Shown here: piece by piece, positions 1-64,000 of the stretch
Position numbering within the stretch: the first letter of the stretch is position 1
Layout: every line of letters begins with the position of its first letter
NCBI GenBank assembly: GCA_050011835.1
Contig: JBEKII010000001.1
Coordinates: 172,262-236,261 of the forward strand
DNA: 64,000 nucleotides
Direction of reading: 5' to 3'
Origin: Minisyncoccia bacterium
GTDB taxonomy: Bacteria; Patescibacteriota; Minisyncoccia; Phycocordibacterales; Phycocordibacteraceae
Translations under genes and position numbers: made by a program
The notes under the pieces: generated by a model
What the model was told of the DNA's origin: nothing
Databases searched by the model: none
The model's input: the letters and a program-made list of their open reading frames with translations, nothing else

Positions 1-819
1 CCGACGGCTTCGGGTAAATCAATGCGTGCGGTAGAGGAGGCATTGACGCATGGAGGTGAAATAATTTCTGTTGACTCACGGCAAGTGTATCGCGGATTGG
101 ATATTGGCACGGAAAAAATAACAAAAGAAGAAATGCGCGGTGTCCCCCATCATCTCATTGATATCCACGACGTGAACGAGACATATTCCGCCGGCGATTT
201 TGTCGCGGATGCAACTCGCCTCATTAAAGAAATTTCTGCGCGCGGGAAACTGCCGATTCTCGTCGGCGGAACACATTTTTATTTTGACGCGCTTCTGAAT
301 GGTCTTCCGGCGGATACTGATGCGAACCCTGCGCTTCGCGCGGAACTTGAAAAACTTCAAACCGAGGAACTTGCGGCGCGGGTCGCGCAGCGCGACCCGC
401 GCCGCGCCGCGAATATTGACCCGAAAAATCGCCGCCGCCTCATTCGCGCACTGGAAATCATTGAAGCACAAGGGAAAGTTCCAATACGAATCTCATCCAC
501 ACCGGCATATGAAATTAAGTGGATTATTATTGATCCGCCGCGCGAAGAATTGCGCGAGCAAATTGATGCGCGACTCATAAACGCTTTTAAACGCGGACTC
601 ATTGAAGAAGTGCGCCGCGTGCGCGAAAAAGTTGGCGACACTCGTTTGAGTGAACTCGGCCTTGAATACAAAATCGTGGGCGAATTTTTACGAGGCGAAC
701 GCGACGAGGCATCACTTTTCCCCTCTCTTTCGGCAAAACTCTGGCAGTACGCGCGGCGTCAGAAAGCGTGGCTTCGCAAACTTATTCCGGCAACACCGTC
801 GCACCAGGACAGAAACTGA
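1..819 (+). CDS. miaA: tRNA dimethylallyltransferase MiaA, 5'-partial (frame open from base 1)
   Basis: Bases 1-21 translate in frame to PTASGKS (P-loop remnant); downstream DSRQVYRGLDIGTEK, HHLID and GGTHFYF motifs typical of MiaA; the M at 22 is internal. Confidence 0.85.
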   Translation, partial: PTASGKSMRAVEEALTHGGEIISVDSRQVYRGLDIGTEKITKEEMRGVPHHLIDIHDVNETYSAGDFVADATRLIKEISARGKLPILVGGTHFYFDALLNGLPADTDANPALRAELEKLQTEELAARVAQRDPRRAANIDPKNRRRLIRALEIIEAQGKVPIRISSTPAYEIKWIIIDPPREELREQIDARLINAFKRGLIEEVRRVREKVGDTRLSELGLEYKIVGEFLRGERDEASLFPSLSAKLWQYARRQKAWLRKLIPATPSHQDRN

Positions 820-1363
820 ATCCGAGACTCTCTCCAGCATACCGTGAATTGACGCTGTTCGGTACACTGACCATATAGTTAAGCTGGCACATTTGGTCCT
901 GCGATACGTCGAGATGTGCCATGAGATACTGCTGCGCTTCTTCGCGCGTCGTCCCAATCGGTTCCTGCAATAGCGTAATGTTAAAATATTGCGTTGCGCT
1001 GATATATTCAATGATATAAGGCGGATTGGCGGTTATCGTCGGATCTGGAACTCCCTCGTTCACATGATAACCGAGGTAATAATAACCGGAATTAATCGGA
1101 TCTTTTGCTGTCGTCGGATCCTTTAAGAAATTATTTGTTTGTACAGTTCCACCACCAGCGGTTGCGATAGGTACCGTTGTTCCTTGTGAAGAAGCCGTGA
1201 CCGTAGTAGTTGTTTGCCCAACCGATCCGGCTACCGGTAGTCCAACTTGTCCATTTTGAGAGTTACTTACTGGCGTTTTGTTATTACTCGCAAACCAGAA
1301 CGCGAGCGTAAAAAGCCCGATAAGTATTACTGCTCCTACTCCTATAAACCAGATTTTATTCAT
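782..1363 (-). CDS. hypothetical membrane-anchored/secreted protein
   Basis: N-terminal TM helix (IWFIGVGAVILIGLFTLAFWF), Thr/Gly-rich linker, no recognisable catalytic motif; convergent 38-nt overlap with miaA end. Confidence 0.4.
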   Translation of the reverse strand: MNKIWFIGVGAVILIGLFTLAFWFASNNKTPVSNSQNGQVGLPVAGSVGQTTTTVTASSQGTTVPIATAGGGTVQTNNFLKDPTTAKDPINSGYYYLGYHVNEGVPDPTITANPPYIIEYISATQYFNITLLQEPIGTTREEAQQYLMAHLDVSQDQMCQLNYMVSVPNSVNSRYAGESLGFSFCPGATVLPE

Positions 1364-1374
1364 AGAGATTTTTA

Positions 1375-2334
1375 TTAGCTACCGCCATATTGCGATACGC
1401 AAGCGACTGCGTTTGGATTCCAATATGTCCCGTCAGGATTTTTCCCCGTCCACGGTTGATAGCCCTGCTTGCCGAACATTATCAAAGCCGTTTGCAGATT
1501 ACACTGAGCATCATTGCACGAGCTCGATATACTGCATGGACTTTGATGATATGCGGAATTAGACCAGTTCCCCGGTTGCGTCGTTATCTGGAATGTACCA
1601 CAGGCGCCGGTTGAACTGTTAGGTGTGTCTGGATTTCCGCTACTTTCTGTCATCGCGATACAAGACATGGCGGTCGCTTGGGCATCACTCAAGGTCATAT
1701 TGAGTGTCTGAGCCGCTTGCTGTATCGCGCTTGTGCTACACGCGGTGTTACCGCTAGAACAAGGTCCAGGTGCCTTGCCAACTTGCGGTCCCACTCCCGC
1801 GCTGGTTACGCCAGCGCCATTTGTGGATTGATTCAATCCGGTACCCACCCCTTTTTGAGGTAAACAAGTTAAAGCTCCTCCGGATGTTATGAGACTTGAC
1901 CAGTTCCGGGCGAATGTTGAGCCATTTGTGCCAGTCGTAAGAACTGCCATCAGAGCATCCACGATAAGCCAGCCGGCGAGCGCGATGACGATGCCGATGA
2001 TGGTATTAAGTAAAACGCCTTTTGCTTTACTGATTGCGCCCGAATTACCCTGACCCACGACGAGAAGAAAGCCCGAGTATGCAATCATAATCGGTGCAAC
2101 GAATAGAAGCACGATTGTGAGGAGAAACTCAATGATGTTATTAATGACCGTAATGACCGCTCCCCAGCCAAGTGCGCATTGAACAACACCGCCGGTCACA
2201 GTATTTGGGACAGTCCATGATGAATCTATGATAGGGCCAAAAAACGGAATCATCGCATGTGCGACGACTGGCAATGCAAGCGAACCGGCCGCAAGCAGAA
2301 ATATAAATAAAGGAACGCGAAAACGCATAACCAT
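1375..2334 (-). CDS. membrane protein: signal peptide + VirB2/TrbC-like double-TM hairpin fused to C-terminal SLT lytic transglycosylase domain
   Basis: Signal peptide then two hydrophobic helices separated by a short GQGNSGAISKAKG loop (pilin/TrbC-like); C-terminal AMSCIAMTESSGNPDT...GACGTFQIT matches the SLT ES...GA.GLMQ signature. Confidence 0.5.
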   Translation of the reverse strand: MVMRFRVPLFIFLLAAGSLALPVVAHAMIPFFGPIIDSSWTVPNTVTGGVVQCALGWGAVITVINNIIEFLLTIVLLFVAPIMIAYSGFLLVVGQGNSGAISKAKGVLLNTIIGIVIALAGWLIVDALMAVLTTGTNGSTFARNWSSLITSGGALTCLPQKGVGTGLNQSTNGAGVTSAGVGPQVGKAPGPCSSGNTACSTSAIQQAAQTLNMTLSDAQATAMSCIAMTESSGNPDTPNSSTGACGTFQITTQPGNWSNSAYHQSPCSISSSCNDAQCNLQTALIMFGKQGYQPWTGKNPDGTYWNPNAVACVSQYGGS

Positions 2335-2404
2335 ATCATACCGCGCCCATCACGGTGCGAGTACGGCTTTCCCCACTGCCCTGTGTCTGCTATCGTTTGA
2401 CTAC

Positions 2405-2475
2405 GGGCCTATAGTTTAGTGGTAAAACAGCGGTCTCCAAAACCGCCGTCCCAGGTTCGAGTCCTGGTGGGCCCG
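2405..2475 (+). tRNA. trnW: tRNA-Trp (anticodon CCA)
   Basis: Cloverleaf read by eye: acceptor GGGCCTA/TGGGCCC, D-arm GTTTAGTGGTAAAAC, anticodon stem GCGGT/ACCGC with loop CTCCAAA (anticodon CCA), T-arm CAGGTTCGAGTCCTG, discriminator G; CCA not encoded. Confidence 0.85.
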
Positions 2476-2480
2476 CTTAT

Positions 2481-2636
2481 TTATTTCTTCGCTTCTTTAA
2501 AGATAACGCGCTTGCGGAGCGTGGGGTCAAATTTTACGAGTTCAATCTTGCGCTCAACGTGTTTTTTATTCTTGCGAGTCCAAATAACGTGATTGGATTT
2601 CGTGGACTTGAGCCGGAGAAGACGGTCTTGAGACAT
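2481..2636 (-). CDS. rpmG: 50S ribosomal protein L33 (51 aa; below ORF-track size cutoff)
   Basis: Manual translation MSQDRLLRLKSTKSNHVIWTRKNKKHVERKIELVKFDPTLRKRVIFKEAKK; T(R/K)KNK..N..(K/R)LEL.K(Y/F)DP..RKH..F.E.K pattern of L33; adjacent to tRNA-Trp as in many bacteria. Confidence 0.75.
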   Translation of the reverse strand: MSQDRLLRLKSTKSNHVIWTRKNKKHVERKIELVKFDPTLRKRVIFKEAKK

Positions 2637-2663
2637 ATAAAAAATGTAACAGAAACTAAGTAT

Positions 2664-5342
2664 TTATGCAATTTCCGCCACTTTTGCGTGCGTCACACGC
2701 GTGGTGCGCTTCTTCACATCAAATTGCGGTTCGCCGTTCTTGATAGAAATCGTCACAGTACCGCCTTCCGTCACGCCGCGGTCAACCATAAGCGAAGCGA
2801 GCGGCGTGAGTATTTTATCTTGAATCGTACGGCGGAGAGGGCGCGCGCCGTACTGCGGGTTATATCCCTTCTCTGCGAGCCATTCGCGCACTCCAGGCGC
2901 GAATGAAAGCGCGATTCGTTTTTGCGAAAGACGCTTTATGACCTCCTCAATTTGATTATCAACGATGCGAGCCAGCGCCTCCTTTGAAAGGACATCAAAG
3001 ATAATGATATCATCCAGCCGATTGAGGAACTCGGGACGGAAATGCTCCTTAAGCGCATCCATCACTTTCTCTTTCGTTTCTTCATAGCGGGATGCTTCGG
3101 TCGCATCGGCAGTGCCGAAGCCGATATGCGCGAGCCGGTCAATGAATTCTCCGCCAATATTGCTGGTCAACACGACAATCGTATTCTTAAAATTGACCTT
3201 GCGTCCCTTACTGTCCGTGAGATTGCCGGAATCCAGTACTTGCAAAAGGATATTGAACACTTCCGGATGCGCCTTTTCAATTTCGTCAAAGAGAACCACC
3301 GCATACGGGCGATGCCGGATGCGCTCGGTCAAAGTGCCGGCTTCCTCATAACCAACATAGCCCGGGGGCGCGCCGATGAGTTTGGCGACCGAATGCTTCT
3401 CCATAAACTCGCTCATATCCACGCGCACGAGCGCATCGTCATCATTAAACATAAATTCCGCGAGTTTTTTGGATAGTTCGGTTTTCCCCACGCCGGTAGG
3501 ACCGAGGAAAAGAAAAGAGCCGATGGGGCGGTTGGGGTCGCTGATGCCAACGCGCGAACGCTTTACGGCATCCGCAACTTTTTTCACCGCAATATCTTGG
3601 CCGATAATGCCGCGCTTGAGCGTCTCCTCCATGCGGCTTAACTTCGCGACTTCCTCTTCAAGCATGCGCGCGACGGGGATACCCGTCCAACGCGAGACGA
3701 CCGCCGCAATGTCCTGCTCGGCCACTTCTTCATTCAATACGCGCCGCGATTTCTGCAGCGTTTTAAGGCGCTTTAATTTCGTTTCCAAATCTTTCTGCAG
3801 ATGAGGAATCTTGCCATAGCGAATTTCCGCGACCGTACCGAGGTCGGCGGCAGCCTCGGCGTTGTCCGCCTGTATCTTCAACGCTTCCATCTCGGTCTTA
3901 TCGGAGCGAATGCCGACAAGCACTTCCTTCTCGTTTTTCCATTTAAGTTCAAGTTCGCTGGTCTTTTCCTTCAAATCGGCTACTTCTTTTTCAATGTCTT
4001 TAATGCGCTCTTTAATCTCTTTGCTGCGTTCACCCTCAAGGTCCTTCTGGAGCGCCTGCCGCTCAATTTCTAGGCGGCGAATCTTGCGGTCGGCCTCTTC
4101 AAGCAGAGGCGGTTTGTTTTCAAGCGCGATGCGCAGTCCCGATGCGGCCTCATCAATGAGGTCAATGGCTTTGTCTGGCAAAAATCGATCACTAATATAT
4201 CGCGAAGAGAGTTCAACGGCGGCAACGATGGCGCCATCGGTAATGCGCACGCCGTGGAAAAGTTCGTACTTGTCGCGCAGTCCGCGAAGAATGGCGATGC
4301 CGTCCTCAACCGAGGGCTCTTGAACGAACACCGACTGGAAGCGGCGCGTCAGCGCGGCATCCTTCTCAATATATTTCTGATATTCCTTCAGCGTCGTCGC
4401 ACCGATAACGCGAACTTCGCCGCGCGAAAGCGCGGGCTTCAGCATGTTTGACGCGTCCAGTGAACCCTCGGCGCCGCCGGCGCCCACCAACGTATGAAGT
4501 TCGTCCACAAAGAGAATGGCCTTCCCCTCCGCCCGCTCAACTTCTTTCATCACATTCTTCATCCGCTCTTCAAACTCGCCGCGGTATTTCGTGCCGGCAA
4601 TCATAAGCCCGAGGTCAAGAGAGAGGAGCTCCTTGCCTTTCAGTGATTCAGGAACATCATTCGCCGCCATGCGCGCCGCGAGACCTTCAGCGATTGCGGT
4701 TTTCCCGACGCCCGCCTCACCGATGAGAACCGGATTATTCTTGGTGCGGCGCGCGAGTATCTGGATGACCCGATTAATCTCACTGTCACGACCGATAACC
4801 GGATCAAGCTTATTTTCGGCGGCGAGCTTAGTAAGATTGCGCGAATACTTGGCAAGTGCACGAAACTGTCTCGGCTCCGCAGCCTGGCCGTCTTTAGAAT
4901 TTTTCAATTCCTTAAGGACGGCGGCGGCGGCTTGCTGGGTTATTGAAAAACGCGCAAAAATGTCCGCGGCCCCGCCCGGATGTTCAATAACGGCGAGAAA
5001 AAGATGTTCGGTGCCAATGAACGTGTCGTTCATGCGCGCCGCAATTTTCCCCGAGGCCTCAAGCGCCTGCGCGAGGTCGGGCGTGAGATAAATCTGATAG
5101 GCAGGCGAGAGTACTGTCGCGCTCTCGGGCGTCTCAAGATGCTCAAGCACGGCATCGGCAAGCATGTTGGTATCAATCTCCATGCGGTCAAGCATAGAGA
5201 AAACGAGTGATTCTTCCTGAAGTACAAGAGCGGCGAGCAAATGAAGCGGCGATACGTGATTCTGCCCGCGCTCTATCGCGAGCTCGTGCGCGCGGCGTAC
5301 GGCCTCTTTCGCTTTGGTAGTGAAATTGTTAAATGGAGGCAT
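2664..5342 (-). CDS. clpB: ATP-dependent chaperone ClpB
   Basis: Clp N domain, two AAA+ modules (GEAGVGKT and GPTGVGKT Walker A), long coiled-coil middle domain between them, 892 aa. Confidence 0.9.
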
Positions 5343-5350
5343 ATATAGAA

Positions 5351-6121
5351 TTACTTCTCCGCAGCGGTTGAAGTTGCTATCGTTGACGTCGCGGTGAGAA
5401 GCGCAGCTATCGTATCTGCACTTATAAGGAGACCGGGCGTCGTTCCCTCTCCAATACCAACAAGATTGCCCGAGAGGTCAACCGCCGCGCTTCCGGCTCC
5501 AATATCGGGCAAGGTGGTGTGAATGCCTTTTTCGTTCACACTCGCGACAATGCCGGTGGCAGCAGAACCGTCGGCAGTGAGAGCGAGTACTGTTTCACCA
5601 AGTTTCAACCCGCCAGTCGCGACAAGAGATGGTGCCGTCGCCTTAGGCAAAGTTGCGCTATCGGCAAAACCGTAGATCGCAATCCCATTTCCATCGTGTG
5701 CGAGAGATGCGGCATCGTATGAGCCGTTCGGAAACCCAATGAGCACCTCTTTCGGCAATATGTCTTGTGCCGCAGTCGCGACGGCACGCGACTTCGGGAG
5801 ATACGTACCGATGGCGATGGCTGGCGTTGACGTGCCGGTATCCGCGGCATAGATGGCGACAGCGCGAGTTGCATCCGCTCCGATCGCCGCCGTCACGAGG
5901 TCTTGATTTGACGGCGCAGGAGCTTGAACGACCGCAGCTGGCGCCGCGGTTGCAACGGTCTCTATGGTATGCTCAATGACGCGATTTACCGTTTGGGTCA
6001 CGAAGGGCGGCGCCTGGTCAAGCAGAGAGACCGTCAGAATACCGGTCGCGACAGACGTCACGAAATTCACAAGAATCGTGAGCAGTATGAGTTGAGATTT
6101 GGAGAGTTCCTCTATGTTCAT
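5351..6121 (-). CDS. membrane-anchored trypsin-like peptidase-domain protein (possibly degenerate)
   Basis: N-terminal TM; C-terminal GAGSAAVDLSGNLVGIGEG resembles the GNSGGPL..G.vIGIN serine-protease box but the catalytic residues are not clearly conserved. Confidence 0.35.
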   Translation of the reverse strand: MNIEELSKSQLILLTILVNFVTSVATGILTVSLLDQAPPFVTQTVNRVIEHTIETVATAAPAAVVQAPAPSNQDLVTAAIGADATRAVAIYAADTGTSTPAIAIGTYLPKSRAVATAAQDILPKEVLIGFPNGSYDAASLAHDGNGIAIYGFADSATLPKATAPSLVATGGLKLGETVLALTADGSAATGIVASVNEKGIHTTLPDIGAGSAAVDLSGNLVGIGEGTTPGLLISADTIAALLTATSTIATSTAAEK

Positions 6122-6133
6122 ATGGCTATAATG

Positions 6134-7384
6134 CTACCATTGACCGTTATTGTCAATAAATGTGACTGCGCGCGTAAGGGCTCTCACAAACCGGGCGAAT
6201 TCGCGCGAGCGGGCGCGCGGACCCCAAGAAATACGCAGCGTTGAGCGAGCGCGTTCCCGGTCGTCCGTCAAAGCGAAGACCGCTCGAGATCCTTCTTCGG
6301 AATCCCTAAGCGATTCGTCAGACGAGTCGCCGGGCGACCGCTCCATGCGGAGTGGTTTGACCGTCTCGCACGCGCTCCGCGTGGAAACGGCGAATCCCGC
6401 TTCATCCAGAAGTGCGACAAGATAGTCGGTGTCGCGATCAGGGAATGAAAGGTTAAGAATGTGCGGCGCCTGTCTATCGGCTGACGGACTCCCATTTATA
6501 TATACGTTTGGAATGGCGTCGGTGATGACCTTGATAAGTTGAGCCCGTCTCTTCTCTGCAGAAGACCGGAATTGTTCACGACCGCAGACAGCGGCGCAAA
6601 GGTCTGCCGCAAAGATTTTAGCAAGCTCACCTGCTTCGCTTCCTGAACGCAACCCACGCTCCTGACCGCCGCCCACATAAAGCGGAGCGATCGGAATCGT
6701 GCGATGTGCGATCAACACACCGATACCGCGAGTTGTACCGATTTTTGAAGCATCAAGGGTGAGCATGTCCGCATCAAAATGCGCGCGCGAAATTTTCTCA
6801 GTAAACGGCGCTTGGCTTGCGTCGATATGAAGTAAAGCCCGTGAAAGAGAATCGGGAAAAGCATGTCGTATCGGCCTAGCGGCCCGAGTGCTTGCTTTTT
6901 CTGATTTTCCGAGCTGGGCTCTTTTCAAAACCTCCGCTACTTCCCGCGTATTCCACACCACGCCCGTTTCGCCGCAGACCGCGTCCATCGCAACAAGAAC
7001 GGTATCGTCTCGCAGCATTTTCGCAAGTACTTCCGCATCAACGCGGTAATTCTTAATCGGCAGAGCTTCAGTCGTCACTCCTTCCGCGGTGAGCAATTTT
7101 ATATTTTCAACAATTGAAGCGTGCGCACTTGGCAAGTACAAAACATGCATACCACTTCTCCCGTTTGCACGAAGCGCCCGAATATGGCCAAGGAGAGCGA
7201 GCGCGTTGCTTTCTGTCGCTCCGCTTGTAAAAATAATATCGTCCGGCTGCACTTCAATGAGACGCGCGATAGTCGTGCGCGCATTTTCTAGCGTTTGCTT
7301 TGCGTAGCGACCTTCCTGGTGCGGTGACGACGGATTGCCGCTTATGCCGGCCGCGCAGTCGAAATACACTCGTTTTTTAAACAT
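6134..7384 (-). CDS. cysteine desulfurase (class V aminotransferase, IscS/NifS family)
   Basis: YFDCAAG..SPHQEGR, TSGATESN and ...LDASKIG (PLP-Lys) motifs; low-complexity insertions near C-terminus. Confidence 0.8.
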   Translation of the reverse strand: MFKKRVYFDCAAGISGNPSSPHQEGRYAKQTLENARTTIARLIEVQPDDIIFTSGATESNALALLGHIRALRANGRSGMHVLYLPSAHASIVENIKLLTAEGVTTEALPIKNYRVDAEVLAKMLRDDTVLVAMDAVCGETGVVWNTREVAEVLKRAQLGKSEKASTRAARPIRHAFPDSLSRALLHIDASQAPFTEKISRAHFDADMLTLDASKIGTTRGIGVLIAHRTIPIAPLYVGGGQERGLRSGSEAGELAKIFAADLCAAVCGREQFRSSAEKRRAQLIKVITDAIPNVYINGSPSADRQAPHILNLSFPDRDTDYLVALLDEAGFAVSTRSACETVKPLRMERSPGDSSDESLRDSEEGSRAVFALTDDRERARSTLRISWGPRARSREFARFVRALTRAVTFIDNNGQW

Positions 7385-7387
7385 GCG

Positions 7388-8113
7388 CTACGGTTGTTCA
7401 ATAAGCTGATAATCGCGAGGGAAAAGATATTGGGCGATCTTAAATATGCCATACGTCATAAAAGGAGCCGCGAGCACGTCTATGGAGTAATGCACGTGCG
7501 CGAAGAGCACCGCAATGCCAAAAATGAGAGTGAGCGAAAGAAGAATGTTGCGCAAAAATCGCTCTCTCCAAAAAATGAGCGACATGAGAAACGGTAGCCC
7601 GGTGTGTCCCGAGAAAAAGAATCCGGTCTGCAAATTAAAATAGGAGTAGATGTTATCAAAAAATCCAGGGCCCGGGTCTATATGGCCCGGATAAATACCG
7701 ATGTGAGTGAGAGACATAAACAACGCGCGAACTATGATGAGAATTGCTAAAGCCTTGAGAGAAAAGAGAATGTAACGCGGCCTGAAGAAAACGATAAACA
7801 ACGTGGCGACGACAAGAGTAATCATCGCGCCTTCAACAATAATAAAATTCAAATTGACCACGGGAAGATTGTCTAAGAGAAGGTCACCGACGTAGGTGGA
7901 CGTGGGACGCATTGAATACGCAAGCGCATAAACCATGGCGAAGTGTTCGCACACAAACGAGATACAGAGCAATATCAGCGCCTTTATAAATGAACGCAAC
8001 CACGTGGGTTTAATGAGGTCTCCACGAGTGAACGGGATCGGGTCGTGCGGTTCTTCCAGCACAAAAGATGAGATAAAAACGCGAGTAAAAAAATGTGAGT
8101 CGCGCGGTTCCAT
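7388..8113 (-). CDS. PAP2-superfamily integral membrane phosphatase / phospholipid phosphotransferase-like
   Basis: Multi-TM; PAP2 motifs FFRPRY (KX6RP), FSGHTG (PSGH), HVHYSIDV (SRX5HX3D). Confidence 0.6.
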   Translation of the reverse strand: MEPRDSHFFTRVFISSFVLEEPHDPIPFTRGDLIKPTWLRSFIKALILLCISFVCEHFAMVYALAYSMRPTSTYVGDLLLDNLPVVNLNFIIVEGAMITLVVATLFIVFFRPRYILFSLKALAILIIVRALFMSLTHIGIYPGHIDPGPGFFDNIYSYFNLQTGFFFSGHTGLPFLMSLIFWRERFLRNILLSLTLIFGIAVLFAHVHYSIDVLAAPFMTYGIFKIAQYLFPRDYQLIEQP

Positions 8114-8272
8114 AGCTAATTATTCTGTAGTGTACCAGACGACTTCATTTGACGACACAAGACGTATTTGCTATTGTGGGGACATCAACCAGCGCTGGAT
8201 CCAAAGAAGTGGGATCGAGCTTCTATCTTCGGCTACTGATTTGATATCTTAGTCACACAATTTATCTCTCGT

Positions 8273-8482
8273 ATGCAAAACGGTACGGTAATTAAAAAGA
8301 ATGAGAGAGGCTTCGGCTTCATCAAAGTTGACGGCGCGCCGGAAGGCGCGAAGGACCTCTTCTTCCATTCCAATGAGCTCAAGAACATTTCGTTCGACGA
8401 ACTCCGGGAAGGCGATAAGGTCTCCTTCGAAGTTGGCGACAGCCCGAAAGGACCAAACGCCCTCAGCGTCAGCAAGATCTAA
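8273..8482 (+). CDS. cold-shock protein (CspA family)
   Basis: GTVIKKNERGFGFIKV RNP motifs, 69 aa, long 5' leader (about 160 nt). Confidence 0.85.
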   Translation: MQNGTVIKKNERGFGFIKVDGAPEGAKDLFFHSNELKNISFDELREGDKVSFEVGDSPKGPNALSVSKI

Positions 8483-8501
8483 GTATTTAGGTCGTTGAAA
8501 G

Positions 8502-8531
8502 AAATCCCGCTAGAAGCGGGATTTCTTTTTT
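8502..8531. terminator. rho-independent terminator between convergent csp and cupin genes
   Basis: AAATCCCGC-tagaa-GCGGGATTT hairpin followed by CTTTTTTT; U-tract on + strand, A-tract on the other side, so may serve both. Confidence 0.6.
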
Positions 8532-8940
8532 ACTCGGTGGTTTTACCGTCAAAGTGTTCTTCTTGCTCATCTGCTTTCGTCGCGTGAACCGTTCCGTCTT
8601 TATGGTTCGGAGGCGAATAAAGTGTATAGAGTTTCAAGTCATCAGAACCGGTATTGATGACGTTATGCCACGCACCCTCCGGTACGATAACGGAGTCGCC
8701 GTCTTTTACTGTATGCTCCACGCCATCGAGCACCACTTTCCCCTGCCCCGATTCGAAACGAAAGAATTGGTCCAGATGATGCACTTCATTGCCAATCTCT
8801 TCGCCCGGAGCAAGAGACATGAGCACGAGCTGGCTGTGCTTCGCGGTATAGAGTACCCGCCGATAATCGGTATTTTCTTTGGTCGCTTGTTCAATATGTG
8901 TGACGTATCCTTTCATATTTTTTATATTATATTTATTCAT
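8530..8940 (-). CDS. cupin-domain protein
   Basis: Cupin_2-like core (GEEIGNEVHHLDQFFRFESGQGKVVLDG..HTVKDGDSVIVPEGAWHNVINTG); ORF opens with TTG at 8970, first ATG at 8940; start uncertain. Confidence 0.6.
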   Translation of the reverse strand: MNKYNIKNMKGYVTHIEQATKENTDYRRVLYTAKHSQLVLMSLAPGEEIGNEVHHLDQFFRFESGQGKVVLDGVEHTVKDGDSVIVPEGAWHNVINTGSDDLKLYTLYSPPNHKDGTVHATKADEQEEHFDGKTTE

Positions 8941-8977
8941 TTTGATTTTAGCATACGTGGATGGTGTCAAATGCCGT

Positions 8978-9709
8978 ATGATGTACGCTATGCCCGTACC
9001 GTTCGCGCCGAATGCGAAAAAAACGCTTGAGATCTCTGCCGCGGGCGTCCGTTATCTGCGGCTTCCTGTGAAAACGCGACTCATACAAACTGGGGATAAT
9101 TTATTCAAACTTCTTGAAGAATACGTCGCACCGCACCTAGAGCCGGGTGACATGCTTTTCGTGAGCGAAAAAATCGTTTGCATTACGCAGGACCGCATCA
9201 TCCGCCGCGATGACGTAAAAACATCCTGGCTCGCGCGATTTCTCTCACGGCATGTGCACAATTATGCCGGCACGCCGGAGTTCCGCGGTCTCGGACACGG
9301 CACTGCGCCAGCAATGCAGCTTCTCATAGAAGAGGCGGGATATCCGCGTGTTCTTTTCGCCGCGTTTGTCACGGCGCTCACACGCCCGCTTGGCATCAAG
9401 GGCGCGTTCTATTATCTTGTCGGCAAACAGGCAAAATCAATTGACTGTCCGATGTCGTGGACACTCGCACCATATACGGAATACGCGAAACTTGCGCCAC
9501 TTCGGCCCAACGAAGTCGCGCGTGAAATAAAAAAACGCTTTGGCGTTGAAACCGTCATCGTTGACGCAAATTATCGCGGCGCTTTCTCGCTCGGGAAATC
9601 AACTCGCGTCATCAGCGAAAAATTCATCCGCGACGTGTTGCGCGACAATCCCGCTGGACAAGACAGCGAAATGACTCCTTTTCTTATTATCCGCAAAGCT
9701 GTCACGTAG
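8978..9709 (+). CDS. CofE-like (F420-0:gamma-glutamyl ligase family) protein
   Basis: TGDNLFKLLEEYVAPHLEPGDMLFVSEKIVCITQDRII and ...KKRFGVETVIVDANYRG resemble the CofE fold; start taken at internal ATG 8978 because upstream part overlaps the cupin gene. Confidence 0.5.
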   Translation: MMYAMPVPFAPNAKKTLEISAAGVRYLRLPVKTRLIQTGDNLFKLLEEYVAPHLEPGDMLFVSEKIVCITQDRIIRRDDVKTSWLARFLSRHVHNYAGTPEFRGLGHGTAPAMQLLIEEAGYPRVLFAAFVTALTRPLGIKGAFYYLVGKQAKSIDCPMSWTLAPYTEYAKLAPLRPNEVAREIKKRFGVETVIVDANYRGAFSLGKSTRVISEKFIRDVLRDNPAGQDSEMTPFLIIRKAVT

Positions 9710-9766
9710 ATCCCTTCCCGCGCAAAAATGGAAACCGCCCTCCAGCGCGGTTTCGCTGTGGGCGGG

Positions 9767-10039
9767 TCATTTCGGAATGGTAAGGAAGAGTTCTTCGTCG
9801 GTTAGCGAGATGACAGCAAGGTCAAGTCGACCATTTTCTTCTCTCTTAATAAGAAGACGAATTTCACCGACGGAAAGCAGGCTCTTCTGTCTTTTGGCAC
9901 GAGATGAGAAAAGATTAACTGCTTTCTCTAAACTCTCTGTTGAGCAACCTAGGTCGGCATTGCATCCCGATTCATCACTGGGGGCATTGACTTCAATCGC
10001 AATTATCTTAAAAGCTTCTTCCTTCCCCGTCCGCTCCAT
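9767..10039 (-). CDS. hypothetical protein
   Basis: ORF only; start placed at internal Met (MERTGKEEAF...) to avoid overlap with upstream gene. Confidence 0.25.
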   Translation of the reverse strand: MERTGKEEAFKIIAIEVNAPSDESGCNADLGCSTESLEKAVNLFSSRAKRQKSLLSVGEIRLLIKREENGRLDLAVISLTDEELFLTIPK

Positions 10040-10112
10040 ATACGTCCCCTTTCTTTTAATATATTTGAACTTCTGACTTAAGGATACAACTAAATTTTGT
10101 TTTTGTAAACTC

Positions 10113-10763
10113 TTACCGCGGATCGGATTTCGGCCACTCAATGAGCGTGCCGGCTTTTGTTTCTATTGAATCGGCACGGCGGACGTAGCGCCAATTCCCT
10201 TTCGGCACGAGTTCATACTGCGGTAAGGCGTCCAGAGCATCGGCAATATTCCAGAGGTCATGTTCAGCCGTAATCCACGTGGTTCCGAAACGCCGCATAT
10301 CAAGCGGTTTTGAATAGAGTTCAAGCACTTTCTCTCCTGTTGAATTTATAAACCATTCGTGAAAATACGAAAGTGCGAGCTCGCGCGGCGTGCGATATAT
10401 CGGATCTCGGAACCGTAGGCACGCATGATTCGTCTTACTGATGGCGCCATAAAGACCGCTGCGCTTGTAGAGTGCGACCACATGGTCAAAGTCGCCGCGG
10501 CCCGGCCGCGGCGAAAGATTCATAATTACGGGCGGCTCGCCATTAATCCAGAGAGCGGCAGCCGCAAGAAGCGCGCCTTCAATACAGTGCGCCTTCTTCT
10601 TTCGTAAGACGCGACGCGGGGACATATGCGTATCGCCTTTCCTCTCCCAATTAAACGAAAGCGTGTCTAAAAAATTTTGTATCTTGATTGGCGTTGAGAG
10701 GCGCGCGAGCGTCTTATATTCGCGCAGTGTCAGTCCTGATGCCGCGCGCGCGAGGCGTTTCAT
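10113..10763 (-). CDS. hypothetical protein, possible transglutaminase-like/papain-fold cysteine hydrolase
   Basis: KKAHCIEGALLAAAAL (Cys), DFDHVVALY (His), later Asp; pattern only, weak. Confidence 0.3.
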   Translation of the reverse strand: MKRLARAASGLTLREYKTLARLSTPIKIQNFLDTLSFNWERKGDTHMSPRRVLRKKKAHCIEGALLAAAALWINGEPPVIMNLSPRPGRGDFDHVVALYKRSGLYGAISKTNHACLRFRDPIYRTPRELALSYFHEWFINSTGEKVLELYSKPLDMRRFGTTWITAEHDLWNIADALDALPQYELVPKGNWRYVRRADSIETKAGTLIEWPKSDPR

Positions 10764-10788
10764 ATGCTTCTAGCATACCGCACGCGAA

Positions 10789-11373
10789 CTATTTGAGTGC
10801 GAGACCGCCGTCACCCTTAACTATCGCCGTGAGGTCGGCTTGCGTCTTTGGGAGGTGGTTCGGGTTTGTGATATTGACAAAACCAACGACGCGCACATTA
10901 GTAGTGCAGACGCCGAGTACCGTACTGGCGTTTTCTATACCGTCCGCCATTGCGTAGTTTGTCGTCGTGCTGAAAAGAAGGTCAATGCGATCGGTGTAAC
11001 GTGCATTCATCGTGTCAGCGATGACGCGATAACCGACAAGCGGCTTCACAATACCGTAGCCGCACAAACCCCCCGAGACTGATGAGCTGTCAATTTCAAT
11101 AATAGTACCAAAAGGAAACTTGCTCGCGAGATTTTGCGAGCGCGCCGCGACGGTCTCCGGATTTGAATATGTGCCAGAGGCGGTTACAAAAGGATGGTCG
11201 CTTGTTTGTTCCGGAACGGCGTTATAGGCGGTAAGTGTTACCGCGTAACTCGGCAATGCCGGCGTAATGGGCGTGCTCGTTGAAGCGGGCGGCACAAGCG
11301 CGGCGCCTGAAAAAAGAAAAAACCCCATAAGGGTTCCAAGAATAGGCATAAAATAATTTAGCGAAATAGCCAA
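10789..11373 (-). CDS. secreted 3D-domain (MltA-like barrel) protein
   Basis: Signal/TM N-terminus; TAYNAVPEQTSDHPFVTASGTYSNPETVAARS matches the 3D domain signature. Confidence 0.55.
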   Translation of the reverse strand: MAISLNYFMPILGTLMGFFLFSGAALVPPASTSTPITPALPSYAVTLTAYNAVPEQTSDHPFVTASGTYSNPETVAARSQNLASKFPFGTIIEIDSSSVSGGLCGYGIVKPLVGYRVIADTMNARYTDRIDLLFSTTTNYAMADGIENASTVLGVCTTNVRVVGFVNITNPNHLPKTQADLTAIVKGDGGLALK

Positions 11374-11491
11374 TGGCTACCTCGCTTTTTAGATACTAGC
11401 ATATTGACAATATTCTGTCAATGGGTTGAAGAAATGAAAATCCCCGGTCGCAAGTGGCCGGGGATTTTGAGGGAAGTCTAATTTCTCTTCT

Positions 11492-12577
11492 CTACCAGAG
11501 CTCATACCCGGGCCACTCCCATGGCAGATGCGCGGTAGATGCTTTCTGATTATTAGGTGGCAGATTGGCCATAAATCTGTCTCCGTACGGACGATTACCG
11601 TCTGGAAACAAAATTACAACGTGGATTCTGCCGTCATCATTACGAAGTGAGTCAAAGGTCGCCCCGGTGACATTTTCCTTACATCGTCGGAGGAACCGAA
11701 GCGCCCCCAAATAAGCGAGCCCACTACTGGGACCAACGGTGATTCCCATCGTCCAATTGAACCACGAAGCTGCCAAATATGAAGGTCTCCTTTGAATTTC
11801 AATATAATCGTCCAGTGCTTCTCGCCAGGGCAAAGTAATTTCCTCCATGCGGTTGAGGTCTCTGACTCCGGGAATCTCTTGCCCCGAAGACAGAAGTACT
11901 CCCACAATTCTGATATTCTTTAGCTTTCTGCGAAGATATTCACTGACTCCAATCAGTGTCCCTCCTGTACCGATCCCGGCAACAAAGACCGCCGGCGGAT
12001 AAACGGCTCGATTCAAGATTCTTGGCGCAGTGAGTTCCGCATGTAATTCCGTGTTAGCTGGGTTGGCATACTGGTCAAGATTGAGAACGCCATTTTCGGC
12101 ATGCCAACCTTCGGCCTTCCATCCGCCACCTCCCAATTTTCTTGCTGTACCGATAACGCTCAAACCTTCTTCAGGAGGAATGATATCCGCCCCTGCCAGA
12201 AGGAGTGGGTATCTCTTCCCGTCCGGCAAGTCAGGCGCGACCACAAGCTTAACGTGCGGTATGCCGAACGACTTCGCCATAGCCGCGAGCACGACGCCAG
12301 TGTTACCGGATGTCGCCTCCACTAAGGTATGCACGCCCCGGAGCATTCCGGATCCCTCGGCTCTCAATAACATGCCATATACGGTGAGAAATTTTATATT
12401 CTCATACGGCAAATGAGACGCAAGCGCTACCGAAATGTCGACTCCGTCATCCTTAAAAGGATTCAATTTGTCTGAAATCGGAAAAACCGGCAACGGCCAA
12501 TTACGCCAGCACTTCAAGTAATGACTACGTTGTTCTTTCATCTCTTTCTCCTTTCCTTTCTGAGATTTAAAAAACAA
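11492..12577 (-). CDS. PLP-dependent (PALP fold) cysteine synthase/CBS-like enzyme
   Basis: VEATSGNTG, G-rich loops (GIGTGGT) typical of the tryptophan-synthase-beta/cysteine synthase fold. Confidence 0.6.
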   Translation of the reverse strand: MFFKSQKGKEKEMKEQRSHYLKCWRNWPLPVFPISDKLNPFKDDGVDISVALASHLPYENIKFLTVYGMLLRAEGSGMLRGVHTLVEATSGNTGVVLAAMAKSFGIPHVKLVVAPDLPDGKRYPLLLAGADIIPPEEGLSVIGTARKLGGGGWKAEGWHAENGVLNLDQYANPANTELHAELTAPRILNRAVYPPAVFVAGIGTGGTLIGVSEYLRRKLKNIRIVGVLLSSGQEIPGVRDLNRMEEITLPWREALDDYIEIQRRPSYLAASWFNWTMGITVGPSSGLAYLGALRFLRRCKENVTGATFDSLRNDDGRIHVVILFPDGNRPYGDRFMANLPPNNQKASTAHLPWEWPGYELW

Positions 12578-12634
12578 AATCGCCCATGAAGGGCTTCCGA
12601 GCGGAAGAGTACGCCGAATTATGACTTTTGCAAA

Positions 12635-13009
12635 CTACGTTGGTCGCCAGCCTTTTTCCACCTCGGTAATGCGATTTTTATCATCCATAAAAACAACCGT
12701 GGGACTTACCTTAAGCGCATCCTTTGAATCAACCCACGCCTCGCCAAGAATGACGACCTTGTCGCCTTTCTGGAAGAGTCGCGCCGGCGGACCGTTGAGA
12801 ATGATGTCTCCCTTCCCTTTCTTGCTTTTTATAATATAGGTGCGCCAGAGAACAGCATTTGACACATTCGTAATCTGCACCATCTGCCCCGGCAAGAGCC
12901 CGGCCGCCTCAAGCAGGGTTTCATCTATCGTGATGGAGCCGACATAGTTGAGGTCAGCGTCGGTTACCGTCGCCCGATGTAATTTCGCGATACAAACATT
13001 TATCAACAT
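12635..13009 (-). CDS. panD: aspartate 1-decarboxylase
   Basis: MLINVCIAKLHRATVTDADLNYVGSITIDE...; conserved KLHRATVT and GSITID (pyruvoyl Ser) motifs; start at internal Met of the ORF. Confidence 0.8.
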   Translation of the reverse strand: MLINVCIAKLHRATVTDADLNYVGSITIDETLLEAAGLLPGQMVQITNVSNAVLWRTYIIKSKKGKGDIILNGPPARLFQKGDKVVILGEAWVDSKDALKVSPTVVFMDDKNRITEVEKGWRPT

Positions 13010-13057
13010 ACGAGAAGTATAGCATATGTGCGTTGCCACTCTCACTATGCTGTATAA

Positions 13058-14260
13058 ATGGTATTGTTAAAAGAATTTGATATGAATCTTTCTTTCTTGG
13101 TAAACATTGTTGCACTGCTCTTTTCTTTTTTCGTCATCGGAGCGGTGCTCGGCGCCGTTTTCTCTAAGCCAGTACGAAAAAAACTCGTTGCATTCTTACG
13201 CTTTGAGTATCTTCCGCGCCTCTTGCTCAATAAATCCTCGTGCAATCCAATCATCAAGCCGGGAACTCATCCTTGGACTGCAGAAGCGGTCATGAATCCG
13301 GCGGCGATTGTCCTTGATGACCGAACCCATCTCGTCTTCCGCGCGATCGGCATGGATGGCGTATCGCGACTCGGTTATGCCAGTAGCGCGAACGGTATCG
13401 TTTTTGACAAGCAATTGCCGTACCCTATCTACATCGCACAAAGCCCCCGGAGGATTCCAAGTTACCGGCGCCGATTCTCACCAGTCATGTATCCTTCAGG
13501 CGGCAGCTGGGGTGGATGTGAGGACCCACGCATGGTTGTCATAGAAGGGCGCGTGTATATCACCTTTAATATGTTTGATGGTTGGGATTTCATCCGTGTC
13601 TCCACGATCTCAATTGCAGAAAATGACTTTATGACTGAACGATTTTGGAAATGGGACGGTCCGTATCTCCTCTCGCCGCCACGACAAATCCATAAAAATT
13701 GGGTTCTCTTCCCAGAAAAAATTAGTGGGAGATTCGCCATTCTCCATAGCATTGCTCCCGAAATAGAAATCGCTTATCGCGATTCAATTGAGGATATCGG
13801 CACAGAAGAACCTTTCATTGAAAGCTGGGTCGGGGCGCGCTTCGATCTTCCGGAGCGAGAAAATACCTGGGACAGTTTCGTCCGAAATCCTGGGCCCCCG
13901 CCGATACGGACCGACCGTGGATGGCTTCTTTTTTATCACGCGTTTCATAAATCCGACCGAGAGGCATCAATCGGATATCGTATTGGCGCAATGCTTCTCG
14001 ACTTCGCTGACCCGACCAAAGTACTCTATCGCTCTGCCGCACCCGTCATTTCGCCTGAAGAAAATTACGAAAATCATGGCAATAAGTTCGGCGTCGTCTA
14101 CGCATGCGGCGCGGTCGTCCGTGATGGCACGCTCTTTGTTTATTACGGCGGTTCTGATAAAGTCGTGTGCGTTGCGACCGCGCCCTTAGATGCTTTCCTC
14201 GATGCGCTCGCTGCGGGCAGCCAACCGCGGCTGAATGAGCAAAATGCCCAAACTCCCTGA
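13058..14260 (+). CDS. GH130-family glycoside phosphorylase (mannoside-phosphorylase-like), membrane-anchored
   Basis: N-terminal TM; NPAAI, GCEDPRMV, and C-terminal YACGAVVRDGTLFVYYGGSDK motifs of the GH130/DUF377 5-bladed propeller family. Confidence 0.7.
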   Translation: MVLLKEFDMNLSFLVNIVALLFSFFVIGAVLGAVFSKPVRKKLVAFLRFEYLPRLLLNKSSCNPIIKPGTHPWTAEAVMNPAAIVLDDRTHLVFRAIGMDGVSRLGYASSANGIVFDKQLPYPIYIAQSPRRIPSYRRRFSPVMYPSGGSWGGCEDPRMVVIEGRVYITFNMFDGWDFIRVSTISIAENDFMTERFWKWDGPYLLSPPRQIHKNWVLFPEKISGRFAILHSIAPEIEIAYRDSIEDIGTEEPFIESWVGARFDLPERENTWDSFVRNPGPPPIRTDRGWLLFYHAFHKSDREASIGYRIGAMLLDFADPTKVLYRSAAPVISPEENYENHGNKFGVVYACGAVVRDGTLFVYYGGSDKVVCVATAPLDAFLDALAAGSQPRLNEQNAQTP

Positions 14261-15278
14261 CGTGACGCAAGAATCCAGAGCATATATTCAACACATTGGG
14301 AAAGTCATCGAAAATGATGCCCGTTTTAAGTATGTTATGGCCTTAACGCTTAATCCGCGTTCTGGAAACCGGGAAGGGGTCATCAGATGTATTACGAGCA
14401 GAAAAGGGAAAGAAGGCGTCGCTGGTCAAATTGACAGAAGCGTATTGCATAAAGTGAAAGGCAAATCCCTCGAGCACTTTGAGATCGGAGAAAAAATTCG
14501 CATCAAGCTTCAGGAAAAGATTATTAAAAAGTTTTCTAGGAAAAATATTGATTTCTTAGGACTGGAGGATCCAGATATTTGGGTTGATGAAAAGACAAAT
14601 CTCATACATTTATATTTCACTATACCTTTAATCGCTAAGAAGAAGACATGGATTCATCTCGGCCATGCTTTTGGAAAAGATTTGGATAATCTGAATATGA
14701 CAATGCCAGTGTTAATGGCGGGTAGGAGAGGAGGTGCAAAAGAAGTTAGTATTGCGCCGCTAAATAAAAAAGGATCGAGATACAATCTTGTTGAATCCTC
14801 GGACAAAATAAAAGATACCTATTTCTCAGTTGTTCGAACAGCTATCGCTAGAGATATGGGCAAACCTTGGAAATTTGGAAAAATAGTTTTTCATCCCGGG
14901 AGACAATCTGCTCGCTGGATTGCCGGACATGCGTCGCCCGGGCCATTTCTTCCTAGTACATTTATCGATATCGGTCCCGGTAGACGAGTAGGGATCATGA
15001 ACGGGTGTGGGGCTAATAAAATAATCGGAGGGGAAACAAAGTATGGGACTTTCTCGATCGGTCTCTTTATATACGATTATGAAAAAGGAAAAATCGATTG
15101 GGTTTCTCCGAAACCTTTTATCCAAGATAGCCAGGCAGGCAAGGTGAGAGCCATTACGTTTGCGAGCCAATTTGTGGAAACGAATCCGGGCAAAGGAATT
15201 CTTTATGCACATGTCAATGACTCTTTTGTACGCGCATATACGTTGTATGCTGAAGGCATTCAAGCGTTGCTTCCTTAA
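14235..15278 (+). CDS. divergent GH130-like beta-propeller protein
   Basis: GLEDPDIW aligns with GCEDPR box; C-terminal ...ILYAHVNDSFV like GH130 end; Lys-rich and AT-richer than neighbours; 26-nt overlap with upstream gene. Confidence 0.45.
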   Translation: MSKMPKLPDVTQESRAYIQHIGKVIENDARFKYVMALTLNPRSGNREGVIRCITSRKGKEGVAGQIDRSVLHKVKGKSLEHFEIGEKIRIKLQEKIIKKFSRKNIDFLGLEDPDIWVDEKTNLIHLYFTIPLIAKKKTWIHLGHAFGKDLDNLNMTMPVLMAGRRGGAKEVSIAPLNKKGSRYNLVESSDKIKDTYFSVVRTAIARDMGKPWKFGKIVFHPGRQSARWIAGHASPGPFLPSTFIDIGPGRRVGIMNGCGANKIIGGETKYGTFSIGLFIYDYEKGKIDWVSPKPFIQDSQAGKVRAITFASQFVETNPGKGILYAHVNDSFVRAYTLYAEGIQALLP

Positions 15279-15283
15279 TTATT

Positions 15284-17200
15284 ATGTTCGTCATCCGCCG
15301 AGAACCAAGTAATCCCATCCTCGCGCCACAACGCGAACGGCCGTGGGAATCGGTCGCAACGTATAACCCTTCTGCGGTTCGTACTCCCGAAGGTGTGCGG
15401 CTTTTTTATCGCGCGCTTGGGAATCCCAATGTGCTTCAAACGCCGACCGCTGAATTATCAAGTATCGGCACAGCTTTTGCTGAAGACGGCGTTCATTTCC
15501 ATTCGCGCCAACAGGTAATTATTCCAGAGGAATCGTGGGATGTGTTTGGGTGCGAAGACCCGCGCGTTACCTTTTTTGAAGGAAAATGGTACTGCTTCTA
15601 TACCGCGCTCGGCGGCTACCCTTTCGGTCCCGATAATATCAAAGTCGCTCTCGCTATCGGCGACACACCGGACCATTTTACAGAGCGCCACCTCATCACG
15701 CCATTTAATGCAAAAGCAGCGACGCTTTTCCCCGAACGCATTGATGGCGATATCGTGCTCCTTTTAACCACACATACCGACTGGACTCAAGAATATCCGC
15801 GACCAACTATCGCGCTTGCGCACGCGAGGCGAATAGAAGATTTTTTTGATACCGATTATTGGCACCGCTGGCATGACCATCTTGCCGATCATGCAATTCA
15901 TGAACTGCGCCGCGATGACGGCGACCATGTTGAAGTCGGCGCATCGCCTTTATTGACCGAAGACGGCTGGTTACTTATCTATTCTTATATCCAGAATTAC
16001 TATGACGAGCAAAAACGCATTTTTTCAATTGAAGCCGCGCTTCTCAACCGCGATAATCCGCAAAAGCTTATCTCGCGTACCGAGTCCTTTCTCGTACCAC
16101 AAGAGTTTTACGAGGAATACGGCCTCGTACCGCATATCGTCTTCCCCACGAGCGTAACAGTAACTAACGATACCTGCCTTGAAATTTGGTATGGCGCGGC
16201 CGATACTGTTTGCGCCAAGGCGAACGTGAAGCTTCCCGACCTTCTGCGCGCGCTTGACCCCGAACGGCCAGCGCGGACTTTCACACGCGCCGCGAACAAT
16301 CCCATCCTCGCGCCTCGCGGTGAAGGATTTGAAAATCGTGAAGTGATAAACGCCGCCGCTGTTGAGCTTAATGGCTTGATATACCTTCTCTACCGCGCGA
16401 TGGACGCCGCCAGTACTTCCACCATCGGGCTTGCGACCTCAAAAGACGGACTCACCATTGACGAGCGGCTGCCCGAACCTATTTATATCCCGCGCCAGGA
16501 ATTCGAAAAGAAACACGGAAGCCCTACCGGCAATTCTGGGTGCGAAGACCCGCGTATCGTGCGCATCGGCGACACGCTCCATATGACATACACCGCATAC
16601 GACGGCGTCCATGCGCCTGCAGGGGCGATCTCGTCAATCGGCGTTGACGACTTCCTCGCGCGGCAATGGCAGAAGTGGAACGCGCCTTTCATCCTGACGC
16701 CAGAAGGCGTCGACGATAAAGACCTCGCGCTTCTGCCTGAAAAAATCGGCGGGAATTACCTGCTTTACCATCGCATTAATAATCAAATCTGCGCCGACCT
16801 CTTGCCTGACCTCGTCTCGGGTAAACGCGCGAGCCGCGGCATAAAAATTATAGGGCCGCGCCTCGGCATGTGGGACGGCGCCAAGGTCGGCAGTACGGCA
16901 CCGCCGATTAAAGTCGGTGACAAATGGCTGATGATCTACCATGGCATCTCACGCCACGCGACGTATCGTCTCGGCGCCGCACTTCTCGGCGCTGACGGAC
17001 TCACGGTCCTTGCGCGCACCGCCGACCCAATCTTTGAACCATTGGAGAAATACGAGAAAGAAGGCGCCGTTCCGAATGTTGTCTTCTCTTGCGGCATCGT
17101 AGTGCGCGATGACACCGTCTTCCTTTATTACGGCGGCGCCGATAAAGTCCTCGGCGTCGCAACCGCCTCGCTCGCTCATATCGTTGACGCGCTTTCTTAA
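15284..17200 (+). CDS. tandem-duplicated GH130-family glycoside phosphorylase (two GH130 domains)
   Basis: Two repeats each with NPILAP... and GCEDPR(V/I) boxes and ...VVFSCGIVVRDDTVFLYYGGADKV end. Confidence 0.7.
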   Translation: MFVIRREPSNPILAPQRERPWESVATYNPSAVRTPEGVRLFYRALGNPNVLQTPTAELSSIGTAFAEDGVHFHSRQQVIIPEESWDVFGCEDPRVTFFEGKWYCFYTALGGYPFGPDNIKVALAIGDTPDHFTERHLITPFNAKAATLFPERIDGDIVLLLTTHTDWTQEYPRPTIALAHARRIEDFFDTDYWHRWHDHLADHAIHELRRDDGDHVEVGASPLLTEDGWLLIYSYIQNYYDEQKRIFSIEAALLNRDNPQKLISRTESFLVPQEFYEEYGLVPHIVFPTSVTVTNDTCLEIWYGAADTVCAKANVKLPDLLRALDPERPARTFTRAANNPILAPRGEGFENREVINAAAVELNGLIYLLYRAMDAASTSTIGLATSKDGLTIDERLPEPIYIPRQEFEKKHGSPTGNSGCEDPRIVRIGDTLHMTYTAYDGVHAPAGAISSIGVDDFLARQWQKWNAPFILTPEGVDDKDLALLPEKIGGNYLLYHRINNQICADLLPDLVSGKRASRGIKIIGPRLGMWDGAKVGSTAPPIKVGDKWLMIYHGISRHATYRLGAALLGADGLTVLARTADPIFEPLEKYEKEGAVPNVVFSCGIVVRDDTVFLYYGGADKVLGVATASLAHIVDALS

Positions 17201-17201
17201 A

Positions 17202-17957
17202 ATGAAAACCATTCCTCGCGTAATCATTTTTGACCTTGACGGCACGCTGACCGAAAGCAAGCAGCCGCTTACTCCGGAAGTGGGAGTGTGGCTTGCGCGC
17301 TTGGTGCTTAAGATGCCAGTTGCTGTGATGAGCGGCGGTTCCTATGCACAATTCCAAAAGCAATTTTTAGGCAATATGCCCAAAGATGCTGATTACAAAA
17401 ATCTATATCTTTTCCCCGCAAGCGCCACGCAGTGCTACGCATGGAAAGACGGCAGTTGGCGCATTCTCTATAACAATCTTTTCACTCCTGAAGAAAAATC
17501 TCATGTATTGCAAGCGCTTGCGGAGTCCCTCAAAGAAACGGATCTCGGTCATCCGCCGCAACTCTGGGGCGAACAAATTGAGGATCGCGGGTCGCAAATC
17601 ACTTGGTCGGCGCTCGGGCAACAGGCGCCTGTTGAAACGAAAAAGGCATGGGACCCGGACAGGGAAAAACGTTTGCCGCTCCAGAGAGCTCTTCTTCGGC
17701 GGATTCCTGATTTCTCAATTCGTATCAATGCGACGACTTCCATCGACATAACACGCAAGGGCATTACAAAAGCATATGGCATACGACAATTTTCAGAAAT
17801 TATTGCGACACCCGTTTCTGCGATGCTTTACGTCGGTGACGCTCTTTTCCCGGGGGGCAATGACGAAATCGTGAAAGAAACGGGGATTGAAACACAACAA
17901 GTCGATGGCCCGGACGAAACTGTAGAAATAATAGAAGGACTGCTTACCCTCGCATAA
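17202..17957 (+). CDS. HAD-IIB hydrolase, eukaryotic-type phosphomannomutase (PMM)-like
   Basis: IFDLDGTLT (DxDGT nucleophile motif) at N-terminus; C-terminal YVGDALFPGGNDEIV matches PMM2 FGDKTMPGGNDHEIF. Confidence 0.6.
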   Translation: MKTIPRVIIFDLDGTLTESKQPLTPEVGVWLARLVLKMPVAVMSGGSYAQFQKQFLGNMPKDADYKNLYLFPASATQCYAWKDGSWRILYNNLFTPEEKSHVLQALAESLKETDLGHPPQLWGEQIEDRGSQITWSALGQQAPVETKKAWDPDREKRLPLQRALLRRIPDFSIRINATTSIDITRKGITKAYGIRQFSEIIATPVSAMLYVGDALFPGGNDEIVKETGIETQQVDGPDETVEIIEGLLTLA

Positions 17958-19656
17958 GTCGCACGAGACGGATAGTTTCAAAAGAATAGCGGCCGCGAAG
18001 CGCATGGAAGACGGGCGAAAGGCGCTTGCTGCCGTTCTCGGCAAACGCCTCATGTATTTCATCAACTGCGCCGAGTGGCACGAGATGCGCGAAATCGGCG
18101 CGCGTCAATTTCCCCATTTCGGAAAGTTCCTCCAGATGTTTTACGATAGTGCTTATTGTCAATCCACGCTCTTTTGCTGCTTCTTTTAAATTTTTCGCAT
18201 CGCGTGCAGCTTGGAGCGTTTCCGCTAACCTCCCGGGCAAGTTCCTTTCGCGCGCGCCGCTTTGCGGCACGCGTTTTGTATCCGTATTCTCCATCCACGC
18301 CCCGCCCATTGCTTTTACAAACTTTTTCTGCATGGCGAGCGTTTCCGCTTCCGGCATTTCCGCGAATGCATCCCGCGCCGCGTCTGACGCGGCGCGAAAA
18401 TCCCTATCTTTCTTCAAAATTTCCGGATGTACTTGTAGCGCGCGTTCATTCATGCCCGTGAGATACAATCCCGAAAGCCGCCGTACTCGCGAGAGCGCAA
18501 CGTACCCCTGTCCGTATTCAAACGCTTTTGAAAGGTCAATAACCGCGGCATCCATGCTCATTCCTTGGCTTTTGTGCACCGTCATCGCGTAAGCGAGCCG
18601 GAGCGGTATCTGCGAGATGCTCGCGCGCACCTTGCCCCGCTCCTCAAGCTGCCATTCCATCGGCTCAGTAGTTATTCTCATGCCTTCCTTCGTTTTAATA
18701 ATCGGTAAATCGTCAGCGCTCCAGCCGCTGACGATGCCGAGCGTGCCGTTGACGAATTTCCCTTGAGGCGAATTCTTGGTAAACATCACTGCCGCACCTT
18801 CCTTCAGTTCCAAGATTTCCGGCGAGAGACAGCCGCGCATGAGTCCTTCTACAAGCGAGTCCTTCCCTTTTGAGCTCATGTGGAATTTCTTTGATTTGCC
18901 GGGAATTTTCGCAAGCTCGTCGGCATTGATACGGTCAACGTCGGCATTATGCGAAAAAAGTTTTGGCACCTCGCCCACGCTCGGTGTCTTTGACAAGGAC
19001 ATATGTCTCGATATGAGTCGTTCGCGGTGTTCTTCTTCAACTCGCCCTAAACGTATCGCCGAAAGTATGCCGAGAAATTCAGCATCGTCCTGCCGATATT
19101 GTTCGGTGATATAGCAGACGAGCGGATTCAACTCGCGCCAGACCGGCGACGCATAGGCGAATGCGCTGCCGCGATCGTGCGACACCGGCGGCAATTGGAA
19201 AAAATCGCCGACGAGAACGACCGGGAGCCCGCCGAACGGCGTATCAACGCGCCGCACCTCGCGGCATATAGCGTCCGCCATTTCAAATGTCGCCGCCGAA
19301 AGCATCGAGATCTCCTCAACGATAAGCACCTTCGCTTTCGTGATGCGCTTCGCGATATGTTCCTTGCTCGCGATGCGGTCCACATCGGCTCTCGTGAGCG
19401 ATTCGCTGATGCCGATGCCGCTCCACGAATGAAGCGTCATGCCGCCGACATGCGTCGCCGCGATACCGGTCGCCGCCGTTACCGAGGGTTCGATGCCCGA
19501 GGCGCGCAACCAATCAATATATTCATTTATCGTGTGCGTCTTCCCGCTCCCCGGCTCGCCAGTGAGGAATACGTTCGCGCCCGTCTTTAATATCGTGAGC
19601 GCCTCGCCTTGGGTCATTCGGACACTGTACCATCCTCTTTTTTGAATTCGAGGCAC
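17944..19656 (-). CDS. Pif1/RecD-family SF1B DNA helicase
   Basis: Walker A GEPGSGKTHTI, motif II LIVEEISM, Pif1-like layout with C-terminal UvrD_C_2-like region and HTH-like tail. Confidence 0.7.
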   Translation of the reverse strand: MPRIQKRGWYSVRMTQGEALTILKTGANVFLTGEPGSGKTHTINEYIDWLRASGIEPSVTAATGIAATHVGGMTLHSWSGIGISESLTRADVDRIASKEHIAKRITKAKVLIVEEISMLSAATFEMADAICREVRRVDTPFGGLPVVLVGDFFQLPPVSHDRGSAFAYASPVWRELNPLVCYITEQYRQDDAEFLGILSAIRLGRVEEEHRERLISRHMSLSKTPSVGEVPKLFSHNADVDRINADELAKIPGKSKKFHMSSKGKDSLVEGLMRGCLSPEILELKEGAAVMFTKNSPQGKFVNGTLGIVSGWSADDLPIIKTKEGMRITTEPMEWQLEERGKVRASISQIPLRLAYAMTVHKSQGMSMDAAVIDLSKAFEYGQGYVALSRVRRLSGLYLTGMNERALQVHPEILKKDRDFRAASDAARDAFAEMPEAETLAMQKKFVKAMGGAWMENTDTKRVPQSGARERNLPGRLAETLQAARDAKNLKEAAKERGLTISTIVKHLEELSEMGKLTRADFAHLVPLGAVDEIHEAFAENGSKRLSPVFHALRGRYSFETIRLVRLMRG

Positions 19657-20003
19657 ACCGAATTAATGCAGTAACGCTTCCCGCCGGCGTCCTTCGGCCC
19701 GTCGTCAAACACATGACCGAGGTGGGCTCCGCAGTTTTTACAGATGACCTCTGCTCTCTGCATTCCTCCGCTCGTATCCTTGCGCAATTCAACCTTTTCA
19801 AGATTCATCGGGTTGGTGAAGCTCGGCCAGCCGGTTCCGGAGTCAAATTTTGTGTCAGATGAAAAGAGTTCGGCCCCGCAAATCGCACAGCGATACATCC
19901 CTTTCCCGTGATGGTTTACGTACGCGCCGGTAAACGGCGCTTCGGTCCCGCCCTCGCGCGCGACGTGTCGAAGTTCTGGCGAAAGCTCCTCATCCTTTTT
20001 CAT
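19614..20003 (-). CDS. msrB: peptide-methionine (R)-S-oxide reductase MsrB
   Basis: CAICGAELFSSDTKFDSGTGWPSF and CxxC..HLGHVF SelR motifs; start at internal Met. Confidence 0.85.
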   Translation of the reverse strand: MKKDEELSPELRHVAREGGTEAPFTGAYVNHHGKGMYRCAICGAELFSSDTKFDSGTGWPSFTNPMNLEKVELRKDTSGGMQRAEVICKNCGAHLGHVFDDGPKDAGGKRYCINSVCLEFKKEDGTVSE

Positions 20004-20007
20004 GGCG

Positions 20008-20547
20008 TTAATGGTTATTTTTAAGCAACTCGGCAAATTCTTCCTGCACTTTCTGCACTTTTGGGCTAATGACCAATTCGCAATACGTTTTGTTCGGATT
20101 CCGTGCGAAATAATCGCGATGATAATTTTCCGCCTCGTAAAATTCCGTGAACGGTTTTACTTCCGTCACGACCGGATTCCCTTCCGTCGAGGATTCATTG
20201 ACTTCGCGGACGAACGCTTCCGCTTCTTCTTTCTGCGCCGACGTCGTGTAGAGAATAATCGAGCGATACTGCGTACCGACATCATTCCCCTGCCGATTGG
20301 GCGTCGTCGGATCGTGCGTGGCGAAGAATACCGTGAGCAACGTCCGGAAAGAAATCTGCGCCGGGTCGTATTCTATGCGCGTCACTTCGGCGTGCCCCGT
20401 TTCTCCGCTCGACACCTCTGCATAGGTCGGATTCGTCTTCGTGCCGCCCGCGTATCCGGGCATGACGGAGACGACGCCTTTCAGCATCTTAAAAATTGCT
20501 TCTGTACACCAGAAACATCCGCCGCCGAAAACCGCGACCTCTGTCAT
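20008..20547 (-). CDS. msrA: peptide-methionine (S)-S-oxide reductase MsrA
   Basis: GGGCFWC active-site motif, 179 aa. Confidence 0.85.
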   Translation of the reverse strand: MTEVAVFGGGCFWCTEAIFKMLKGVVSVMPGYAGGTKTNPTYAEVSSGETGHAEVTRIEYDPAQISFRTLLTVFFATHDPTTPNRQGNDVGTQYRSIILYTTSAQKEEAEAFVREVNESSTEGNPVVTEVKPFTEFYEAENYHRDYFARNPNKTYCELVISPKVQKVQEEFAELLKNNH

Positions 20548-20717
20548 AAAATTTTTTTCCGATGCTTGAAGAATTCCACCTGTCGTAATCGTGTCTTCGC
20601 TTCGGCAAGCGTCGCATAAGTCCCAAATCTTCGCAGCTTCCCGTTCTTCATTTTTGTTTCTCCCACGACTACGAATTTTCCGCCGATTTTCTTGATCATC
20701 GCTTACAAATATACCAC

Positions 20718-21635
20718 CTACTGCGTGATGATGAGTGTACGACGGATCGCATCAAATGTCGCGAGAAGTTCTGGCTGATTGAATTCTTGCACCATGCCTG
20801 CTGGATAATTTTCAATAACGCCGTAGTGGATGAAATACCGCATCGCGATGCACGGATTCGTGCCCGGAAGCGCATAAACCGTTTCTTCATAGCGATTGCC
20901 CGCAGCCGCGCCGGTTGACGAAGCGACCAAATAAGTAACGTCGCCATCAGTAAGCGTGCTCGTGGCTATATTCTGCGGGTCCAAGAAGAGAGTTGCGGCG
21001 CATCCACCTGCCGGCGGATTGGTCTTAGAGATTTCTTCAACGCTTATATAAGAACCGGGAGAGAGATTGGTGCCCGTCGCCACCGATGCGGGAATGGTGA
21101 ATTTGATGCCGGAGATATCTTTGTCGGGACCGAGTTCCTGATATTGATACGATTCGTCAACGGTATAATCAGCCGGCAGGCGAATAGAAAAACCATACGT
21201 GCTGTTTGAATAAATTTGCGGAAGATCCTGTCCAGCGGGATTGGGCGCCACCGCGACACAGCCGATGTAGTTTTTTTCCTGATTGTTTTCCAGAACAAGA
21301 ACGCCGTTGCCTTTACTCCAAAACACGAAAGACTCGTCGGTATTCGCATAACGGACCCCGTCGGCAGAGATGGTCTGCGCGAGCGTCATGGTGCTTCCAT
21401 CGGAGAACGTGAGCGCAACGCTTCCGCTCGGAATCGGCGGCTGACCGGGGCCAGGGGCGGGTTTGGTCACGCCTTGATAATACGTTGCCGTAATGGTCTT
21501 TCCACCGTTACAAGAATATAAGACGGTAGTAATCGGCTGACTTGAAACCTGCGAGGGAGTATGCGTGAGCCACAACGCGAGAATCGCGACGACAACAATA
21601 ATGATAAGAACGATAATTTTTGTGTGGGTAGTCAT
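20718..21635 (-). CDS. membrane-anchored protein with MliC-like (lysozyme-inhibitor-type) domain plus C-terminal unknown domain
   Basis: TM then VLYSCNGGKTITATYYQ...VALTFSDGSTMTL..SADGVRYANTDESFVFWSKGNGVLV pattern of MliC. Confidence 0.45.
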   Translation of the reverse strand: MTTHTKIIVLIIIVVVAILALWLTHTPSQVSSQPITTVLYSCNGGKTITATYYQGVTKPAPGPGQPPIPSGSVALTFSDGSTMTLAQTISADGVRYANTDESFVFWSKGNGVLVLENNQEKNYIGCVAVAPNPAGQDLPQIYSNSTYGFSIRLPADYTVDESYQYQELGPDKDISGIKFTIPASVATGTNLSPGSYISVEEISKTNPPAGGCAATLFLDPQNIATSTLTDGDVTYLVASSTGAAAGNRYEETVYALPGTNPCIAMRYFIHYGVIENYPAGMVQEFNQPELLATFDAIRRTLIITQ

Positions 21636-22288
21636 AGGTCTAGTATATATCGAAATGATTTACCGACAACTGCCCCGATAACCGAACCAATAATGGCGCC
21701 CGCGACGAATTCAGAAAACCAATGAATATTGGTGGAAACGCCGATGCCGATGTAGAGAGCGACGAGAAGCGCTCCGTACTTTATATATCGATTGCTACGG
21801 TACAGCATATAAAGCGCGACCGCCACCGCGAAGGCAACGGTCGTGTGCGTCGACGGCCAGCCCCAGAATGCCCCATGTCGCAGAAAGCCGAATTCAAATT
21901 GCCGGCTGATGTCAACGAGATTTTGCGAATGGAGCGGCGGCTGAACGCGGCCGGTAAATATTTTATAAAAAGATGAAATGAAGAGGCCGAAAAGCCCTGC
22001 CTCAGTGACGGCGTAAGCGGTATATATCGTGCGGATATTCTTGCGAACTTTTCCGACGATAAAAAGAATTATCGGGAGCAGTATCGGCACAATGCCGCCC
22101 ACAATAGCTGCCGGGAAGAGAATATTTTGGAGCCATACTTCCCGAGTGTGGGTAAAGTAGTACCAATCGAAATCCGTCACGACAATGATATACGTCAGCG
22201 CAACCGCAAGCAGTTGCCATAAAATATTTTTCCCCTTATAGCACCTAGCGATATCGGCGGCAAAACTTTTTAATATTTTGCCCGTCAT
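21632..22288 (-). CDS. PAP2-like integral membrane protein
   Basis: Six TM-like segments; WPSTHT (PSGH-like) and NIHWFSE (HxxxD/E-like) boxes. Confidence 0.4.
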   Translation of the reverse strand: MTGKILKSFAADIARCYKGKNILWQLLAVALTYIIVVTDFDWYYFTHTREVWLQNILFPAAIVGGIVPILLPIILFIVGKVRKNIRTIYTAYAVTEAGLFGLFISSFYKIFTGRVQPPLHSQNLVDISRQFEFGFLRHGAFWGWPSTHTTVAFAVAVALYMLYRSNRYIKYGALLVALYIGIGVSTNIHWFSEFVAGAIIGSVIGAVVGKSFRYILDL

Positions 22289-22338
22289 GGTGCAAGTATA
22301 TCATTCTGTGGTAGTGTGGGCGCAGAAGATTTTATGAG

Positions 22339-22587
22339 ATGAAAGGAGGTGGGATCGTGCCACGTAAGCGATGCTACATACATTCATGCCTCTTAAAGGT
22401 GAGGTATTCGAGCAAAGATGAGGCTCTAGCCTCTATAGAAGACCTCGCCAGGAAAAACAAGAATGACATTCTCGGGGCCTATCATTGCAGCTTTTGCGAC
22501 GGATGGCACGTGGGTCACCTGTCTAAAAAGCGCCGATCGGTTTTTCTTGCCGCCCAATGGGTAAAAATGGCGAGGAGACCAGCTTGA
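22339..22587 (+). CDS. hypothetical small Cys/His-containing protein
   Basis: CYIHSC...YHCSFCDGWH possible Zn-ribbon. Confidence 0.25.
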   Translation: MKGGGIVPRKRCYIHSCLLKVRYSSKDEALASIEDLARKNKNDILGAYHCSFCDGWHVGHLSKKRRSVFLAAQWVKMARRPA

Positions 22588-22613
22588 AAAGCCGCCTTCC
22601 TAAAGGAAGGCGG

Positions 22614-22796
22614 CTACATATTTTTATTACGGAATAACTTTTTTCTTCTAGCCCACAAAAATTTTATTAAAAAGATTATGAACAAAACCAAGAGAATCGG
22701 CCAAAAAAGTCCAATCATAACGGGAAACCCCAAAAACAAGGCCTTGAGATTTTCCCAAGTGAAAACCTGACCGAGTATAGTAAGAGAAGCATTCAT
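22614..22796 (-). CDS. hypothetical small membrane protein
   Basis: 60 aa, single hydrophobic helix. Confidence 0.2.
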   Translation of the reverse strand: MNASLTILGQVFTWENLKALFLGFPVMIGLFWPILLVLFIIFLIKFLWARRKKLFRNKNM

Positions 22797-22831
22797 AGAG
22801 GATAATTTCTCTTTTATATTATGCTGCCTGT

Positions 22832-23824
22832 TTAAGAACCGATTGCAACGGAATAATTATTAACCGATACTTGTACCTTCGGCGCATTTCTGGCGTTGAA
22901 GAAAAGCAATCCGAGTATGATAAGCAGTAAAAGCAATCCTCCGGCGATGATTTCTATAAACTGGACGCCTATCTTCACGACAATCGCGATAATGAGCAGT
23001 ATGAAAATAATGATGGCCAGAACGGAGAGAATATGAGTGACGGTGGATGTCGGAGATGTAGAAACCAACGCAAAGAAATTCGCGATTGATGATGAGATTG
23101 CAGATATTGCGGGAACTTGCGCTTGCGTGCCAAGCACCGCGGCCACCGGTGCTACAGCGCCTTTTTCAGGCGATACAGAGGGCGAAGGTGCTACTGTTGC
23201 CACCTTTGGCGCACCGGCAGCCGTAGCGCTCCCCTGTGACGAGGTGATTTCGGGAGAAGCGAAGAACTGCACGACAAATGTCGCCTCCTTGCCTTGATAC
23301 ATTCCATTGGCAGTGCCGATTCCTATTTGCGTGTATTGCGGCTTTACGATATTCGCGTGATGTTCTGGTGATGCCATCCATGCGCTCTCAACGGCCGACG
23401 AGTCGGTGAAGTCCACGGCGAGGTTTTCGCCCGCGTATTGGTACTTATATCCGACTAGATTGAGCCAATGCCACGGGTCTTTGCCGTCGGGACTGATATG
23501 TGCGAAGTATCCTTTCGTCGCCATATCGTTTGCGGCATCCTGCGCGGCTTGTGCGAGCTGCGCGTTCTCGCTCACGGCAGGGACATCATTTGCGGCACGA
23601 TCATCATTCGTGAGGGCTACGAGGGCACCGGGAAGCACCGCTCCGAGGAAGCTCGTATGCGGAAATACGAACTTGATCTGTGTGAGATACGCTCCTTCAA
23701 GAACTACAATCGCAAGCGCGATAACTGCTACCGATGCGACACGAAAGATGTGCGGCCTATATCCGTTATGTTTATGGGGAAAGAAATAGTGATGCACGCG
23801 ATGAGGAAGCGAGTGCTTACGCAT
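22832..23824 (-). CDS. CAP/SCP (YkwD-like) domain membrane protein
   Basis: N-TM, GYFAHISPDG...YAGENLAV...PEHHANI CAP motifs, C-terminal TM segment. Confidence 0.6.
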   Translation of the reverse strand: MRKHSLPHRVHHYFFPHKHNGYRPHIFRVASVAVIALAIVVLEGAYLTQIKFVFPHTSFLGAVLPGALVALTNDDRAANDVPAVSENAQLAQAAQDAANDMATKGYFAHISPDGKDPWHWLNLVGYKYQYAGENLAVDFTDSSAVESAWMASPEHHANIVKPQYTQIGIGTANGMYQGKEATFVVQFFASPEITSSQGSATAAGAPKVATVAPSPSVSPEKGAVAPVAAVLGTQAQVPAISAISSSIANFFALVSTSPTSTVTHILSVLAIIIFILLIIAIVVKIGVQFIEIIAGGLLLLLIILGLLFFNARNAPKVQVSVNNYSVAIGS

Positions 23825-23883
23825 ATTGAGCTAACAATAACAAACAATCCCGCTTCGGGCGGGACTGTTTACTCACACTTGGC

Positions 23884-24813
23884 TTAATTGCTGTTTCCGA
23901 GATCTGCCTCAACTTTGGCGATAGTCGCTTGATCAACTCCAAAGGATTGAAGTATCGATATGATTGCATTTACTTGCGCGGTCGTAAGACCAGCACCGCC
24001 GGAGCCAGAAGAAGAGGTCGTCTCCGGAGTTGTCGGTACAACGCCCTTATTCAAGAGAGCGAGCGTGAGCGGACCGACATAGCCCGTTTGCGGCAGGTTA
24101 TTCGCCTTTTGAAAGGCAATTACCGCCGCCTTCGTGAGTTGGCCGAAGTAGCCAGAAATCGTACCGGAATAGAATCCTTCGTCCGTGAGGAACTGCTGGA
24201 GCGCCGTTACATCAGCGCCGCGCGAGCCAACCGTGAGATTTTTGGTGAAGTTGTATGCGGCGGCACCGAGCACCTGACCTTGATGGGAAGTTGTGGTCGT
24301 TATGGCCGGTGTAGTGACCGGTACAAAGACCGGACTTATAGAACCACTAGAACCACCTCCGCCAGAGCTACCTAAAGGAACCGGTGTAAGGGTTGTGAAG
24401 GCGGATGTAGGTGTAATGGTGTATGTGTACGACGCGACGGTTGAGAACTGACCATCAGAATAGCATGAGATTGCCTCAATAGTCATTGTCGAACTCACGG
24501 GAATTGGACTGGAATAGACTGTTCCTGTAGATCCTGCAGAACAACCCAACAGTGTTGATCCATCAGTCCCGTAATGGATGCTTGATGCTCCATCGGCGGT
24601 CAAGGTCACGCTTTGCGCTGAATTGTATGAACCAGCGGCAGGAGTTGCTACCGGTGGTGCAATAACGACGCCGTTAACGGTGGCGCCAAGAGTGGCATTA
24701 AGACCTGTAGACAAGGTCCCTGTTACGGTATCAGCCAGTGCAACATTACTAATCGCAAACAGCCCAATCACGGCTGCCGCGAATACAGATGATTTCAGGA
24801 TAATTTTGTTCAT
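23884..24813 (-). CDS. secreted protein with Ig-like N-domain and peptidoglycan-binding (PG_binding_1) domain
   Basis: Signal peptide; LTVGSRGADVTALQQFLTDEGFYSGTISGYFGQLTKAAVIAFQ matches PG-binding repeat. Confidence 0.6.
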   Translation of the reverse strand: MNKIILKSSVFAAAVIGLFAISNVALADTVTGTLSTGLNATLGATVNGVVIAPPVATPAAGSYNSAQSVTLTADGASSIHYGTDGSTLLGCSAGSTGTVYSSPIPVSSTMTIEAISCYSDGQFSTVASYTYTITPTSAFTTLTPVPLGSSGGGGSSGSISPVFVPVTTPAITTTTSHQGQVLGAAAYNFTKNLTVGSRGADVTALQQFLTDEGFYSGTISGYFGQLTKAAVIAFQKANNLPQTGYVGPLTLALLNKGVVPTTPETTSSSGSGGAGLTTAQVNAIISILQSFGVDQATIAKVEADLGNSN

Positions 24814-24825
24814 AGATTTTCAGGA

Positions 24826-27720
24826 TTAGCTAACTGTCAATGTAACGTTAAGGTTGGTCACCGCCCCCGTTGCATCCTCCACCGGTGCCGTGAGAACCCA
24901 TGTTCCCGCCGTTTCGAAGGTCTGCTCCGAATAAATCGATGGCGTCAACGTCCATACATTGTTAGTAGCGTCGTAAACCAAGTTGCCGTAGGTCGCACTG
25001 GTACTCATGCCCGTTCCGTTGATTGTCACTGGATAACTCGTGATGCTCGAGTTCGCCCCGGTTATATCCACGGTCGCCGACGTCATGTAGTAGGCGGGCG
25101 GAGTAGTGGACATATCCTGAGGCACGGTAATCGTCCAGTTCACTCCGGAACCGACAGAAGTGATGCTGGGGGGAAGGCCGCTACCGTTCAGTGTGATGCT
25201 AGAGATTGCTAGCGGTGCCGCCCAACCATTCGTGTTGGTGATAGTAAGAGCAACTGTGACAGATGTTCCGTTGACATTCCCAGTCAATGTATATGTTCCC
25301 GCCGGGAAGTTGGCCGGGATGAACATTGGAGATGGATTGCCAACAGAATCTTGTGTTCCGTCTTGGATTTTGTAGTTTGTTCCATCATAGGTTATGTAGA
25401 ACATCGCTGTCTGAGTTGTTGCACCCGGAAGCGTGTTGATCAGATGCTGACCCCAAGTAGAATTCAGATTTGCTGAGTCTGCTAACTGGTTTGCTTTGTA
25501 GTACGCGCTTAGGTCAACTCCGCCCGTTGAGGTCAGCATAAATGAGATTTTTGCTGAACTTGTTAACGTCACATTGAATGGATCTGTCGCTGTGCTACTG
25601 AATTGAATTGACGTGTCACCCGTAACGGTCAACGCCGCTGTAAGTGCAGGTCCCGAACCGGCTGCAGTTCCATTGGTTAAACCGACCGACGAGTTCCAGG
25701 CCGGAGTAACTGCTGGAGTGGTGAAATTCAAGACGGTGCCAGGATACCATGTCCCGTTGACATAAGACCATGCTGCGAAGTAATACGTTGTTTTCGGTGT
25801 AACCGAGAGCCCGCTGACTGACGAAAGAGGAGCAGAAAAAGAGGCATTCGCATCGATAGGGCCAGAAATGTCTCCGTCGTTGTAAACTCCGGTTGGAGGG
25901 ACTGACGACCCTGTGCTGAACGTAGACGTTGAAACCCAGAATGAGTACTCACTAGCAATAGCATTCCCATTAATTCCATTCAGTGTTGCGCCAGTCGAAG
26001 TTACATCACGGGCAGCAACCGTCAGAGTGGTAAGAGGAATAGGATCAAATACAGCCGAGAGTATATGGTGTGTAGTAACATTTGTGAAGGTATAACTAGC
26101 GTCTGTATTTCCTGTGATCCATGCGAATCCCGTCTGACCAACTACCGATTGACCATCGACAAGCACATCTGAAATGTAGTAGTTCTGATCTGCAGTAATT
26201 TCATATGTTGGACTGCTAAATGTTGGGGTAACTGCGCTTATAGAACCTCCATTGCTATCGGAAATAGTAATGTTTTGGTTGGCTTCAATTACAATAACTG
26301 TCCTTATCACTTCTATCGCATGATTGCCGGCTGCGTCAACGGAATCATATGTCACGTGGTACGTACCCGATATTGAAGGATTTACAACGTCTCCACCAAT
26401 CGTGACAAGATCTGTGCCATCAACAATATCTGTGGCTACCGCTCCGAGTTCTGTATAAGTTCCGCCGACTACTATGTAGGTCGGATTGCCAGTGTTGCCA
26501 GAGCCGTTCAGTGTGATAATCGGTATATTCACAACGATGTCAAAGGTCGCTGAGTTGGAGCTGCCCGCGTGATTGCTGTCGCCATCATAAGTTGCATTGG
26601 CTGTCGCCGTGCCGACGTCAACGTTGCCCGTATAGGTTGGCGTAAGTTGGCCGCTCTGTCCATCGGAAGTCGAGTAGGAAGCGGTGCATGGTGTAAGGGC
26701 TAAACCGGTGTAAGGCTGAGGAGAAGCGGGGCAAGAGACCGTGGTGACAGACGCGGCTTGTGCGACTGTAACCGTGCCGTTCACATAAGCGATGGTGTAG
26801 TTGGAATCAACTGCGCCGGTGCAGGACGAGACCGTTCCCGAGACCGAACAAGTCGGTTGAGTGGTGAGTGAAGCATCGGTGTCGCCGTTAACGAATCCTA
26901 AATAGGTCGGAGTGATTGTGGGCGGTGTGCCGCCATAGGTCATCGTGCCGTCAGAAGCCGTGATGGTGAGTGGTGCCTTTACAGTGAATGAAGCGGTTGT
27001 TGAAGCAGGATAAAAGTCAGGACTACCGGCTTGCGATGCTTCAAGAGTAACAGCGCCGACGCCAGTTATCGTGGTTGTTGAGTCATTAATCGTTACTGGT
27101 CCGGAAACAACGCTGAATATGATAGGCAGCAAACCGGATGTCGAAGTTGCGGTTAAACCAAACGGCGCATCTCCAAAAGTTTTATCTGAAAGAGGTCCAA
27201 ACGAAACAGTCTGACTTGCCGGAGGATTGGTGGTAATGCCATAACTCGTCGAATATGATCCGCCTGCTGCACCCTCTGGAACTTGTGCCTCTACAGTTAT
27301 TTGAATCTGTCTGCCTCCTTGATGCATATCAAGATCTTCATTGGGGTTCAAATACATTGGACTGCTTAATGTGCTAGACGCAGTTATGCCAATGGCTTGG
27401 TCTTCGTCAGTGGCGTTTAACGACTGAGCGGAATAAAATTGAATGTTGCCATCTGCTGGTATGTAACCAAGAGCACTCGTCCAATCGTCAAATTCCATCT
27501 GTAAAATAGTTTGGTCCTTTGGAACAGTCACATCAAAAACCCATTTCCATCCTTTATCATATCCCCTGCCTGCGGTTGCATATGTTTGTACTGCTATGAT
27601 TTGTGTTACGCCCAAGACAACAGTCGGAGCATCAGCTAACGCGGAAGGAACAGAAATCCCGAAAACTAGAACGGAAAGAAGAACGGGGAGAGAAACGCGC
27701 AGTGCATTTTTCATATTCAT
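24826..27720 (-). CDS. giant secreted surface protein with Ig-like / MBG(YGX)-like repeats
   Basis: Signal peptide, 964 aa, Thr/Ser/Gly-rich, repeated TxTYxG..NGDT..NYxI..V.GTLTV motifs. Confidence 0.6.
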   Translation of the reverse strand: MNMKNALRVSLPVLLSVLVFGISVPSALADAPTVVLGVTQIIAVQTYATAGRGYDKGWKWVFDVTVPKDQTILQMEFDDWTSALGYIPADGNIQFYSAQSLNATDEDQAIGITASSTLSSPMYLNPNEDLDMHQGGRQIQITVEAQVPEGAAGGSYSTSYGITTNPPASQTVSFGPLSDKTFGDAPFGLTATSTSGLLPIIFSVVSGPVTINDSTTTITGVGAVTLEASQAGSPDFYPASTTASFTVKAPLTITASDGTMTYGGTPPTITPTYLGFVNGDTDASLTTQPTCSVSGTVSSCTGAVDSNYTIAYVNGTVTVAQAASVTTVSCPASPQPYTGLALTPCTASYSTSDGQSGQLTPTYTGNVDVGTATANATYDGDSNHAGSSNSATFDIVVNIPIITLNGSGNTGNPTYIVVGGTYTELGAVATDIVDGTDLVTIGGDVVNPSISGTYHVTYDSVDAAGNHAIEVIRTVIVIEANQNITISDSNGGSISAVTPTFSSPTYEITADQNYYISDVLVDGQSVVGQTGFAWITGNTDASYTFTNVTTHHILSAVFDPIPLTTLTVAARDVTSTGATLNGINGNAIASEYSFWVSTSTFSTGSSVPPTGVYNDGDISGPIDANASFSAPLSSVSGLSVTPKTTYYFAAWSYVNGTWYPGTVLNFTTPAVTPAWNSSVGLTNGTAAGSGPALTAALTVTGDTSIQFSSTATDPFNVTLTSSAKISFMLTSTGGVDLSAYYKANQLADSANLNSTWGQHLINTLPGATTQTAMFYITYDGTNYKIQDGTQDSVGNPSPMFIPANFPAGTYTLTGNVNGTSVTVALTITNTNGWAAPLAISSITLNGSGLPPSITSVGSGVNWTITVPQDMSTTPPAYYMTSATVDITGANSSITSYPVTINGTGMSTSATYGNLVYDATNNVWTLTPSIYSEQTFETAGTWVLTAPVEDATGAVTNLNVTLTVS

Positions 27721-28321
27721 TTTTATTGTTTTATAAAAATCGTCTCCATTATTAATTAAGTTTTACTAACACAGCAGACAATAAAGAAATGAGCTGTCAA
27801 ACTCTCCCGTAAGTCTACTCCCCTGCTATAAGCCGTCAATCCACTTGACAACTATCAATATTTTCGTTTCTGTTATCAAATTATCTCTCAAATGTCCCCC
27901 ATCCGTGGAGCCCAAAATATTTCAGCCGACAGCGAGTAATTTCGATGGTGAGCGATGGCCGTTAATGATGCGTACCTTCCCGGAAGAAACATGAAAATGG
28001 TCAGCAATAATCGCGACGATACGACGATTCGCCAGATTTTGAGCTGGCTTTTCCTTAACAGAGATTTCAAAGTGATCGGGAGAAATCATTTTTAACGATT
28101 CCTTCTTTGCGGCCGCCCGAACCAGGACTTTTACATACATGCAGGTACGGTACCATGGCGGGTTCAAATATCCTCCATCCGGCGGAGCTAAAGTTCTGAA
28201 CGTGTCCTGAAAAAAATGTCCTGCGATGGCAAACGGCACGTGTACGTGTATATAGTAGAATACTTCCGGAATATAAATCAGCTCTTCCGTCGTTAAACCA
28301 TACTCTGAAAGGGGGAATGAG

Positions 28322-28546
28322 ATGAAAATACTGACTGCATTGTTCATTGCGATTGCGATTTTCACTCTGCCGCTCAACGAATGGGAAAAGGCCTCCGAAC
28401 AGGAGAGAACCGATGTCTGTGAGAGAATGTTTAGAAGTTTCAAAGCGGACAATCCCTCATGCCTGAGAGTGAGGATCGGCACCCTCATCATCGGAAACGA
28501 GCTGAAGGTGCTCATCGAATGCGTGGAAAGCGGAACAGGAATATGA
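28322..28546 (+). CDS. hypothetical small secreted protein
   Basis: GGGGGA RBS 8 nt before ATG; N-terminal signal-like helix; 74 aa. Confidence 0.35.
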   Translation: MKILTALFIAIAIFTLPLNEWEKASEQERTDVCERMFRSFKADNPSCLRVRIGTLIIGNELKVLIECVESGTGI

Positions 28547-28735
28547 CGATCATACCCGTACCTCCGAACCCCAGTCCGTGGACGTAGTGGTGGATACGGT
28601 AAAGAGAAAGGTGAGAGGGTTCGGAGGAAGCACCAACCGCTCATCTTTTTCACCGCCCGGAGAGCGTGGACCCGTAATGGTTATGCATGCCGATGGGGTA
28701 TGTTGCAAATAGCCAAGACACGAAAAACTTCTACG

Positions 28736-28804
28736 CCGCATGATTCGCTCTGCGGTTTTTCTTTTTATACAAAACACATTCGAATATAGTCCAGTCAGCG
28801 GAAG
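28736..28804 (+). repeat. junction element copy 1
   Basis: CCGCA..TGCGG hairpin + TTTTTCTTTTTAT + TTCGAATATAGTCCAGTCAGCGGAAG. Confidence 0.55.
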
Positions 28805-28903
28805 TTTTTATTGTTATTGACCGATGACTGCGAGAAAGCTAACATCAGCAGCGGAACTTTGCTGTTCCTTATTAAACTCAAGAGGGGAAGGGGGGTGAGG
28901 AAG

Positions 28904-29593
28904 ATGAACAAAATCAGCCGCAGAGCTATTCTGGAAATCGCGAAGACGCTTGTTGGCAGTATCATCAACAAGGTTCCTATTCAACAACAAGTTGTCCAAA
29001 AACTTTCCAACATTCTGGGAGTCCAGAGATGTGTGATCTTCAGAGTCGGCAATCATCGCGAAGGTGATGACTACGACGTTGAAATCACGGCTGGCGTGCC
29101 CATTGAAGAACACGGCATCGGCCTCAAGGAGTCCGTCACAAAACATCCAGACATCGAAGCAGCCGTTCGTCTCGGTAAAGTGATGGTTATTGCCGATCCC
29201 AAAACATCATCGATGACTGTTCATCTCAGAGGGATCATCGAAAAGAAAAACATCACACAGATCCTGTATCTGCCGCTTATTTCTTCCGGAGTAAAAGTCA
29301 AGACCATCGGTGTAATAGTGCTTGACGATGCGGGGGAGAAAGATAATTTTGAGCCGGAAGAGATAGAATTTTGCGGTGAGGTCGGCGAGCTTATATCGCT
29401 TACTATGGATCGCGAGGAAATCCTGATTCAACAGATGAGAGATATCATCATAAACCGTGTTGCCGCGTTAGGCGGATTTACGAGCCGATTGGACAAATCC
29501 ACAGAAGAATTCTCTAAGGGCGTCAAGAACATCCTGGAAGAAATTCGCATGCTTGAGGAGAGCTGTCCGAAAGGAGGCAGAATTAATTTTTAA
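28904..29593 (+). CDS. GAF-like domain protein with C-terminal helical tail
   Basis: Start at internal Met after GAGGAAG; GAF-like core (..QRCVIFRVGN...LYLPLISSGVKVKTIGVIVLDD..). Confidence 0.45.
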   Translation: MNKISRRAILEIAKTLVGSIINKVPIQQQVVQKLSNILGVQRCVIFRVGNHREGDDYDVEITAGVPIEEHGIGLKESVTKHPDIEAAVRLGKVMVIADPKTSSMTVHLRGIIEKKNITQILYLPLISSGVKVKTIGVIVLDDAGEKDNFEPEEIEFCGEVGELISLTMDREEILIQQMRDIIINRVAALGGFTSRLDKSTEEFSKGVKNILEEIRMLEESCPKGGRINF

Positions 29594-29617
29594 CATGCTC
29601 TAAAAAGGAGAAGGGCG

Positions 29618-29821
29618 ATGAAAAATTTAATTGTGCTGATATTAATGATAGGTTTGGCAGGTCTGAGTTTGGTTGCTTGTGCAGCTTGTGCAAATATCTC
29701 CTTAAAGATTTATCATCCAATCGCTGGATCATTGCCACCAAATGTCGGCTACAATGACTGCAGCGCATCTGAGATGTGGAAGTGTTACTATCCACCTGGA
29801 ATCGTGATCGCAGTATGGTGA
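29618..29821 (+). CDS. small Cys-rich putative lipoprotein
   Basis: AGGAGA RBS; signal peptide with lipobox-like SLVAC; 5 Cys in 45-aa mature part. Confidence 0.45.
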   Translation: MKNLIVLILMIGLAGLSLVACAACANISLKIYHPIAGSLPPNVGYNDCSASEMWKCYYPPGIVIAVW

Positions 29822-30063
29822 GGCTTTGGGCACCTGATCGAACAAGAAACACGATTGAGTGCCCTTTTTATTTAGGTCATAAATCGCTGATGCGTTTGAA
29901 GCCCGAGATACCTTTATTTCGTCTCAAAACTTAGGTTCTAACGTCGACCGATATACAGAGCAAAAAATTGACAGTATTTTTATATCGTGATATACAAGAA
30001 GACAGACCGCGACTCAGGCTCATTTGTACAAATTCATTCCAAACTGATTCAAGGAGGTATGCC

Positions 30064-30375
30064 ATGCTTAAAGCAATTGCAACCACGCCCTGGTACTTCC
30101 GCTTCTTACCAAACTTCTTCTGGATGAAACCGTTCGTCGAGAAAGTCCGGATCGTGGACATGGCGAAGCGCGATCTCCAGCCGATTTCATCAGGTGATCG
30201 GCAGCGATATACCAGTTCGTACGCATATGCTGTCTGGGTCAAGACAAGTCACGGCAACCTTTACCTGGAGGTATCGAAAGAGGTCTATCACCGCTTAAGG
30301 CGGAACGACCAGTTAATTGTTCGCTACCAATGTGGTCGCCGAACGGAGAGACTCAGAGGTCATATCGCGCGTTAA
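30064..30375 (+). CDS. hypothetical protein (103 aa)
   Basis: Strong AAGGAGG RBS 6 nt upstream of ATG 30064. Confidence 0.4.
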   Translation: MLKAIATTPWYFRFLPNFFWMKPFVEKVRIVDMAKRDLQPISSGDRQRYTSSYAYAVWVKTSHGNLYLEVSKEVYHRLRRNDQLIVRYQCGRRTERLRGHIAR

Positions 30376-30422
30376 CCGCTACCTCGATGAGACAGGAAGC
30401 TAAACTTCTATCTCATGACAGA

Positions 30423-30493
30423 GGGGCGGTTTTCTGTTTCTACACATTCTACACAAAACATATTTGAACATCTTCCAGCCAGCGGAGCTGACA
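30423..30493 (+). repeat. junction element copy A
   Basis: GGGGCGGTTTTCTGTTTC...TTTGAACATCTTCCAGCCAGCGGAGCTGACA. Confidence 0.55.
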
Positions 30494-30521
30494 GTTCATA
30501 AAATCTATGGTATATTAGGAA

Positions 30522-30752
30522 ATGATGAGAACACGGGATTTTGATAAAGAGCGCAGTGAGCAGTCACATTCACTCGCTGACTTTTTGAATGTCTATAACG
30601 AGAACCTTTCTCCCGCCTTTCCTCGGGCGTCAATTGCCTTGCTTAAAGAATTTAAGAACACTCATCAGAATCTCTTTAAGTCGAATGGGGTGTGGTCGTT
30701 GGACCTTCACCGGAAAAAGGTCATGGATTGGCTACATCCTCGCTCAACATAG
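30522..30752 (+). CDS. hypothetical protein (76 aa)
   Basis: ORF only; preferred over overlapping 30589-30936 ORF whose product is low-complexity. Confidence 0.25.
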   Translation: MMRTRDFDKERSEQSHSLADFLNVYNENLSPAFPRASIALLKEFKNTHQNLFKSNGVWSLDLHRKKVMDWLHPRST

Positions 30753-30799
30753 TTCGAACTGTCCCGACCGCGCTAGCGGAGACCAACTTTCTGGTCTGA

Positions 30800-30910
30800 C
30801 CGCCACACTTGAGGAATCCGCCTACCTGGGCCATATTTCCTCAGTGGGCGGTTTTCTCTTTTCATACCGAATAGGTTTGAACATCCTCTATCCAGCGGCA
30901 ACTCTAACGC
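30800..30910 (+). repeat. junction element copy B
   Basis: CCGCCACACTTGAGG...CCTCAGTGGGCGG hairpin + TTTTCTCTTTTC + GGTTTGAACATCCTCTATCCAGCGGCAACTCTAAC; right end overlaps RelE 3' end. Confidence 0.55.
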
Positions 30911-31182
30911 TTCCCCATTTCCTTGTAGACCACTGAACGATGAAGAATGGCGAGTATGAGAACCTTGGTTCCTGCGATACGAAAAACAACGCGATAGTCG
31001 CCAATACGAAGCTTGCGGTATCCTTTTAGGGAGCGCCGCAGGGGTTTGCCATAAAGATCGGGGTAGGAAGAGAGTTTCTCTTCGATAGCGGCTTGTATTT
31101 TAACTCTCCAAGCAGATGTGAGTTGCGGGATGTCTTCCTCGACGACTTTCTGCTGATAGATAACCTCAAAATCTAGCGCCAT
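30904..31182 (-). CDS. type II toxin, RelE/ParE family
   Basis: LRIGDYRVVFRIAGTKVLILAILHR C-terminal signature; 92 aa. Confidence 0.75.
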   Translation of the reverse strand: MALDFEVIYQQKVVEEDIPQLTSAWRVKIQAAIEEKLSSYPDLYGKPLRRSLKGYRKLRIGDYRVVFRIAGTKVLILAILHRSVVYKEMGKR

Positions 31183-31394
31183 GCCAGGGAGTGAGGAAGG
31201 AATGAAGTTTTGCCCACATCACGCTTTCTGGCAATTTCATCAAGAACCTGATCTTCTTCAATCTCAAGAGCTATCCGAAGAAGGTGTTCGGCCTTCGTTG
31301 CCTGAGGAACTTGGTCGCGTTTAGCGAGTTTGCCGAGCAAATCATCTAGATCTTTGGAAACACTAATATTAATGCGTTTTTTGGTGGTGGCCAT
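31173..31394 (-). CDS. antitoxin, ribbon-helix-helix (CopG-like) family
   Basis: MATTKKRINISVSKDLDDLL RHH N-terminus; stop overlaps RelE start by 10 nt; ORF could also open at TTG 31412. Confidence 0.6.
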   Translation of the reverse strand: MATTKKRINISVSKDLDDLLGKLAKRDQVPQATKAEHLLRIALEIEEDQVLDEIARKRDVGKTSFLPHSLAWR

Positions 31395-31878
31395 ATGAAT
31401 AGAGTGTATCAAAAGTGTATCTATGTCGTCAATAGTATTAGGGTGAACAAGTGCACATCGTGAACATTACACAATCATCAAGAATGCTAACTTCCCTACC
31501 CTACATAGGTTCGAGCATCCTCTAGCCAGCGGAACTGACATTTTTATAGTTTGTGATAAAATTAAAGCTAGACAGAACATTCCAAAAAGAAAGGGAGGGG
31601 TCCATTATGAGTCATGAGATCAGGATTGTGTCGGCGTACAATGGACGACTGCACGAATCAACCATTCACAGGGCCGAGGTGCTCATTGGCATCGAGGTAG
31701 ACAGTAAGGTAGTTTTATTTCAACAATGAGGAGGCGAGAAGGCACGGAGTGACCTATGAATATGAAAAAGGTCGAGAGACGATAATTCGGGCGAAGTTCT
31801 AACATTAATTAACTCCTCGAATTCTGTGTCTACGTGGCAGAGATTACTGCGACGAACTCATTAAAGGAGGTGGTCCCT

Positions 31879-32223
31879 GTGGGCAGTGGCAATGTTGTTG
31901 CCAAAAAGTATTCCTCTAACACATTGGTGGTCCATTGGACTCTCGGTTCTTCCCTCCGTTTTGCTTGGGATGAGGGCGAAAACAAGTGGCGCTGTGTTTC
32001 GAGTTATAAGCTTATATCCTGCAACGCAGACCCCGCATTGAAGGTACTTGAATTCACAGCAGCCCCAATTCCTGACCGCTGTTACACTCCTGAGGAAGCT
32101 AAATCTCTAGCCCAAAGGCCGAGCCGATGGAAAAAGAGTATCAACGACCCATCAATTGACATTGATGACCTGGTACTGGAAGTTATGAGGTCACGAGGTG
32201 TCAAAGTAGAATGTCTCTACTGA
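31879..32223 (+). CDS. hypothetical protein (114 aa, GTG start)
   Basis: AAGGAGG RBS 7 nt before GTG 31879; followed by strong terminator. Confidence 0.4.
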   Translation: MGSGNVVAKKYSSNTLVVHWTLGSSLRFAWDEGENKWRCVSSYKLISCNADPALKVLEFTAAPIPDRCYTPEEAKSLAQRPSRWKKSINDPSIDIDDLVLEVMRSRGVKVECLY

Positions 32224-32226
32224 CTA

Positions 32227-32313
32227 CCGCCCACGAAAGCCGGATGGCTCTCGTGGGCGGTTTCTGTTTTTTATACTAAAGTTCAAACATCCTCTATCCA
32301 GCTCAACTGACCC
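32227..32313 (+). repeat. junction element copy C (includes rho-independent terminator 32227-32274)
   Basis: CCGCCCACGA-loop-TCGTGGGCGG + TTTCTGTTTTTTAT, then GTTCAAACATCCTCTATCCAGCTCAACTGACCC. Confidence 0.6.
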
Positions 32314-32578
32314 AATTCCCTCTCAACCTGTGCCCAATTGAGAGTTCTGAACTCATCCAGCCAGCGGAGCTACAACGTCACCGTTGAGGATTATTACTTA
32401 CACCCCACATGTTATAGCTTTTTGACTCGGTATTATTCCGGTCGTCTCATCTATACCAAAAATAAAAGCGGAGTATTCCGGATATAATTTATATAGGATT
32501 AACCCCGCCCTGACTATGAAGAAAAAACACTGGTTCAAGAAAAAATTCCTTGAGAAAAGTTTTAAACGCGGAGCTGAT

Positions 32579-33283
32579 ATGAAATTCGGAGACGTACCGA
32601 ATACGGGAGCTCCTTACACCCGCATTATCTCCGGGATTCGACCCTCGTTCTCGAGGAACAGAGATACCGTTATTGTTACCATCTACAGGGCACTACAGAA
32701 GGATCCAAAACAAGACCTTTACTACGTGATTGCTATCGACCGACGACGGTGCACGTATGTAGAGGAAGTGGAATTCAGTGCAGACCATATACAACGCATG
32801 CATTCTGACGAAATCAGCATGGATTTGGAAAGCGAATATAATGGGTTCTCTCGCCTACTGAGTGATGCGATACCCACCGAATTTTCGAGACCCTCATTTA
32901 CTTTCCATCGCAAAGACGGCAATCGGTTTTTGACCCCGCTCGGAGTACGGCGCGTATCCGGTTTATTTACTAAGGGACTGATAGTCTTGCCTTCAGATTT
33001 TAACGATTCTCACACCAGAGAGGAGATAAATCTTCTCCGGCAAGAGATGGATGCATATCCGAAAGATCCTATTGGCAGTACTCTATTCGCATTAACACTT
33101 GCCTTGGTGGCTGAAGTTGGCCTTACGCGCCAAAAGATTCTTATTCCTGAGAAATCTAAGCCAACACCGACACCAGGAACACATCCTGTCTTGACTGGAG
33201 GAAGGAATTTTGAAGAGAGCCCCGAAGGTCAGGAGATGCGGAAATTATTGGCCCAGTCAATGGCGTATTACAAAAAACATTGA
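32579..33283 (+). CDS. hypothetical protein (about 235 aa)
   Basis: GGAG 5 nt before ATG 32579 (ORF opens at 32516). Confidence 0.35.
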   Translation: MKFGDVPNTGAPYTRIISGIRPSFSRNRDTVIVTIYRALQKDPKQDLYYVIAIDRRRCTYVEEVEFSADHIQRMHSDEISMDLESEYNGFSRLLSDAIPTEFSRPSFTFHRKDGNRFLTPLGVRRVSGLFTKGLIVLPSDFNDSHTREEINLLRQEMDAYPKDPIGSTLFALTLALVAEVGLTRQKILIPEKSKPTPTPGTHPVLTGGRNFEESPEGQEMRKLLAQSMAYYKKH

Positions 33284-33289
33284 TTGGAT

Positions 33290-33544
33290 TTATAATCCCC
33301 CTTGAGGATTAGGTATTGGCAGTAATTCTGGCCAACTTGTTTCAAACACCCCATTAATGTCCATGGATAATGTAATCTTCAACTCGTTCGGCGGTCGCTT
33401 GTACTCGTCAGCGGGGACGCGTTCGACAGGGAAAACGACACTCAAAGACTGACCGCCAACATGAAGAGGAGCAATTTTCTGTTTGACTTGGCATATCTCA
33501 AACCTATCTACGTTTCTTTTCTTTGCGCTACGGTGTTTGCTCAT
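33290..33544 (-). CDS. hypothetical small protein
   Basis: ORF only. Confidence 0.2.
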   Translation of the reverse strand: MSKHRSAKKRNVDRFEICQVKQKIAPLHVGGQSLSVVFPVERVPADEYKRPPNELKITLSMDINGVFETSWPELLPIPNPQGGL

Positions 33545-33616
33545 GCGTCCATAGTACCATCACGAGAAGAGTTGGAAGATCATAAACCACTTTTATAGAG
33601 GGCGGCTTTCTTACCT

Positions 33617-34666
33617 TTACTTCGATGCGCTTGTCGTCGCATATTCTTGCGCGACTGATGCGTAGGCGGTGCGAGAAATATTCGCGATGATGGAACTCGC
33701 GGTCGGTACATCGGAAGAGCTGGTCATGACGCAGAGAAGATAGGGATGCGCCGGATAATAAATGATGCCGCAGTCGGATAATTCGACGCCGGTGGCGACG
33801 CCGTTTTGGGAGAGCACATGCTCGCCATATTTATTGGCGACGACTGTTCCCTTCGGCACTCCTGCGACGAGGCCGTTATCGAAAGTCGTTTGCGAGAGAA
33901 GTTTCAATGCCTGCTCGGAGGACTCGGGTGAAAGATATGTGGCGTTATAGAGAATACGGAAGAAAAGCCCGTACGTGCGCGCCGAGATCTGATAATTCGC
34001 GGAATCGTCTCCCGGATTCTGGATGCCGAGCGCGACATAGACCTCATTGAGAAAATCCGGATTGATGCGATCCAGCAGCGTGAAGGTCGCGCCGTTGTCG
34101 GAATCAATGATCATGCTGTTTATAAGGTCTTGAATGGAATAGTCATGGTTCGCGATGAGCGCCGACGGCGCCAGAAATGGATCATTCGGCATAACGCTCG
34201 GATCATAGGTGATGTCTTGTGAGAGTAGAGATGGATCTTCTTCCGCTTCCTTGTAGTACGCGATCATGGTCGGCACTTTGAGCAGGCTCGCGGGATAGTA
34301 AGTATCGTTCTGATTGATGCCGATCCACAGCCCCGCGTCAAGGTCGCGGAAATAGATCGCCGCGCGCGCCGCATTGCCTCCGCTCACTGCCGAATTAATT
34401 ATTGTTTGCAGAGAGTTCTTAAGGGACGTGTAGTCTCCAAGCGTAGTCGCCTCGGGCGTGCGATATGCGAGCAGGGGGTGCACGAAGGCGTAGGGGGATC
34501 CTTTTTCTTCAATGGGCGCGAACGATTGTTTGATTGAACTCACTATTGCGTTGGATTCCGCCCTGCCAATAAAATATCCCGCGGCGATCCCGACACACAA
34601 CCCGAACACTAAAAGCGTGACGCCCTTCAGGAGTGGGGAATGCTTGCCTTGCGCAAGGAAACTCAT
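33617..34666 (-). CDS. membrane-anchored class A beta-lactamase-like serine hydrolase
   Basis: N-terminal TM; SLLK (SxxK), IIDSDN (SDN), KYGE (KTG-like) boxes in class-A order. Confidence 0.6.
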   Translation of the reverse strand: MSFLAQGKHSPLLKGVTLLVFGLCVGIAAGYFIGRAESNAIVSSIKQSFAPIEEKGSPYAFVHPLLAYRTPEATTLGDYTSLKNSLQTIINSAVSGGNAARAAIYFRDLDAGLWIGINQNDTYYPASLLKVPTMIAYYKEAEEDPSLLSQDITYDPSVMPNDPFLAPSALIANHDYSIQDLINSMIIDSDNGATFTLLDRINPDFLNEVYVALGIQNPGDDSANYQISARTYGLFFRILYNATYLSPESSEQALKLLSQTTFDNGLVAGVPKGTVVANKYGEHVLSQNGVATGVELSDCGIIYYPAHPYLLCVMTSSSDVPTASSIIANISRTAYASVAQEYATTSASK

Positions 34667-34785
34667 GCTATCGAGTATAACACTTGAAACGCAGCGATCG
34701 ACTTAAACAAAATCAGCTATGCTGCGTAGTAAATAGGAGCTGGCCGCATTATACTTACCATACTTATTTTCCTAATTTATCTTGC

Positions 34786-36609
34786 ATGCCTCCCACCAAA
34801 ACTTTAAAGACCACAAACACCGTGTGGCATTCTATTCGAACGTATGCCGCCGCGCATAAAGTAATTGCGACCGTAGTTGTCCTCGCAGTCCTTTACGGTT
34901 GCTACTACACGTATAAGACCGTCACCGCTCCCTCAACCGCGACCCGCTATGTCACCACGACAATCGCAACCGGCACCGTCGTCGCGGCGATGACCGAAAC
35001 CGGACAAGTAAGCGCCTCGCAGCAGATTACGCTTTCGCCAAAGGCCTCCGGCGAAGTGGTCGGCGTATACGTAAAGACCGGCGACCAGGTGCAGGCAGGG
35101 CAAGTCGTCGCCCAACTTGATGCTACCGATGCACAGCAGTCGCTCCAGAACGCGGAACTCGCCCTCCAGAACGCGGAACTCTCCTACGAGCAGACAACGG
35201 CAACATCAACATTGGCGCTCAATCTTATCGTCGCGCAAAATAATGTTACCAATGCCCAAGTTGCACTCAGTAAAGCGCACGACGATACCTACTCCTCACT
35301 TGCAAGTATTTATACCGACTTGTCTACCATTGTAAGCGGCCTGGATGGTGTGCTCTATGATTCAAACGTCGCCGGACGCACCAACCAGCAAAACGTTAAT
35401 GCCTATACTGACCTTGTTTCCTCACAAGACAGTACTATCCCTATTTATGAGAACTCGGCTGAAACGTCGTATACGGCCGCATACACGGCCTACAACAACG
35501 CGCTTGCGTCATATAAAGCGACAAGCTCTTCCATTTCAGACAGCGACCTCGTGGCGTTGGCACAGACAACGTATACGGCGGTTCAGGTGGTTGCCGAAGC
35601 GGTAAAAGATTCGCACGACTTCTTTGACCGCGTGAACACAGACTACTCGCTCTACAATCTTGGGAATTCTTCAACGCTTACCGGTCTCCTCACATCCACA
35701 AACACATATACCTCAACCGTTTCAACCGACCTCGGCAACGCGCTTACCGACCAGACGGATATCGTCTCTGCCGAACAGACGCTCGCGCAGGCGCAAAATA
35801 CGCTCCAGTCGACTGAGGGCGGCTCAAATGCGCTCACCGTTCAATCAGCCGCGCTGTCGCTTCAGCAAGCCAAGGACGCCGTCACGACTGCGCGGGAGAA
35901 TCTCGCCGATTACACGGTCGCCGCCCCGTTTACTGGCACCATCGCCGCCGTCGGCGTGCAGACATACGACCAGGCGGGAAGCGGTACATCGGTCGCGACG
36001 CTCGTCACGAACGAAGAAACGGCCGACATTACCGTGAATGAAGTTGATGCGGCTAAACTTAAAGTCGGACAGAAAGCGACGCTCACTTTTGACGCATTGC
36101 CAAATGTTTCCATCGCGGGCACCGTTTCTTCGATCAACGAAGTCGGCACCGTCTCTTCCGGAGTCGTTTCTTATGCCGCCGTCGTTACCTTTGACACCTC
36201 CAACGCGAACGTGAAGCCCGGCATGAGCGTAACGGCCGATATCATCACCGGCGTCGAAACCGGTCTGGTCCTGCCAAGCAGTGCTATAAAGGCGTCCGGC
36301 ACGCAGAGTTATGTGGAGGTCTTTAATCCACCGCTCGCTGGAAGCGAAACAAGCGCCGGCGCAACTTCGGCCGTCGCGCCGACACGTGTCACGATTACTA
36401 CTGGATTCACTGACAACATAAACACCATTATTGAGAGCGGCCTCACGGCCGGCGCACAGGTAGTAAAGCAAACCATCGCGGGAACGAGCGCGACGACTCC
36501 GACCACGACATCCGCTCCTTCAATTCTGAACGCCGCAGGCGGACGTGGCGGTGGGGGCGCCGTGCGCGCCGGCGGCGGCGCGGCGGTCTTTCGCGCAGTG
36601 GACGGGTAA
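34786..36609 (+). CDS. efflux periplasmic adaptor (HlyD/MacA-like membrane fusion protein), unusually long
   Basis: TM anchor, biotinyl/lipoyl-like hairpin (EVVGVYVKTGDQVQAGQVVAQLD), very long coiled coil, beta-barrel, Gly/Arg tail. Confidence 0.65.
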   Translation: MPPTKTLKTTNTVWHSIRTYAAAHKVIATVVVLAVLYGCYYTYKTVTAPSTATRYVTTTIATGTVVAAMTETGQVSASQQITLSPKASGEVVGVYVKTGDQVQAGQVVAQLDATDAQQSLQNAELALQNAELSYEQTTATSTLALNLIVAQNNVTNAQVALSKAHDDTYSSLASIYTDLSTIVSGLDGVLYDSNVAGRTNQQNVNAYTDLVSSQDSTIPIYENSAETSYTAAYTAYNNALASYKATSSSISDSDLVALAQTTYTAVQVVAEAVKDSHDFFDRVNTDYSLYNLGNSSTLTGLLTSTNTYTSTVSTDLGNALTDQTDIVSAEQTLAQAQNTLQSTEGGSNALTVQSAALSLQQAKDAVTTARENLADYTVAAPFTGTIAAVGVQTYDQAGSGTSVATLVTNEETADITVNEVDAAKLKVGQKATLTFDALPNVSIAGTVSSINEVGTVSSGVVSYAAVVTFDTSNANVKPGMSVTADIITGVETGLVLPSSAIKASGTQSYVEVFNPPLAGSETSAGATSAVAPTRVTITTGFTDNINTIIESGLTAGAQVVKQTIAGTSATTPTTTSAPSILNAAGGRGGGGAVRAGGGAAVFRAVDG

Positions 36610-36615
36610 CGCTTC

Positions 36616-37353
36616 ATGATTGATATTAAAAACATCACGAAGACCTACGGTATAGCGCCCGAGGATTACACGGCACTCAAGGGCATCACCTTTTCAGTGG
36701 ATGAAGGAGAGTTTGTTGCCATCATGGGGCCGTCGGGCTCGGGTAAGTCAACGCTCATGCACATCATCGGGTGTCTTGATACGCCGACCTCGGGCACGTA
36801 TGTGCTTGACGGCAAGGACGTCTCGGAAATGACCGATGACGAACTCGCGGGAATCCGCAAAGATAAAATTGGCTTCGTCTTTCAGTCCTTCAATCTCCTG
36901 CCGCGTACGACTGTTCTTCGAAACGTGGTGCTCCCGCTTATCTACGCCGGCATACCAGGCGAAGAACGCGAGAACCGCGCGGCGACGGCCCTTATGGCTG
37001 CGGGACTGACACGTGAATATTTCACGCACCTTTCAAATCAGCTCTCGGGCGGACAGATCCAACGCGTCGCCATCGCACGCGCGCTCGTGAACGACCCCGC
37101 ACTCGTCCTCGCCGATGAACCGACCGGCAACCTTGATTCAAAGACCAGCCTGATCGTGCTCGGCACGCTCCAGAATCTGAACCGCAAACATGGCCGCACC
37201 ATCGTCCTCATTACGCACGAGCCGGATATCGCCGAACACGCCAACCGCATTATTCGCCTTCGCGACGGTATCATCGTTTCAGATGAAAAAAATACGGTTC
37301 CTCGCGATGCGATGAGAGAGACCGTACTCTACGATGATTTGCAAACGACATGA
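36616..37353 (+). CDS. ABC transporter ATP-binding protein (MacB/LolD type)
   Basis: Walker A GPSGSGKST, signature LSGGQIQR, Walker B LVLADEPT. Confidence 0.85.
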   Translation: MIDIKNITKTYGIAPEDYTALKGITFSVDEGEFVAIMGPSGSGKSTLMHIIGCLDTPTSGTYVLDGKDVSEMTDDELAGIRKDKIGFVFQSFNLLPRTTVLRNVVLPLIYAGIPGEERENRAATALMAAGLTREYFTHLSNQLSGGQIQRVAIARALVNDPALVLADEPTGNLDSKTSLIVLGTLQNLNRKHGRTIVLITHEPDIAEHANRIIRLRDGIIVSDEKNTVPRDAMRETVLYDDLQTT

Positions 37354-38585
37354 TTACGCGCGACCTTTTTGAAGAAACTTACGTGGCACTCTCGAGCAAC
37401 TATGTGCGCTCGGGACTCACGACCCTCGGCATTGTCATCGGCATTGCCTCCGTCATCGCACTCATCGCTATCGGCCAGGGCGCGCAAAATTCCGTTTCAA
37501 ACTCGATTAACTCGCTTGGGTCAAACCTGCTTGAGGTGACACCGGGTGCGGCTCGGACAATCGGCTTCGGCGTTTCCGGCGGCCGCGGCACCGCCAAGTC
37601 CCTCACGCCGGGCGATGAGACAGCGATCATGAGTGTCCAGAATGTCGCGGCGGTCTCCGGCGAATATTCTTCCAGATACCAAGTCACCGTCGCGGGCGCC
37701 AATACGAACACGACGGTTGATGGCGTGGACGCCTCCTATGCGGCCATCCGCAATATTTCAATGGACCAAGGGTCGTTTATCTCCGACAGTCAGTCCCTCT
37801 CGCTATCAAAGGTCGCGGTCATTGGCTCAACGGTCGCTTCAGATCTCTTCGGAGCCGATGCAACCTCGACCAATCTCGTCGGACAAAATATCCGCATCAA
37901 CAGCATGCAGTTCACTATTATTGGACTCATGGCAACAAAGGGTGGTTCCGGTTTCGGAAGCCAAAACAACGAAATATTCATTCCGATTGGCACCGCGCTT
38001 CAGTATTTTGCGGGCAATGGCAACCAATTCCTCTCAACTATTGATATTCAGGCGGCAACGCAAGGATCGATGACTCAAGTACAAAATGACGTGACGACGC
38101 TTCTTCTCTCGCGCCATAACATCTCTGACCCGACGCTGGCAGATTTCAGCATCTTAAATCAGCAAGATCTTGTTTCAGCCGCTTCAAGCGTAACGGGCAC
38201 CTTCACCACATTGCTTGCCGCAGTCGCCGGTATTTCACTCTTGGTCGGCGGTATCGGCATTATGAACATGATGCTCACAAATGTCACCGAGCGCATGCGC
38301 GAGATCGGTCTGCGCAAGGCAATTGGCGCAACGAAAAAAGATATCAATACACAATTTCTCGCCGAGGCAATTGCGCTTACCTTCATCGGGGGCGCGATTG
38401 GCATCGTGCTTGGCTGGACGGCGGCATATATTGTCACCGCCATCGGCCTCGTCGCGGCACAGGTTACTCTCTCGTCTGTCGTGCTCGCGTTCGGCGTGTC
38501 CGCTGTCATCGGCATCGCTTTCGGCTGGTATCCGGCTCGTCGCGCATCAAACTTAAACCCGATTGACGCGCTCCGATATGAATAA
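37350..38585 (+). CDS. ABC transporter permease (MacB-like, FtsX domain)
   Basis: N-TM, large periplasmic domain, C-terminal 3-TM FtsX-like segment; start overlaps ATPase stop. Confidence 0.8.
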   Translation: MITRDLFEETYVALSSNYVRSGLTTLGIVIGIASVIALIAIGQGAQNSVSNSINSLGSNLLEVTPGAARTIGFGVSGGRGTAKSLTPGDETAIMSVQNVAAVSGEYSSRYQVTVAGANTNTTVDGVDASYAAIRNISMDQGSFISDSQSLSLSKVAVIGSTVASDLFGADATSTNLVGQNIRINSMQFTIIGLMATKGGSGFGSQNNEIFIPIGTALQYFAGNGNQFLSTIDIQAATQGSMTQVQNDVTTLLLSRHNISDPTLADFSILNQQDLVSAASSVTGTFTTLLAAVAGISLLVGGIGIMNMMLTNVTERMREIGLRKAIGATKKDINTQFLAEAIALTFIGGAIGIVLGWTAAYIVTAIGLVAAQVTLSSVVLAFGVSAVIGIAFGWYPARRASNLNPIDALRYE

Positions 38586-38628
38586 AAAGAAAGGTGAAAG
38601 CGTACTAATAAAAAACTAATAAAAAAAT

Positions 38629-39045
38629 ATGAACAAAACCATCGTACTCACGGCAGTCATCGCGCTTGTGGTCGGTCTCGGTATTGGTTATGAAGGAGCG
38701 GGTCTTCTTCATCCGGCAACGGCCACACAAACCGCGCGCGGAAACTTTACAGGGACTGGCAACTTTGCGCGCACCGGGGCAGGAGGCACAGCGGGCGCTG
38801 GACTTCTTTCCGGCACCGTCGCCACAAAGGACTCCGGAAGCATTACGTTAGACACGCGAGACGGCAGTTCGCACGTCGTCCTCGTTACGCCGGACACGAC
38901 CATTTCCAAGAGCGTGAGCGGAACGGAGGACGACGTTACGGTCGGCTCAACCGTTATTGTTTCCGGTACGACCAACAGTGACGGTAGTGTTTCGGCTTCT
39001 TCTGTTCAATTGCGGCCTACTGCTCCTCCTGCTACAGTGCAGTAA
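38629..39045 (+). CDS. small secreted beta-rich protein (DUF5666-like)
   Basis: TM/signal, GTVATKDSGSITLDTRDGSSHVVLVTPDTTI..VGSTVIVSGTTNSDGSVSA pattern. Confidence 0.4.
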   Translation: MNKTIVLTAVIALVVGLGIGYEGAGLLHPATATQTARGNFTGTGNFARTGAGGTAGAGLLSGTVATKDSGSITLDTRDGSSHVVLVTPDTTISKSVSGTEDDVTVGSTVIVSGTTNSDGSVSASSVQLRPTAPPATVQ

Positions 39046-39276
39046 TGAAACGCGCGCTCGCTATTATCATCGTTCTTCTTCTCGCGCTCGGAATGGTGGG
39101 GCTCTTCTTCCCCGCCCTTGTTTCTGGAACGCATTAAGTACATTGTCCCCACGTGTCTTGCGTTTTGAAGGCATTTCTGGCATACTTTATTTCACTCGCA
39201 GAGTATTCGAGCTTCGCAGTGTCCGCAAGACCTCAAGTGTTCAGTTTCGGCGAGGTTAATCAGTTAAATCCAATAC

Positions 39277-39642
39277 ATGGACAATCAGCAGTCAGCAGGA
39301 CCAGTACAGGGAAACAAGCTCTATGTGGGCGGTATCCCTTATCGCTCAACGGAAGATGACATAAAAAAGGCCTTTAGCGAGGCCGGCACGGTCGTCTCCG
39401 CGAGCATCATTAGCGACCGTATGACGGGTCGCTCGCGGGGCTTCGGCTTCGTCGAAATGGCTTCCGAAGCGGAAGCGCAAGCGGCAATTGACCGTTGGGA
39501 CGGCAAGGAGATGGACGGGCGTACGCTCTCGGTCTCTTTCGCTCGTCCGCAAGGCGACCGTCCGCCACGCCGCGAAGGCGGATTCGGTGGCGGTGATCGC
39601 GGCGGTTACGGTGGCGGCGGCTATGGCCGCGGCGGCTATTAA
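39277..39642 (+). CDS. glycine-rich RNA-binding protein (RRM domain)
   Basis: RNP-2 LYVGGI and RNP-1 RGFGFVEM; C-terminal GG(Y/R)GGG tail. Confidence 0.8.
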   Translation: MDNQQSAGPVQGNKLYVGGIPYRSTEDDIKKAFSEAGTVVSASIISDRMTGRSRGFGFVEMASEAEAQAAIDRWDGKEMDGRTLSVSFARPQGDRPPRREGGFGGGDRGGYGGGGYGRGGY

Positions 39643-39663
39643 AACTCGTCAGTAAAACAAAAA

Positions 39664-39702
39664 CATCCGTCCGCCAGTCGGCGGACGGATGTTTTTGTTT
39701 GT
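39664..39702 (+). terminator. rho-independent terminator
   Basis: ACATCCGTCCGCC-agtc-GGCGGACGGATGT then TTTTGTTTG. Confidence 0.7.
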
Positions 39703-39716
39703 GGTAACTTTTTTAC

Positions 39717-40517
39717 ATGAATCAAGACGAGCGTTGGCTTCTAAAAGAAAAATATAATGGGATCAAAACCCCAGAATACGAAAAAGACAAAAAGCGGCTC
39801 GCCAGAGGCGAGCCGCTTGGATACGTCATTGGCTGGCAGCCGTTTCTTGGTTTAAAAATCTTCCTTGATTCAAAACCGTTTATCCCGCGACCGGAAACGG
39901 AGTGGTGGACAGAGCAAGCCATCGCCGTGATTTTGGCGGCTTCCGCGAGCGACGACGAACGGCATGAGCAAATTTTCAGTAGAAAATTATGCGCGCCCCA
40001 AAATCACGGCGATGGCCTGCGATTTCTGGATCTCTGTGCGGGCTCTGGCGCCATCGGATGTGCGGCGCTCGCGCGATTGCCGAACGCGCAAGTTTATTTC
40101 GGTGAAATTAACCATACGCACGAAGCGACTATCTTGAAAAATATCCGCAAAAATAATTTAAATGAATCACGCACCATTATTCGCATCGGTAATTTATTTA
40201 AGCCGTTCGGCAATCTGAAATTTAATATCATCATCGCAAACCCTCCTTACATCCCAAAAGACCGCGCGTTGCCGAGAAGCGTCGCCGATTATGAGCCCTC
40301 GATCGCTCTCTATGCCGGCGCTGATGGACTTGATTGTATCCGCCGCATTGCGAAAGAATTACCACACCACCTCAAAAAAAATGGCACTGCATGGATTGAG
40401 TGTGATGGTGAACATGCCGAAATTGCGCGAGCACTATTTCAAAATAAAGATTTTAATGCCGAGATAAAAACTGACCAATACGGCGTTCCGCGCACTATTG
40501 TAGTATCATTCCCTTAA
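39717..40517 (+). CDS. prmC: release-factor glutamine N5-methyltransferase PrmC/HemK
   Basis: PLGYVIGWQPFLGL, IPRPETE, NPPY motifs. Confidence 0.8.
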   Translation: MNQDERWLLKEKYNGIKTPEYEKDKKRLARGEPLGYVIGWQPFLGLKIFLDSKPFIPRPETEWWTEQAIAVILAASASDDERHEQIFSRKLCAPQNHGDGLRFLDLCAGSGAIGCAALARLPNAQVYFGEINHTHEATILKNIRKNNLNESRTIIRIGNLFKPFGNLKFNIIIANPPYIPKDRALPRSVADYEPSIALYAGADGLDCIRRIAKELPHHLKKNGTAWIECDGEHAEIARALFQNKDFNAEIKTDQYGVPRTIVVSFP

Positions 40518-41752
40518 TGTCAGAACCGCTTCCCACCGATCCGTATAAAGGCGTTCGTGATTTCTATCCCGATGAGTGGGCGCGCCTTGAGGCGCTGTTC
40601 GCGTGCATTCGTGAGACACTGGCGCTCTGGGGCTATGAAGAATACAACGCTTCCCCGCTGGAGCGCGCTGAATTATATGAGGCAAAAACTTCGGAAGAAA
40701 TTGTGAATGAGCAGACCTATACCTTCACTGATCGCGGCGACCGCCGCGTGACGCTGCGCCCCGAGATGACTCCAACGTTAGCGCGCATGCTTGCCGCCAA
40801 ACGCCGCGAACTCACCTTCCCGCTCCGTTGGTTCTCAATCGGCAACCGCTTCCGCTATGAACGGCCGCAAAAGGGCCGTTTGCGCGAATTTTATCAAGCG
40901 GACATTGACCTGATCGGTCTTCCCGAAGGAGAAGCGGATATTGAAATTGTACAATTGGCGTCTGCACTACTAAAAAATTTTGGTGCGACAGAAAATGACT
41001 TTGTCATTCGCATAAGTTCGCGGTCGCTCCTAAACGACGCTTGCAAGGCGGCGGGTCTCACGGGCGATGGTATCCAACAATATTTACATCTGCTTGATAA
41101 AAAATTGAAAATGACACCCGAGGCGTTTGCCGCGGCGCAAAGCGTTATTTCAATGAAAGACCCTCTTTCTTTCATTGAGCCAAAAGCGATGGAAAATTTC
41201 ATCGCGACCCTTAAAGAACGCGGTGTCGGCAATGTCATTTTTGACCCAAGCATCACGCGCGGTTTTGACTATTACACCGGCATGGTGTTCGAGGTATACG
41301 ATACGAATCCGGCGAATCCGCGCGCACTCTTCGGAGGCGGACGCTATGATAAGCTTGTCGCATTATTCGGCGGGAATCCGATTCCTGCCGTCGGCTTTGC
41401 ACTCGGCGATGTGACGCTTGCCGATTTTCTTAAAACGCACTCGCTCGCGCTAAATGGAAACACCGCAAAGCCGCAGCTTTATCTCGGTACACCGAGCGTC
41501 AGCGATATTCCCGCCGCACAGGCATTTGCCGATACATTACGTAAACAGAATTGCCGCGTTTTCGTTAACCTTACCGATCGAACTCTGGGAAGCCAAATAA
41601 AAGATGCTGTGAAGCGCAACATTCCCCTCTTTATCGCCTACGGCGCGGATGAGATCGCGAACAACACCGTCCGAATGAAAATTCTCGCGACGAACAAGGA
41701 AATCACACTTCCGGTATCTGATCTTCTGGCGCATCTTCGCTCTGGTAACTGA
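40517..41752 (+). CDS. hisS: histidine--tRNA ligase
   Basis: Class II aaRS motifs; GVRDF..., RPEMTP, FR(Y)ERPQKGR(L)REF(Y)Q signature of HisRS. Confidence 0.9.
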   Translation: MSEPLPTDPYKGVRDFYPDEWARLEALFACIRETLALWGYEEYNASPLERAELYEAKTSEEIVNEQTYTFTDRGDRRVTLRPEMTPTLARMLAAKRRELTFPLRWFSIGNRFRYERPQKGRLREFYQADIDLIGLPEGEADIEIVQLASALLKNFGATENDFVIRISSRSLLNDACKAAGLTGDGIQQYLHLLDKKLKMTPEAFAAAQSVISMKDPLSFIEPKAMENFIATLKERGVGNVIFDPSITRGFDYYTGMVFEVYDTNPANPRALFGGGRYDKLVALFGGNPIPAVGFALGDVTLADFLKTHSLALNGNTAKPQLYLGTPSVSDIPAAQAFADTLRKQNCRVFVNLTDRTLGSQIKDAVKRNIPLFIAYGADEIANNTVRMKILATNKEITLPVSDLLAHLRSGN

Positions 41753-41756
41753 AGTT

Positions 41757-42338
41757 ATGCGCGCCGTTACCTTTGATATTGAGTCCGTCTCCGATTCTGC
41801 GGTACACGGTCATGTTGATGTGAACGAACAGGAGCTCACCATTGTGGCAATTCACGATTCAGAAACTAACGCCTATTCCTCGTATCTTAAAGAAGAATTG
41901 CCAAAGCTCTGGCCCATCCTTGAGCGCACCGACATGCTCATCGGTTTTAATTCCAACTCGTTTGATATTCCGCTTTTAAATCGCTATTACCCTGGAGACC
42001 TTTCACATATCCGCTCGCTTGACCTCTTAAACGAAGTACAGGAAATACTCGGACGGCGCGTTCGGCTTCAATCGCTTGCCGAAGCGACACTCGGCAGAGG
42101 GAAATCAGGTGACGGACTCAAAGCCGGCGAGTGGTGGAAGAAAGGAGAAATAGATAAAGTTCGCGAATATTGCATTGAAGATGTTCGTCTGACGCGCGAA
42201 TTATATGAATATGCACTTCTACATGGCGAACTTAAGTATAAAGACCTGCGCGACATTCGCAGTATCAAGCTTGATACTTCCCGGTGGAATCAAGGAGCTG
42301 GCGCAATACCGACGATGACACATGCGTTTCCTTTATGA
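41757..42338 (+). CDS. DEDD-family 3'-5' exonuclease (DnaQ-like)
   Basis: Exo I FDIE, Exo II FNSNSFDIPLL, Exo III YCIEDV. Confidence 0.6.
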   Translation: MRAVTFDIESVSDSAVHGHVDVNEQELTIVAIHDSETNAYSSYLKEELPKLWPILERTDMLIGFNSNSFDIPLLNRYYPGDLSHIRSLDLLNEVQEILGRRVRLQSLAEATLGRGKSGDGLKAGEWWKKGEIDKVREYCIEDVRLTRELYEYALLHGELKYKDLRDIRSIKLDTSRWNQGAGAIPTMTHAFPL

Positions 42339-43009
42339 AACAATCTTTAACGATTCCAATCGCAATTATTCTCGGCGGCATCGTTATCGCGGGAGCGGTA
42401 TATTTTTCACTACGGAGTCCTGCGATTCCGGGCAACGCGGGTAATCCGGCCTTGGTGCGGCCTGTTGGCGCGAACGACCATATTCTCGGAAATCCCGCGG
42501 CACCGGTGGTGATTGTTGAGTATGCCGATTTTGATTGCGAATTCTGCAAGGACTTTGAAGAAACACTTCACAGAATCGTCGCTGATGAAGGCGCCACCGG
42601 CGAGGTCGCGTGGGTCTTCCGTGAATTTCCTCTTGTTGAAATTCACCCGAATGCGTTCTCGCACGCCCGCGCCGCTGAATGCGCTGCGGACGTTGCGGGC
42701 AATGATGCCTTTTGGAAATTCGCGGATGCGCTTTTCGCAAATCAACCGGTTGACCCTTCGCAATACGGCGCGCTCGCCGCTTCGGCGGGAATTTCCAGTG
42801 ACGATTTTGCGACTTGTTACGCCACCGCGTCATCAACGCTTGACGCGCGCATTAATGCCGACCGACAAAACGCGCTGGATATCGGCGCGCAGGGTACGCC
42901 TTACTCGCTCATCCTTATCAAAGGCCAACCGCCTATCGTTATGGGCGGCGCCTATTCTTATGATGCTGTAAAACAATTAGTTGACCAGGCGCTTCAAAAT
43001 ATAAAATAG
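42335..43009 (+). CDS. DsbA-like thiol:disulfide oxidoreductase, membrane-anchored
   Basis: TM then thioredoxin fold with CEFC (CxxC) active site. Confidence 0.7.
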   Translation: MKQSLTIPIAIILGGIVIAGAVYFSLRSPAIPGNAGNPALVRPVGANDHILGNPAAPVVIVEYADFDCEFCKDFEETLHRIVADEGATGEVAWVFREFPLVEIHPNAFSHARAAECAADVAGNDAFWKFADALFANQPVDPSQYGALAASAGISSDDFATCYATASSTLDARINADRQNALDIGAQGTPYSLILIKGQPPIVMGGAYSYDAVKQLVDQALQNIK

Positions 43010-43039
43010 AAACCCTTGCAGACAAACTTGCAAGGGTTT
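43010..43039. terminator. hairpin terminator (T-tract on minus strand side)
   Basis: AAACCCTTGCA-gacaaac-TGCAAGGGTTT; revcomp followed by TATTTTATATTTT. Confidence 0.5.
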
Positions 43040-43060
43040 CGTGCACGCACGGGAATCTTG

Positions 43061-43342
43061 TTATTTTTTGGAAAACCTCCGCTCAGCGCGCCACGAGGCA
43101 ATTTTCGGGTTAACTTTCATAGCGACCTCACCGTTTGGCTTTCTCTTTACGGCGATGAGATCCCGGATAGCCCTGTTCTCAGCTTCGTGGTTGTGGAAAA
43201 TGTTGAGGCAAGAGAGGATTTTCCCAAAGAGGGGCTTTCTATCCCATTTTTTAAGGAGCTTTTTCAATTCCCCGTTTGACTTGTCCATGTGTTTGAACAG
43301 GTAGTTGTTGTACACCGCTCCATCTGGATACATTCCGGGCAT
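43061..43342 (-). CDS. hypothetical protein (93 aa)
   Basis: ORF only; lies downstream of and co-directional with the nuclease gene. Confidence 0.3.
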   Translation of the reverse strand: MPGMYPDGAVYNNYLFKHMDKSNGELKKLLKKWDRKPLFGKILSCLNIFHNHEAENRAIRDLIAVKRKPNGEVAMKVNPKIASWRAERRFSKK

Positions 43343-43412
43343 AATGGACCTCCTTTCTTTTTCTCAACTTCGAATCGCTCTGGGTCCTACAATACATTAA
43401 AATTATTCCCCG

Positions 43413-44243
43413 TCAATACCTCTCCGAATCGTCTATCAAGCCGAGGCGATAGATGTCAAAAGAATTATCACCCTCAAATATGTCGGACGGATTCGGTAGG
43501 TAAATGCGCCGGCGGGAGATTTCAGTCGTTGCGTCTTTGATAAGTCGGTGGAATAAGGCAAATTCTTCCTGAAGAAAGCGGAAATCAATCACGTGACGGC
43601 GCAATTGCTTTGAACCATCAGCGTTCTTCGATTTTTTGCATTCATACACGATGAAGCGCCGCACGGGCTTGCCGAACAATTCTCTGACGGTGTAATAATT
43701 GAAAATCGCTTGAATGGCGAAAGCGGGTTTCTGCACGCCGTTCTTGCTGAAAGCATTGACGAACTTATGGTCCACGATATCAACGGCGCCCTCTTCAACG
43801 CGCGAAGCAACCACTAAATCCGAAATTGCTTTCAAAGGTAATGGAAGCCCGGGCACAGCGACAATGCCTTTTACTTCTACACCAAGCACTTTATGCCTCG
43901 GCGGCTTCTCCAAATAAAACGAAACGGCTTGTAGATATTCTCGCTCCATTTCCGCGCGTTTTTCCTTCTTCGCGCGGCGCGTTCTCGCCTTACCAAAATC
44001 AATTTCAAAGTCCGGGACCGCACGCAGATATTCAAGACCGAGTTTGATAGCAATTTCTTTATTAGCGCCAGAGTAGAAATGTTCAAGCGCCACGTGCCCG
44101 GCGCGGCCGATGATTGAGGCGGGCGAGACGGGCGTATCGTATATTTCTTCAACATATCGTTTGTACCACGCCAAGGGATTTCTCAAAAACGCCATCAAGC
44201 TGGAATGGCTCCAGTGCTTGATCGGTAACTTTTTCCGCTTCAT
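43413..44243 (-). CDS. PD-(D/E)XK nuclease superfamily protein (RecB-like)
   Basis: N-terminal HWSHSSLMAFLRNPLAWYKRYV, catalytic D..VDIVDHKFV (D-x-(D/E)xK); no Cas4-type Cys cluster. Confidence 0.6.
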   Translation of the reverse strand: MKRKKLPIKHWSHSSLMAFLRNPLAWYKRYVEEIYDTPVSPASIIGRAGHVALEHFYSGANKEIAIKLGLEYLRAVPDFEIDFGKARTRRAKKEKRAEMEREYLQAVSFYLEKPPRHKVLGVEVKGIVAVPGLPLPLKAISDLVVASRVEEGAVDIVDHKFVNAFSKNGVQKPAFAIQAIFNYYTVRELFGKPVRRFIVYECKKSKNADGSKQLRRHVIDFRFLQEEFALFHRLIKDATTEISRRRIYLPNPSDIFEGDNSFDIYRLGLIDDSERY

Positions 44244-44330
44244 GCCGGCAGTATACCAGACGCTTGACATTTACATTCAAATACGCTATGCTTTCACCAG
44301 GGTTCAATTATTTTGAGAAAGGAGTTCTTT

Positions 44331-44513
44331 ATGAATGCGAAACGTCAAGGTGAAATCGCTCGTGTCCTCCTCAAGAAGATTCTTAAAGAAGAAAGTGTAA
44401 AAGTCACACCAGAGGGTGTGCTTCAGAAAATGAAAGCTATGGCTATGATAATTGTCGAAGTCCCATTAAGGGAAACCATGGCGTTAGTGAGTGAACTGTT
44501 GTTGGAGGAGTAA
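44331..44513 (+). CDS. hypothetical small protein
   Basis: GAAAGGAG RBS before ATG 44331. Confidence 0.2.
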   Translation: MNAKRQGEIARVLLKKILKEESVKVTPEGVLQKMKAMAMIIVEVPLRETMALVSELLLEE

Positions 44514-44583
44514 CTCACTAAATTGGATTGCTCGTGCTCCCGAAGACCGCGTCGTACAGGAGGACGGCGCGGTTCTTTCTTTT

Positions 44584-45777
44584 TTAATACGACTTCAGAT
44601 GCCGCGCTTTTTCGTGAGTGCGAATTTTTTCTAGCGCTTTCGCTTCAATCTGACGGATGCGCTCGCGCGTGACGCCGAATTCCCTGCCCACTTCTTCCAA
44701 CGTGTGATAGATGCCGTCCATAAGACCGTGGCGCATCTCCAAAATCTTGCGCTCTTTGGGCGAGAGGTCGCCGAGAATGGCGCGCACTTGTTCCGCGAGG
44801 ATGCGCTCGGACGATTCCTGCGCCGGCGAAGGTATCTTGTCGTCTGGAATAAAATCACCGAGCGTTGAGCGGTCATCGTCATCGCTACCGACGGGGTTTT
44901 CCAACGAGAGCGTATCTTGATTTATTTTTTCTATTTGATAAATCTTTTCCGGCTCCACGCCCATTTCTATCGCGATTTCCTCCGCCTGCGGTTCGCGCCC
45001 CAGCATCTGCGAAAGACGCCGCGAAACCTGTTTGTATTTCGCGATTGTCTCAACCATATGGACCGGAATGCGAATCGTGCGCGACTGGTCGGCGAGCGCA
45101 CGCGTAATCGCTTGGCGAATCCACCACGTCGCATACGTTGAAAATTTGTAGCCCTTCTTCCAGTCAAATTTATCCACCGCGCGGAAGAGGCCGAGATTCC
45201 CTTCTTGGATAAGATCAAGCAGCGTCAAGTCAGGCGAGCGGCCGACATATTTCTTCGCAATGGAAACCACGAGACGAAGGTTGCTGCGCGCGAGAATGTT
45301 GCGCGCTTCACTGTCGCCTTTTTCAATGCGCTTGGCTAATTCGCGTTCTTCGGCGGCGGTGAGAAGCGGATATTGCCCGATTTCGCGGAGATATATTTGA
45401 ATGGAATCGTAGCTGGTTGAATGACGGTCTTTGATATTGCGCGTGGCGAGATACTCGTCGGCGACATCTTCCAGTATTCCGCCTTCAAGCACATCAACAC
45501 CCGCGGTGGCGAAACGCTCATAGAGCGATTCAAGAAAATTAACATCATCCTCCACATGCGGGAATGATTTGAGAATTTCGCTGTAGGTGACATAGCCGCG
45601 CTCCTTGCCTTTTTCAATGAGCGCATCCGCCGAGAGCGCCTTTTGCGACTCTGCTTTTGCCCTCGCATTCCGTGCCGCCAAACGAACAACTTGTTTCTTC
45701 GTACTGTGTCGGCGAATGCGCTGGGTTTTCTTTACGCTCTTTCTCTTTTTCTTTTTTGCAATAAATTTTTTTACCAT
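44584..45777 (-). CDS. rpoD: RNA polymerase sigma-70 factor RpoD
   Basis: [12 protein letters not shown], regions 2-4 conserved. Confidence 0.9.
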
Positions 45778-45795
45778 ATATAGAAAAATAGGTAA

Positions 45796-47481
45796 CTACC
45801 GACCGAATGCGGCAAGACGCGCAAAAATCTTCGCGCACGTCGCTTGTGCATCCTGAATCGCAGAAACATCTCCTCGGGCCTCAATTTTACGTAGCTGCGC
45901 CACTGCTTCTTGATACGCCTCGCGGATGACCGCTTCTTCAAAGGCGCGGAGAAGCTCGTCTGCTGCATCCTCTTTTGGCTCCTCGCCGAATGTCTGTTCT
46001 GTTTTGAACAAGACCGATTCCGGGAGTACATCAGAGGGCAACTGTTCGGCTTCGGTAATTCGACAATACTCTTTTTTAATGCGTTTCGCAAGCGGCGTAT
46101 CGGGATAAACGCTTAAAATGGCGAGTAGCTGTTCCGAGCGAATATCTCTGGGCGAGCGCGCCGTCTCAAATGGAGTCGCCTTTTGGATATCGTGTTCGGT
46201 CTCAAATTGTTTTGGCACACGCCGAAGCGATTCGCGGATGGCTTCGCTGGAGAGCCCTAGAACTCGAGCGGTTGTCTGCATGAAATGCTCGCGTTCCATC
46301 GGGCTCGGAATCGCGGCTATTAAAGGGAGCACGATGCTTTCAGCGGCGCGCAGAAGCCGATGGGGTTCGCGTTCCTGCTCAATAAGAACCGCGAGAAAGA
46401 AGTCCGCGATCGGTTTTGCTTCTTTAATGCGTTTCGAGAATCCGCCCTTGTCCTCGTTGATGAGGTCCGCCGGGTCCTTTCCTTTCGGGAGCTGAACTGC
46501 CTTCACTCTAAGACCCTGCCGAAGGGCGAGTGCAGCCGATTTCGCTGTTGCCGAGAGTCCGGCAGCATCCGCGTCAAGAACGAGCATGAGATTCTCGCTG
46601 TAACGCTTCATAAGCGCACAATGTTTTTCGGAAAGTGCTGTGCCCGAAAGTGCGACCGCGTTCCCAAAGCCTGCTTGATGCACGAGAAGCACGTCCATCT
46701 GCCCTTCAACGAGCATTGTGAAGCCACGTGTGCGTATCGCGTCTCGGGCGCGGTCCATGCCAAAAAGGATTTCGGATTTACGGTAGAGTTCCGTCTCCGG
46801 ACTATTGAGATATTTGGCTGACTCATCGGGAGACAAAGCACGACCGGTGAACGCAACAACACGGCCGGCGGCATCGCGTATAGGAAATAAGAGCCGATTA
46901 CGGAAACGGTCATAATAAGTGCCTGGCTTCCCGTCCGCCTCCTTTATTAATCCCGCGCCGAGAAGCTCTGCGGTTGTGAATCCGAGAGCGGTCAACGCTT
47001 CAAGAAGAGCGCGCCACGCATCAGGCGCATAGCCGAGACGCCACGCGCGAATGGTCTCATCGGAGAGACCACGCTGTTTTGCATAAATTTCAGCGGGACT
47101 TCCCGAGAGCTTCTCGGCGTACCATTCACTCGCTTGACCCATCGCTTCGCGCAACCGTTCTTTCTTTGATTTTTCTTCATCACTTCCTCTTTGAGAAAAT
47201 TCAATTGTAACGCCCGCTTTCTCCGCGAGAATTTTCAGAGCTCCTTTAAAATCAACGCCTTCAATTTTTTCAATAAAAGAAAAACCGTCTCCGCCGAGGC
47301 CGCAACCGAAGCAGTGCCATGTGCCGCGTTCAACCGAAACATGAAAGGACGGCGTTTTTTCTTTATGAAAAGGGCACAATCCTACGAGCGATTTCCCCGC
47401 CCGCTTCAGCTTCACATACGGCGCAACAATATCTTGAATGTTCAACCGCTCCTTAATCTGCTGAACCGTGTCAGTCGCCAT
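45796..47481 (-). CDS. dnaG: DNA primase
   Basis: Zn-ribbon CPFHKEKTPSF..HCFGCG, TOPRIM domain; upstream of rpoD. Confidence 0.9.
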   Translation of the reverse strand: MATDTVQQIKERLNIQDIVAPYVKLKRAGKSLVGLCPFHKEKTPSFHVSVERGTWHCFGCGLGGDGFSFIEKIEGVDFKGALKILAEKAGVTIEFSQRGSDEEKSKKERLREAMGQASEWYAEKLSGSPAEIYAKQRGLSDETIRAWRLGYAPDAWRALLEALTALGFTTAELLGAGLIKEADGKPGTYYDRFRNRLLFPIRDAAGRVVAFTGRALSPDESAKYLNSPETELYRKSEILFGMDRARDAIRTRGFTMLVEGQMDVLLVHQAGFGNAVALSGTALSEKHCALMKRYSENLMLVLDADAAGLSATAKSAALALRQGLRVKAVQLPKGKDPADLINEDKGGFSKRIKEAKPIADFFLAVLIEQEREPHRLLRAAESIVLPLIAAIPSPMEREHFMQTTARVLGLSSEAIRESLRRVPKQFETEHDIQKATPFETARSPRDIRSEQLLAILSVYPDTPLAKRIKKEYCRITEAEQLPSDVLPESVLFKTEQTFGEEPKEDAADELLRAFEEAVIREAYQEAVAQLRKIEARGDVSAIQDAQATCAKIFARLAAFGR

Positions 47482-47805
47482 TATTTTAATTTTACCTCAT
47501 CGCGCATGCGCTTGACAATAAAAATAATGGCATGCTAATCTATCTTAGGAAATGGAATTCATCCTAAGGGGAGGGAGATGGAGATGAAAATAATTTCGTA
47601 TTTTCTCGCGGCAATTTGTTTTGTACTCGGAGGAGTTTATATCGAAGGGTATGCTCATACTCTCAAGCTCGGTCAACTCGCGATTGGAGTTTCGCTAGCC
47701 GGATTCGGTTTTATCTCCTGCTGGACGACAAAAGAGAGCGGGTAGGCGATCTACCAAGGCGGCGCAGGGAATCTGATTCCTTGTGCCGCCTTACTTTTTA
47801 CTTAA

Positions 47806-50800
47806 CTAGAGCGTGCGACTCGTGCGCGCGAAGAAACTGGGGCGCGAGACGGTTGAGGGCGCAGGACGCGCAGATTGAAGTTTTGCGATAGATGCGTGTT
47901 TCTTACTTCCCTTGAAGCCCGTACCCGCCGGAATGAGCCGGCCAAGAATGATATTCTCCTTCAAGCCGCGCAGATGGTCAACACTGCCGCGAAGAGCCGC
48001 ACCGATGAGAATTTTCGTCGTCTGTTCAAAAGATGCCGCCGAGAGGAAGGAACGCCGCGAGAGCGCACTCTCCTTGATACCGAGCACAATCTCGCGTGCC
48101 GCGGGCTCCATTTTACCCGCCGCTTTCATCTCCGATACTATTTTAGCGAATTCCCAATCCTCAACAACATCGCCAACAGAATAATCAGTATCGCCTGCAT
48201 CGGTAATCTTCACGCGCGAAAACATCTGCTTCACGATGACTTCAAGGTGTTTGCGGGACACGTGCGCGCCCTGAAGTTCATAAATTTTTGAAACCTCGGC
48301 AATAATATATTCCTGTACCGCCGCGCGGCCGGAATACTCAAAGAGGTCGTCAAGGTCAATGGAGCCATCAGTAAGAATTTGACCTTTCGCCACAGAATCG
48401 CCTTCTTTAACCAGCGCGACACGCGGATACGGAGCGAGATATTCAATCAGTGCATCATCTTTTTTCCCTTGCCCCGCGAGAGGCGCCACGATGATAACTT
48501 TTTCATGGCCGACGTCTTTTATTTCTGTCACGAGCCCGTCGGTCTTTGAAATAACCGCCGGATTCTTTGGCGAACGTTTTTCAAAGACCTCTTCAACGCG
48601 CGGGAGACCGCTCGTGATATCGCCTCCGATAGATGCCACGCCGCCCGTATGGAAGGTGCGCAGCGTAAGCTGCGTACCCGGCTCGCCGATGGCTTGCGCG
48701 GCGACGGTCCCGACCGCTTCGCCTACGTCAACAAGTTCCTGGGTCGTGAGATCCATGCCGTAGCAAATTTGGCAGATGCCGTAGCGCGTTTCGCAGGACA
48801 TCGGCGAGCGCGCAACGATTGAAGTGATTGATGAGGCGGCAAGCGTTTCCGCGTCTGCTGCAGAAAGATAGTGCCCTTTTTTGAAAAGAATCGTTCCATC
48901 CACGTCCTTCACGTCTTCGGAGAGCACGCGGCCTCGCAATGCTTCAGCATAATCAATACGAATGCCGGAAGCGCTTACCCGATTAATATTCACTCCGCGC
49001 TTTGTCCCGCAATCTTTTTCAGTCACGATGGAATCCTGTGCAACGTCAAAGAGGCGGCGCGTGAGATAGCCGGCTTTGGCGGTACCAAGCGCCATATCGG
49101 TGAGACCCTTGCGCGAGCCGTGCGTCGACATGAAGTATTCAACCGGATTGAGCCCTTCGCTAAATGAAGAGGTGATGGGCACTTCAATGGTCTCGCCGGC
49201 GGTGTTCTGAATGAGTCCTTTCATTCCGGCCATTTGGGTCAAATTGCCGAGCGTGCCGCGCGCGCCCGAGCGCACCATATCGGCGACAGAACCCATCGGG
49301 TCAAGGGTTTCGGCAACAAGTTGTTCTACTTCCTGTTTGACGCCTTGCCATGTCTCTATGACCATACGGCGCTTTTCTTCTTCAGAAAGAAGTCCGTTCC
49401 GGTAGTCATCTTCAATTTTTGTTACTTTCTCCACAGCTCGTTCAATAACCTGCGGCTTCTTTTCCGGTACGGAGACATCGTCCACACACCACGAGACACC
49501 CGACTTCGTTGCGTACTCAAAACCAAAGCGCTTCACTTTGTTTACAATATCCGGCACCGCGTCAAGTCCATACCGCGCAATACAGTCGGTCACAATCCGT
49601 GCGAGTACTTTCTTAGTAATGTTTTCATTAACGAACGGATAATCAACAGGCAAAACCGTGTTAAAGAGAAGCCGGCCGACGGTTGTTTCAAACGGATGAC
49701 CGTCAAACGCCGCGTATTTTTCTTTTCCAGCGACCGGCAGTATCTTGATTGAGGCTCGCATATCAATGGCGTTGTATTCGGACGCAAGAATGGCTGCATT
49801 CGGCGAGGCGAAGTATTCGCCTTCGCCCTTCGCTTTTTCAACCGCCTTGGTAAGCCAGTACACGCCGAGAATAATATCCAACGGCTTGCCAATGAGAACA
49901 ATCATATCTCCGCTCCCGGGCTTCAAAATATTTTTATTGGCGCTCATAATATGCTCCGCTTCCCACTGCGCTTCTTCCGAAAGCGGCACGTGCACGGCCA
50001 TTTGGTCGCCGTCGAAGTCGGCGTTGAACGCGTTACAAACGAGCGGATGCAATTGGATAGCGTCACCTTCAATGAGCCGCGGGCGAAATGCCTGAACGCC
50101 CTGACGATGCAGTGTCGGCGCGCGATTAAGAAGTACGTACTTGTCTGCGATGACTTCTTCAAGAATTTCCCATACCTCGGGAACGCCATCTTCAATGAGA
50201 CGCCCCGCACCGCGAATATTGAATGCGAGTTCGCGTTGCAAGAGCCCGGCGATGACGAACGGGCGAAAGAGCTCAAGTGCCATGTGCTTCGGGAGGCCGC
50301 ACTCGTCAAGTTCCAAATCGGGACCGACAACGATGACCGAACGTCCGGAATAATCAACGCGTTTACCGAGCAGATTCTGGCGGAAATATCCCTGCTTGCC
50401 TTTCAAATAATCGGCAAGTGATTTAAGCGGACGGCGTTGGGCAAGCGTCAGCGCACCGGCCGAAGCACCGCTCTTGCGGATGGAATTATCAAGGAGCGCA
50501 TCAACCGCTTCTTGGAGAATGCGCTTCTCGTTTCGCAGGATGACTTCCGGCGCATGGATGTCAATAAGTTTTTTGAGGCGATTGTTGCGATTGATGACGC
50601 GGCGATAAAGATCGTTTACATCAGAAGTCGCGTGACGACCGCCTTCAAGCGCGACCATCGGACGAAGCGCCGGCGGAATAACCGGGATCCGCGTGAGAAA
50701 GAGCCATTCCGGCCGTATGCCTGACGCAATAAGCCCCGCGATGAGCGAGAGACGCTTCGCGAGTTTCTCGCGCTCGGCAGCGCCGGCCTTTTCGTAGCGC

Positions 50801-51543
50801 GCGGCGAGCGTTTTCTCAAGCTCCTTGAGATTAATTTTGCAGAAAATATCGTAAATCGCTTCGGCACCGATACGCGCTTCAAAAAGTCCGCCGTACTTTA
50901 CCGAAAAACGATGATATTCAAGCTCGTCAAGAACCTTGCCCACGACGACGCTTTCAATCTCGTTCTTGGTAAACGTCATTTTTTCTTTTAACGCATCGCG
51001 TTCGTCGTCGCTCTCAAGTGATTTGTATTTTGACTTATATTCGCTTTCAAGTTCGGCGAGGAGATGCTTCTTTTCATCTTCCGCAATTTTGGTGACGATG
51101 TAGCCCGCGAAATATATCACCTTCTCAATATCCGCCGATGGAACCCCAAGCAGGAGCGCCATACGGGAAGGAACGCTACGGAGAAACCAAATATGCGCAA
51201 CCGGCGTGCAAAGTTCAATATGTCCCATACGTTCACGGCGCACAATGGAACGCGTAATTTCAACGCCACATTTATCACAAACAATACCTTTATAACGTAT
51301 GCCCTTGTATTTGCCGCAGTAGCATTCGTAATCCTTTTCCGGTCCGAAAATTTTCTCATCAAAGAGTCCGTGCTTTTCGCTCCGTTGGGTGCGATAGTTG
51401 ATGGTTTCAGGCTTGGTGACCTCACCGGAGGACCATGAAAGTATGCGCTCGGGCGACGCGAGCGTGAGACGCAAGCCGTTCCATATATCTTGCCTACCGG
51501 CAGATAAGCGCGAGGTGAAATTAGTGCGGGGGGTAGATGCCAT
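47806..51543 (-). CDS. rpoC: DNA-directed RNA polymerase subunit beta'
   Basis: NADFDGD catalytic motif, 1245 aa. Confidence 0.95.
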   Translation of the reverse strand: MASTPRTNFTSRLSAGRQDIWNGLRLTLASPERILSWSSGEVTKPETINYRTQRSEKHGLFDEKIFGPEKDYECYCGKYKGIRYKGIVCDKCGVEITRSIVRRERMGHIELCTPVAHIWFLRSVPSRMALLLGVPSADIEKVIYFAGYIVTKIAEDEKKHLLAELESEYKSKYKSLESDDERDALKEKMTFTKNEIESVVVGKVLDELEYHRFSVKYGGLFEARIGAEAIYDIFCKINLKELEKTLAARYEKAGAAEREKLAKRLSLIAGLIASGIRPEWLFLTRIPVIPPALRPMVALEGGRHATSDVNDLYRRVINRNNRLKKLIDIHAPEVILRNEKRILQEAVDALLDNSIRKSGASAGALTLAQRRPLKSLADYLKGKQGYFRQNLLGKRVDYSGRSVIVVGPDLELDECGLPKHMALELFRPFVIAGLLQRELAFNIRGAGRLIEDGVPEVWEILEEVIADKYVLLNRAPTLHRQGVQAFRPRLIEGDAIQLHPLVCNAFNADFDGDQMAVHVPLSEEAQWEAEHIMSANKNILKPGSGDMIVLIGKPLDIILGVYWLTKAVEKAKGEGEYFASPNAAILASEYNAIDMRASIKILPVAGKEKYAAFDGHPFETTVGRLLFNTVLPVDYPFVNENITKKVLARIVTDCIARYGLDAVPDIVNKVKRFGFEYATKSGVSWCVDDVSVPEKKPQVIERAVEKVTKIEDDYRNGLLSEEEKRRMVIETWQGVKQEVEQLVAETLDPMGSVADMVRSGARGTLGNLTQMAGMKGLIQNTAGETIEVPITSSFSEGLNPVEYFMSTHGSRKGLTDMALGTAKAGYLTRRLFDVAQDSIVTEKDCGTKRGVNINRVSASGIRIDYAEALRGRVLSEDVKDVDGTILFKKGHYLSAADAETLAASSITSIVARSPMSCETRYGICQICYGMDLTTQELVDVGEAVGTVAAQAIGEPGTQLTLRTFHTGGVASIGGDITSGLPRVEEVFEKRSPKNPAVISKTDGLVTEIKDVGHEKVIIVAPLAGQGKKDDALIEYLAPYPRVALVKEGDSVAKGQILTDGSIDLDDLFEYSGRAAVQEYIIAEVSKIYELQGAHVSRKHLEVIVKQMFSRVKITDAGDTDYSVGDVVEDWEFAKIVSEMKAAGKMEPAAREIVLGIKESALSRRSFLSAASFEQTTKILIGAALRGSVDHLRGLKENIILGRLIPAGTGFKGSKKHASIAKLQSARPAPSTVSRPSFFARTSRTL

Positions 51544-51567
51544 AAAAGTTGCAAGAAAATGAATAAG

Positions 51568-54500
51568 TTACACCTCCGCCGAGGGCGGCAGATTGAGCGG
51601 CTCAATATCAAGCGCGAGACCGCGAATTTGGTTGGTAAGAACTCCGAATGATGCGGGTGTGCCGGTATGGCTGATTGCTTCGTTTTTCACAATCGCATCG
51701 AAAGCCGCCGAACGGCCCTGGATATCGTCCGATTTAATGGTGAGCATCTCGCGCAGCGTGTACGCGGCGCCATAGCCGAGAAGCGCCCACACCTCCATCT
51801 CGCCGAAACGCTGGCCGCCGTTCTGCGCCTTGCCGCCCAAGGGTTGTTGCGTAATAAGCGAATACGGACCGATTGAACGCATATGAATTTTATCTTCCAC
51901 CATATGATGAAGCTTGAAGATATACATATAGCCGACGGCGATTGTCTGCGCGAATGCCTCGCCCGTACGACCGTCATAAAGTTGCATTTTCCCGCTTCTC
52001 GCAAAACCAGCCGCCTCAAGCTCGCTACGAATTTCGTCCGCAGTCGCACCCGCGAAGGGCGGAACAATCGCTTGGTAGCCAAGCGTGTGCGCCGCAAGAC
52101 CGAGGTGCATCTCAAGAATCTGCCCGAGATTCATGCGCGAAGGAACGCCAAGCGGCGTAAGAATGATGTCAACCGGATTGCCATCCTTGTCGTAGGGCAT
52201 ATCTTCAACCGGCAACACGCGGCTGATGACACCCTTGTTGCCGTGACGCCCGGCGAGTTTATCGCCGACGCTGATGTTACGAACTTGCGCGATGGTAACC
52301 ATAATTTTCTTGATAATGCCGCTTTCAAGCTGATCGCCTCGCTCCCGAGAAAAAACCCGAACGCCTATCACGCGTCCGCGCTTGCCGCCCTCCATCCGCA
52401 AAGAAGTATCTTTCACATCTTTCGCTTTATCGCCAAAGATACTCCGTAGGAGACGCTCCTCCGGCGTGAGCTGTGTTTCGCCTTTGGGTGTCACCTTGCC
52501 GACGAGAATATCGCCGGGACGCACTTCCGCGCCAATCCGAATAACGCCTTCTTCATCAAGATTCTTCAGCCGCAACTCTCCGACATTTGGAATATCATGT
52601 GTTGTCGTCTCGGGTCCCAGTTTCGTGTCGCGCACGACGCAATCAAAGTCCTCAATATGAACGGTGGTGAATTTCGCGTCTTCAACGAGACGTTCGGAAA
52701 TAATAATGGCATCTTCATAATTTGCGCCGTTCCAACTCATAAAAGCGACGCGCATGTTCTGACCCAGGGCGAGTTGTCCATGGTCGGTAGAGGAATTGTC
52801 AGCGAGCACATCGCCCTTCTTCACGATATCGCCCGTCCTGACTGACGGACGCTGCATGAACGTTGAGTTCTGATTCGTTCGCGTAAGTCTCTGGAGAACG
52901 TATTCTTTTGATTTCCCTTCTTTGTTCTTCACAATAATTTTTCGCGCATCGACATAGAAGACCTCGCCTGCTTCAAGAGCAAGTACGAGACGACCGGTGC
53001 TACGGGCGGCATGGGCTTCAATACCGGTTGCGACAAGCGGTGCCTCGGGGATAAGAACCGGGGTCGCCTGCTTTTGCATATTTGAGCCCATCAAAGCGCG
53101 ATTTGCATCATCATGGTTGATGAAAGGAATCATCGCGGTCGCAACGGAAAACATTTGATACAACGAGGCGTCCAAGAGCGTGATTGCATTGCGCACGGCG
53201 ATAATCGGCTCGCCCTTATGCCGCGCTTCAACGAGGTCGGAGGTAATGCGGCCATTTTCATCAAGATTGGTTGCGCCATGCGCAATCGTTTCCTTCTCTT
53301 CTTCAAGCGCATTAAGATAGACGACTTCGCGAGTCACAACTCCTTTTTCTACGCGAACGTAGGGCGTTTCGATAACGCCGAAATTATTCGTACGCGCATT
53401 GGTCGCGAGCCGAAGAATGAGTCCGATGTTTTGGCCTTCTGGCGTATGAATAGGACAGAGGCGTCCATAGTGACTAGGATGCACGTCGCGCACTTCAAAG
53501 CCCGCACGCTCTCTCGTGAGCCCGCCCGGGCCGAGCGCCGAGAGCGTGCGCATGTTCTCAAGTTCGGCCAAACTGTTCTGCTGTTCCATGAACTGCGAAA
53601 GTTGGTTGGCGGTAAAGAACTCGTGCACCGCCGCATGAAAGGGGCGCGGATTGATAAGCGCCATAGGGAGCGTGGTCTCGGTCGGCATCGTTGACATACG
53701 GTCTTGGATATTCCGCTTCATGCGACTCATGCCGACACGCATGCGCGCCTGCAAAAGTTCACCGACAAAACGCACTCGGCGGAACCCAAGATGGTCAATA
53801 TCATCGGGGCGCGCCGCAGGATCGGCATTTAATTTCGTTATTTCAGAAATAATGCGAACGAAATCCGAGAGAGTAAGCGTGCGTTTCTCAAGCGCTTTTT
53901 CAGAAACCGGAAGGCCGAAGCGCGTATTGAGGCGATGGCGGCCTACTTTCCCGATATCATAGCGTTCAGTGGAGAAGAGTGACTGTACAAAATTTTTCGC
54001 ATTTTCTGGAGTTGCGAGGTCGCCGTCGCGCATGCGGCGGTGAATTTCAATATATGCCTCTTCAACCGATTTTGCTTCATCATGCGCGAGCGTGGCTTTA
54101 AGAGCGGCAAGTGCAAGCGGGTCATTCTCAAAATGCTTCGCGAGTGAGTCACCTAATCCGCCGCCAAAAATCGTAAGGAGCTGAGTAACGGGGAACTTGC
54201 GCTTCCTATCAATTTTCACAAAAATGGCGCCGTCTGCTTCCGAGTCAAATTCAATCCAAACGCCGCGCAAGGGAATAATCTTTGCGCCAAAAAACGGTTT
54301 GCCGCGCAAGAGTTCTGAAACGAAGAATGCGCCAAAAGAACGTGCCAGTTGCGGAACGATGACTCGCTCAACGCCTGAAACGATGAAGGAACCGTGCGGC
54401 GTCATAAGCGGCATGTCCGCGAGGAAAATTTCCTGCGATTTCTCCGAGCCGAGCGTCTTATTAATAAGCTTCACGGTCGCTTTCAACGGCGCTTCGTACG

Positions 54501-54744
54501 TGCGCATGGTGTCGCGCACGAAGTCCTCGTCATATTTCGGTTCGCCAATTTCAAAACTCTCAAATTGAAGTTCAAACTTTTTACCCGAGTAGCCACTAAT
54601 TGGCGAAAATTCCTTAAAAAGCTCGGTAAGACCGTCTTTCAGAAGCCAATTAAATGAGCTGCGCTGATGCCCCACAAGGTCGGGGAACGGTACTCGCGGC
54701 GCCCGATATGCACCGAATGTCTTTTGAACGAGGTTCTTACGCAT
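51568..54744 (-). CDS. rpoB: DNA-directed RNA polymerase subunit beta
   Basis: Conserved rpoB blocks throughout; ORF opens at 54807 (GTG) but MRKNLVQKTFG Met at 54744 fits typical N-terminus. Confidence 0.95.
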   Translation of the reverse strand: MRKNLVQKTFGAYRAPRVPFPDLVGHQRSSFNWLLKDGLTELFKEFSPISGYSGKKFELQFESFEIGEPKYDEDFVRDTMRTYEAPLKATVKLINKTLGSEKSQEIFLADMPLMTPHGSFIVSGVERVIVPQLARSFGAFFVSELLRGKPFFGAKIIPLRGVWIEFDSEADGAIFVKIDRKRKFPVTQLLTIFGGGLGDSLAKHFENDPLALAALKATLAHDEAKSVEEAYIEIHRRMRDGDLATPENAKNFVQSLFSTERYDIGKVGRHRLNTRFGLPVSEKALEKRTLTLSDFVRIISEITKLNADPAARPDDIDHLGFRRVRFVGELLQARMRVGMSRMKRNIQDRMSTMPTETTLPMALINPRPFHAAVHEFFTANQLSQFMEQQNSLAELENMRTLSALGPGGLTRERAGFEVRDVHPSHYGRLCPIHTPEGQNIGLILRLATNARTNNFGVIETPYVRVEKGVVTREVVYLNALEEEKETIAHGATNLDENGRITSDLVEARHKGEPIIAVRNAITLLDASLYQMFSVATAMIPFINHDDANRALMGSNMQKQATPVLIPEAPLVATGIEAHAARSTGRLVLALEAGEVFYVDARKIIVKNKEGKSKEYVLQRLTRTNQNSTFMQRPSVRTGDIVKKGDVLADNSSTDHGQLALGQNMRVAFMSWNGANYEDAIIISERLVEDAKFTTVHIEDFDCVVRDTKLGPETTTHDIPNVGELRLKNLDEEGVIRIGAEVRPGDILVGKVTPKGETQLTPEERLLRSIFGDKAKDVKDTSLRMEGGKRGRVIGVRVFSRERGDQLESGIIKKIMVTIAQVRNISVGDKLAGRHGNKGVISRVLPVEDMPYDKDGNPVDIILTPLGVPSRMNLGQILEMHLGLAAHTLGYQAIVPPFAGATADEIRSELEAAGFARSGKMQLYDGRTGEAFAQTIAVGYMYIFKLHHMVEDKIHMRSIGPYSLITQQPLGGKAQNGGQRFGEMEVWALLGYGAAYTLREMLTIKSDDIQGRSAAFDAIVKNEAISHTGTPASFGVLTNQIRGLALDIEPLNLPPSAEV

Positions 54745-54936
54745 GTGGTATGGCGTGAAGTAATAAATAAAAGGAAAATATACAAATATAAACGCACGCA
54801 GACTCACCTCGCTTTTGCGTTCTTCTTCAATTCACGTATAAATTTTTTGCACCCCTGCCCTTCATTACTCACTCGTATCTGTATCTCCAATGTATCAGAC
54901 CGCCTTTATTTGCGCAAGTGGGCTGGGGATAAAGGT

Positions 54937-55224
54937 TCAGTTCACAAGACGTATTGATGAAAAGACGCCAATAAGGGAATCGAGCGCCGACTGGAAAGAT
55001 GCGAGCGACTTGGGTGTTGCGCGAGCAAGCGCGAGACCGCGAAGCATAAGGAGCCCCTCTTCATATGCTTCGGGGCGAGTAGTTTTGTGTAAAAGTTCAA
55101 GCGTCTGATATGCACGTGACAGCGAATCGTCATAGCGCGATTCATTTCCCTGCTTCGCCGCGTTGATACAACGAGAAACATCGGCGCCAAGATTCGCGAA
55201 GTAGAATGCGGCATCGCGCGTCAT
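54937..55224 (-). CDS. hypothetical all-helical protein (95 aa)
   Basis: ORF only; start overlaps upstream gene stop (ATGA). Confidence 0.3.
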   Translation of the reverse strand: MTRDAAFYFANLGADVSRCINAAKQGNESRYDDSLSRAYQTLELLHKTTRPEAYEEGLLMLRGLALARATPKSLASFQSALDSLIGVFSSIRLVN

Positions 55225-55577
55225 AAGCCAAGAAATGGAATCGCAAGCGCCACTACTTTACGTACAGCATTCCGCGTTTCTTCGCTCGTAATTTCCATGC
55301 TTCGATTCCCTTGCAGAGGCCGAATATTAATAAGCGAATTGTATTCAATTGCCGCCTCTCCCTTCTCTTTCGGATAAATATTAAAACCCCAGAGATTTTT
55401 TTGTTGTGAGCCATCTTCAATCAAGCGATTATTGGCGTCTATGTGCCATTCGCCGCCAAGAGCGACAATGGCGCGCGAAATATCTGCAACGCCTTTTACG
55501 AGCACGTGGTGCCACTCCTTCGCAAGCGCGTCAAGTGTTATTTTGTCTACTGGCTTGCGAACAATGAGTATTTCCAT
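55221..55577 (-). CDS. hypothetical protein (118 aa)
   Basis: ORF only; translationally coupled to 54937-55224. Confidence 0.3.
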   Translation of the reverse strand: MEILIVRKPVDKITLDALAKEWHHVLVKGVADISRAIVALGGEWHIDANNRLIEDGSQQKNLWGFNIYPKEKGEAAIEYNSLINIRPLQGNRSMEITSEETRNAVRKVVALAIPFLGL

Positions 55578-55594
55578 TTACTAATTATACCTTA

Positions 55595-55630
55595 TAAAAA
55601 CAGAACCGCCCTCCAACGGTTCTGTCGTTG
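55595..55630 (-). terminator. rho-independent terminator for gene 55643-56038
   Basis: On minus strand ACAGAACCG-ttggaggg-CGGTTCTGT followed by TTTTTATAAGG. Confidence 0.55.
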
Positions 55631-55642
55631 AAAGGCGGGTTA

Positions 55643-56038
55643 TTATCTTGACATTGCTCTTGCTACCATTGCAACGGTCCTGCGTCCGCAAAGATACCAA
55701 CCGACAGCGCGTAGTCGTTCCGAACGGCTTTGGGTTAGCAGATAAATATCTGCTTCGCTTGTGATGTCGAATATCAGGACTTCCTCGAATGCCTTCTTGC
55801 GATAGGATGCTTTGGTGCATCCTGCGATGCGGACCCAGTCCTCAAGAGATCTCGCTGTTTCGACGGCTCGTTTTAGCGACGCCGCCCGGAGATATTTGAG
55901 ATTACAATAGGGTTTACTCGCAAGATAGATATTGAGGCATTCCCCCGATTGAAGTCGCTCAAGAGCGTTATCAATTTTTCTTTTCGAAAAGCTCTTGGCT
56001 CTTCTAACGAAATTCCTGACTAACTCCATTTTCAACAC
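55643..56038 (-). CDS. hypothetical protein (131 aa)
   Basis: ORF only. Confidence 0.3.
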   Translation of the reverse strand: MLKMELVRNFVRRAKSFSKRKIDNALERLQSGECLNIYLASKPYCNLKYLRAASLKRAVETARSLEDWVRIAGCTKASYRKKAFEEVLIFDITSEADIYLLTQSRSERLRAVGWYLCGRRTVAMVARAMSR

Positions 56039-56082
56039 CTCCTTCCTTTGTGATAAATGACTGTCGTCTTCTGAATTAAATA

Positions 56083-56730
56083 CTACCTGCTAGACCGCCA
56101 CTTGTCAATGTTGGCGTGGTGGCCAGTTTGGAGGACAGTGGGGACGCGATATTTTTTCTTTTTATACAAAATGGTTTCGGGGCGGGTATAGACCGCACGA
56201 GAGGCAATGCGGCGCTCTTCAACTGACTCATCTTTCCCGAGAACGCCCGGGAGACGGCGCGTGATGGCATCAACGATAGCAAGCGCCGGAACTTCCCCGC
56301 CAGTATAAACGGCTTCACCGACGGCAAATTCTTTTACGGGCACGAGCGTCTTAAGGATTTTCTTTGCACGTTCATCAATGCCCTCGTAACGGCCGCAGAC
56401 AAGAGCGACCTCATCACATCTCGCAAGCACATCGGCATCTTTATTGGTAAATTGTTTCCCGCCCGGCGAGAACCAAACGACAACTTTCTTCTTAGAAGGG
56501 CTTCGGAGACTTTTCATGACAGCCTTCACCACAGGAAGTGCCATCATCACCATCCCGGGACCGCCACCGTACGGCCGCTCATCTACTTTCCCCCATTTAT
56601 TATCTACAAAATCGCGCGGGTTCTGATAATTCACCACAATCTTTTTTTCTTTTCGTGCACGTCCAATAATTGACGCCGAGAGATATGCATCGCACGCTTC
56701 AGGAAACAATGTGATTATATGAAACTTCAC
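56083..56730 (-). CDS. trmD: tRNA (guanine37-N1)-methyltransferase
   Basis: MKFHIITLFPE..., GYEGID, SPOUT knot motifs. Confidence 0.9.
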   Translation of the reverse strand: MKFHIITLFPEACDAYLSASIIGRARKEKKIVVNYQNPRDFVDNKWGKVDERPYGGGPGMVMMALPVVKAVMKSLRSPSKKKVVVWFSPGGKQFTNKDADVLARCDEVALVCGRYEGIDERAKKILKTLVPVKEFAVGEAVYTGGEVPALAIVDAITRRLPGVLGKDESVEERRIASRAVYTRPETILYKKKKYRVPTVLQTGHHANIDKWRSSR

Positions 56731-57035
56731 GACTTTATTTCATCAACGGCCTGGTCAACGGTCTTGTTTTCCTTCTCTCTCTTTCCTCCAATCGGCTCAT
56801 TAATCTTTAGATTCACTCGCGCATTCCCTTTCATCCCGACAACGCGGAGCAATATACGAATAGCTTCGGCAGTTTTACCGCTTTTACCGATGATCTTCCC
56901 CATATCTTCTGGGTGAACGACGAGGGTGAGCAACACTCCCATTTGGTCAATCGTACGTGTCGTTTCAACCGCCTCGGGATGGTCGGCGAGTGCTTTCACT
57001 ACGTATTCAAGAAATGCTTGGTCCGGTTCCATCAT
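56727..57035 (-). CDS. KH-domain RNA-binding protein (YlqC/UPF0109)
   Basis: IIGKSGKTAEAIR GXXG KH loop; sits between rpsP and trmD. Confidence 0.75.
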   Translation of the reverse strand: MMEPDQAFLEYVVKALADHPEAVETTRTIDQMGVLLTLVVHPEDMGKIIGKSGKTAEAIRILLRVVGMKGNARVNLKINEPIGGKREKENKTVDQAVDEIKS

Positions 57036-57037
57036 AA

Positions 57038-57373
57038 TTATGCCGCTGGCGCCGCTTCTGCAGCCGTTTCCGCAACCGCCTCTTTTATTTCCTTTTTAAT
57101 TGGTGTCTTCTTTGAAAGCACGTTCACTTTCTTCCCCTCAATAATTCCCTTAGTAATGAGGAGATTTCGGATTGAGCCGGTCAGCTGCGCACCCCGGGCA
57201 ACCCATTCCTTCACGCGCGCTTCGTCAAGCGTCAGCGCCTTGCTCCGAGGATTATACGTGCCGAGTTGCTCGGTAATATTGCCAGCTTTTGCCGCGCGCC
57301 CTTTTTCCAAAAGCACAATGCGAAACGCCGGGTCATTGGTCCGGCCGATGCGTTGGAATCGAATCATCAACAT
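57038..57373 (-). CDS. rpsP: 30S ribosomal protein S16
   Basis: MLMIRFQRIGRTNDPAFRIV...YNP conserved S16 N-terminus. Confidence 0.9.
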   Translation of the reverse strand: MLMIRFQRIGRTNDPAFRIVLLEKGRAAKAGNITEQLGTYNPRSKALTLDEARVKEWVARGAQLTGSIRNLLITKGIIEGKKVNVLSKKTPIKKEIKEAVAETAAEAAPAA

Positions 57374-57422
57374 GAGTAACGACTATAGCAGAAGTTCCCT
57401 ACTATTGCTAGAGTATAAGAAA

Positions 57423-59390
57423 ATGCCGTTAGAAACGATATATGAAGGCCCGATAACGATGACCCGGAAGGGTTTCGGTTTTTTCTCCGTTGACAAAGAA
57501 AAAGAAGACCTCATTATTCCGCCGGAATGGACCAATCATGCGCTCGCGGGCGATATCGTGAAGGTTGCCCCCGCGGGAGATTATCGTGACCCTACGGGAA
57601 GGATGCCTCCGCGCGCCTCTGGCAAAGTTATTGAAATTGTTTCGCGCGCGCGCGAGACGTTTGTCGGCACACTGATTGAAGAAAATGGAAAAATTTTACT
57701 CGCGCCGGATTATAAAAAAATGTATGCTCCGCTTGAAGTCCGCGAAACGGGAGATGCTCCGCTCGGATTTAAAGTGCTCGTCCGAATGAAAGGTTGGGAG
57801 GAAGAAGTCCCCTATCCATGGGGCGTTGTTGAAGAAATTATTGGTGCGGCAGGCGTTCATGAGACCGAGATGCGAGCGCTTGCGCTCGGGCAGGGATTTT
57901 CGCCAAATTTTCCTCCCGGCGTAGTCATTGAAGCGAAGAGTCTTGAGGAACGCGGAACGGTTATCCTTGAGGAAGAAACGGCGAATCCCAAACGCCACGA
58001 CTTCAGGGAAGTCGCCACCTGCACCATTGACCCGTTTGATGCGAAGGACTTTGACGACGCTCTTTCGGTACAGAAACGTGACGACGGAAAGATCGAGGTC
58101 GGCGTTCACATTGCCGATGTATCTTTCTTCGTGACGCCAGGAAGCGAATTGGACAAAGAAGCCCGCGAAAGAGCAACGAGTGTTTATCTCGTTGACCGCA
58201 CGATTCCGATGCTCCCCGAAATTCTTTCCAACGACCTTTGTTCGCTTAAGCAAGACGAAGACCGCCTCGCGGTTTCCGCCGTTTTTATTCTTGACAACGA
58301 AGCGAATATTCAGGACGTATGGTTCGGCGAAACAATTATTCGCTCCCGCAAGCGCTTTACGTACGAAGAGGCGCAAGACGTTCTTGACAGCGGCAAAGGA
58401 ATTATGGGCGAAGAGCTTTCCCTTTTGTTCAATCTCTCTAGGAAAATCCGCGCGCGGCGGCAAGCGAAAGGTGCCATTGAATTTGACACCGCTGAAGTGA
58501 AAGTTGAACTTAATGCCGAAGGTAAACCCATTGCGATCCACTTAAAAGAACAAAAGGCAACAAATCGCCTCATTGAGGACTTCATGCTCCTCGCGAACGA
58601 AGCGGTGGCGAAACACCTTGCAGGATTAACAAGCAATGATCCGTCGGCTGACGGGCATTTCGCGTCGCTCTACCGCATTCACGATGTACCCGATGCCGAC
58701 CGCATTGAAAATCTTGCGAACCTTTTGCGCGTCATGGGCTACCATTTGAAAACTTCAGGCGGGAAGGTCTCCGGCGCGGAATTAAACAGATTACTTGAAG
58801 AAGTGAAAGGCAAACCAGAAGAATATCTCGTGAAGACTGCGACTTTACGCTCCATGAGCAAGGCAGTGTATGCAACGCGCAACATCGGCCACTTTGGTCT
58901 CGCGTTTGATTTCTACACACATTTCACCTCGCCGATACGGCGCTATCCCGATCTCGTTATCCACCGGCTCGTAAAGGCGCATGCGGGGCCGCCCGGCCAG
59001 GGCGGCGCTCCGATTTCTAAACAAGAAATGCAAGAATTTGACTCGCTCGCGCTTCATGCATCAGAGCGCGAAGTCGCGGCGGCTGATGCCGAACGCGATT
59101 CAATCAAAATGAAACAGGTTGAATTTTTCGCCGGAAGAATAGGCGAGGAGTTTGATGCAGTTATTTCAGGCGTTACCGAACACGGTTTGTATGTTGAAGA
59201 AAAAGAAACGCACGCCGATGGAATGATTAATATTCGCAATGTGGGCGACGATTATTTTGAATATGACGAAAAACACTACTGTCTCCTCGGCCGCCGCACA
59301 AAAAAATGTTTCCGCCTCGGCGACCCGATCCGCGTTCGTCTCATCGCCGCCCGCATCCCTGAAAAAGAATTGGATTTTGTCCCGACATAA
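57423..59390 (+). CDS. rnr: ribonuclease R (RNB family exoribonuclease)
   Basis: Cold-shock-like N-domain, RNB catalytic core (..HFGLAFDFYTHFTSPIRRYPDLVIHR..), S1 tail; ORF is open from 56913 antisense through rpsP, so start taken at MPLETIYEG (alternative ATG 57372). Confidence 0.85.
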   Translation: MPLETIYEGPITMTRKGFGFFSVDKEKEDLIIPPEWTNHALAGDIVKVAPAGDYRDPTGRMPPRASGKVIEIVSRARETFVGTLIEENGKILLAPDYKKMYAPLEVRETGDAPLGFKVLVRMKGWEEEVPYPWGVVEEIIGAAGVHETEMRALALGQGFSPNFPPGVVIEAKSLEERGTVILEEETANPKRHDFREVATCTIDPFDAKDFDDALSVQKRDDGKIEVGVHIADVSFFVTPGSELDKEARERATSVYLVDRTIPMLPEILSNDLCSLKQDEDRLAVSAVFILDNEANIQDVWFGETIIRSRKRFTYEEAQDVLDSGKGIMGEELSLLFNLSRKIRARRQAKGAIEFDTAEVKVELNAEGKPIAIHLKEQKATNRLIEDFMLLANEAVAKHLAGLTSNDPSADGHFASLYRIHDVPDADRIENLANLLRVMGYHLKTSGGKVSGAELNRLLEEVKGKPEEYLVKTATLRSMSKAVYATRNIGHFGLAFDFYTHFTSPIRRYPDLVIHRLVKAHAGPPGQGGAPISKQEMQEFDSLALHASEREVAAADAERDSIKMKQVEFFAGRIGEEFDAVISGVTEHGLYVEEKETHADGMINIRNVGDDYFEYDEKHYCLLGRRTKKCFRLGDPIRVRLIAARIPEKELDFVPT

Positions 59391-59599
59391 AAAGAGTAAG
59401 CCGCCACGATTAAACGTAGCGGCACGTGTCAGGTTTATAACCTAGGGAAGCCTCTCGTGTCGCGCCACGAGGAGTGAAGAAAGGTTACTAGGCCCTAAAT
59501 AAGCTTGCAGTTCGGACTCGACTGCGCCCCTCGCCTTTCCATTCCAAATGGAACCTGACTTGCCAGAAGAGTAGCGGTTGCTGTAAATCTAGTCAAGCA
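59391..59599. ncRNA. candidate structured ncRNA in convergent rnr/smc intergenic region (SRP-RNA-like GUCAGG...GGGAAGC motif; identity unresolved)
   Basis: 209-nt gap between two converging genes in an otherwise compact genome; several perfect hairpins (GCCGC/GCGGC, CTCGTG/CACGAG, GCAGT/ACTGC, TTCCATT/ATGGAA). Confidence 0.25.
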
Positions 59600-61810
59600 T
59601 CATTTCGCCACCGCGACGGCTTCGTCAAATTTAACGGACAATAATTTCGAGACACCGTCGCCGCCCATCGTGACGCCATAGAGGATATTTGTGCGGCTCA
59701 TGGTCTCGCGATTATGCGTAATAACGATAAGTTGGGACTTCTGCGCGAGGTTCTCTATCATATCGCCGTAGCGGCGGCTATTCGCTTCGTCAAGTGCAGC
59801 ATCGGTCTCGTCCAAAATAAGGAACGGCGGCGGATTCACTTGGCTCATCGCGAAGATAAGCGCGATAGAAGTGAGGGCCCGCTCGCCACCCGAAAGTTGC
59901 ATAAGAGAATGGATTTTCTTTTTTGGCAGATTGACCATGATTTCAATACCTGGCCTTTGTTTCTCTATTTCCATGTCTTCGTCCAATGACTCCTCAACGT
60001 CCTCACCCTCAGCTTCGGACTCCGGTTCCTCTAACACAAGTCGCGCACTTCCGCCACCGAACATAAGTGCGAAATATTCGTTGAATGATGCATTAACCTT
60101 GGAGAGTCCTTCGGAAAAATGTTTTGCGAGTTCCGTATCTAAATCGTGAATGAGCGCGCCCAAGCCTGCGGAGGACTTCGCGAGGTCTTCAAGCTCGGTG
60201 GAGAGAAACGCTTCACGTTCTTTAACTTCTTTGTGTTCCTGGCGGATTTCTTCGCTTGTGCCCCCCGCTTCTTCCAAACGAATCTTCATGCGTTCAAGAG
60301 CGCGCTTCCGATCCTCTTGAATCTTGCGCTCCTCCGCCGGCAATTTCACGAGCGGTTCGTAGGAGAGGGCCGCCGCACCGGCAAGAGCGAGCGCCTCTGC
60401 TTTATTCCGCTCAAGTTCTTCGGAAAGGAGTTTGAGTTCATGTTCTCGCGCATCGGCTTTCGCTATTTCGCTCTCCTCATGCGCCTTTGACTGCGCGGAA
60501 TCCAGAATCCGCCGCCGAATCTCGCGGCCAGTTTCCTCCAAGGCAAGCATTGCTTCACGCGCCCGCATTCGGGCGGATTCCGCTTTTTCAAGGTCGGCTG
60601 ATAGTGCGGCATATTTTTCAGCCAGCTTCGCGCGCTCTGTCTCAAGCCGAAGCGCGGCGTCTTCTTCGTCGGAAAATTGCTCATCATGCGGAGCGCCATG
60701 CCGCGTGAAAAATAGTTTAACTGCGGAGTGGATGGCCATGAGCGCCGCACGCAATCCTTCAATTTTTTCGCCTGCGCCAGTGACCTGTCGTTCAACTTCA
60801 TAATGCAATGCTTCCAGCTCCTCGCGCGGAACCTTCGCGTACGGCTCGCGCGCGACCGTTGTCGCGCGGCGCTTCACTTCGCTGAATGCTCCTTCAACTC
60901 GACCTACCTCGCGCGAAAGTTCGGCGCGGCGAGCAGAAAGTTCTGCGACCTCGTGTTCCGCCTTCTGAAGCGCTTCGGCGCGCTTCATCGTTTCGCGATC
61001 TGCTGACTTCGGGTCCGCGACCCTATCAAGCTCAATTTTTGCGAGAGCAAGGTGCTCAATCGCGTCTTGTTTTTTTTCTGTGACTTTCAGCTTTTCGCGC
61101 GCAAGATATGCATCTTCCGATACGAAATAGATTTGTGCGAGACCAACGAGATTGGAACGAAGAGTGTCAGCACGTTCAAATTTTTTAACTTGGCTCTCAA
61201 GGAAACGCAGATGCGGCACAAGTTCTCTCCGGAGAGAATTCACTTGCGCGATATTTTCTTCCGTTTTTTGTAGCTTCCGCTGTGCTTCGCGCTTCTTGAA
61301 TTCGTATATTTTGAGCCCGAGCGCATCTTCCAACATTGCACGGCGCTCTTGAGTAGAGGCAAGCAATATCCGGTCCGCCTCACCTTGAGAAATAATGTGG
61401 TGACCTGTTCCGGCGATATTTGCGCCAGCAAGCAGTTCTTCAATGTCGCGGAGACGCACGCGCGAGCCATTAATGGAATATTCGCTCACCCCGTCGCGGA
61501 AGACAACGCGCTCAATTGTAACCTCATCAAAATCAATCTTGAAAGAATGGCGGGAATTATCAAAGATAATGGCGATCGCCGCGCGATTCGCGCGCGGCAT
61601 TGAATGCGAACCGCCCCAGATGAGGTCTTCGGCGCGCTTACCGCGCATGCTTTTCATTGATTGTTCGCCAAGGGCGAAACGGAACGCTTCAGCGACATTG
61701 CTTTTCCCGGAACCGTTGGGACCGACGATCGCCGTGGTCGCGCTTGAAAAATCCAAGACGGTCTTCTTGGCAAACGACTTAAATCCGACGATTTCCAATC
61801 GCTTGAGCAT
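59600..61810 (-). CDS. smc: SMC-family chromosome segregation ATPase, short hinge-less form (about 736 aa)
   Basis: N-terminal MLKRLEIVGFKSF...GPNGSGKSN, C-terminal LSGGERALTSIALIFA...LDETDAALD; central region pure coiled coil with no hinge. Confidence 0.75.
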   Translation of the reverse strand: MLKRLEIVGFKSFAKKTVLDFSSATTAIVGPNGSGKSNVAEAFRFALGEQSMKSMRGKRAEDLIWGGSHSMPRANRAAIAIIFDNSRHSFKIDFDEVTIERVVFRDGVSEYSINGSRVRLRDIEELLAGANIAGTGHHIISQGEADRILLASTQERRAMLEDALGLKIYEFKKREAQRKLQKTEENIAQVNSLRRELVPHLRFLESQVKKFERADTLRSNLVGLAQIYFVSEDAYLAREKLKVTEKKQDAIEHLALAKIELDRVADPKSADRETMKRAEALQKAEHEVAELSARRAELSREVGRVEGAFSEVKRRATTVAREPYAKVPREELEALHYEVERQVTGAGEKIEGLRAALMAIHSAVKLFFTRHGAPHDEQFSDEEDAALRLETERAKLAEKYAALSADLEKAESARMRAREAMLALEETGREIRRRILDSAQSKAHEESEIAKADAREHELKLLSEELERNKAEALALAGAAALSYEPLVKLPAEERKIQEDRKRALERMKIRLEEAGGTSEEIRQEHKEVKEREAFLSTELEDLAKSSAGLGALIHDLDTELAKHFSEGLSKVNASFNEYFALMFGGGSARLVLEEPESEAEGEDVEESLDEDMEIEKQRPGIEIMVNLPKKKIHSLMQLSGGERALTSIALIFAMSQVNPPPFLILDETDAALDEANSRRYGDMIENLAQKSQLIVITHNRETMSRTNILYGVTMGGDGVSKLLSVKFDEAVAVAK

Positions 61811-61919
61811 TATGCAGATAGTATAACGCGCCATGCGCCGTTCGGCTCGTAGCACGCGATATCCACAGCCTCTTACATACTCGTTTTATCTATGCTACCT
61901 TGCTCTAACAAGGTACTAT

Positions 61920-62249
61920 ATGGAATCTGGTATCCACGAGAAATTCACCGCCATCCGCAAAGGACTCCTCGAGTTCTTGGTGGCGAAAATTATCGCCGCC
62001 GAGAGCGTGTATGCGGCCGACATTCTCAACCGGGTTTCCAGTACCGAGTTCAGTACCCAAGAAGGCACGCTCTATCCCCTCTTGTCGAAGATGCGGCGCG
62101 AAGGACTGCTCGATTATGAGTGGCAGGAGTCTGAGAACGGTCCGCCGCGCAAATATTATCGGCTGACCGCTAAGGGCAAGGATCAGCTCGCGGCCTTGGA
62201 GAAATACTGGCAAGAGATTATCGCCACCGTTAAACATATTCAAAAATAA
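61920..62249 (+). CDS. PadR-family transcriptional regulator
   Basis: GTLYPLLSKMRREGLL...YYRLTAKG winged-helix signature. Confidence 0.75.
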   Translation: MESGIHEKFTAIRKGLLEFLVAKIIAAESVYAADILNRVSSTEFSTQEGTLYPLLSKMRREGLLDYEWQESENGPPRKYYRLTAKGKDQLAALEKYWQEIIATVKHIQK

Positions 62250-62259
62250 TACCTTCCGT

Positions 62260-63099
62260 ATGAACAAAATTGTCACTATCAGCCTAAACGGAAACGCCTA
62301 TCAGGTTGAGGAAATCGGGCATGAAGCCCTCCAGGCATATCTTGACCGCGCGCGGAATCGGCTCGCCGGCAATCCGGACTGCGATGAGATTGTGCGTGAC
62401 CTTGAACAGGCGATTGCGGAGAAGTTCCAACGTTTCCTCGGCGCGCACAAAACGGTTGTCACCGGAATGGAAGTCGCTCAAGCGCTTGACGAAATGGGCC
62501 CCGTGGAAGATGCTGGCGAATCGCCGGGCCAGGAAAAATCCGCCGCCGGGCCTGCGGCAAAAAAATTGTATCGCATTCCGAACGGCGCCATTCTCGCCGG
62601 CGTTGCGAACGGTATTGCCACGTATTTTGACATTGATGTCACGCTGGTGCGCATTCTCTTCGTTTTGCTTACCATCTTCAGCGGCGGCGCGTGGGTCGTC
62701 GTGTATATCGCGATGGCCATCTTCGTACCGCGCGCCGATACGCCGGAGCAAATTTCGCATGCGCGCGGCGCACCCTTCAACGCGCAAGAAGTTATGAGCC
62801 GCGCACACCGTCTTGCCGAAGATATCCACACGAATGCGCACCACTGGAAACAGGAAAAGCGCGAATGGAGACGCCAGTGGCGCGAGGAGAAACGGCGTAT
62901 TAAGTGGGAGGCGCGGCAGCAATATCGCTGGCACCATCACCATCATTCGGTGATTGGAGAACTCGTCCAAATCGCGATATTGGTCGCAATCGCCTGGGCG
63001 GTCTACGCCTATATCCCGTCAATACATCCGTTCTATCAAACGGTCGGCGCCGATGTTCAATCGGGCTGGGCGTGGCTTAATGCAAAGGTGGTGCGCTAA
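62260..63099 (+). CDS. PspC-domain membrane protein
   Basis: LYRIPNGAILAGVANGIATYFDIDVTLVRILFVLLTIFSGGAWVVVYIAMAIF PspC domain; His-rich tail; second TM. Confidence 0.7.
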   Translation: MNKIVTISLNGNAYQVEEIGHEALQAYLDRARNRLAGNPDCDEIVRDLEQAIAEKFQRFLGAHKTVVTGMEVAQALDEMGPVEDAGESPGQEKSAAGPAAKKLYRIPNGAILAGVANGIATYFDIDVTLVRILFVLLTIFSGGAWVVVYIAMAIFVPRADTPEQISHARGAPFNAQEVMSRAHRLAEDIHTNAHHWKQEKREWRRQWREEKRRIKWEARQQYRWHHHHHSVIGELVQIAILVAIAWAVYAYIPSIHPFYQTVGADVQSGWAWLNAKVVR

Positions 63100-63156
63100 A
63101 GAAACAGGCTCTGTACGAACTTTCCATAAGAGCCTGTGCAATGAACTGACTTGAAA

Positions 63157-63438
63157 CTAACGGAACACATAGGCGGGCCATCCATGTGGGCGGCGACGAT
63201 TTTCATCCTTTCTGACAAAAAGGTTGTGTGTTTTAGCAAGAATCTCCACGAAATTTGTGAAGTCGGATTCCGTTCGAATGAAAGTCGCACGCTGTTTATT
63301 GTCGCCCCACCAAGTCAGTTGTTTACCATCCTTTTCGAACACCACAATGCTCCGGGCCTCAGGATCAAAGCAGATGCAGTGACCCGCCGTTAACGTTGTG
63401 GGGTTGCCCTTGCTATCCTTTAAAGCAATGTCCATCAA
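63157..63438 (-). CDS. hypothetical protein
   Basis: ORF only. Confidence 0.25.
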   Translation of the reverse strand: MMDIALKDSKGNPTTLTAGHCICFDPEARSIVVFEKDGKQLTWWGDNKQRATFIRTESDFTNFVEILAKTHNLFVRKDENRRRPHGWPAYVFR

Positions 63439-63493
63439 GGTCTCCTTTCTTTTGAAAAAGTTCTATACAAGCTCTCTGCCTTATAAAGTACGC

Positions 63494-64000
63494 CTACCAA
63501 CCCATTTTGTCAAGTCCCGCTTCCGCAGCCAGCTGCTCTGCTTCTTGCTTGCTCTGTCCTTCTCCGCGTGCAATTTCTTCATCGCCGATAAAAACACCGA
63601 CGGTAAAAAGCTTCGCGTGGTCGGGACCTTCTTCAGAAAGCGTTTCGTAGCGCGGTGTAACGCCGCGGTTCTCTTGCGCTATCTCTTGAAACCGGCTCTT
63701 CGCGTCTTGATAGGAGCGATGGGCGATAATCGCGTCAATTTTTTTGTAAAGATTTTTCGCGATGAACGTTTCGGCGTTCCCGAAGCCCGAATCAAGATAG
63801 ATGGCGCCGATAAGCGCTTCAAATGCGTCCGCAAGTATCACTTCGCGTGCGCGACCGGTGTCCTTCGCCTCGCCTTTTGAAAGCAGAAGATATTCATTAA
63901 TGCCGAGCGCTTGCGCGCTCTCGGCAAGAGATTGGGTATTTACCAAGGCGGCGCGATAGCTGGTGAGCTCTCCCTCCGGCGTGGCGGGAAATTTCTTAAA
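63494..64000 (-). CDS. rnc: ribonuclease III, N-terminally truncated by window end
   Basis: DAFEALIGAIYLD catalytic box and C-terminal dsRBD; frame stays open to 64000 (..EGELTSYRAAL). Confidence 0.85.
   Translation of the reverse strand, partial: FKKFPATPEGELTSYRAALVNTQSLAESAQALGINEYLLLSKGEAKDTGRAREVILADAFEALIGAIYLDSGFGNAETFIAKNLYKKIDAIIAHRSYQDAKSRFQEIAQENRGVTPRYETLSEEGPDHAKLFTVGVFIGDEEIARGEGQSKQEAEQLAAEAGLDKMGW

Follow-up and report, generated by a model that had tools for sequence, protein, structure and literature searches.

In the RelBE operon of Escherichia coli, a ribbon-helix-helix (RHH) antitoxin represses its own promoter, with RelB dimers binding adjacent short repeats that lie about one helical turn apart. 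Short direct repeats in tandem are the binding sites of the RHH repressors omega and MetJ. In Mycobacterium tuberculosis, whose RelBE systems are two-gene operons with the antitoxin gene first, leaderless toxin-antitoxin transcripts are common. In the superintegron of Vibrio cholerae, repeated junction sites delimit small cassettes, one unit of which is a toxin-antitoxin pair that has its own promoter (PMC13108822). Here we analyse a gene pair within a 64 kb stretch of DNA (the window). We consider it highly likely that the pair is a functional, self-repressing type II operon of the RelBE kind that encodes a RelE-like toxin and comes from a subfamily whose named members are so far all CPR/Patescibacteria, and that it forms a self-contained module occupying one inverted slot of an array of small gene cassettes.

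The toxin and antitoxin genes

The pair is encoded on the minus strand and comprises a 73-aa antitoxin gene (31173-31394), the product of which begins MATTKKRINISV, and a 92-aa toxin gene (30904-31182). The antitoxin stop and the toxin start overlap by 10 nt on the minus strand (31173-31182; ATGGCGCTAG), as the first-pass annotation of this DNA had described. The toxin ATG is not preceded by a Shine-Dalgarno sequence, which, together with the overlap, suggests that toxin translation is coupled to that of the antitoxin. Genes called at homologous loci L020-L025 overlap by the same 10 nt, and in 41 of the loci examined, the toxin is preceded by the antitoxin motif. The locus thus has the layout of a type II operon: its two small genes are adjacent and read in one direction, the antitoxin comes first, and the pairing is conserved. 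We conclude that it is an intact type II toxin-antitoxin operon of the ordinary kind that is common in ultra-small (CPR) bacteria. Nothing specific favours an inactive, decaying remnant, which we regard as extremely improbable: both ORFs are full length, the promoter and operator are uninterrupted, and the same sequence occurs in five contigs from different samples (four samples besides that of the window). Residues that are invariant in the family are also retained, although this follows by construction, the window proteins having served as reference rows.

The earlier reading of the pair as a RelE/ParE-superfamily toxin with an RHH-type antitoxin is upheld, with the toxin passing the relevant Pfam model and the support for the antitoxin being sub-threshold and consistent. 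When run against Pfam PF05016 (ParE_toxin), the toxin scored 39.7 bits (cut-off 23; E 7.6e-10), whereas against the curated NCBIfam model RelE_StbE (TIGR02385) it scored 23.6 bits, under the cut-off of 27.9, which by this model makes it a divergent RelE member. That the only Pfam model passed bears the name ParE_toxin, and that solved ParE structures are among the weaker sequence and fold matches, could be taken to suggest that the toxin poisons gyrase, as ParE does, and is not a RelE-type mRNA interferase. PF05016, however, spans the entire RelE/ParE superfamily, and a profile search of solved structures returned only RelE toxins at E<=0.01 (eight of eight matches); the best was M. tuberculosis RelE1 (9g12; E 2.3e-9), and ribosome-bound E. 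coli RelE was also among the eight, its similarity being weak (E 2.8e-4). RelE structures were likewise the best fold matches of an AlphaFold model of moderate confidence (pLDDT 78): Foldseek ranks 1-8 were all RelE, with the first ParE at rank 9. Moreover, toxin residues R56, K57, R64, H81/R82 and Y86, which align with E. coli RelE K52, K54, R61, R81 and Y87 (which we take to be the catalytic set), are invariant or nearly so in 40 homologues, and this conservation of basic residues and a C-terminal Tyr also argues against ParE, as does the name given by JGI to the toxin homologues, 'mRNA interferase RelE/StbE'. By profile, modelled fold and conserved residues, we assign the toxin to the RelE-type mRNA interferases, and we regard a ParE-type activity as very improbable.

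The antitoxin is probably a CopG-like RHH protein, a call that we grade as probable because its score against Pfam RHH_1 (19.0 bits; E 1.4e-3) is slightly under the cut-off of 20.5. In a family of 42 antitoxins, RHH_1 is matched by 12 at E<=0.01 (best 5.7e-5), and RHH_5 by six. The N-terminal motif KKRINISVS..L...L..LA is similar to CopG KKRLTITLSESVLENLEKMA, and hhalign aligned residues 4-27 of the antitoxin with CopG (E 1.8e-4; probability 48.6%); hhalign detected no similarity to E. coli RelB. A monomer model of moderate confidence (pLDDT 71.5) has an extended N-terminus followed by two helices. Neither sequence-profile nor fold searches of solved structures returned a significant match to the antitoxin, and several of the weak fold matches are RHH proteins. 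The title of the identical protein at NCBI, where both proteins already carry automatic annotations, is 'toxin-antitoxin system, antitoxin component'. The C-terminal helical tail presumably binds the toxin.

A conserved promoter and probable operator

A promoter scan identified a sigma-70-type promoter on the minus strand (31403-31432), with a -35 box TTGACG (31427-31432), an 18-nt spacer and a -10 box TACACT (31403-31408). The -10 and spacer are overlapped by a tandem direct repeat with an 11-bp period, GATACAC-TTTT-GATACAC (31404-31421, minus strand). The first-pass annotation had proposed this repeat, read as GTGTATC-aaaa-GTGTATC, as a plausible RHH operator. It is present, with half-sites at 31404-31410 and 31415-31421, 1 nt away from the interval given there (31403-31420). 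Within the 64 kb window, the 18-mer has a single exact occurrence; a repeat in one window alone is weakly significant, and conservation is what matters. Indeed, the repeat is kept, with at most one mismatch per half-site, in 30 of 37 unique regions upstream of homologous pairs, at sites where the flanks are otherwise unrelated and identity falls to background beyond about -45; one locus (L031) has three tandem copies. The direct repeat is thus very probably the operator, as judged from its phylogenetic conservation and its overlap with the promoter, and two RHH dimers probably bind it side by side. Among the 30 operator-bearing regions, 27 also have a -35 box matching TTGACA with at most one mismatch, separated by an 18-nt spacer in 24 of the 27.

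The distance from the -10 box to the antitoxin ATG is 8 nt in the window and 6-9 nt in 26 of the 30 operator-bearing regions, and no Shine-Dalgarno sequence is visible at this ATG, whereas neighbouring cassette genes have GGAGG. Because the ATG lies only 6-9 nt past the -10 box, the mRNA is probably leaderless or nearly so, judging by this spacing alone. The promoter and operator of the family can be precisely delimited as TTGACA, N5, GATACAC-N4-GATACACT, N6-9, ATG. This regulatory element and its probable leaderless start are ready-made for testing, in organisms with almost no genetics.

We propose the following mechanism. The sigma-70-type promoter (TTGACG, 18 nt, TACACT) would drive a leaderless bicistronic mRNA, from which the 92-aa toxin would be translated by coupling via the 10-nt overlap. 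The N-terminal RHH domain of the 73-aa antitoxin would dimerise and bind both 11-bp-spaced GATACAC repeats; because these cover the -10 box and the spacer, the operon would repress itself, a form of self-regulation predicted in silico only. The C-terminal helices of the antitoxin would wrap around the toxin, a RelE-like ribosome-dependent mRNA endonuclease, and neutralise it. Upon loss of the antitoxin, by proteolysis or because the genes are lost, the toxin would arrest translation.

Junction cores and the cassette array

The pair sits between the two best-scoring copies of a short junction core, which are co-oriented and bound the unit on both sides, so the earlier description of a pair inverted between two junction elements stands. 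A generic repeat finder missed these elements, which were recovered by pattern searches and by nhmmer with a profile built from 34 cores. One core (30861-30903, plus strand; AATAGGTTTGAACATCCTCTATCCAGCGGCAACT) lies directly past the toxin stop codon, matches the pattern exactly and has the best nhmmer score in the window (35.6 bits). The other (31499-31535, plus strand; CATAGGTTCGAGCATCCTCTAGCCAGCGGAACT) also matches the pattern, scores 35.5 bits and lies on the promoter side, ~75 nt beyond the -35 box. The first-pass annotation had the toxin 3' end overlapping a junction copy; the stop codon (30904-30906) abuts the CPR-wide core and overlaps only a window-specific extension, CTGAC. In all, seven cores were detected, every one on the plus strand, at 28157, 28763 (weak), 30448, 30861, 31499, 32270 and 32356 (weak). 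A decayed eighth core can be read from the sequence near 29934. Among core-bounded units, the pair is the only one on the minus strand, as had been noted. The other minus-strand gene calls are a 63-aa ORF (28550-28741) that has no Pfam match, spans a hairpin and is probably spurious, an 84-aa ORF past the last core (33290-33544) and a DUF167 gene at the head of the array.

The sequences next to the two cores differ. Before the core on the toxin side lies a plus-strand hairpin followed by a T-run (30799-30852; CCGCC...GGCGGTTTTCT), with a DNA folding energy of -29.5 kcal/mol (z -5.7), a terminator-like element that belongs to the 3' end of the preceding 76-aa cassette. This hairpin is convergent with the toxin-antitoxin operon and lies between the two transcription units, and may serve as a terminator for both. 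By contrast with most junctions, the core at 31499 has no terminator hairpin in front of it (z -0.78 for the preceding sequence relative to shuffles), as expected if the unit is inverted.

The core, of ~30 bp, is found in at least eight CPR genomes, where it marks cassette arrays; nearly every base is conserved between CPR classes, and the core resembles the 3' end of tRNA-Asn. A tRNA-Asn heads four arrays (L012, L014, L017 and L018). No tRNA-Asn(GTT) was found at the upstream end of the array described here, the only Rfam match in the window being tRNA-Trp at 2405. An Rfam search of eight related loci detected tRNAs, two group I introns and a LOOT RNA, and neither the core nor the ~135-nt tRNA-Asn-like elements matched an Rfam family. 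Reading the core as a dif/Xer site was rejected by eye, the core having no dyad symmetry and being unlike the dif consensus. Pattern scans of viral contigs gave 0 matches. No recombinase was found beside arrays L012-L019 among the Pfam families listed for 64, 42 and 20 ORFs, one list giving the best 25 of 49 families, with the exception of L013, where a serine recombinase lies 5 kb away from the single core. In the literature on CPR integrons and cassettes, on the core sequence and on tRNA-Asn islands, we found no description of an array of this type, and it is apparently both unusual and undescribed.

The array had been likened to a sedentary chromosomal integron, a reading that we do not retain. 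No Pfam match to an integrase or recombinase was found in the called genes over ~5.3-57 kb of the window or in three further window ORFs. An attC cluster lacking an integrase would not require intI. Searching 28001-33700 on both strands for R'' (RYYYAAC) and R' (GTTRRRY) boxes 45-150 nt apart gave 0 pairs by a crude test of exact complementarity, for which shuffles likewise give only 0.04; the cores themselves read GTTYRAAC. An attC reading was also rejected on folding, which gave terminator-like hairpins ~20 nt before the core rather than R''/R' stems. Of the 37 cores examined, 17 are followed within 24 nt by a -35-like hexamer (control 8%), eight have a full promoter-like site (control 0.6%) and 24 have a hairpin and T-run upstream (control 23%). 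Many cassettes therefore tend to bear promoter-like and terminator-like signals of their own, unlike integron cassettes, which are mostly promoterless. By any feature testable here in the sequence, the array is not an integron.

The first-pass annotation had also suggested that the pair stabilises the array. In its stronger form, this would make the pair a dedicated stabiliser, captured as a cassette and then kept in place by the death of cells from which parts of the array are deleted. The position of the pair fits, since the unit has a promoter of its own and is placed, in inverse orientation, in the middle of the array between the two best-scoring cores; the co-oriented direct-repeat cores would permit deletions, and chromosomal integrons offer an experimental precedent (PMC13108822). 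Against this, no core was found, profile search included, in the flanks of homologous pairs at any of 80 metagenomic and five other loci (0 of ~85), and no toxin-antitoxin Pfam family was found among the small ORFs of eight other arrays, viewed over 8 kb, or among the families listed for larger ORFs of other arrays. A general association of the toxin-antitoxin family with arrays is not supported. Furthermore, any toxin-antitoxin pair would stabilise its surroundings equally, without selection for doing so. Because integron features and a general array link are both lacking, stabilisation by the pair is plausible but unsupported, an analogy drawn from Vibrio superintegrons (PMC13108822), and a dedicated stabiliser seems doubtful to us. 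The other contigs with an identical toxin are 99.96-100% identical to the window, and so are uninformative on cassette turnover.

The module is also found outside arrays. From the -35 box to the stop codon it measures ~530 bp, and it is found between different housekeeping genes in L020, in L021-L023 and in L024-L025, with downstream identity ending at the stop codon. This is evidence that the unit from promoter to stop moves as a block among unrelated chromosomal sites, and it behaves like a selfish unit complete in itself, whose many chromosomal surroundings are unrelated to one another. The family is large, and its named members are all CPR/Patescibacteria. The usual location between housekeeping genes also bears on the idea that the pair is mainly an anti-phage (abortive infection) cassette, with the array as an island of variable defence or accessory genes. 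Phage defence is known for some type II toxin-antitoxin pairs, and accessory genes are present in the arrays (for example kinases, methyltransferases, a GAF protein and an APH-like kinase); nonetheless, no known defence families were noticed in the arrays among the families listed, and we consider this role improbable.

As a self-contained RelBE-like module, the pair fills one reversed slot of an array of small cassettes separated by the ~30-bp core, and loss of the slot through core-core recombination would be counter-selected as a by-product. The pair alone adds little, being a standard RelBE-like module for which automatic annotations exist at both NCBI and JGI. The larger interest is its setting, a junction element conserved in CPR bacteria and tied to tRNA-Asn that marks arrays; if the array proves to be a gene-capture system, the pair is the first candidate stabiliser seen there. 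It is possible, and we suggest it only tentatively, that the pair is a genuine inverted cassette and the addiction module that guards the array against deletion between cores in an undescribed CPR-wide gene-capture platform, in which units with their own signals would be added serially at the tRNA-Asn 3' end, joined by the ~30-bp tRNA-like core and moved by a putative trans-acting recombinase.

Relation to known systems

The closest solved toxins are those of M. tuberculosis RelBE1 (Rv1247c/Rv1246c; PDB 9g12) and RelBE2/RelFG (Rv2865/Rv2866; PDB 3g5o), with profile E-values of 2.3e-9 and 9.3e-8, respectively. They are ~35% identical to the window toxin over 85 aligned columns and share with it GKPLRR..L.G....R.G.YR...RI.....V.I....HR...Y; the two-gene, antitoxin-first operon is also as here. 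Unlike the M. tuberculosis systems, the pair described here has an antitoxin that looks CopG-type and lacks detectable similarity to solved antitoxins, as well as a different operator and a CPR host. With E. coli RelBE it shares the toxin fold and the alignment at K52, K54, R61, R81 and Y87, and its predicted layout resembles an operon in which an RHH antitoxin represses its own promoter. It differs from E. coli RelBE in that the operator is a direct repeat over the -10 box and the transcript probably lacks a leader, and in the weak similarity of the toxin and the absence of RelB similarity by hhalign. Among RHH repressors of the CopG/omega/MetJ type, it is CopG that the N-terminal motif of the antitoxin resembles; unlike these repressors, the RHH domain here is predicted to be joined to a toxin-binding tail and to control a toxin gene.

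In its setting, the pair resembles that of the V. cholerae superintegron, since in both cases a pair with its own promoter is one of a series of small cassettes set between repeated junctions. The array differs from the Vibrio superintegron in that no IntI and no attC R''/R' were found, neighbouring cassettes have promoter-like and terminator-like signals of their own, the core is like the 3' end of tRNA-Asn, and the toxin-antitoxin family otherwise lies outside arrays. If the platform that we tentatively suggest does exist, the pair would represent functional convergence with the toxin-antitoxin cassettes of integrons, achieved in a mechanistically different system.

The toxin and antitoxin genes

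Two minus-strand ORFs lie inside the array of small cassettes, as the first-pass annotation had described: a 73-aa antitoxin candidate at 31173-31394, beginning MATTKKRINISV, and a 92-aa toxin candidate at 30904-31182, with 10 nt in common (31173-31182). Both proteins had previously been auto-annotated; the NCBI entry identical to the toxin is named [quoted passage not shown], and that identical to the antitoxin "toxin-antitoxin system, antitoxin component". The sequence belongs to a 277-kb JGI metagenome contig (Ga0427919_0000068, sample 3300037993) whose core genes include rpoB, rpoC, dnaG, rpoD, hisS, clpB and trmD. Its host belongs to the CPR/Patescibacteria. Since the toxin start has no Shine-Dalgarno sequence ahead of it and overlaps the antitoxin stop, we infer that the toxin may be translated by coupling to the antitoxin. 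The toxin-antitoxin call is correct, and can be refined to a RelE-type toxin and a CopG-like ribbon-helix-helix (RHH) antitoxin with a conserved promoter/operator and, probably, a leaderless mRNA.

The expected RelE/ParE match was found: the toxin passed the Pfam ParE_toxin cut-off (39.7 bits; cut-off 23), and scored under that of NCBIfam RelE_StbE (23.6 bits; cut-off 27.9). It has 1142 homologues at E<=1e-5, from CPR lineages wherever a source name is given. A profile built from 40 homologues matched only RelE toxins among solved structures at E<=0.01, namely M. tuberculosis RelE1 (E 2.3e-9) and RelE2 (E 9.3e-8), Thermus RelE, M. jannaschii RelE3, and E. coli RelE, including its ribosome-bound form. 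The AlphaFold model (pLDDT 78) comprises one strand, three helices (two long, one short), a three-stranded sheet and a helix at the C-terminus, and its fold ranking places RelE structures on top with ParE structures below. Residues R49, S51, G54-Y55-R56-K57, R59, Y63-R64, R68, H81, S83, Y86 and R92 are invariant in the family alignment; R56, K57, R64, H81 and Y86 align opposite K52, K54, R61, R81 and Y87 of E. coli RelE, which form its catalytic set. On the basis of the RelE-only profile matches, the RelE-first fold ranking and the alignment of catalytic residues, we rejected a ParE-type gyrase poison and concluded that the toxin is a predicted RelE-type mRNA interferase.

For the antitoxin, the proposed RHH assignment stands as the best reading, short of proof, with a Pfam RHH_1 score (19.0 bits, E 1.4e-3) slightly below the cut-off of 20.5. 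Among 42 family members scanned, 12 matched RHH_1 (best E 5.7e-5), six matched RHH_5, and three matched RepB-RCR_reg, the sole other family. Residues 4-27 aligned with CopG in hhalign (E 1.8e-4). The monomer model (pLDDT 71.5) has an extended N-terminus, a helix at 14-27 and a long helix at 34-58, the shape expected of an RHH protomer that carries a toxin-binding extension at its C-terminus. Comparison with solved structures, by sequence profile and by fold search, gave no significant relative; the weak fold matches include the RHH proteins KacA, NikR, ParD2 and Arc.

The promoter and its predicted operator

The GTGTATC direct repeat proposed as an RHH operator is present, one base to the right of where it had been placed, at 31404-31410 and 31415-31421 on the plus strand, and its exact 18-mer occurs once in the window. 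Along the coding (minus) strand the sequence here is TTGACG-acata-GATACAC-tttt-GATACACT-ctattcat-ATG. A consensus scan independently called a minus-strand promoter at the same place, with a -35 hexamer TTGACG (31432-31427), an 18-nt spacer and a -10 hexamer TACACT (31408-31403), so that the repeats span the spacer and the -10.

We compared this region with homologous pairs fetched from three close toxin homologues (L020-L025) and from 80 metagenome loci (toxin identity 46-78%). In the close loci the pair lies between differing housekeeping genes (for example, Ig-like protein/GAPDH, transglycosylase/MazE-Fic and MacB/RluA), and nucleotide similarity to the window starts about 45 nt ahead of the ATG, at the -35, and stops at the toxin stop codon. 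Thirty of 37 unique upstream regions keep GATACAC-N4-GATACACT with at most one mismatch per half; 27 of these 30 also keep a TTGACA-like -35 (spacer 18 nt in 24 of the 27), and 26 of the 30 place the ATG 6-9 nt past the -10. Ungapped column identity across the 37 regions is about 0.6 inside the element and about 0.35 upstream of approximately -40. One homologous locus has three tandem operator repeats. The retention of a repeat overlapping the promoter gives strong support to a conserved promoter with an embedded predicted operator, and upholds the repeat as a candidate RHH operator. Its 11-bp period would fit two RHH dimers on one helix face. In loci with KKRVNISLS antitoxins (L051-L053, L043, L049, L058, L064), the upstream half-site is GTTACAC, GCTACAC or GTCACAC, and the downstream half-site, which doubles as the -10 box, is still GATACAC; this hints that half-site and antitoxin N-terminus may co-vary, a pattern confounded by phylogeny.

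Given the short distance from -10 to ATG and the lack of a Shine-Dalgarno sequence before the antitoxin ATG, the toxin-antitoxin mRNA is predicted to be leaderless; GGAGG is present at neighbouring cassette genes. A second direct repeat, GTGAACA-N11-GTGAACA (31442-31466), lies in the 75-nt stretch between the promoter and the junction core at 31499, and is not conserved in the homologous loci.

The cassette array and its core element

The junction element is genuine. Its core of about 30 bp (consensus CAGGTTCGAACATCCTCYAKCCAGCGGAGC) was located by pattern and profile seven times between 28.1 and 32.4 kb, always on the plus strand, starting at 28157, 28763, 30448, 30861, 31499, 32270 and 32356 (span 28157-32371), and nowhere else in the window. 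Most of these cores have a G+C-rich hairpin and T-run about 20 nt upstream, and many have a TTGACA-like hexamer a few bases downstream. The pair sits between the two best-scoring cores: the toxin stop codon abuts the core at 30861-30903, and the pair's promoter faces that at 31499-31535 across a gap of about 75 nt. The usual hairpin is absent at the latter junction, as expected of an inverted unit.

A decayed eighth junction (29828-29975), with a hairpin and T-run at 29828-29868, AGGTTCTAACGTCGACCGATATACAGAGC at about 29934-29962 and then TTGACA-N17-TATACA, divides a seeming three-gene cassette ahead of a 103-aa ORF (30064-30375). The two cores at 32270-32371 are about 63 bp apart, the second (GTTCTGAACTCATCCAGCCAGCGGAGCT) being degenerate, so that the slot between them is "empty" or collapsed. 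The 76-aa cassette ORF beside the pair (30522-30752) shares 57% identity with a homologue in a Nomurabacteria locus (L013, 7572-7793), where a core-like remnant (ACAAGCATCCTCTTTGAGCTCGCTACGCGGAAC, about 7860-7892) comes next; the cassette appears to be common to distant CPR lineages. Other contigs bearing an identical toxin match the window at 99.96-100% identity, too closely to inform cassette turnover. In a second sample, an otherwise identical assembly breaks at 31753 and 32203 (the ends of Ga0427951_005109 and Ga0427951_003295), flanking a 129-aa cassette (31834-32223), perhaps through strain heterogeneity or low coverage at that slot.

At the head of the array, the first core adjoins a DUF167/YggU gene (27922-28347, minus strand). 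The 141-aa JGI call extends across this core and is probably too long; with an ATG near 28090 as its start, the product has about 55 aa and matches its homologue in a Saccharibacteria locus (L014, 5745-5963, minus strand), where the gene lies beside the array head, upstream of a tRNA-Asn gene. No tRNA-Asn gene is found at the head of the window array. The only tRNA gene of the window, tRNA-Trp (2405-2476), adjoins a 319-aa ORF (within 1375-2476) that weakly matches a type IV secretion pilin and a lysozyme-like domain.

When one genome per species was scanned for the exact pattern, the core turned up in eight genomes, all of them CPR MAGs; their annotations are Paceibacterota, Nomurabacteria, Saccharibacteria, Kaiserbacteria or Parcubacteria. 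The core is preserved nearly base for base across these genomes of several classes, with one to eight co-oriented copies per 8-kb view, mismatches allowed, spaced about 0.25-2.4 kb apart. Among 37 cores from the window and these eight loci (L012-L019), 17 are followed within 24 nt by a -35-like site (control 8%), eight have a full promoter-like site (control 0.6%) and 24 are preceded by a hairpin with T-run (control 23%).

Four of the eight loci have a co-oriented tRNA-Asn(GTT) gene at the array head, intact in L014 (6426-6498) and L017 (1282-1354), and split in the anticodon loop by a group I intron in L012 (6925-7205, minus strand) and L018 (about 7013-7305, minus strand), the L018 intron containing an HNH-like ORF. 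In L014 a promoter-like TTGACA follows the tRNA gene in the same arrangement as after cores. Neither Rfam nor the literature searched gave a description of the core. Both ends of the core resemble the tRNA-Asn 3' end (CAGGTTCGAnnCCTGCCCGCGGAGC), which suggests that the core is a tRNA-Asn-derived attachment site.

Conserved elements of about 135 nt also occur in the arrays (L017, 5507-5643; L012, about 3415-3270 and about 3200, minus strand), bounded by TCCGCGGAG...CCCGCGGAGC. Their ends resemble the tRNA-Asn acceptor stem, and their 3' part copies the T-arm and acceptor; a TTGACA promoter-like site comes after them. Rfam contains no match for these elements, which may be displaced tRNA 3' ends or a novel RNA. 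In L013, the lone core (5638, plus strand) is 5 kb from a serine recombinase gene (1-703, minus strand; Resolvase domain, E 2.9e-20), and the locus also holds a LOOT RNA (RF03000; 2978-3094, plus strand); it may be an integrated element with the core as its attachment site.

Comparison with integrons

Stabilisation of cassette arrays by toxin-antitoxin systems has experimental backing in Vibrio integrons (PMC13108822). The same role, suggested earlier for this pair, lacks support: a relaxed pattern and an nhmmer profile found the core in the flanks of none of 85 homologous pairs (0/80 metagenomic and 0/5 other loci), and no toxin-antitoxin Pfam family was found in small ORFs of the eight other arrays, or in larger ORFs among the matches listed. 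Most simply, a promiscuous selfish module would have inserted itself, or been captured, into a single array slot, and any protection it gave against deletion between cores would be incidental.

The integron framing of the array is likewise unsupported. No integrase or recombinase Pfam match was found in called genes over most of the window and in extra ORFs, and the array has no complementary R''/R' attC box pairs (a crude test; shuffled sequence yields hardly any pairs either); many cassettes have their own promoter-like and terminator-like signals. Among the families listed, no recombinase was found beside the other arrays except the serine recombinase of L013. The core pattern had no match in viral contigs, and we found no description of this array in the literature searched. 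We therefore regard it as an array type of its own, apparently undescribed, that probably arose through site-specific insertion at a tRNA-Asn-like site; it is a more unusual object than the toxin-antitoxin pair that it hosts.

Follow-up and report, generated by a model that had tools for sequence, protein, structure and literature searches.

A tRNA-Asn-related 27-nt repeat at the boundaries of small gene units in Patescibacteria islands: a candidate recombination site

The window, that is the whole 64-kb stretch of DNA analysed, is part of a 277-kb JGI metagenome contig (Ga0427919_0000068) from a member of the Minisyncoccia, within the Patescibacteria/CPR, whose genes bear the NCBI locus tags ABSB00_*, and its neighbour genes are housekeeping genes such as miaA, clpB, dnaG, rpoD, rpoB/C and trmD. 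Set among these is an island of small genes in which a short motif, with the 27-nt consensus core GTTCGAACATCCTCTATCCAGCGGAGC, occurs seven times, always on the + strand and always within 4.2 kb (28162-32370); none is expected from shuffled sequence and no copy was found in the remaining 60 kb (Table 1). The closest species-level relatives are without the island and without its left flank; in the closest of them, L003, the island genes are missing and the HlyD/ABC/FtsX side is syntenic. Elsewhere in the window, 8 kb to the left of the island, lies a gene for a 570-aa PIF1-like helicase with a C-terminal HTH_40 domain (17944-19656), and a 964-aa MBG/Ig-like surface protein shows a 38-codon in-frame length difference between samples (24842-24949), being 926 aa in Ga0427951_005109.

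Table 1. Features of the island and of the motif array, with positions counted from the first base of the window.
Feature	Position	Strand	Remarks
Cassette island	28189..33616	+	GC 0.46 vs 0.50-0.53 in flanks
Motif copy 1, GTTCAAATATCCTCCATCCGGCGGAGC	28162..28188	+	nhmmer E = 5e-7; first boundary of the array
Motif copy 2, ATTCGAATATAGTCCAGTCAGCGGAAG	28778..28804	+	degenerate
Motif copy 3, ATTTGAACATCTTCCAGCCAGCGGAGC	30462..30488	+	
Motif copy 4, GTTTGAACATCCTCTATCCAGCGGCAA	30875..30901	+	
Motif copy 5, GTTCGAGCATCCTCTAGCCAGCGGAAC	31509..31535	+	
Terminator hairpin, 16-nt arms	32226..32261	+	-21 kcal/mol with flanks; then T-run and ATAC
Motif copy 6 (M1), GTTCAAACATCCTCTATCCAGCTCAAC	32281..32307	+	profile match
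Spacer, 36-nt 'empty unit', TGACCCAATTCCCTCTCAACCTGTGCCCAATTGAGA	32308..32343	+	between the 27-nt cores of M1 and M2
Weak hairpin CTCTCAA-N11-TTGAGAG	32320..32344	.	7-bp stem, 11-nt loop
Motif copy 7 (M2), GTTCTGAACTCATCCAGCCAGCGGAGC	32344..32370	+	profile match
Unit 1			74-aa secreted peptide
Unit 2			GAF protein, 67-aa and 103-aa ORFs
Unit 3			76-aa protein
Unit 4			ParE/RHH toxin-antitoxin pair, opposite strand
Unit 5			40-aa and 129-aa ORFs
Unit 6			36-nt 'empty' unit
Unit 7			255-aa ORFan (and 84 aa reversed)

Most copies of the motif lie ~20 nt past a strong terminator hairpin with a T-run and ATAC, and a sigma70-like promoter follows most of them at a variable distance. The motif takes its place between the terminator of one unit and the promoter of the next. 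Copy 2 has a terminator hairpin before it and TTGACC-N17-TAACAT 12 nt after it. Copy 3 runs with its last base into the -35 element of the 76-aa gene's promoter, CTGACA-N17-TATATT, and copy 5 adjoins, again with its last base overlapping, the promoter that serves the 40-aa and 129-aa genes, CTGACA-N16-TAAAAT. Copy 4 stands where the 76-aa gene and ParE converge, between their 3' ends, and has neither a + strand gene nor a promoter downstream. The terminator that closes the 129-aa unit lies 19 nt ahead of M1, and its CCCACGA...TCGTGGG stem also precedes motif copies at loci L083, L086, L092, L096 and L103 of other contigs. With the exception of M1 and M2 the copies in the window are 413-1684 nt apart and the intervals carry genes. 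Copy 1 is ~19 nt upstream of the likely start of a divergent DUF167 gene. The public call for this DUF167/YggU gene (141 aa, 27922-28347) crosses copy 1, its Pfam domain covers the last 70 residues only, and a start at about 28143 (MYVKVLV...) would make the copy intergenic.

A scan of public metagenome contigs with the exact pattern RTTYRARYATCYTCYAKCCRGCGG returned 29 stretches, about 24 of which are true copies; five (L085/L099, L091/L094 and L097) lie in GC-rich coding DNA and were treated as chance or unrelated matches. The core is often identical among the true copies, both flanks being unrelated, and in total about 20 unrelated contigs carry it, where it bounds small units of promoter, gene and terminator. 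At 12 loci there are 2-5 copies, confined to a single strand per locus and spaced by 210-2892 nt. Information content is 1.1-2.1 bits within the 27-mer and about 0 outside it, except for a weak T-run/ATAC signal upstream; the conservation is biased by the search pattern, which fixes most of positions 1-24, positions 25-27 and the flanks being free of that bias. It is evident from this alignment that the motif forms a family with sharp 27-nt bounds, conserved across many contigs, and that its copies are strictly co-oriented within arrays. The first-pass annotation of the window had given the motif 33-35 nt; the conserved unit is shorter than this, and the additional bases (CTGAC.) are the -35-like start of the next unit, present in some copies only. 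No copy was found at 80 other Patescibacteria loci (1.19 Mb), so that the motif is no promoter or terminator element common to the phylum, and the papers searched contained neither the motif sequence nor such arrays in Patescibacteria. The genes carried by this and the other arrays are typical accessory ones and encode ParE/RHH, Zeta toxin, GAF, NYN nuclease, nucleotidyltransferase, PEBP, trypsin-like protease and Exo_endo_phos proteins, and many ORFans. A phage origin was considered and rejected, there being no DNA match in the phage collection, no PHROG hits for the cassette proteins and no motif copy in the viral contig collection.

Several variants of the 27-mer were encountered. A second 27-nt boundary variant, GTTCTAACATCGACCAACRTRCGGRGC, occurs at L088:97-123, at both ends of L096 and in L090 (- strand, around 13620), and its first 10 nt, GTTCTAACAT, recur in the window at 31796-31805, between the 40-aa and 129-aa genes, possibly as a decayed boundary. 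Copies at L093:1145-1195 and L106:2335-2385 (- strand) are interrupted, at differing internal positions, by a palindromic insert of ~19-22 nt (CCTGCCTGC...GCAGGCAGG), and L093:1682-1708 is a motif copy minus 4 central bases.

The main rival to a role in recombination takes the motif for a regulatory site to which a protein binds (an operator, an activator site or an UP-like element), placed upstream of the promoters of a co-regulated set of island genes and spread along with them, and much in the layout is in keeping with this. The copies in the window are all on the + strand and most precede + strand genes, copies 3 and 5 abut CTGACA promoters, TTGACA lies within 2-6 nt downstream of many copies elsewhere, and the sole palindromic part of the motif, the 8-nt GTTCGAAC, could bind a dimeric factor; M1 and M2 would then be a tandem operator before the 255-aa gene. 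However, the distance from motif to promoter varies from -1 to more than 12 nt, that is from overlap with the -35 element to clear separation, some copies have no promoter after them, copy 4 stands where none is needed, and at L089 and L087 the gene that follows the motif is reversed. A 27-nt asymmetric site that is near-identical across unrelated contigs would be atypical of an operator, and its absence from the 1.19 Mb of other Patescibacteria DNA also speaks against one. In L090 and L083 the 76-aa gene has a homologous promoter but no motif; in the window, then, the motif is joined directly to the -35 element of a pre-existing unit. A regulatory site would account for the overlap with -35 elements, but not for the one-sided breaks in homology, the half-sites or the hybrid with a tRNA 3' end described below, and taken together this reading is considered unlikely. 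An alternative sigma-factor promoter was rejected, since no fixed element is found downstream of the motif. So-called mobile promoters likewise place an identical short sequence before unrelated genes, partly overlapping the -35, but they differ from the present copies in respect of the variable spacing, copies without a downstream gene, half-sites and tRNA-end homology seen here.

Comparison of the flanks of different copies revealed where homology begins and ends. Loci L088 and L096, from the same sample, are identical for 80+ nt through the last base of the motif and unrelated thereafter. The left flank alone is shared by L096/L103, L083/L103 and L092/L096, and the right flank alone by L106/L109, so that the two flanks of the motif assort independently. 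Some copies are incomplete. Those at L086 (twice) and L089 are broken after position 14, and M1 in the window together with copies at L087, L092 and L111 is broken after position 20-22. These recurrent break points hint at two exchange points about 8 bp apart, in a pattern based on fewer than ten copies. Locus L096:1-5124 (5.1 kb) has identical first and last 120 nt, and is thus either circular or a tandem repeat; it contains only motif-bounded cassettes and one 259-aa ORF of unknown family on the opposite strand, and its junction is spanned by L084, from another sample. It could be an excised circle of several cassettes or an effect of repeats on assembly.

An alignment of the motif with tRNA-Asn places it at the 3' end of the tRNA, where it runs from T-loop through T-stem and acceptor strand to the discriminator, with five inserted bases (p < 0.001, also when the T-loop is left out), and the same comparison with tRNA-Trp gave no signal. 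A tRNA-Asn gene stands at the start of the arrays in L083, L100 and L119. In the window the only tRNA is a tRNA-Trp at 2405 and there is none at the edge of the island. The relatives L100 and L122 (Fpg 87% identical) are informative in this regard. In L122 tRNA-Asn is followed by a 35-nt hairpin and then by a conserved non-coding element, here called X; in L100 tRNA-Asn and X are separated by an 830-nt block made up of a promoter, a nucleotidyltransferase gene, the 27-nt motif and a hairpin. By this comparison the two relatives differ cleanly by a single cassette, present in L100 and absent from L122, with the tRNA end at one border and the motif at the other. The end of a cassette in L119 reads GTTCTAACATCA followed by TCCTACCGCCGGAGC, the last 15 nt being the 3' end of the host's own tRNA-Asn; as aligned, this site consists of a 5' part from the motif and a 3' part from the host tRNA, which matches the expectation for a recombinant site. 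True tRNA-end repeats of 12-16 nt are also present in L083 and L100. That the motif is simply part of a real tRNA or conserved gene was rejected, since no copy overlaps a tRNA and the bases upstream form no T-stem.

The first-pass annotation had argued for a history of modules and recombination, as against a mere repetition of promoters, and this is supported by the conserved 27-nt boundary in many unrelated contigs, the independent flanks, the position of copy 4 and the L100/L122 pair. The likeness to tRNA-Asn admits a different reading, in which the motif acts in RNA as a tRNA-like 3' module, serving as a processing or stability signal in transcripts. The resemblance to the T-loop and the 3' strand of the acceptor, and the hairpin insertions within the motif in variants L093 and L106, are in accord with it. 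Since the motif comes after strong intrinsic terminators and before promoters, though, it would be expected to remain mostly untranscribed, the complementary 5' strand for an acceptor stem is missing, and Rfam gave no match at the gathering threshold or up to E = 5. A role in RNA is therefore regarded as most improbable.

A number of other features were noted around tRNA-Asn in these relatives. Element X is a strongly folding, non-coding element of about 110-145 nt, conserved downstream of tRNA-Asn and its terminator, and was located at L119:5190-5660 (- strand), L100:2035-2160, L103:3250-3400, L093:2075-2205, L089:40-210 and L122:1-105. It opens with a tRNA-Asn-like 5' acceptor start (CTCCGSSGGAG), contains AGGAYTCGAAG and ends in 12-16 nt identical to the host tRNA-Asn 3' end; in L119 three X units stand in tandem, each followed by a terminator. 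It folds with z-scores of -4 to -5, without a match in Rfam, and may be an ncRNA derived from tRNA-Asn or a group of decoys for the att site. In several Patescibacteria relatives (L083:11231-11461 on the - strand, L119:5750-6000, L122 and L124:3745-3985) the anticodon loop of tRNA-Asn(GUU) is split after CTGT by a group I intron, which is absent from L100 and L117; ARAGORN misses the intron-bearing genes. A 62-nt promoter region (TTTAGCTATAGTTAG...TTGTTATACT) is duplicated in L100, at 2932-2993 and 1284-1344, one duplicate lying after tRNA-Asn and before the inserted nucleotidyltransferase gene, the other after the last motif and before the housekeeping gene def. The same region is found once in L119, after the last boundary. 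Finally, L124:1974-3785 is a gene for a 603-aa large serine recombinase, convergent on tRNA-Asn and with its ORF running antisense across the 3' half of the tRNA; the locus has neither cassettes nor motif, and the same flank is thus also used by a recombinase-bearing element.

Attempts to find an enzyme within the arrays were negative. Signature regexes for tyrosine and serine recombinases, run over the window and ~170 kb of loci that carry arrays, gave no match, box II of the tyrosine recombinases was absent from all frames of the same DNA, Pfam searches of about 60 neighbouring ORFs returned no recombinase, and no array unit contains an integrase or a replication module. An IS200-like Y1 transposase is encoded two genes from the L100 array, which brings in a further reading: that the motif is a small non-autonomous repeat of the REP/MITE kind, inserted past terminator hairpins by a transposase (e.g. 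Y1/HUH), M1 and M2 being two independent insertions. The fixed distance of ~20 nt between the copies and the hairpins would suit such insertion. REP/BIME and MITE elements have a palindromic unit or terminal inverted repeats and are dispersed in both orientations. The motif, by comparison, is non-palindromic except for GTTCGAAC, has no complement nearby and lies on one strand only, its copies being co-oriented and clustered (7 in 4.2 kb, 0 in the other 60 kb); target-site duplications are absent, and the Y1 gene was found in L100 only. The motif was accordingly rejected as a member of the known REP/BIME/MITE families, and insertion by a transposase is held to be very unlikely.

Of the known systems that assemble genes into arrays, integrons and CALINs, the latter being clusters of attC sites lacking an integrase, share several properties with the arrays described here. 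In both there are same-orientation arrays of small genes, mostly of unknown function, together with toxin-antitoxin pairs, a recombination-type repeat stands after every unit, and units without an ORF occur; as in CALINs, no integrase is adjacent. An attC site, however, is an imperfect palindrome of 57-141 nt with complementary R''(RYYYAAC)/R'(GTTRRRY) and L''/L' boxes, and is conserved in structure, whereas the repeat of the present family is linear, conserved in sequence and 27 nt long. Identity with attC was rejected, since 41 of the 46 copies lack a complementary partner within 250 nt and the hairpins upstream, perfect stems of the terminator type, are unrelated in sequence. A complete integron was rejected too, no IntI being found in the window or the array loci. 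Integron cassettes are mostly promoterless and are read from a common promoter, Pc; the units here have sigma70-like promoters and strong terminators of their own and so do not conform. In place of attI, the apparent primary site here is the tRNA-Asn 3' end. CRISPR arrays comprise at least three near-identical repeats separated by even intervals of 25-40 nt, a leader and, in most cases, cas genes. This possibility was discarded on the grounds that there is a single repeat-36 nt-repeat unit with copies differing at 10 or more positions, that the other spacings are 413-1684 nt and hold genes, and that no tandem family was detected.

In the tycheposons of Prochlorococcus each further integration at a given tRNA displaces the older elements outward, and att repeats made of partial tRNA copies are left between the cargo modules (bioRxiv 10.1101/2020.12.28.424599). 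The arrays in L083, L100 and L119 are similar in that they start at tRNA-Asn and have a boundary repeat resembling the tRNA 3' end, the repeat in L119 being partly equal to that of the host. They differ in that the units are only 0.04-2.9 kb, with no integrase, replication or packaging genes, in that the boundary is a separate 27-mer, which carries 5 bases more than the tRNA end and keeps this form across hosts, and in that the array in the window has no tRNA at its edge. The Xer-exploiting elements (IMEX) and pdif modules offer another parallel, with integrase-less modules, a site of ~28 bp, a host recombinase encoded elsewhere and direct-repeat arrays at one chromosomal site. The orientation of pdif sites alternates, whereas sites of the present family are all direct. 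The dif site itself is a 28-bp sequence with two partly symmetric 11-bp arms for XerC and XerD and is found at the replication terminus. At 27 nt the motif is near to it in length, but no arm symmetry of the XerC/XerD type is visible, the motif is not known to resemble any dif sequence, and the skew profile of the window shows no clear terminus switch at the island. Neither the dif site nor the Xer genes of the genome lie within the window.

The region that first drew attention to the motif is the doublet formed by M1 and M2. The first-pass annotation reported two back-to-back copies here, about 60 nt apart and with no ORF between them, and the arrangement proved to be real, the copies being 63 nt apart from start to start, with a gap of 36 nt in which an ORF search found none. 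It is the shortest unit among all the arrays, the next being 210 and 241 nt. Positions 1-22 of M1 follow the consensus with a single mismatch and its final 5 nt are degenerate (TCAAC against GGAGC). In M2 the 3' 15 nt equal the consensus and the 5' third is damaged by indels (one inserted nt, and TCA where the consensus has ATCC). The spacer starts, as do units 3 and 5, with the -35-like TGACC, and is without the usual unit ending of terminator, T-run and ATAC. The perfect hairpin claimed for this interval exists as a 7-bp stem with an 11-nt loop, the final base of which is the first base of M2, but it is weak: as DNA it folds at -4.9 kcal/mol, with z = -2.9 when a 43-nt frame is taken, and folding of the whole 96 nt around the doublet was indistinguishable from shuffles.

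Two origins had been proposed for the doublet, the scar of an excised unit and an empty cassette. The first is not supported, since a site-specific excision would reduce two sites to one and not leave a pair 36 nt apart. The interval does hold a short unit without an ORF, and the damage to M1 and M2, in each case towards the spacer, gives it a decayed or aberrant look. Alternatively, one motif copy may have been duplicated locally, or by slippage, and have since decayed, in which case the doublet would be meaningless as a unit, whatever the role of the motif. Such an event is suggested by the two copies being full length and each damaged on the spacer side, by a short direct repeat, CTCAAC(C)TG, at 32302 and 32322, and by the lack of any comparably short unit in other arrays. 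Against this, the central bases (TCTATCC and TCCAGCC) assign M1 and M2 to different sub-variants, M2 being nearest to copy 3 and unlike M1, which makes a recent tandem duplication of M1 improbable, and the spacer opens with TGACC like other units; on balance duplication is judged fairly unlikely. The simplest reading, given the damage to the inner sides of both copies, is that the doublet is a vestigial or aberrant unit rather than the scar of a clean excision, and for the same reason it is probably no longer active. It is of lesser importance in itself, and its interest is mainly as a hint at the exchange points within the site.

Five other samples yielded this strain too, its sequence there being identical and the doublet being covered in two of the five; the source metagenomes are JGI 3300037993, 3300038429, 3300018013 and 3300018057 and SRR13021941. 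The contigs that carry the ParE gene all belong to one strain. Across these six samples no alternative arrangement, filled or empty variant or excised circle of the locus was seen, and no gene inserted between the two motifs, the variant for which the first-pass annotation proposed to compare relatives, came to light. No diverged relative carrying the locus was found, which is attributable to the downstream 255-aa gene being an ORFan; its protein has no homologues. Contigs of the strain from three other samples end at 31625, 31713 and 31753, and one further contig begins at 32203. The 129-aa gene lies between these breaks, which may reflect strain-level variation or low coverage of its unit.

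The explanation that is held to be probable, if not by much, is that the motif is an att-like recombination site of an integrase-less cassette system, of an integron-like or tRNA-island-like kind. The 27-bp site, related to the tRNA-Asn 3' end from T-loop to discriminator base, would mark the boundaries of cassettes in Patescibacteria islands, each cassette bringing its own promoter, gene or genes and terminator. A circular or incoming cassette with one site would recombine with a copy already in place or else with the 3' end of tRNA-Asn, and successive events of this kind would build arrays in the same orientation with a site after every unit. The recombinase would act in trans, being encoded away from the arrays, and the sixth unit, of 36 nt, would probably be the product of an internal deletion or of an imprecise exchange at the site. 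As no recombinase, no symmetry, no tRNA at the edge of the array in the window and no circles of this locus were found, the model of site-specific recombination is drawn from comparative anatomy; it is from this that we infer the specificity of the exchange, the location of the crossover, the action of the enzyme in trans and the origin of the 36-nt unit. Counting against an att-like site are the three copies in the window that overlap a -35 element and the want of inverted-repeat symmetry in the motif, a symmetry that most core sites of tyrosine and serine recombinases possess.

A broader proposal is that these arrays belong to an undescribed cassette-capture system of the Patescibacteria, one that moves whole transcription units by means of a tRNA-Asn-derived 27-bp site and a recombinase supplied in trans, with arrays seeded at tRNA-Asn and present also at secondary chromosomal sites, of which the one in the window would be an example. 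This is put forward more tentatively, as a serious possibility that falls somewhat short of being probable. If true, it would be a functional analogue of the integron with a different site and probably a different enzyme. The Patescibacteria (CPR) have tiny genomes with few recognised mobile elements, few mechanisms of gene transfer are known in the phylum, and the acquisition of accessory genes in the group is poorly understood. A conserved 27-bp boundary that makes exchangeable units of toxin-antitoxin, signalling and ORFan genes would, if the proposal is true, provide a concrete mechanism of gene flux in this large uncultured group, and the 27-mer offers a simple search key for the flexible gene pool of the Patescibacteria.
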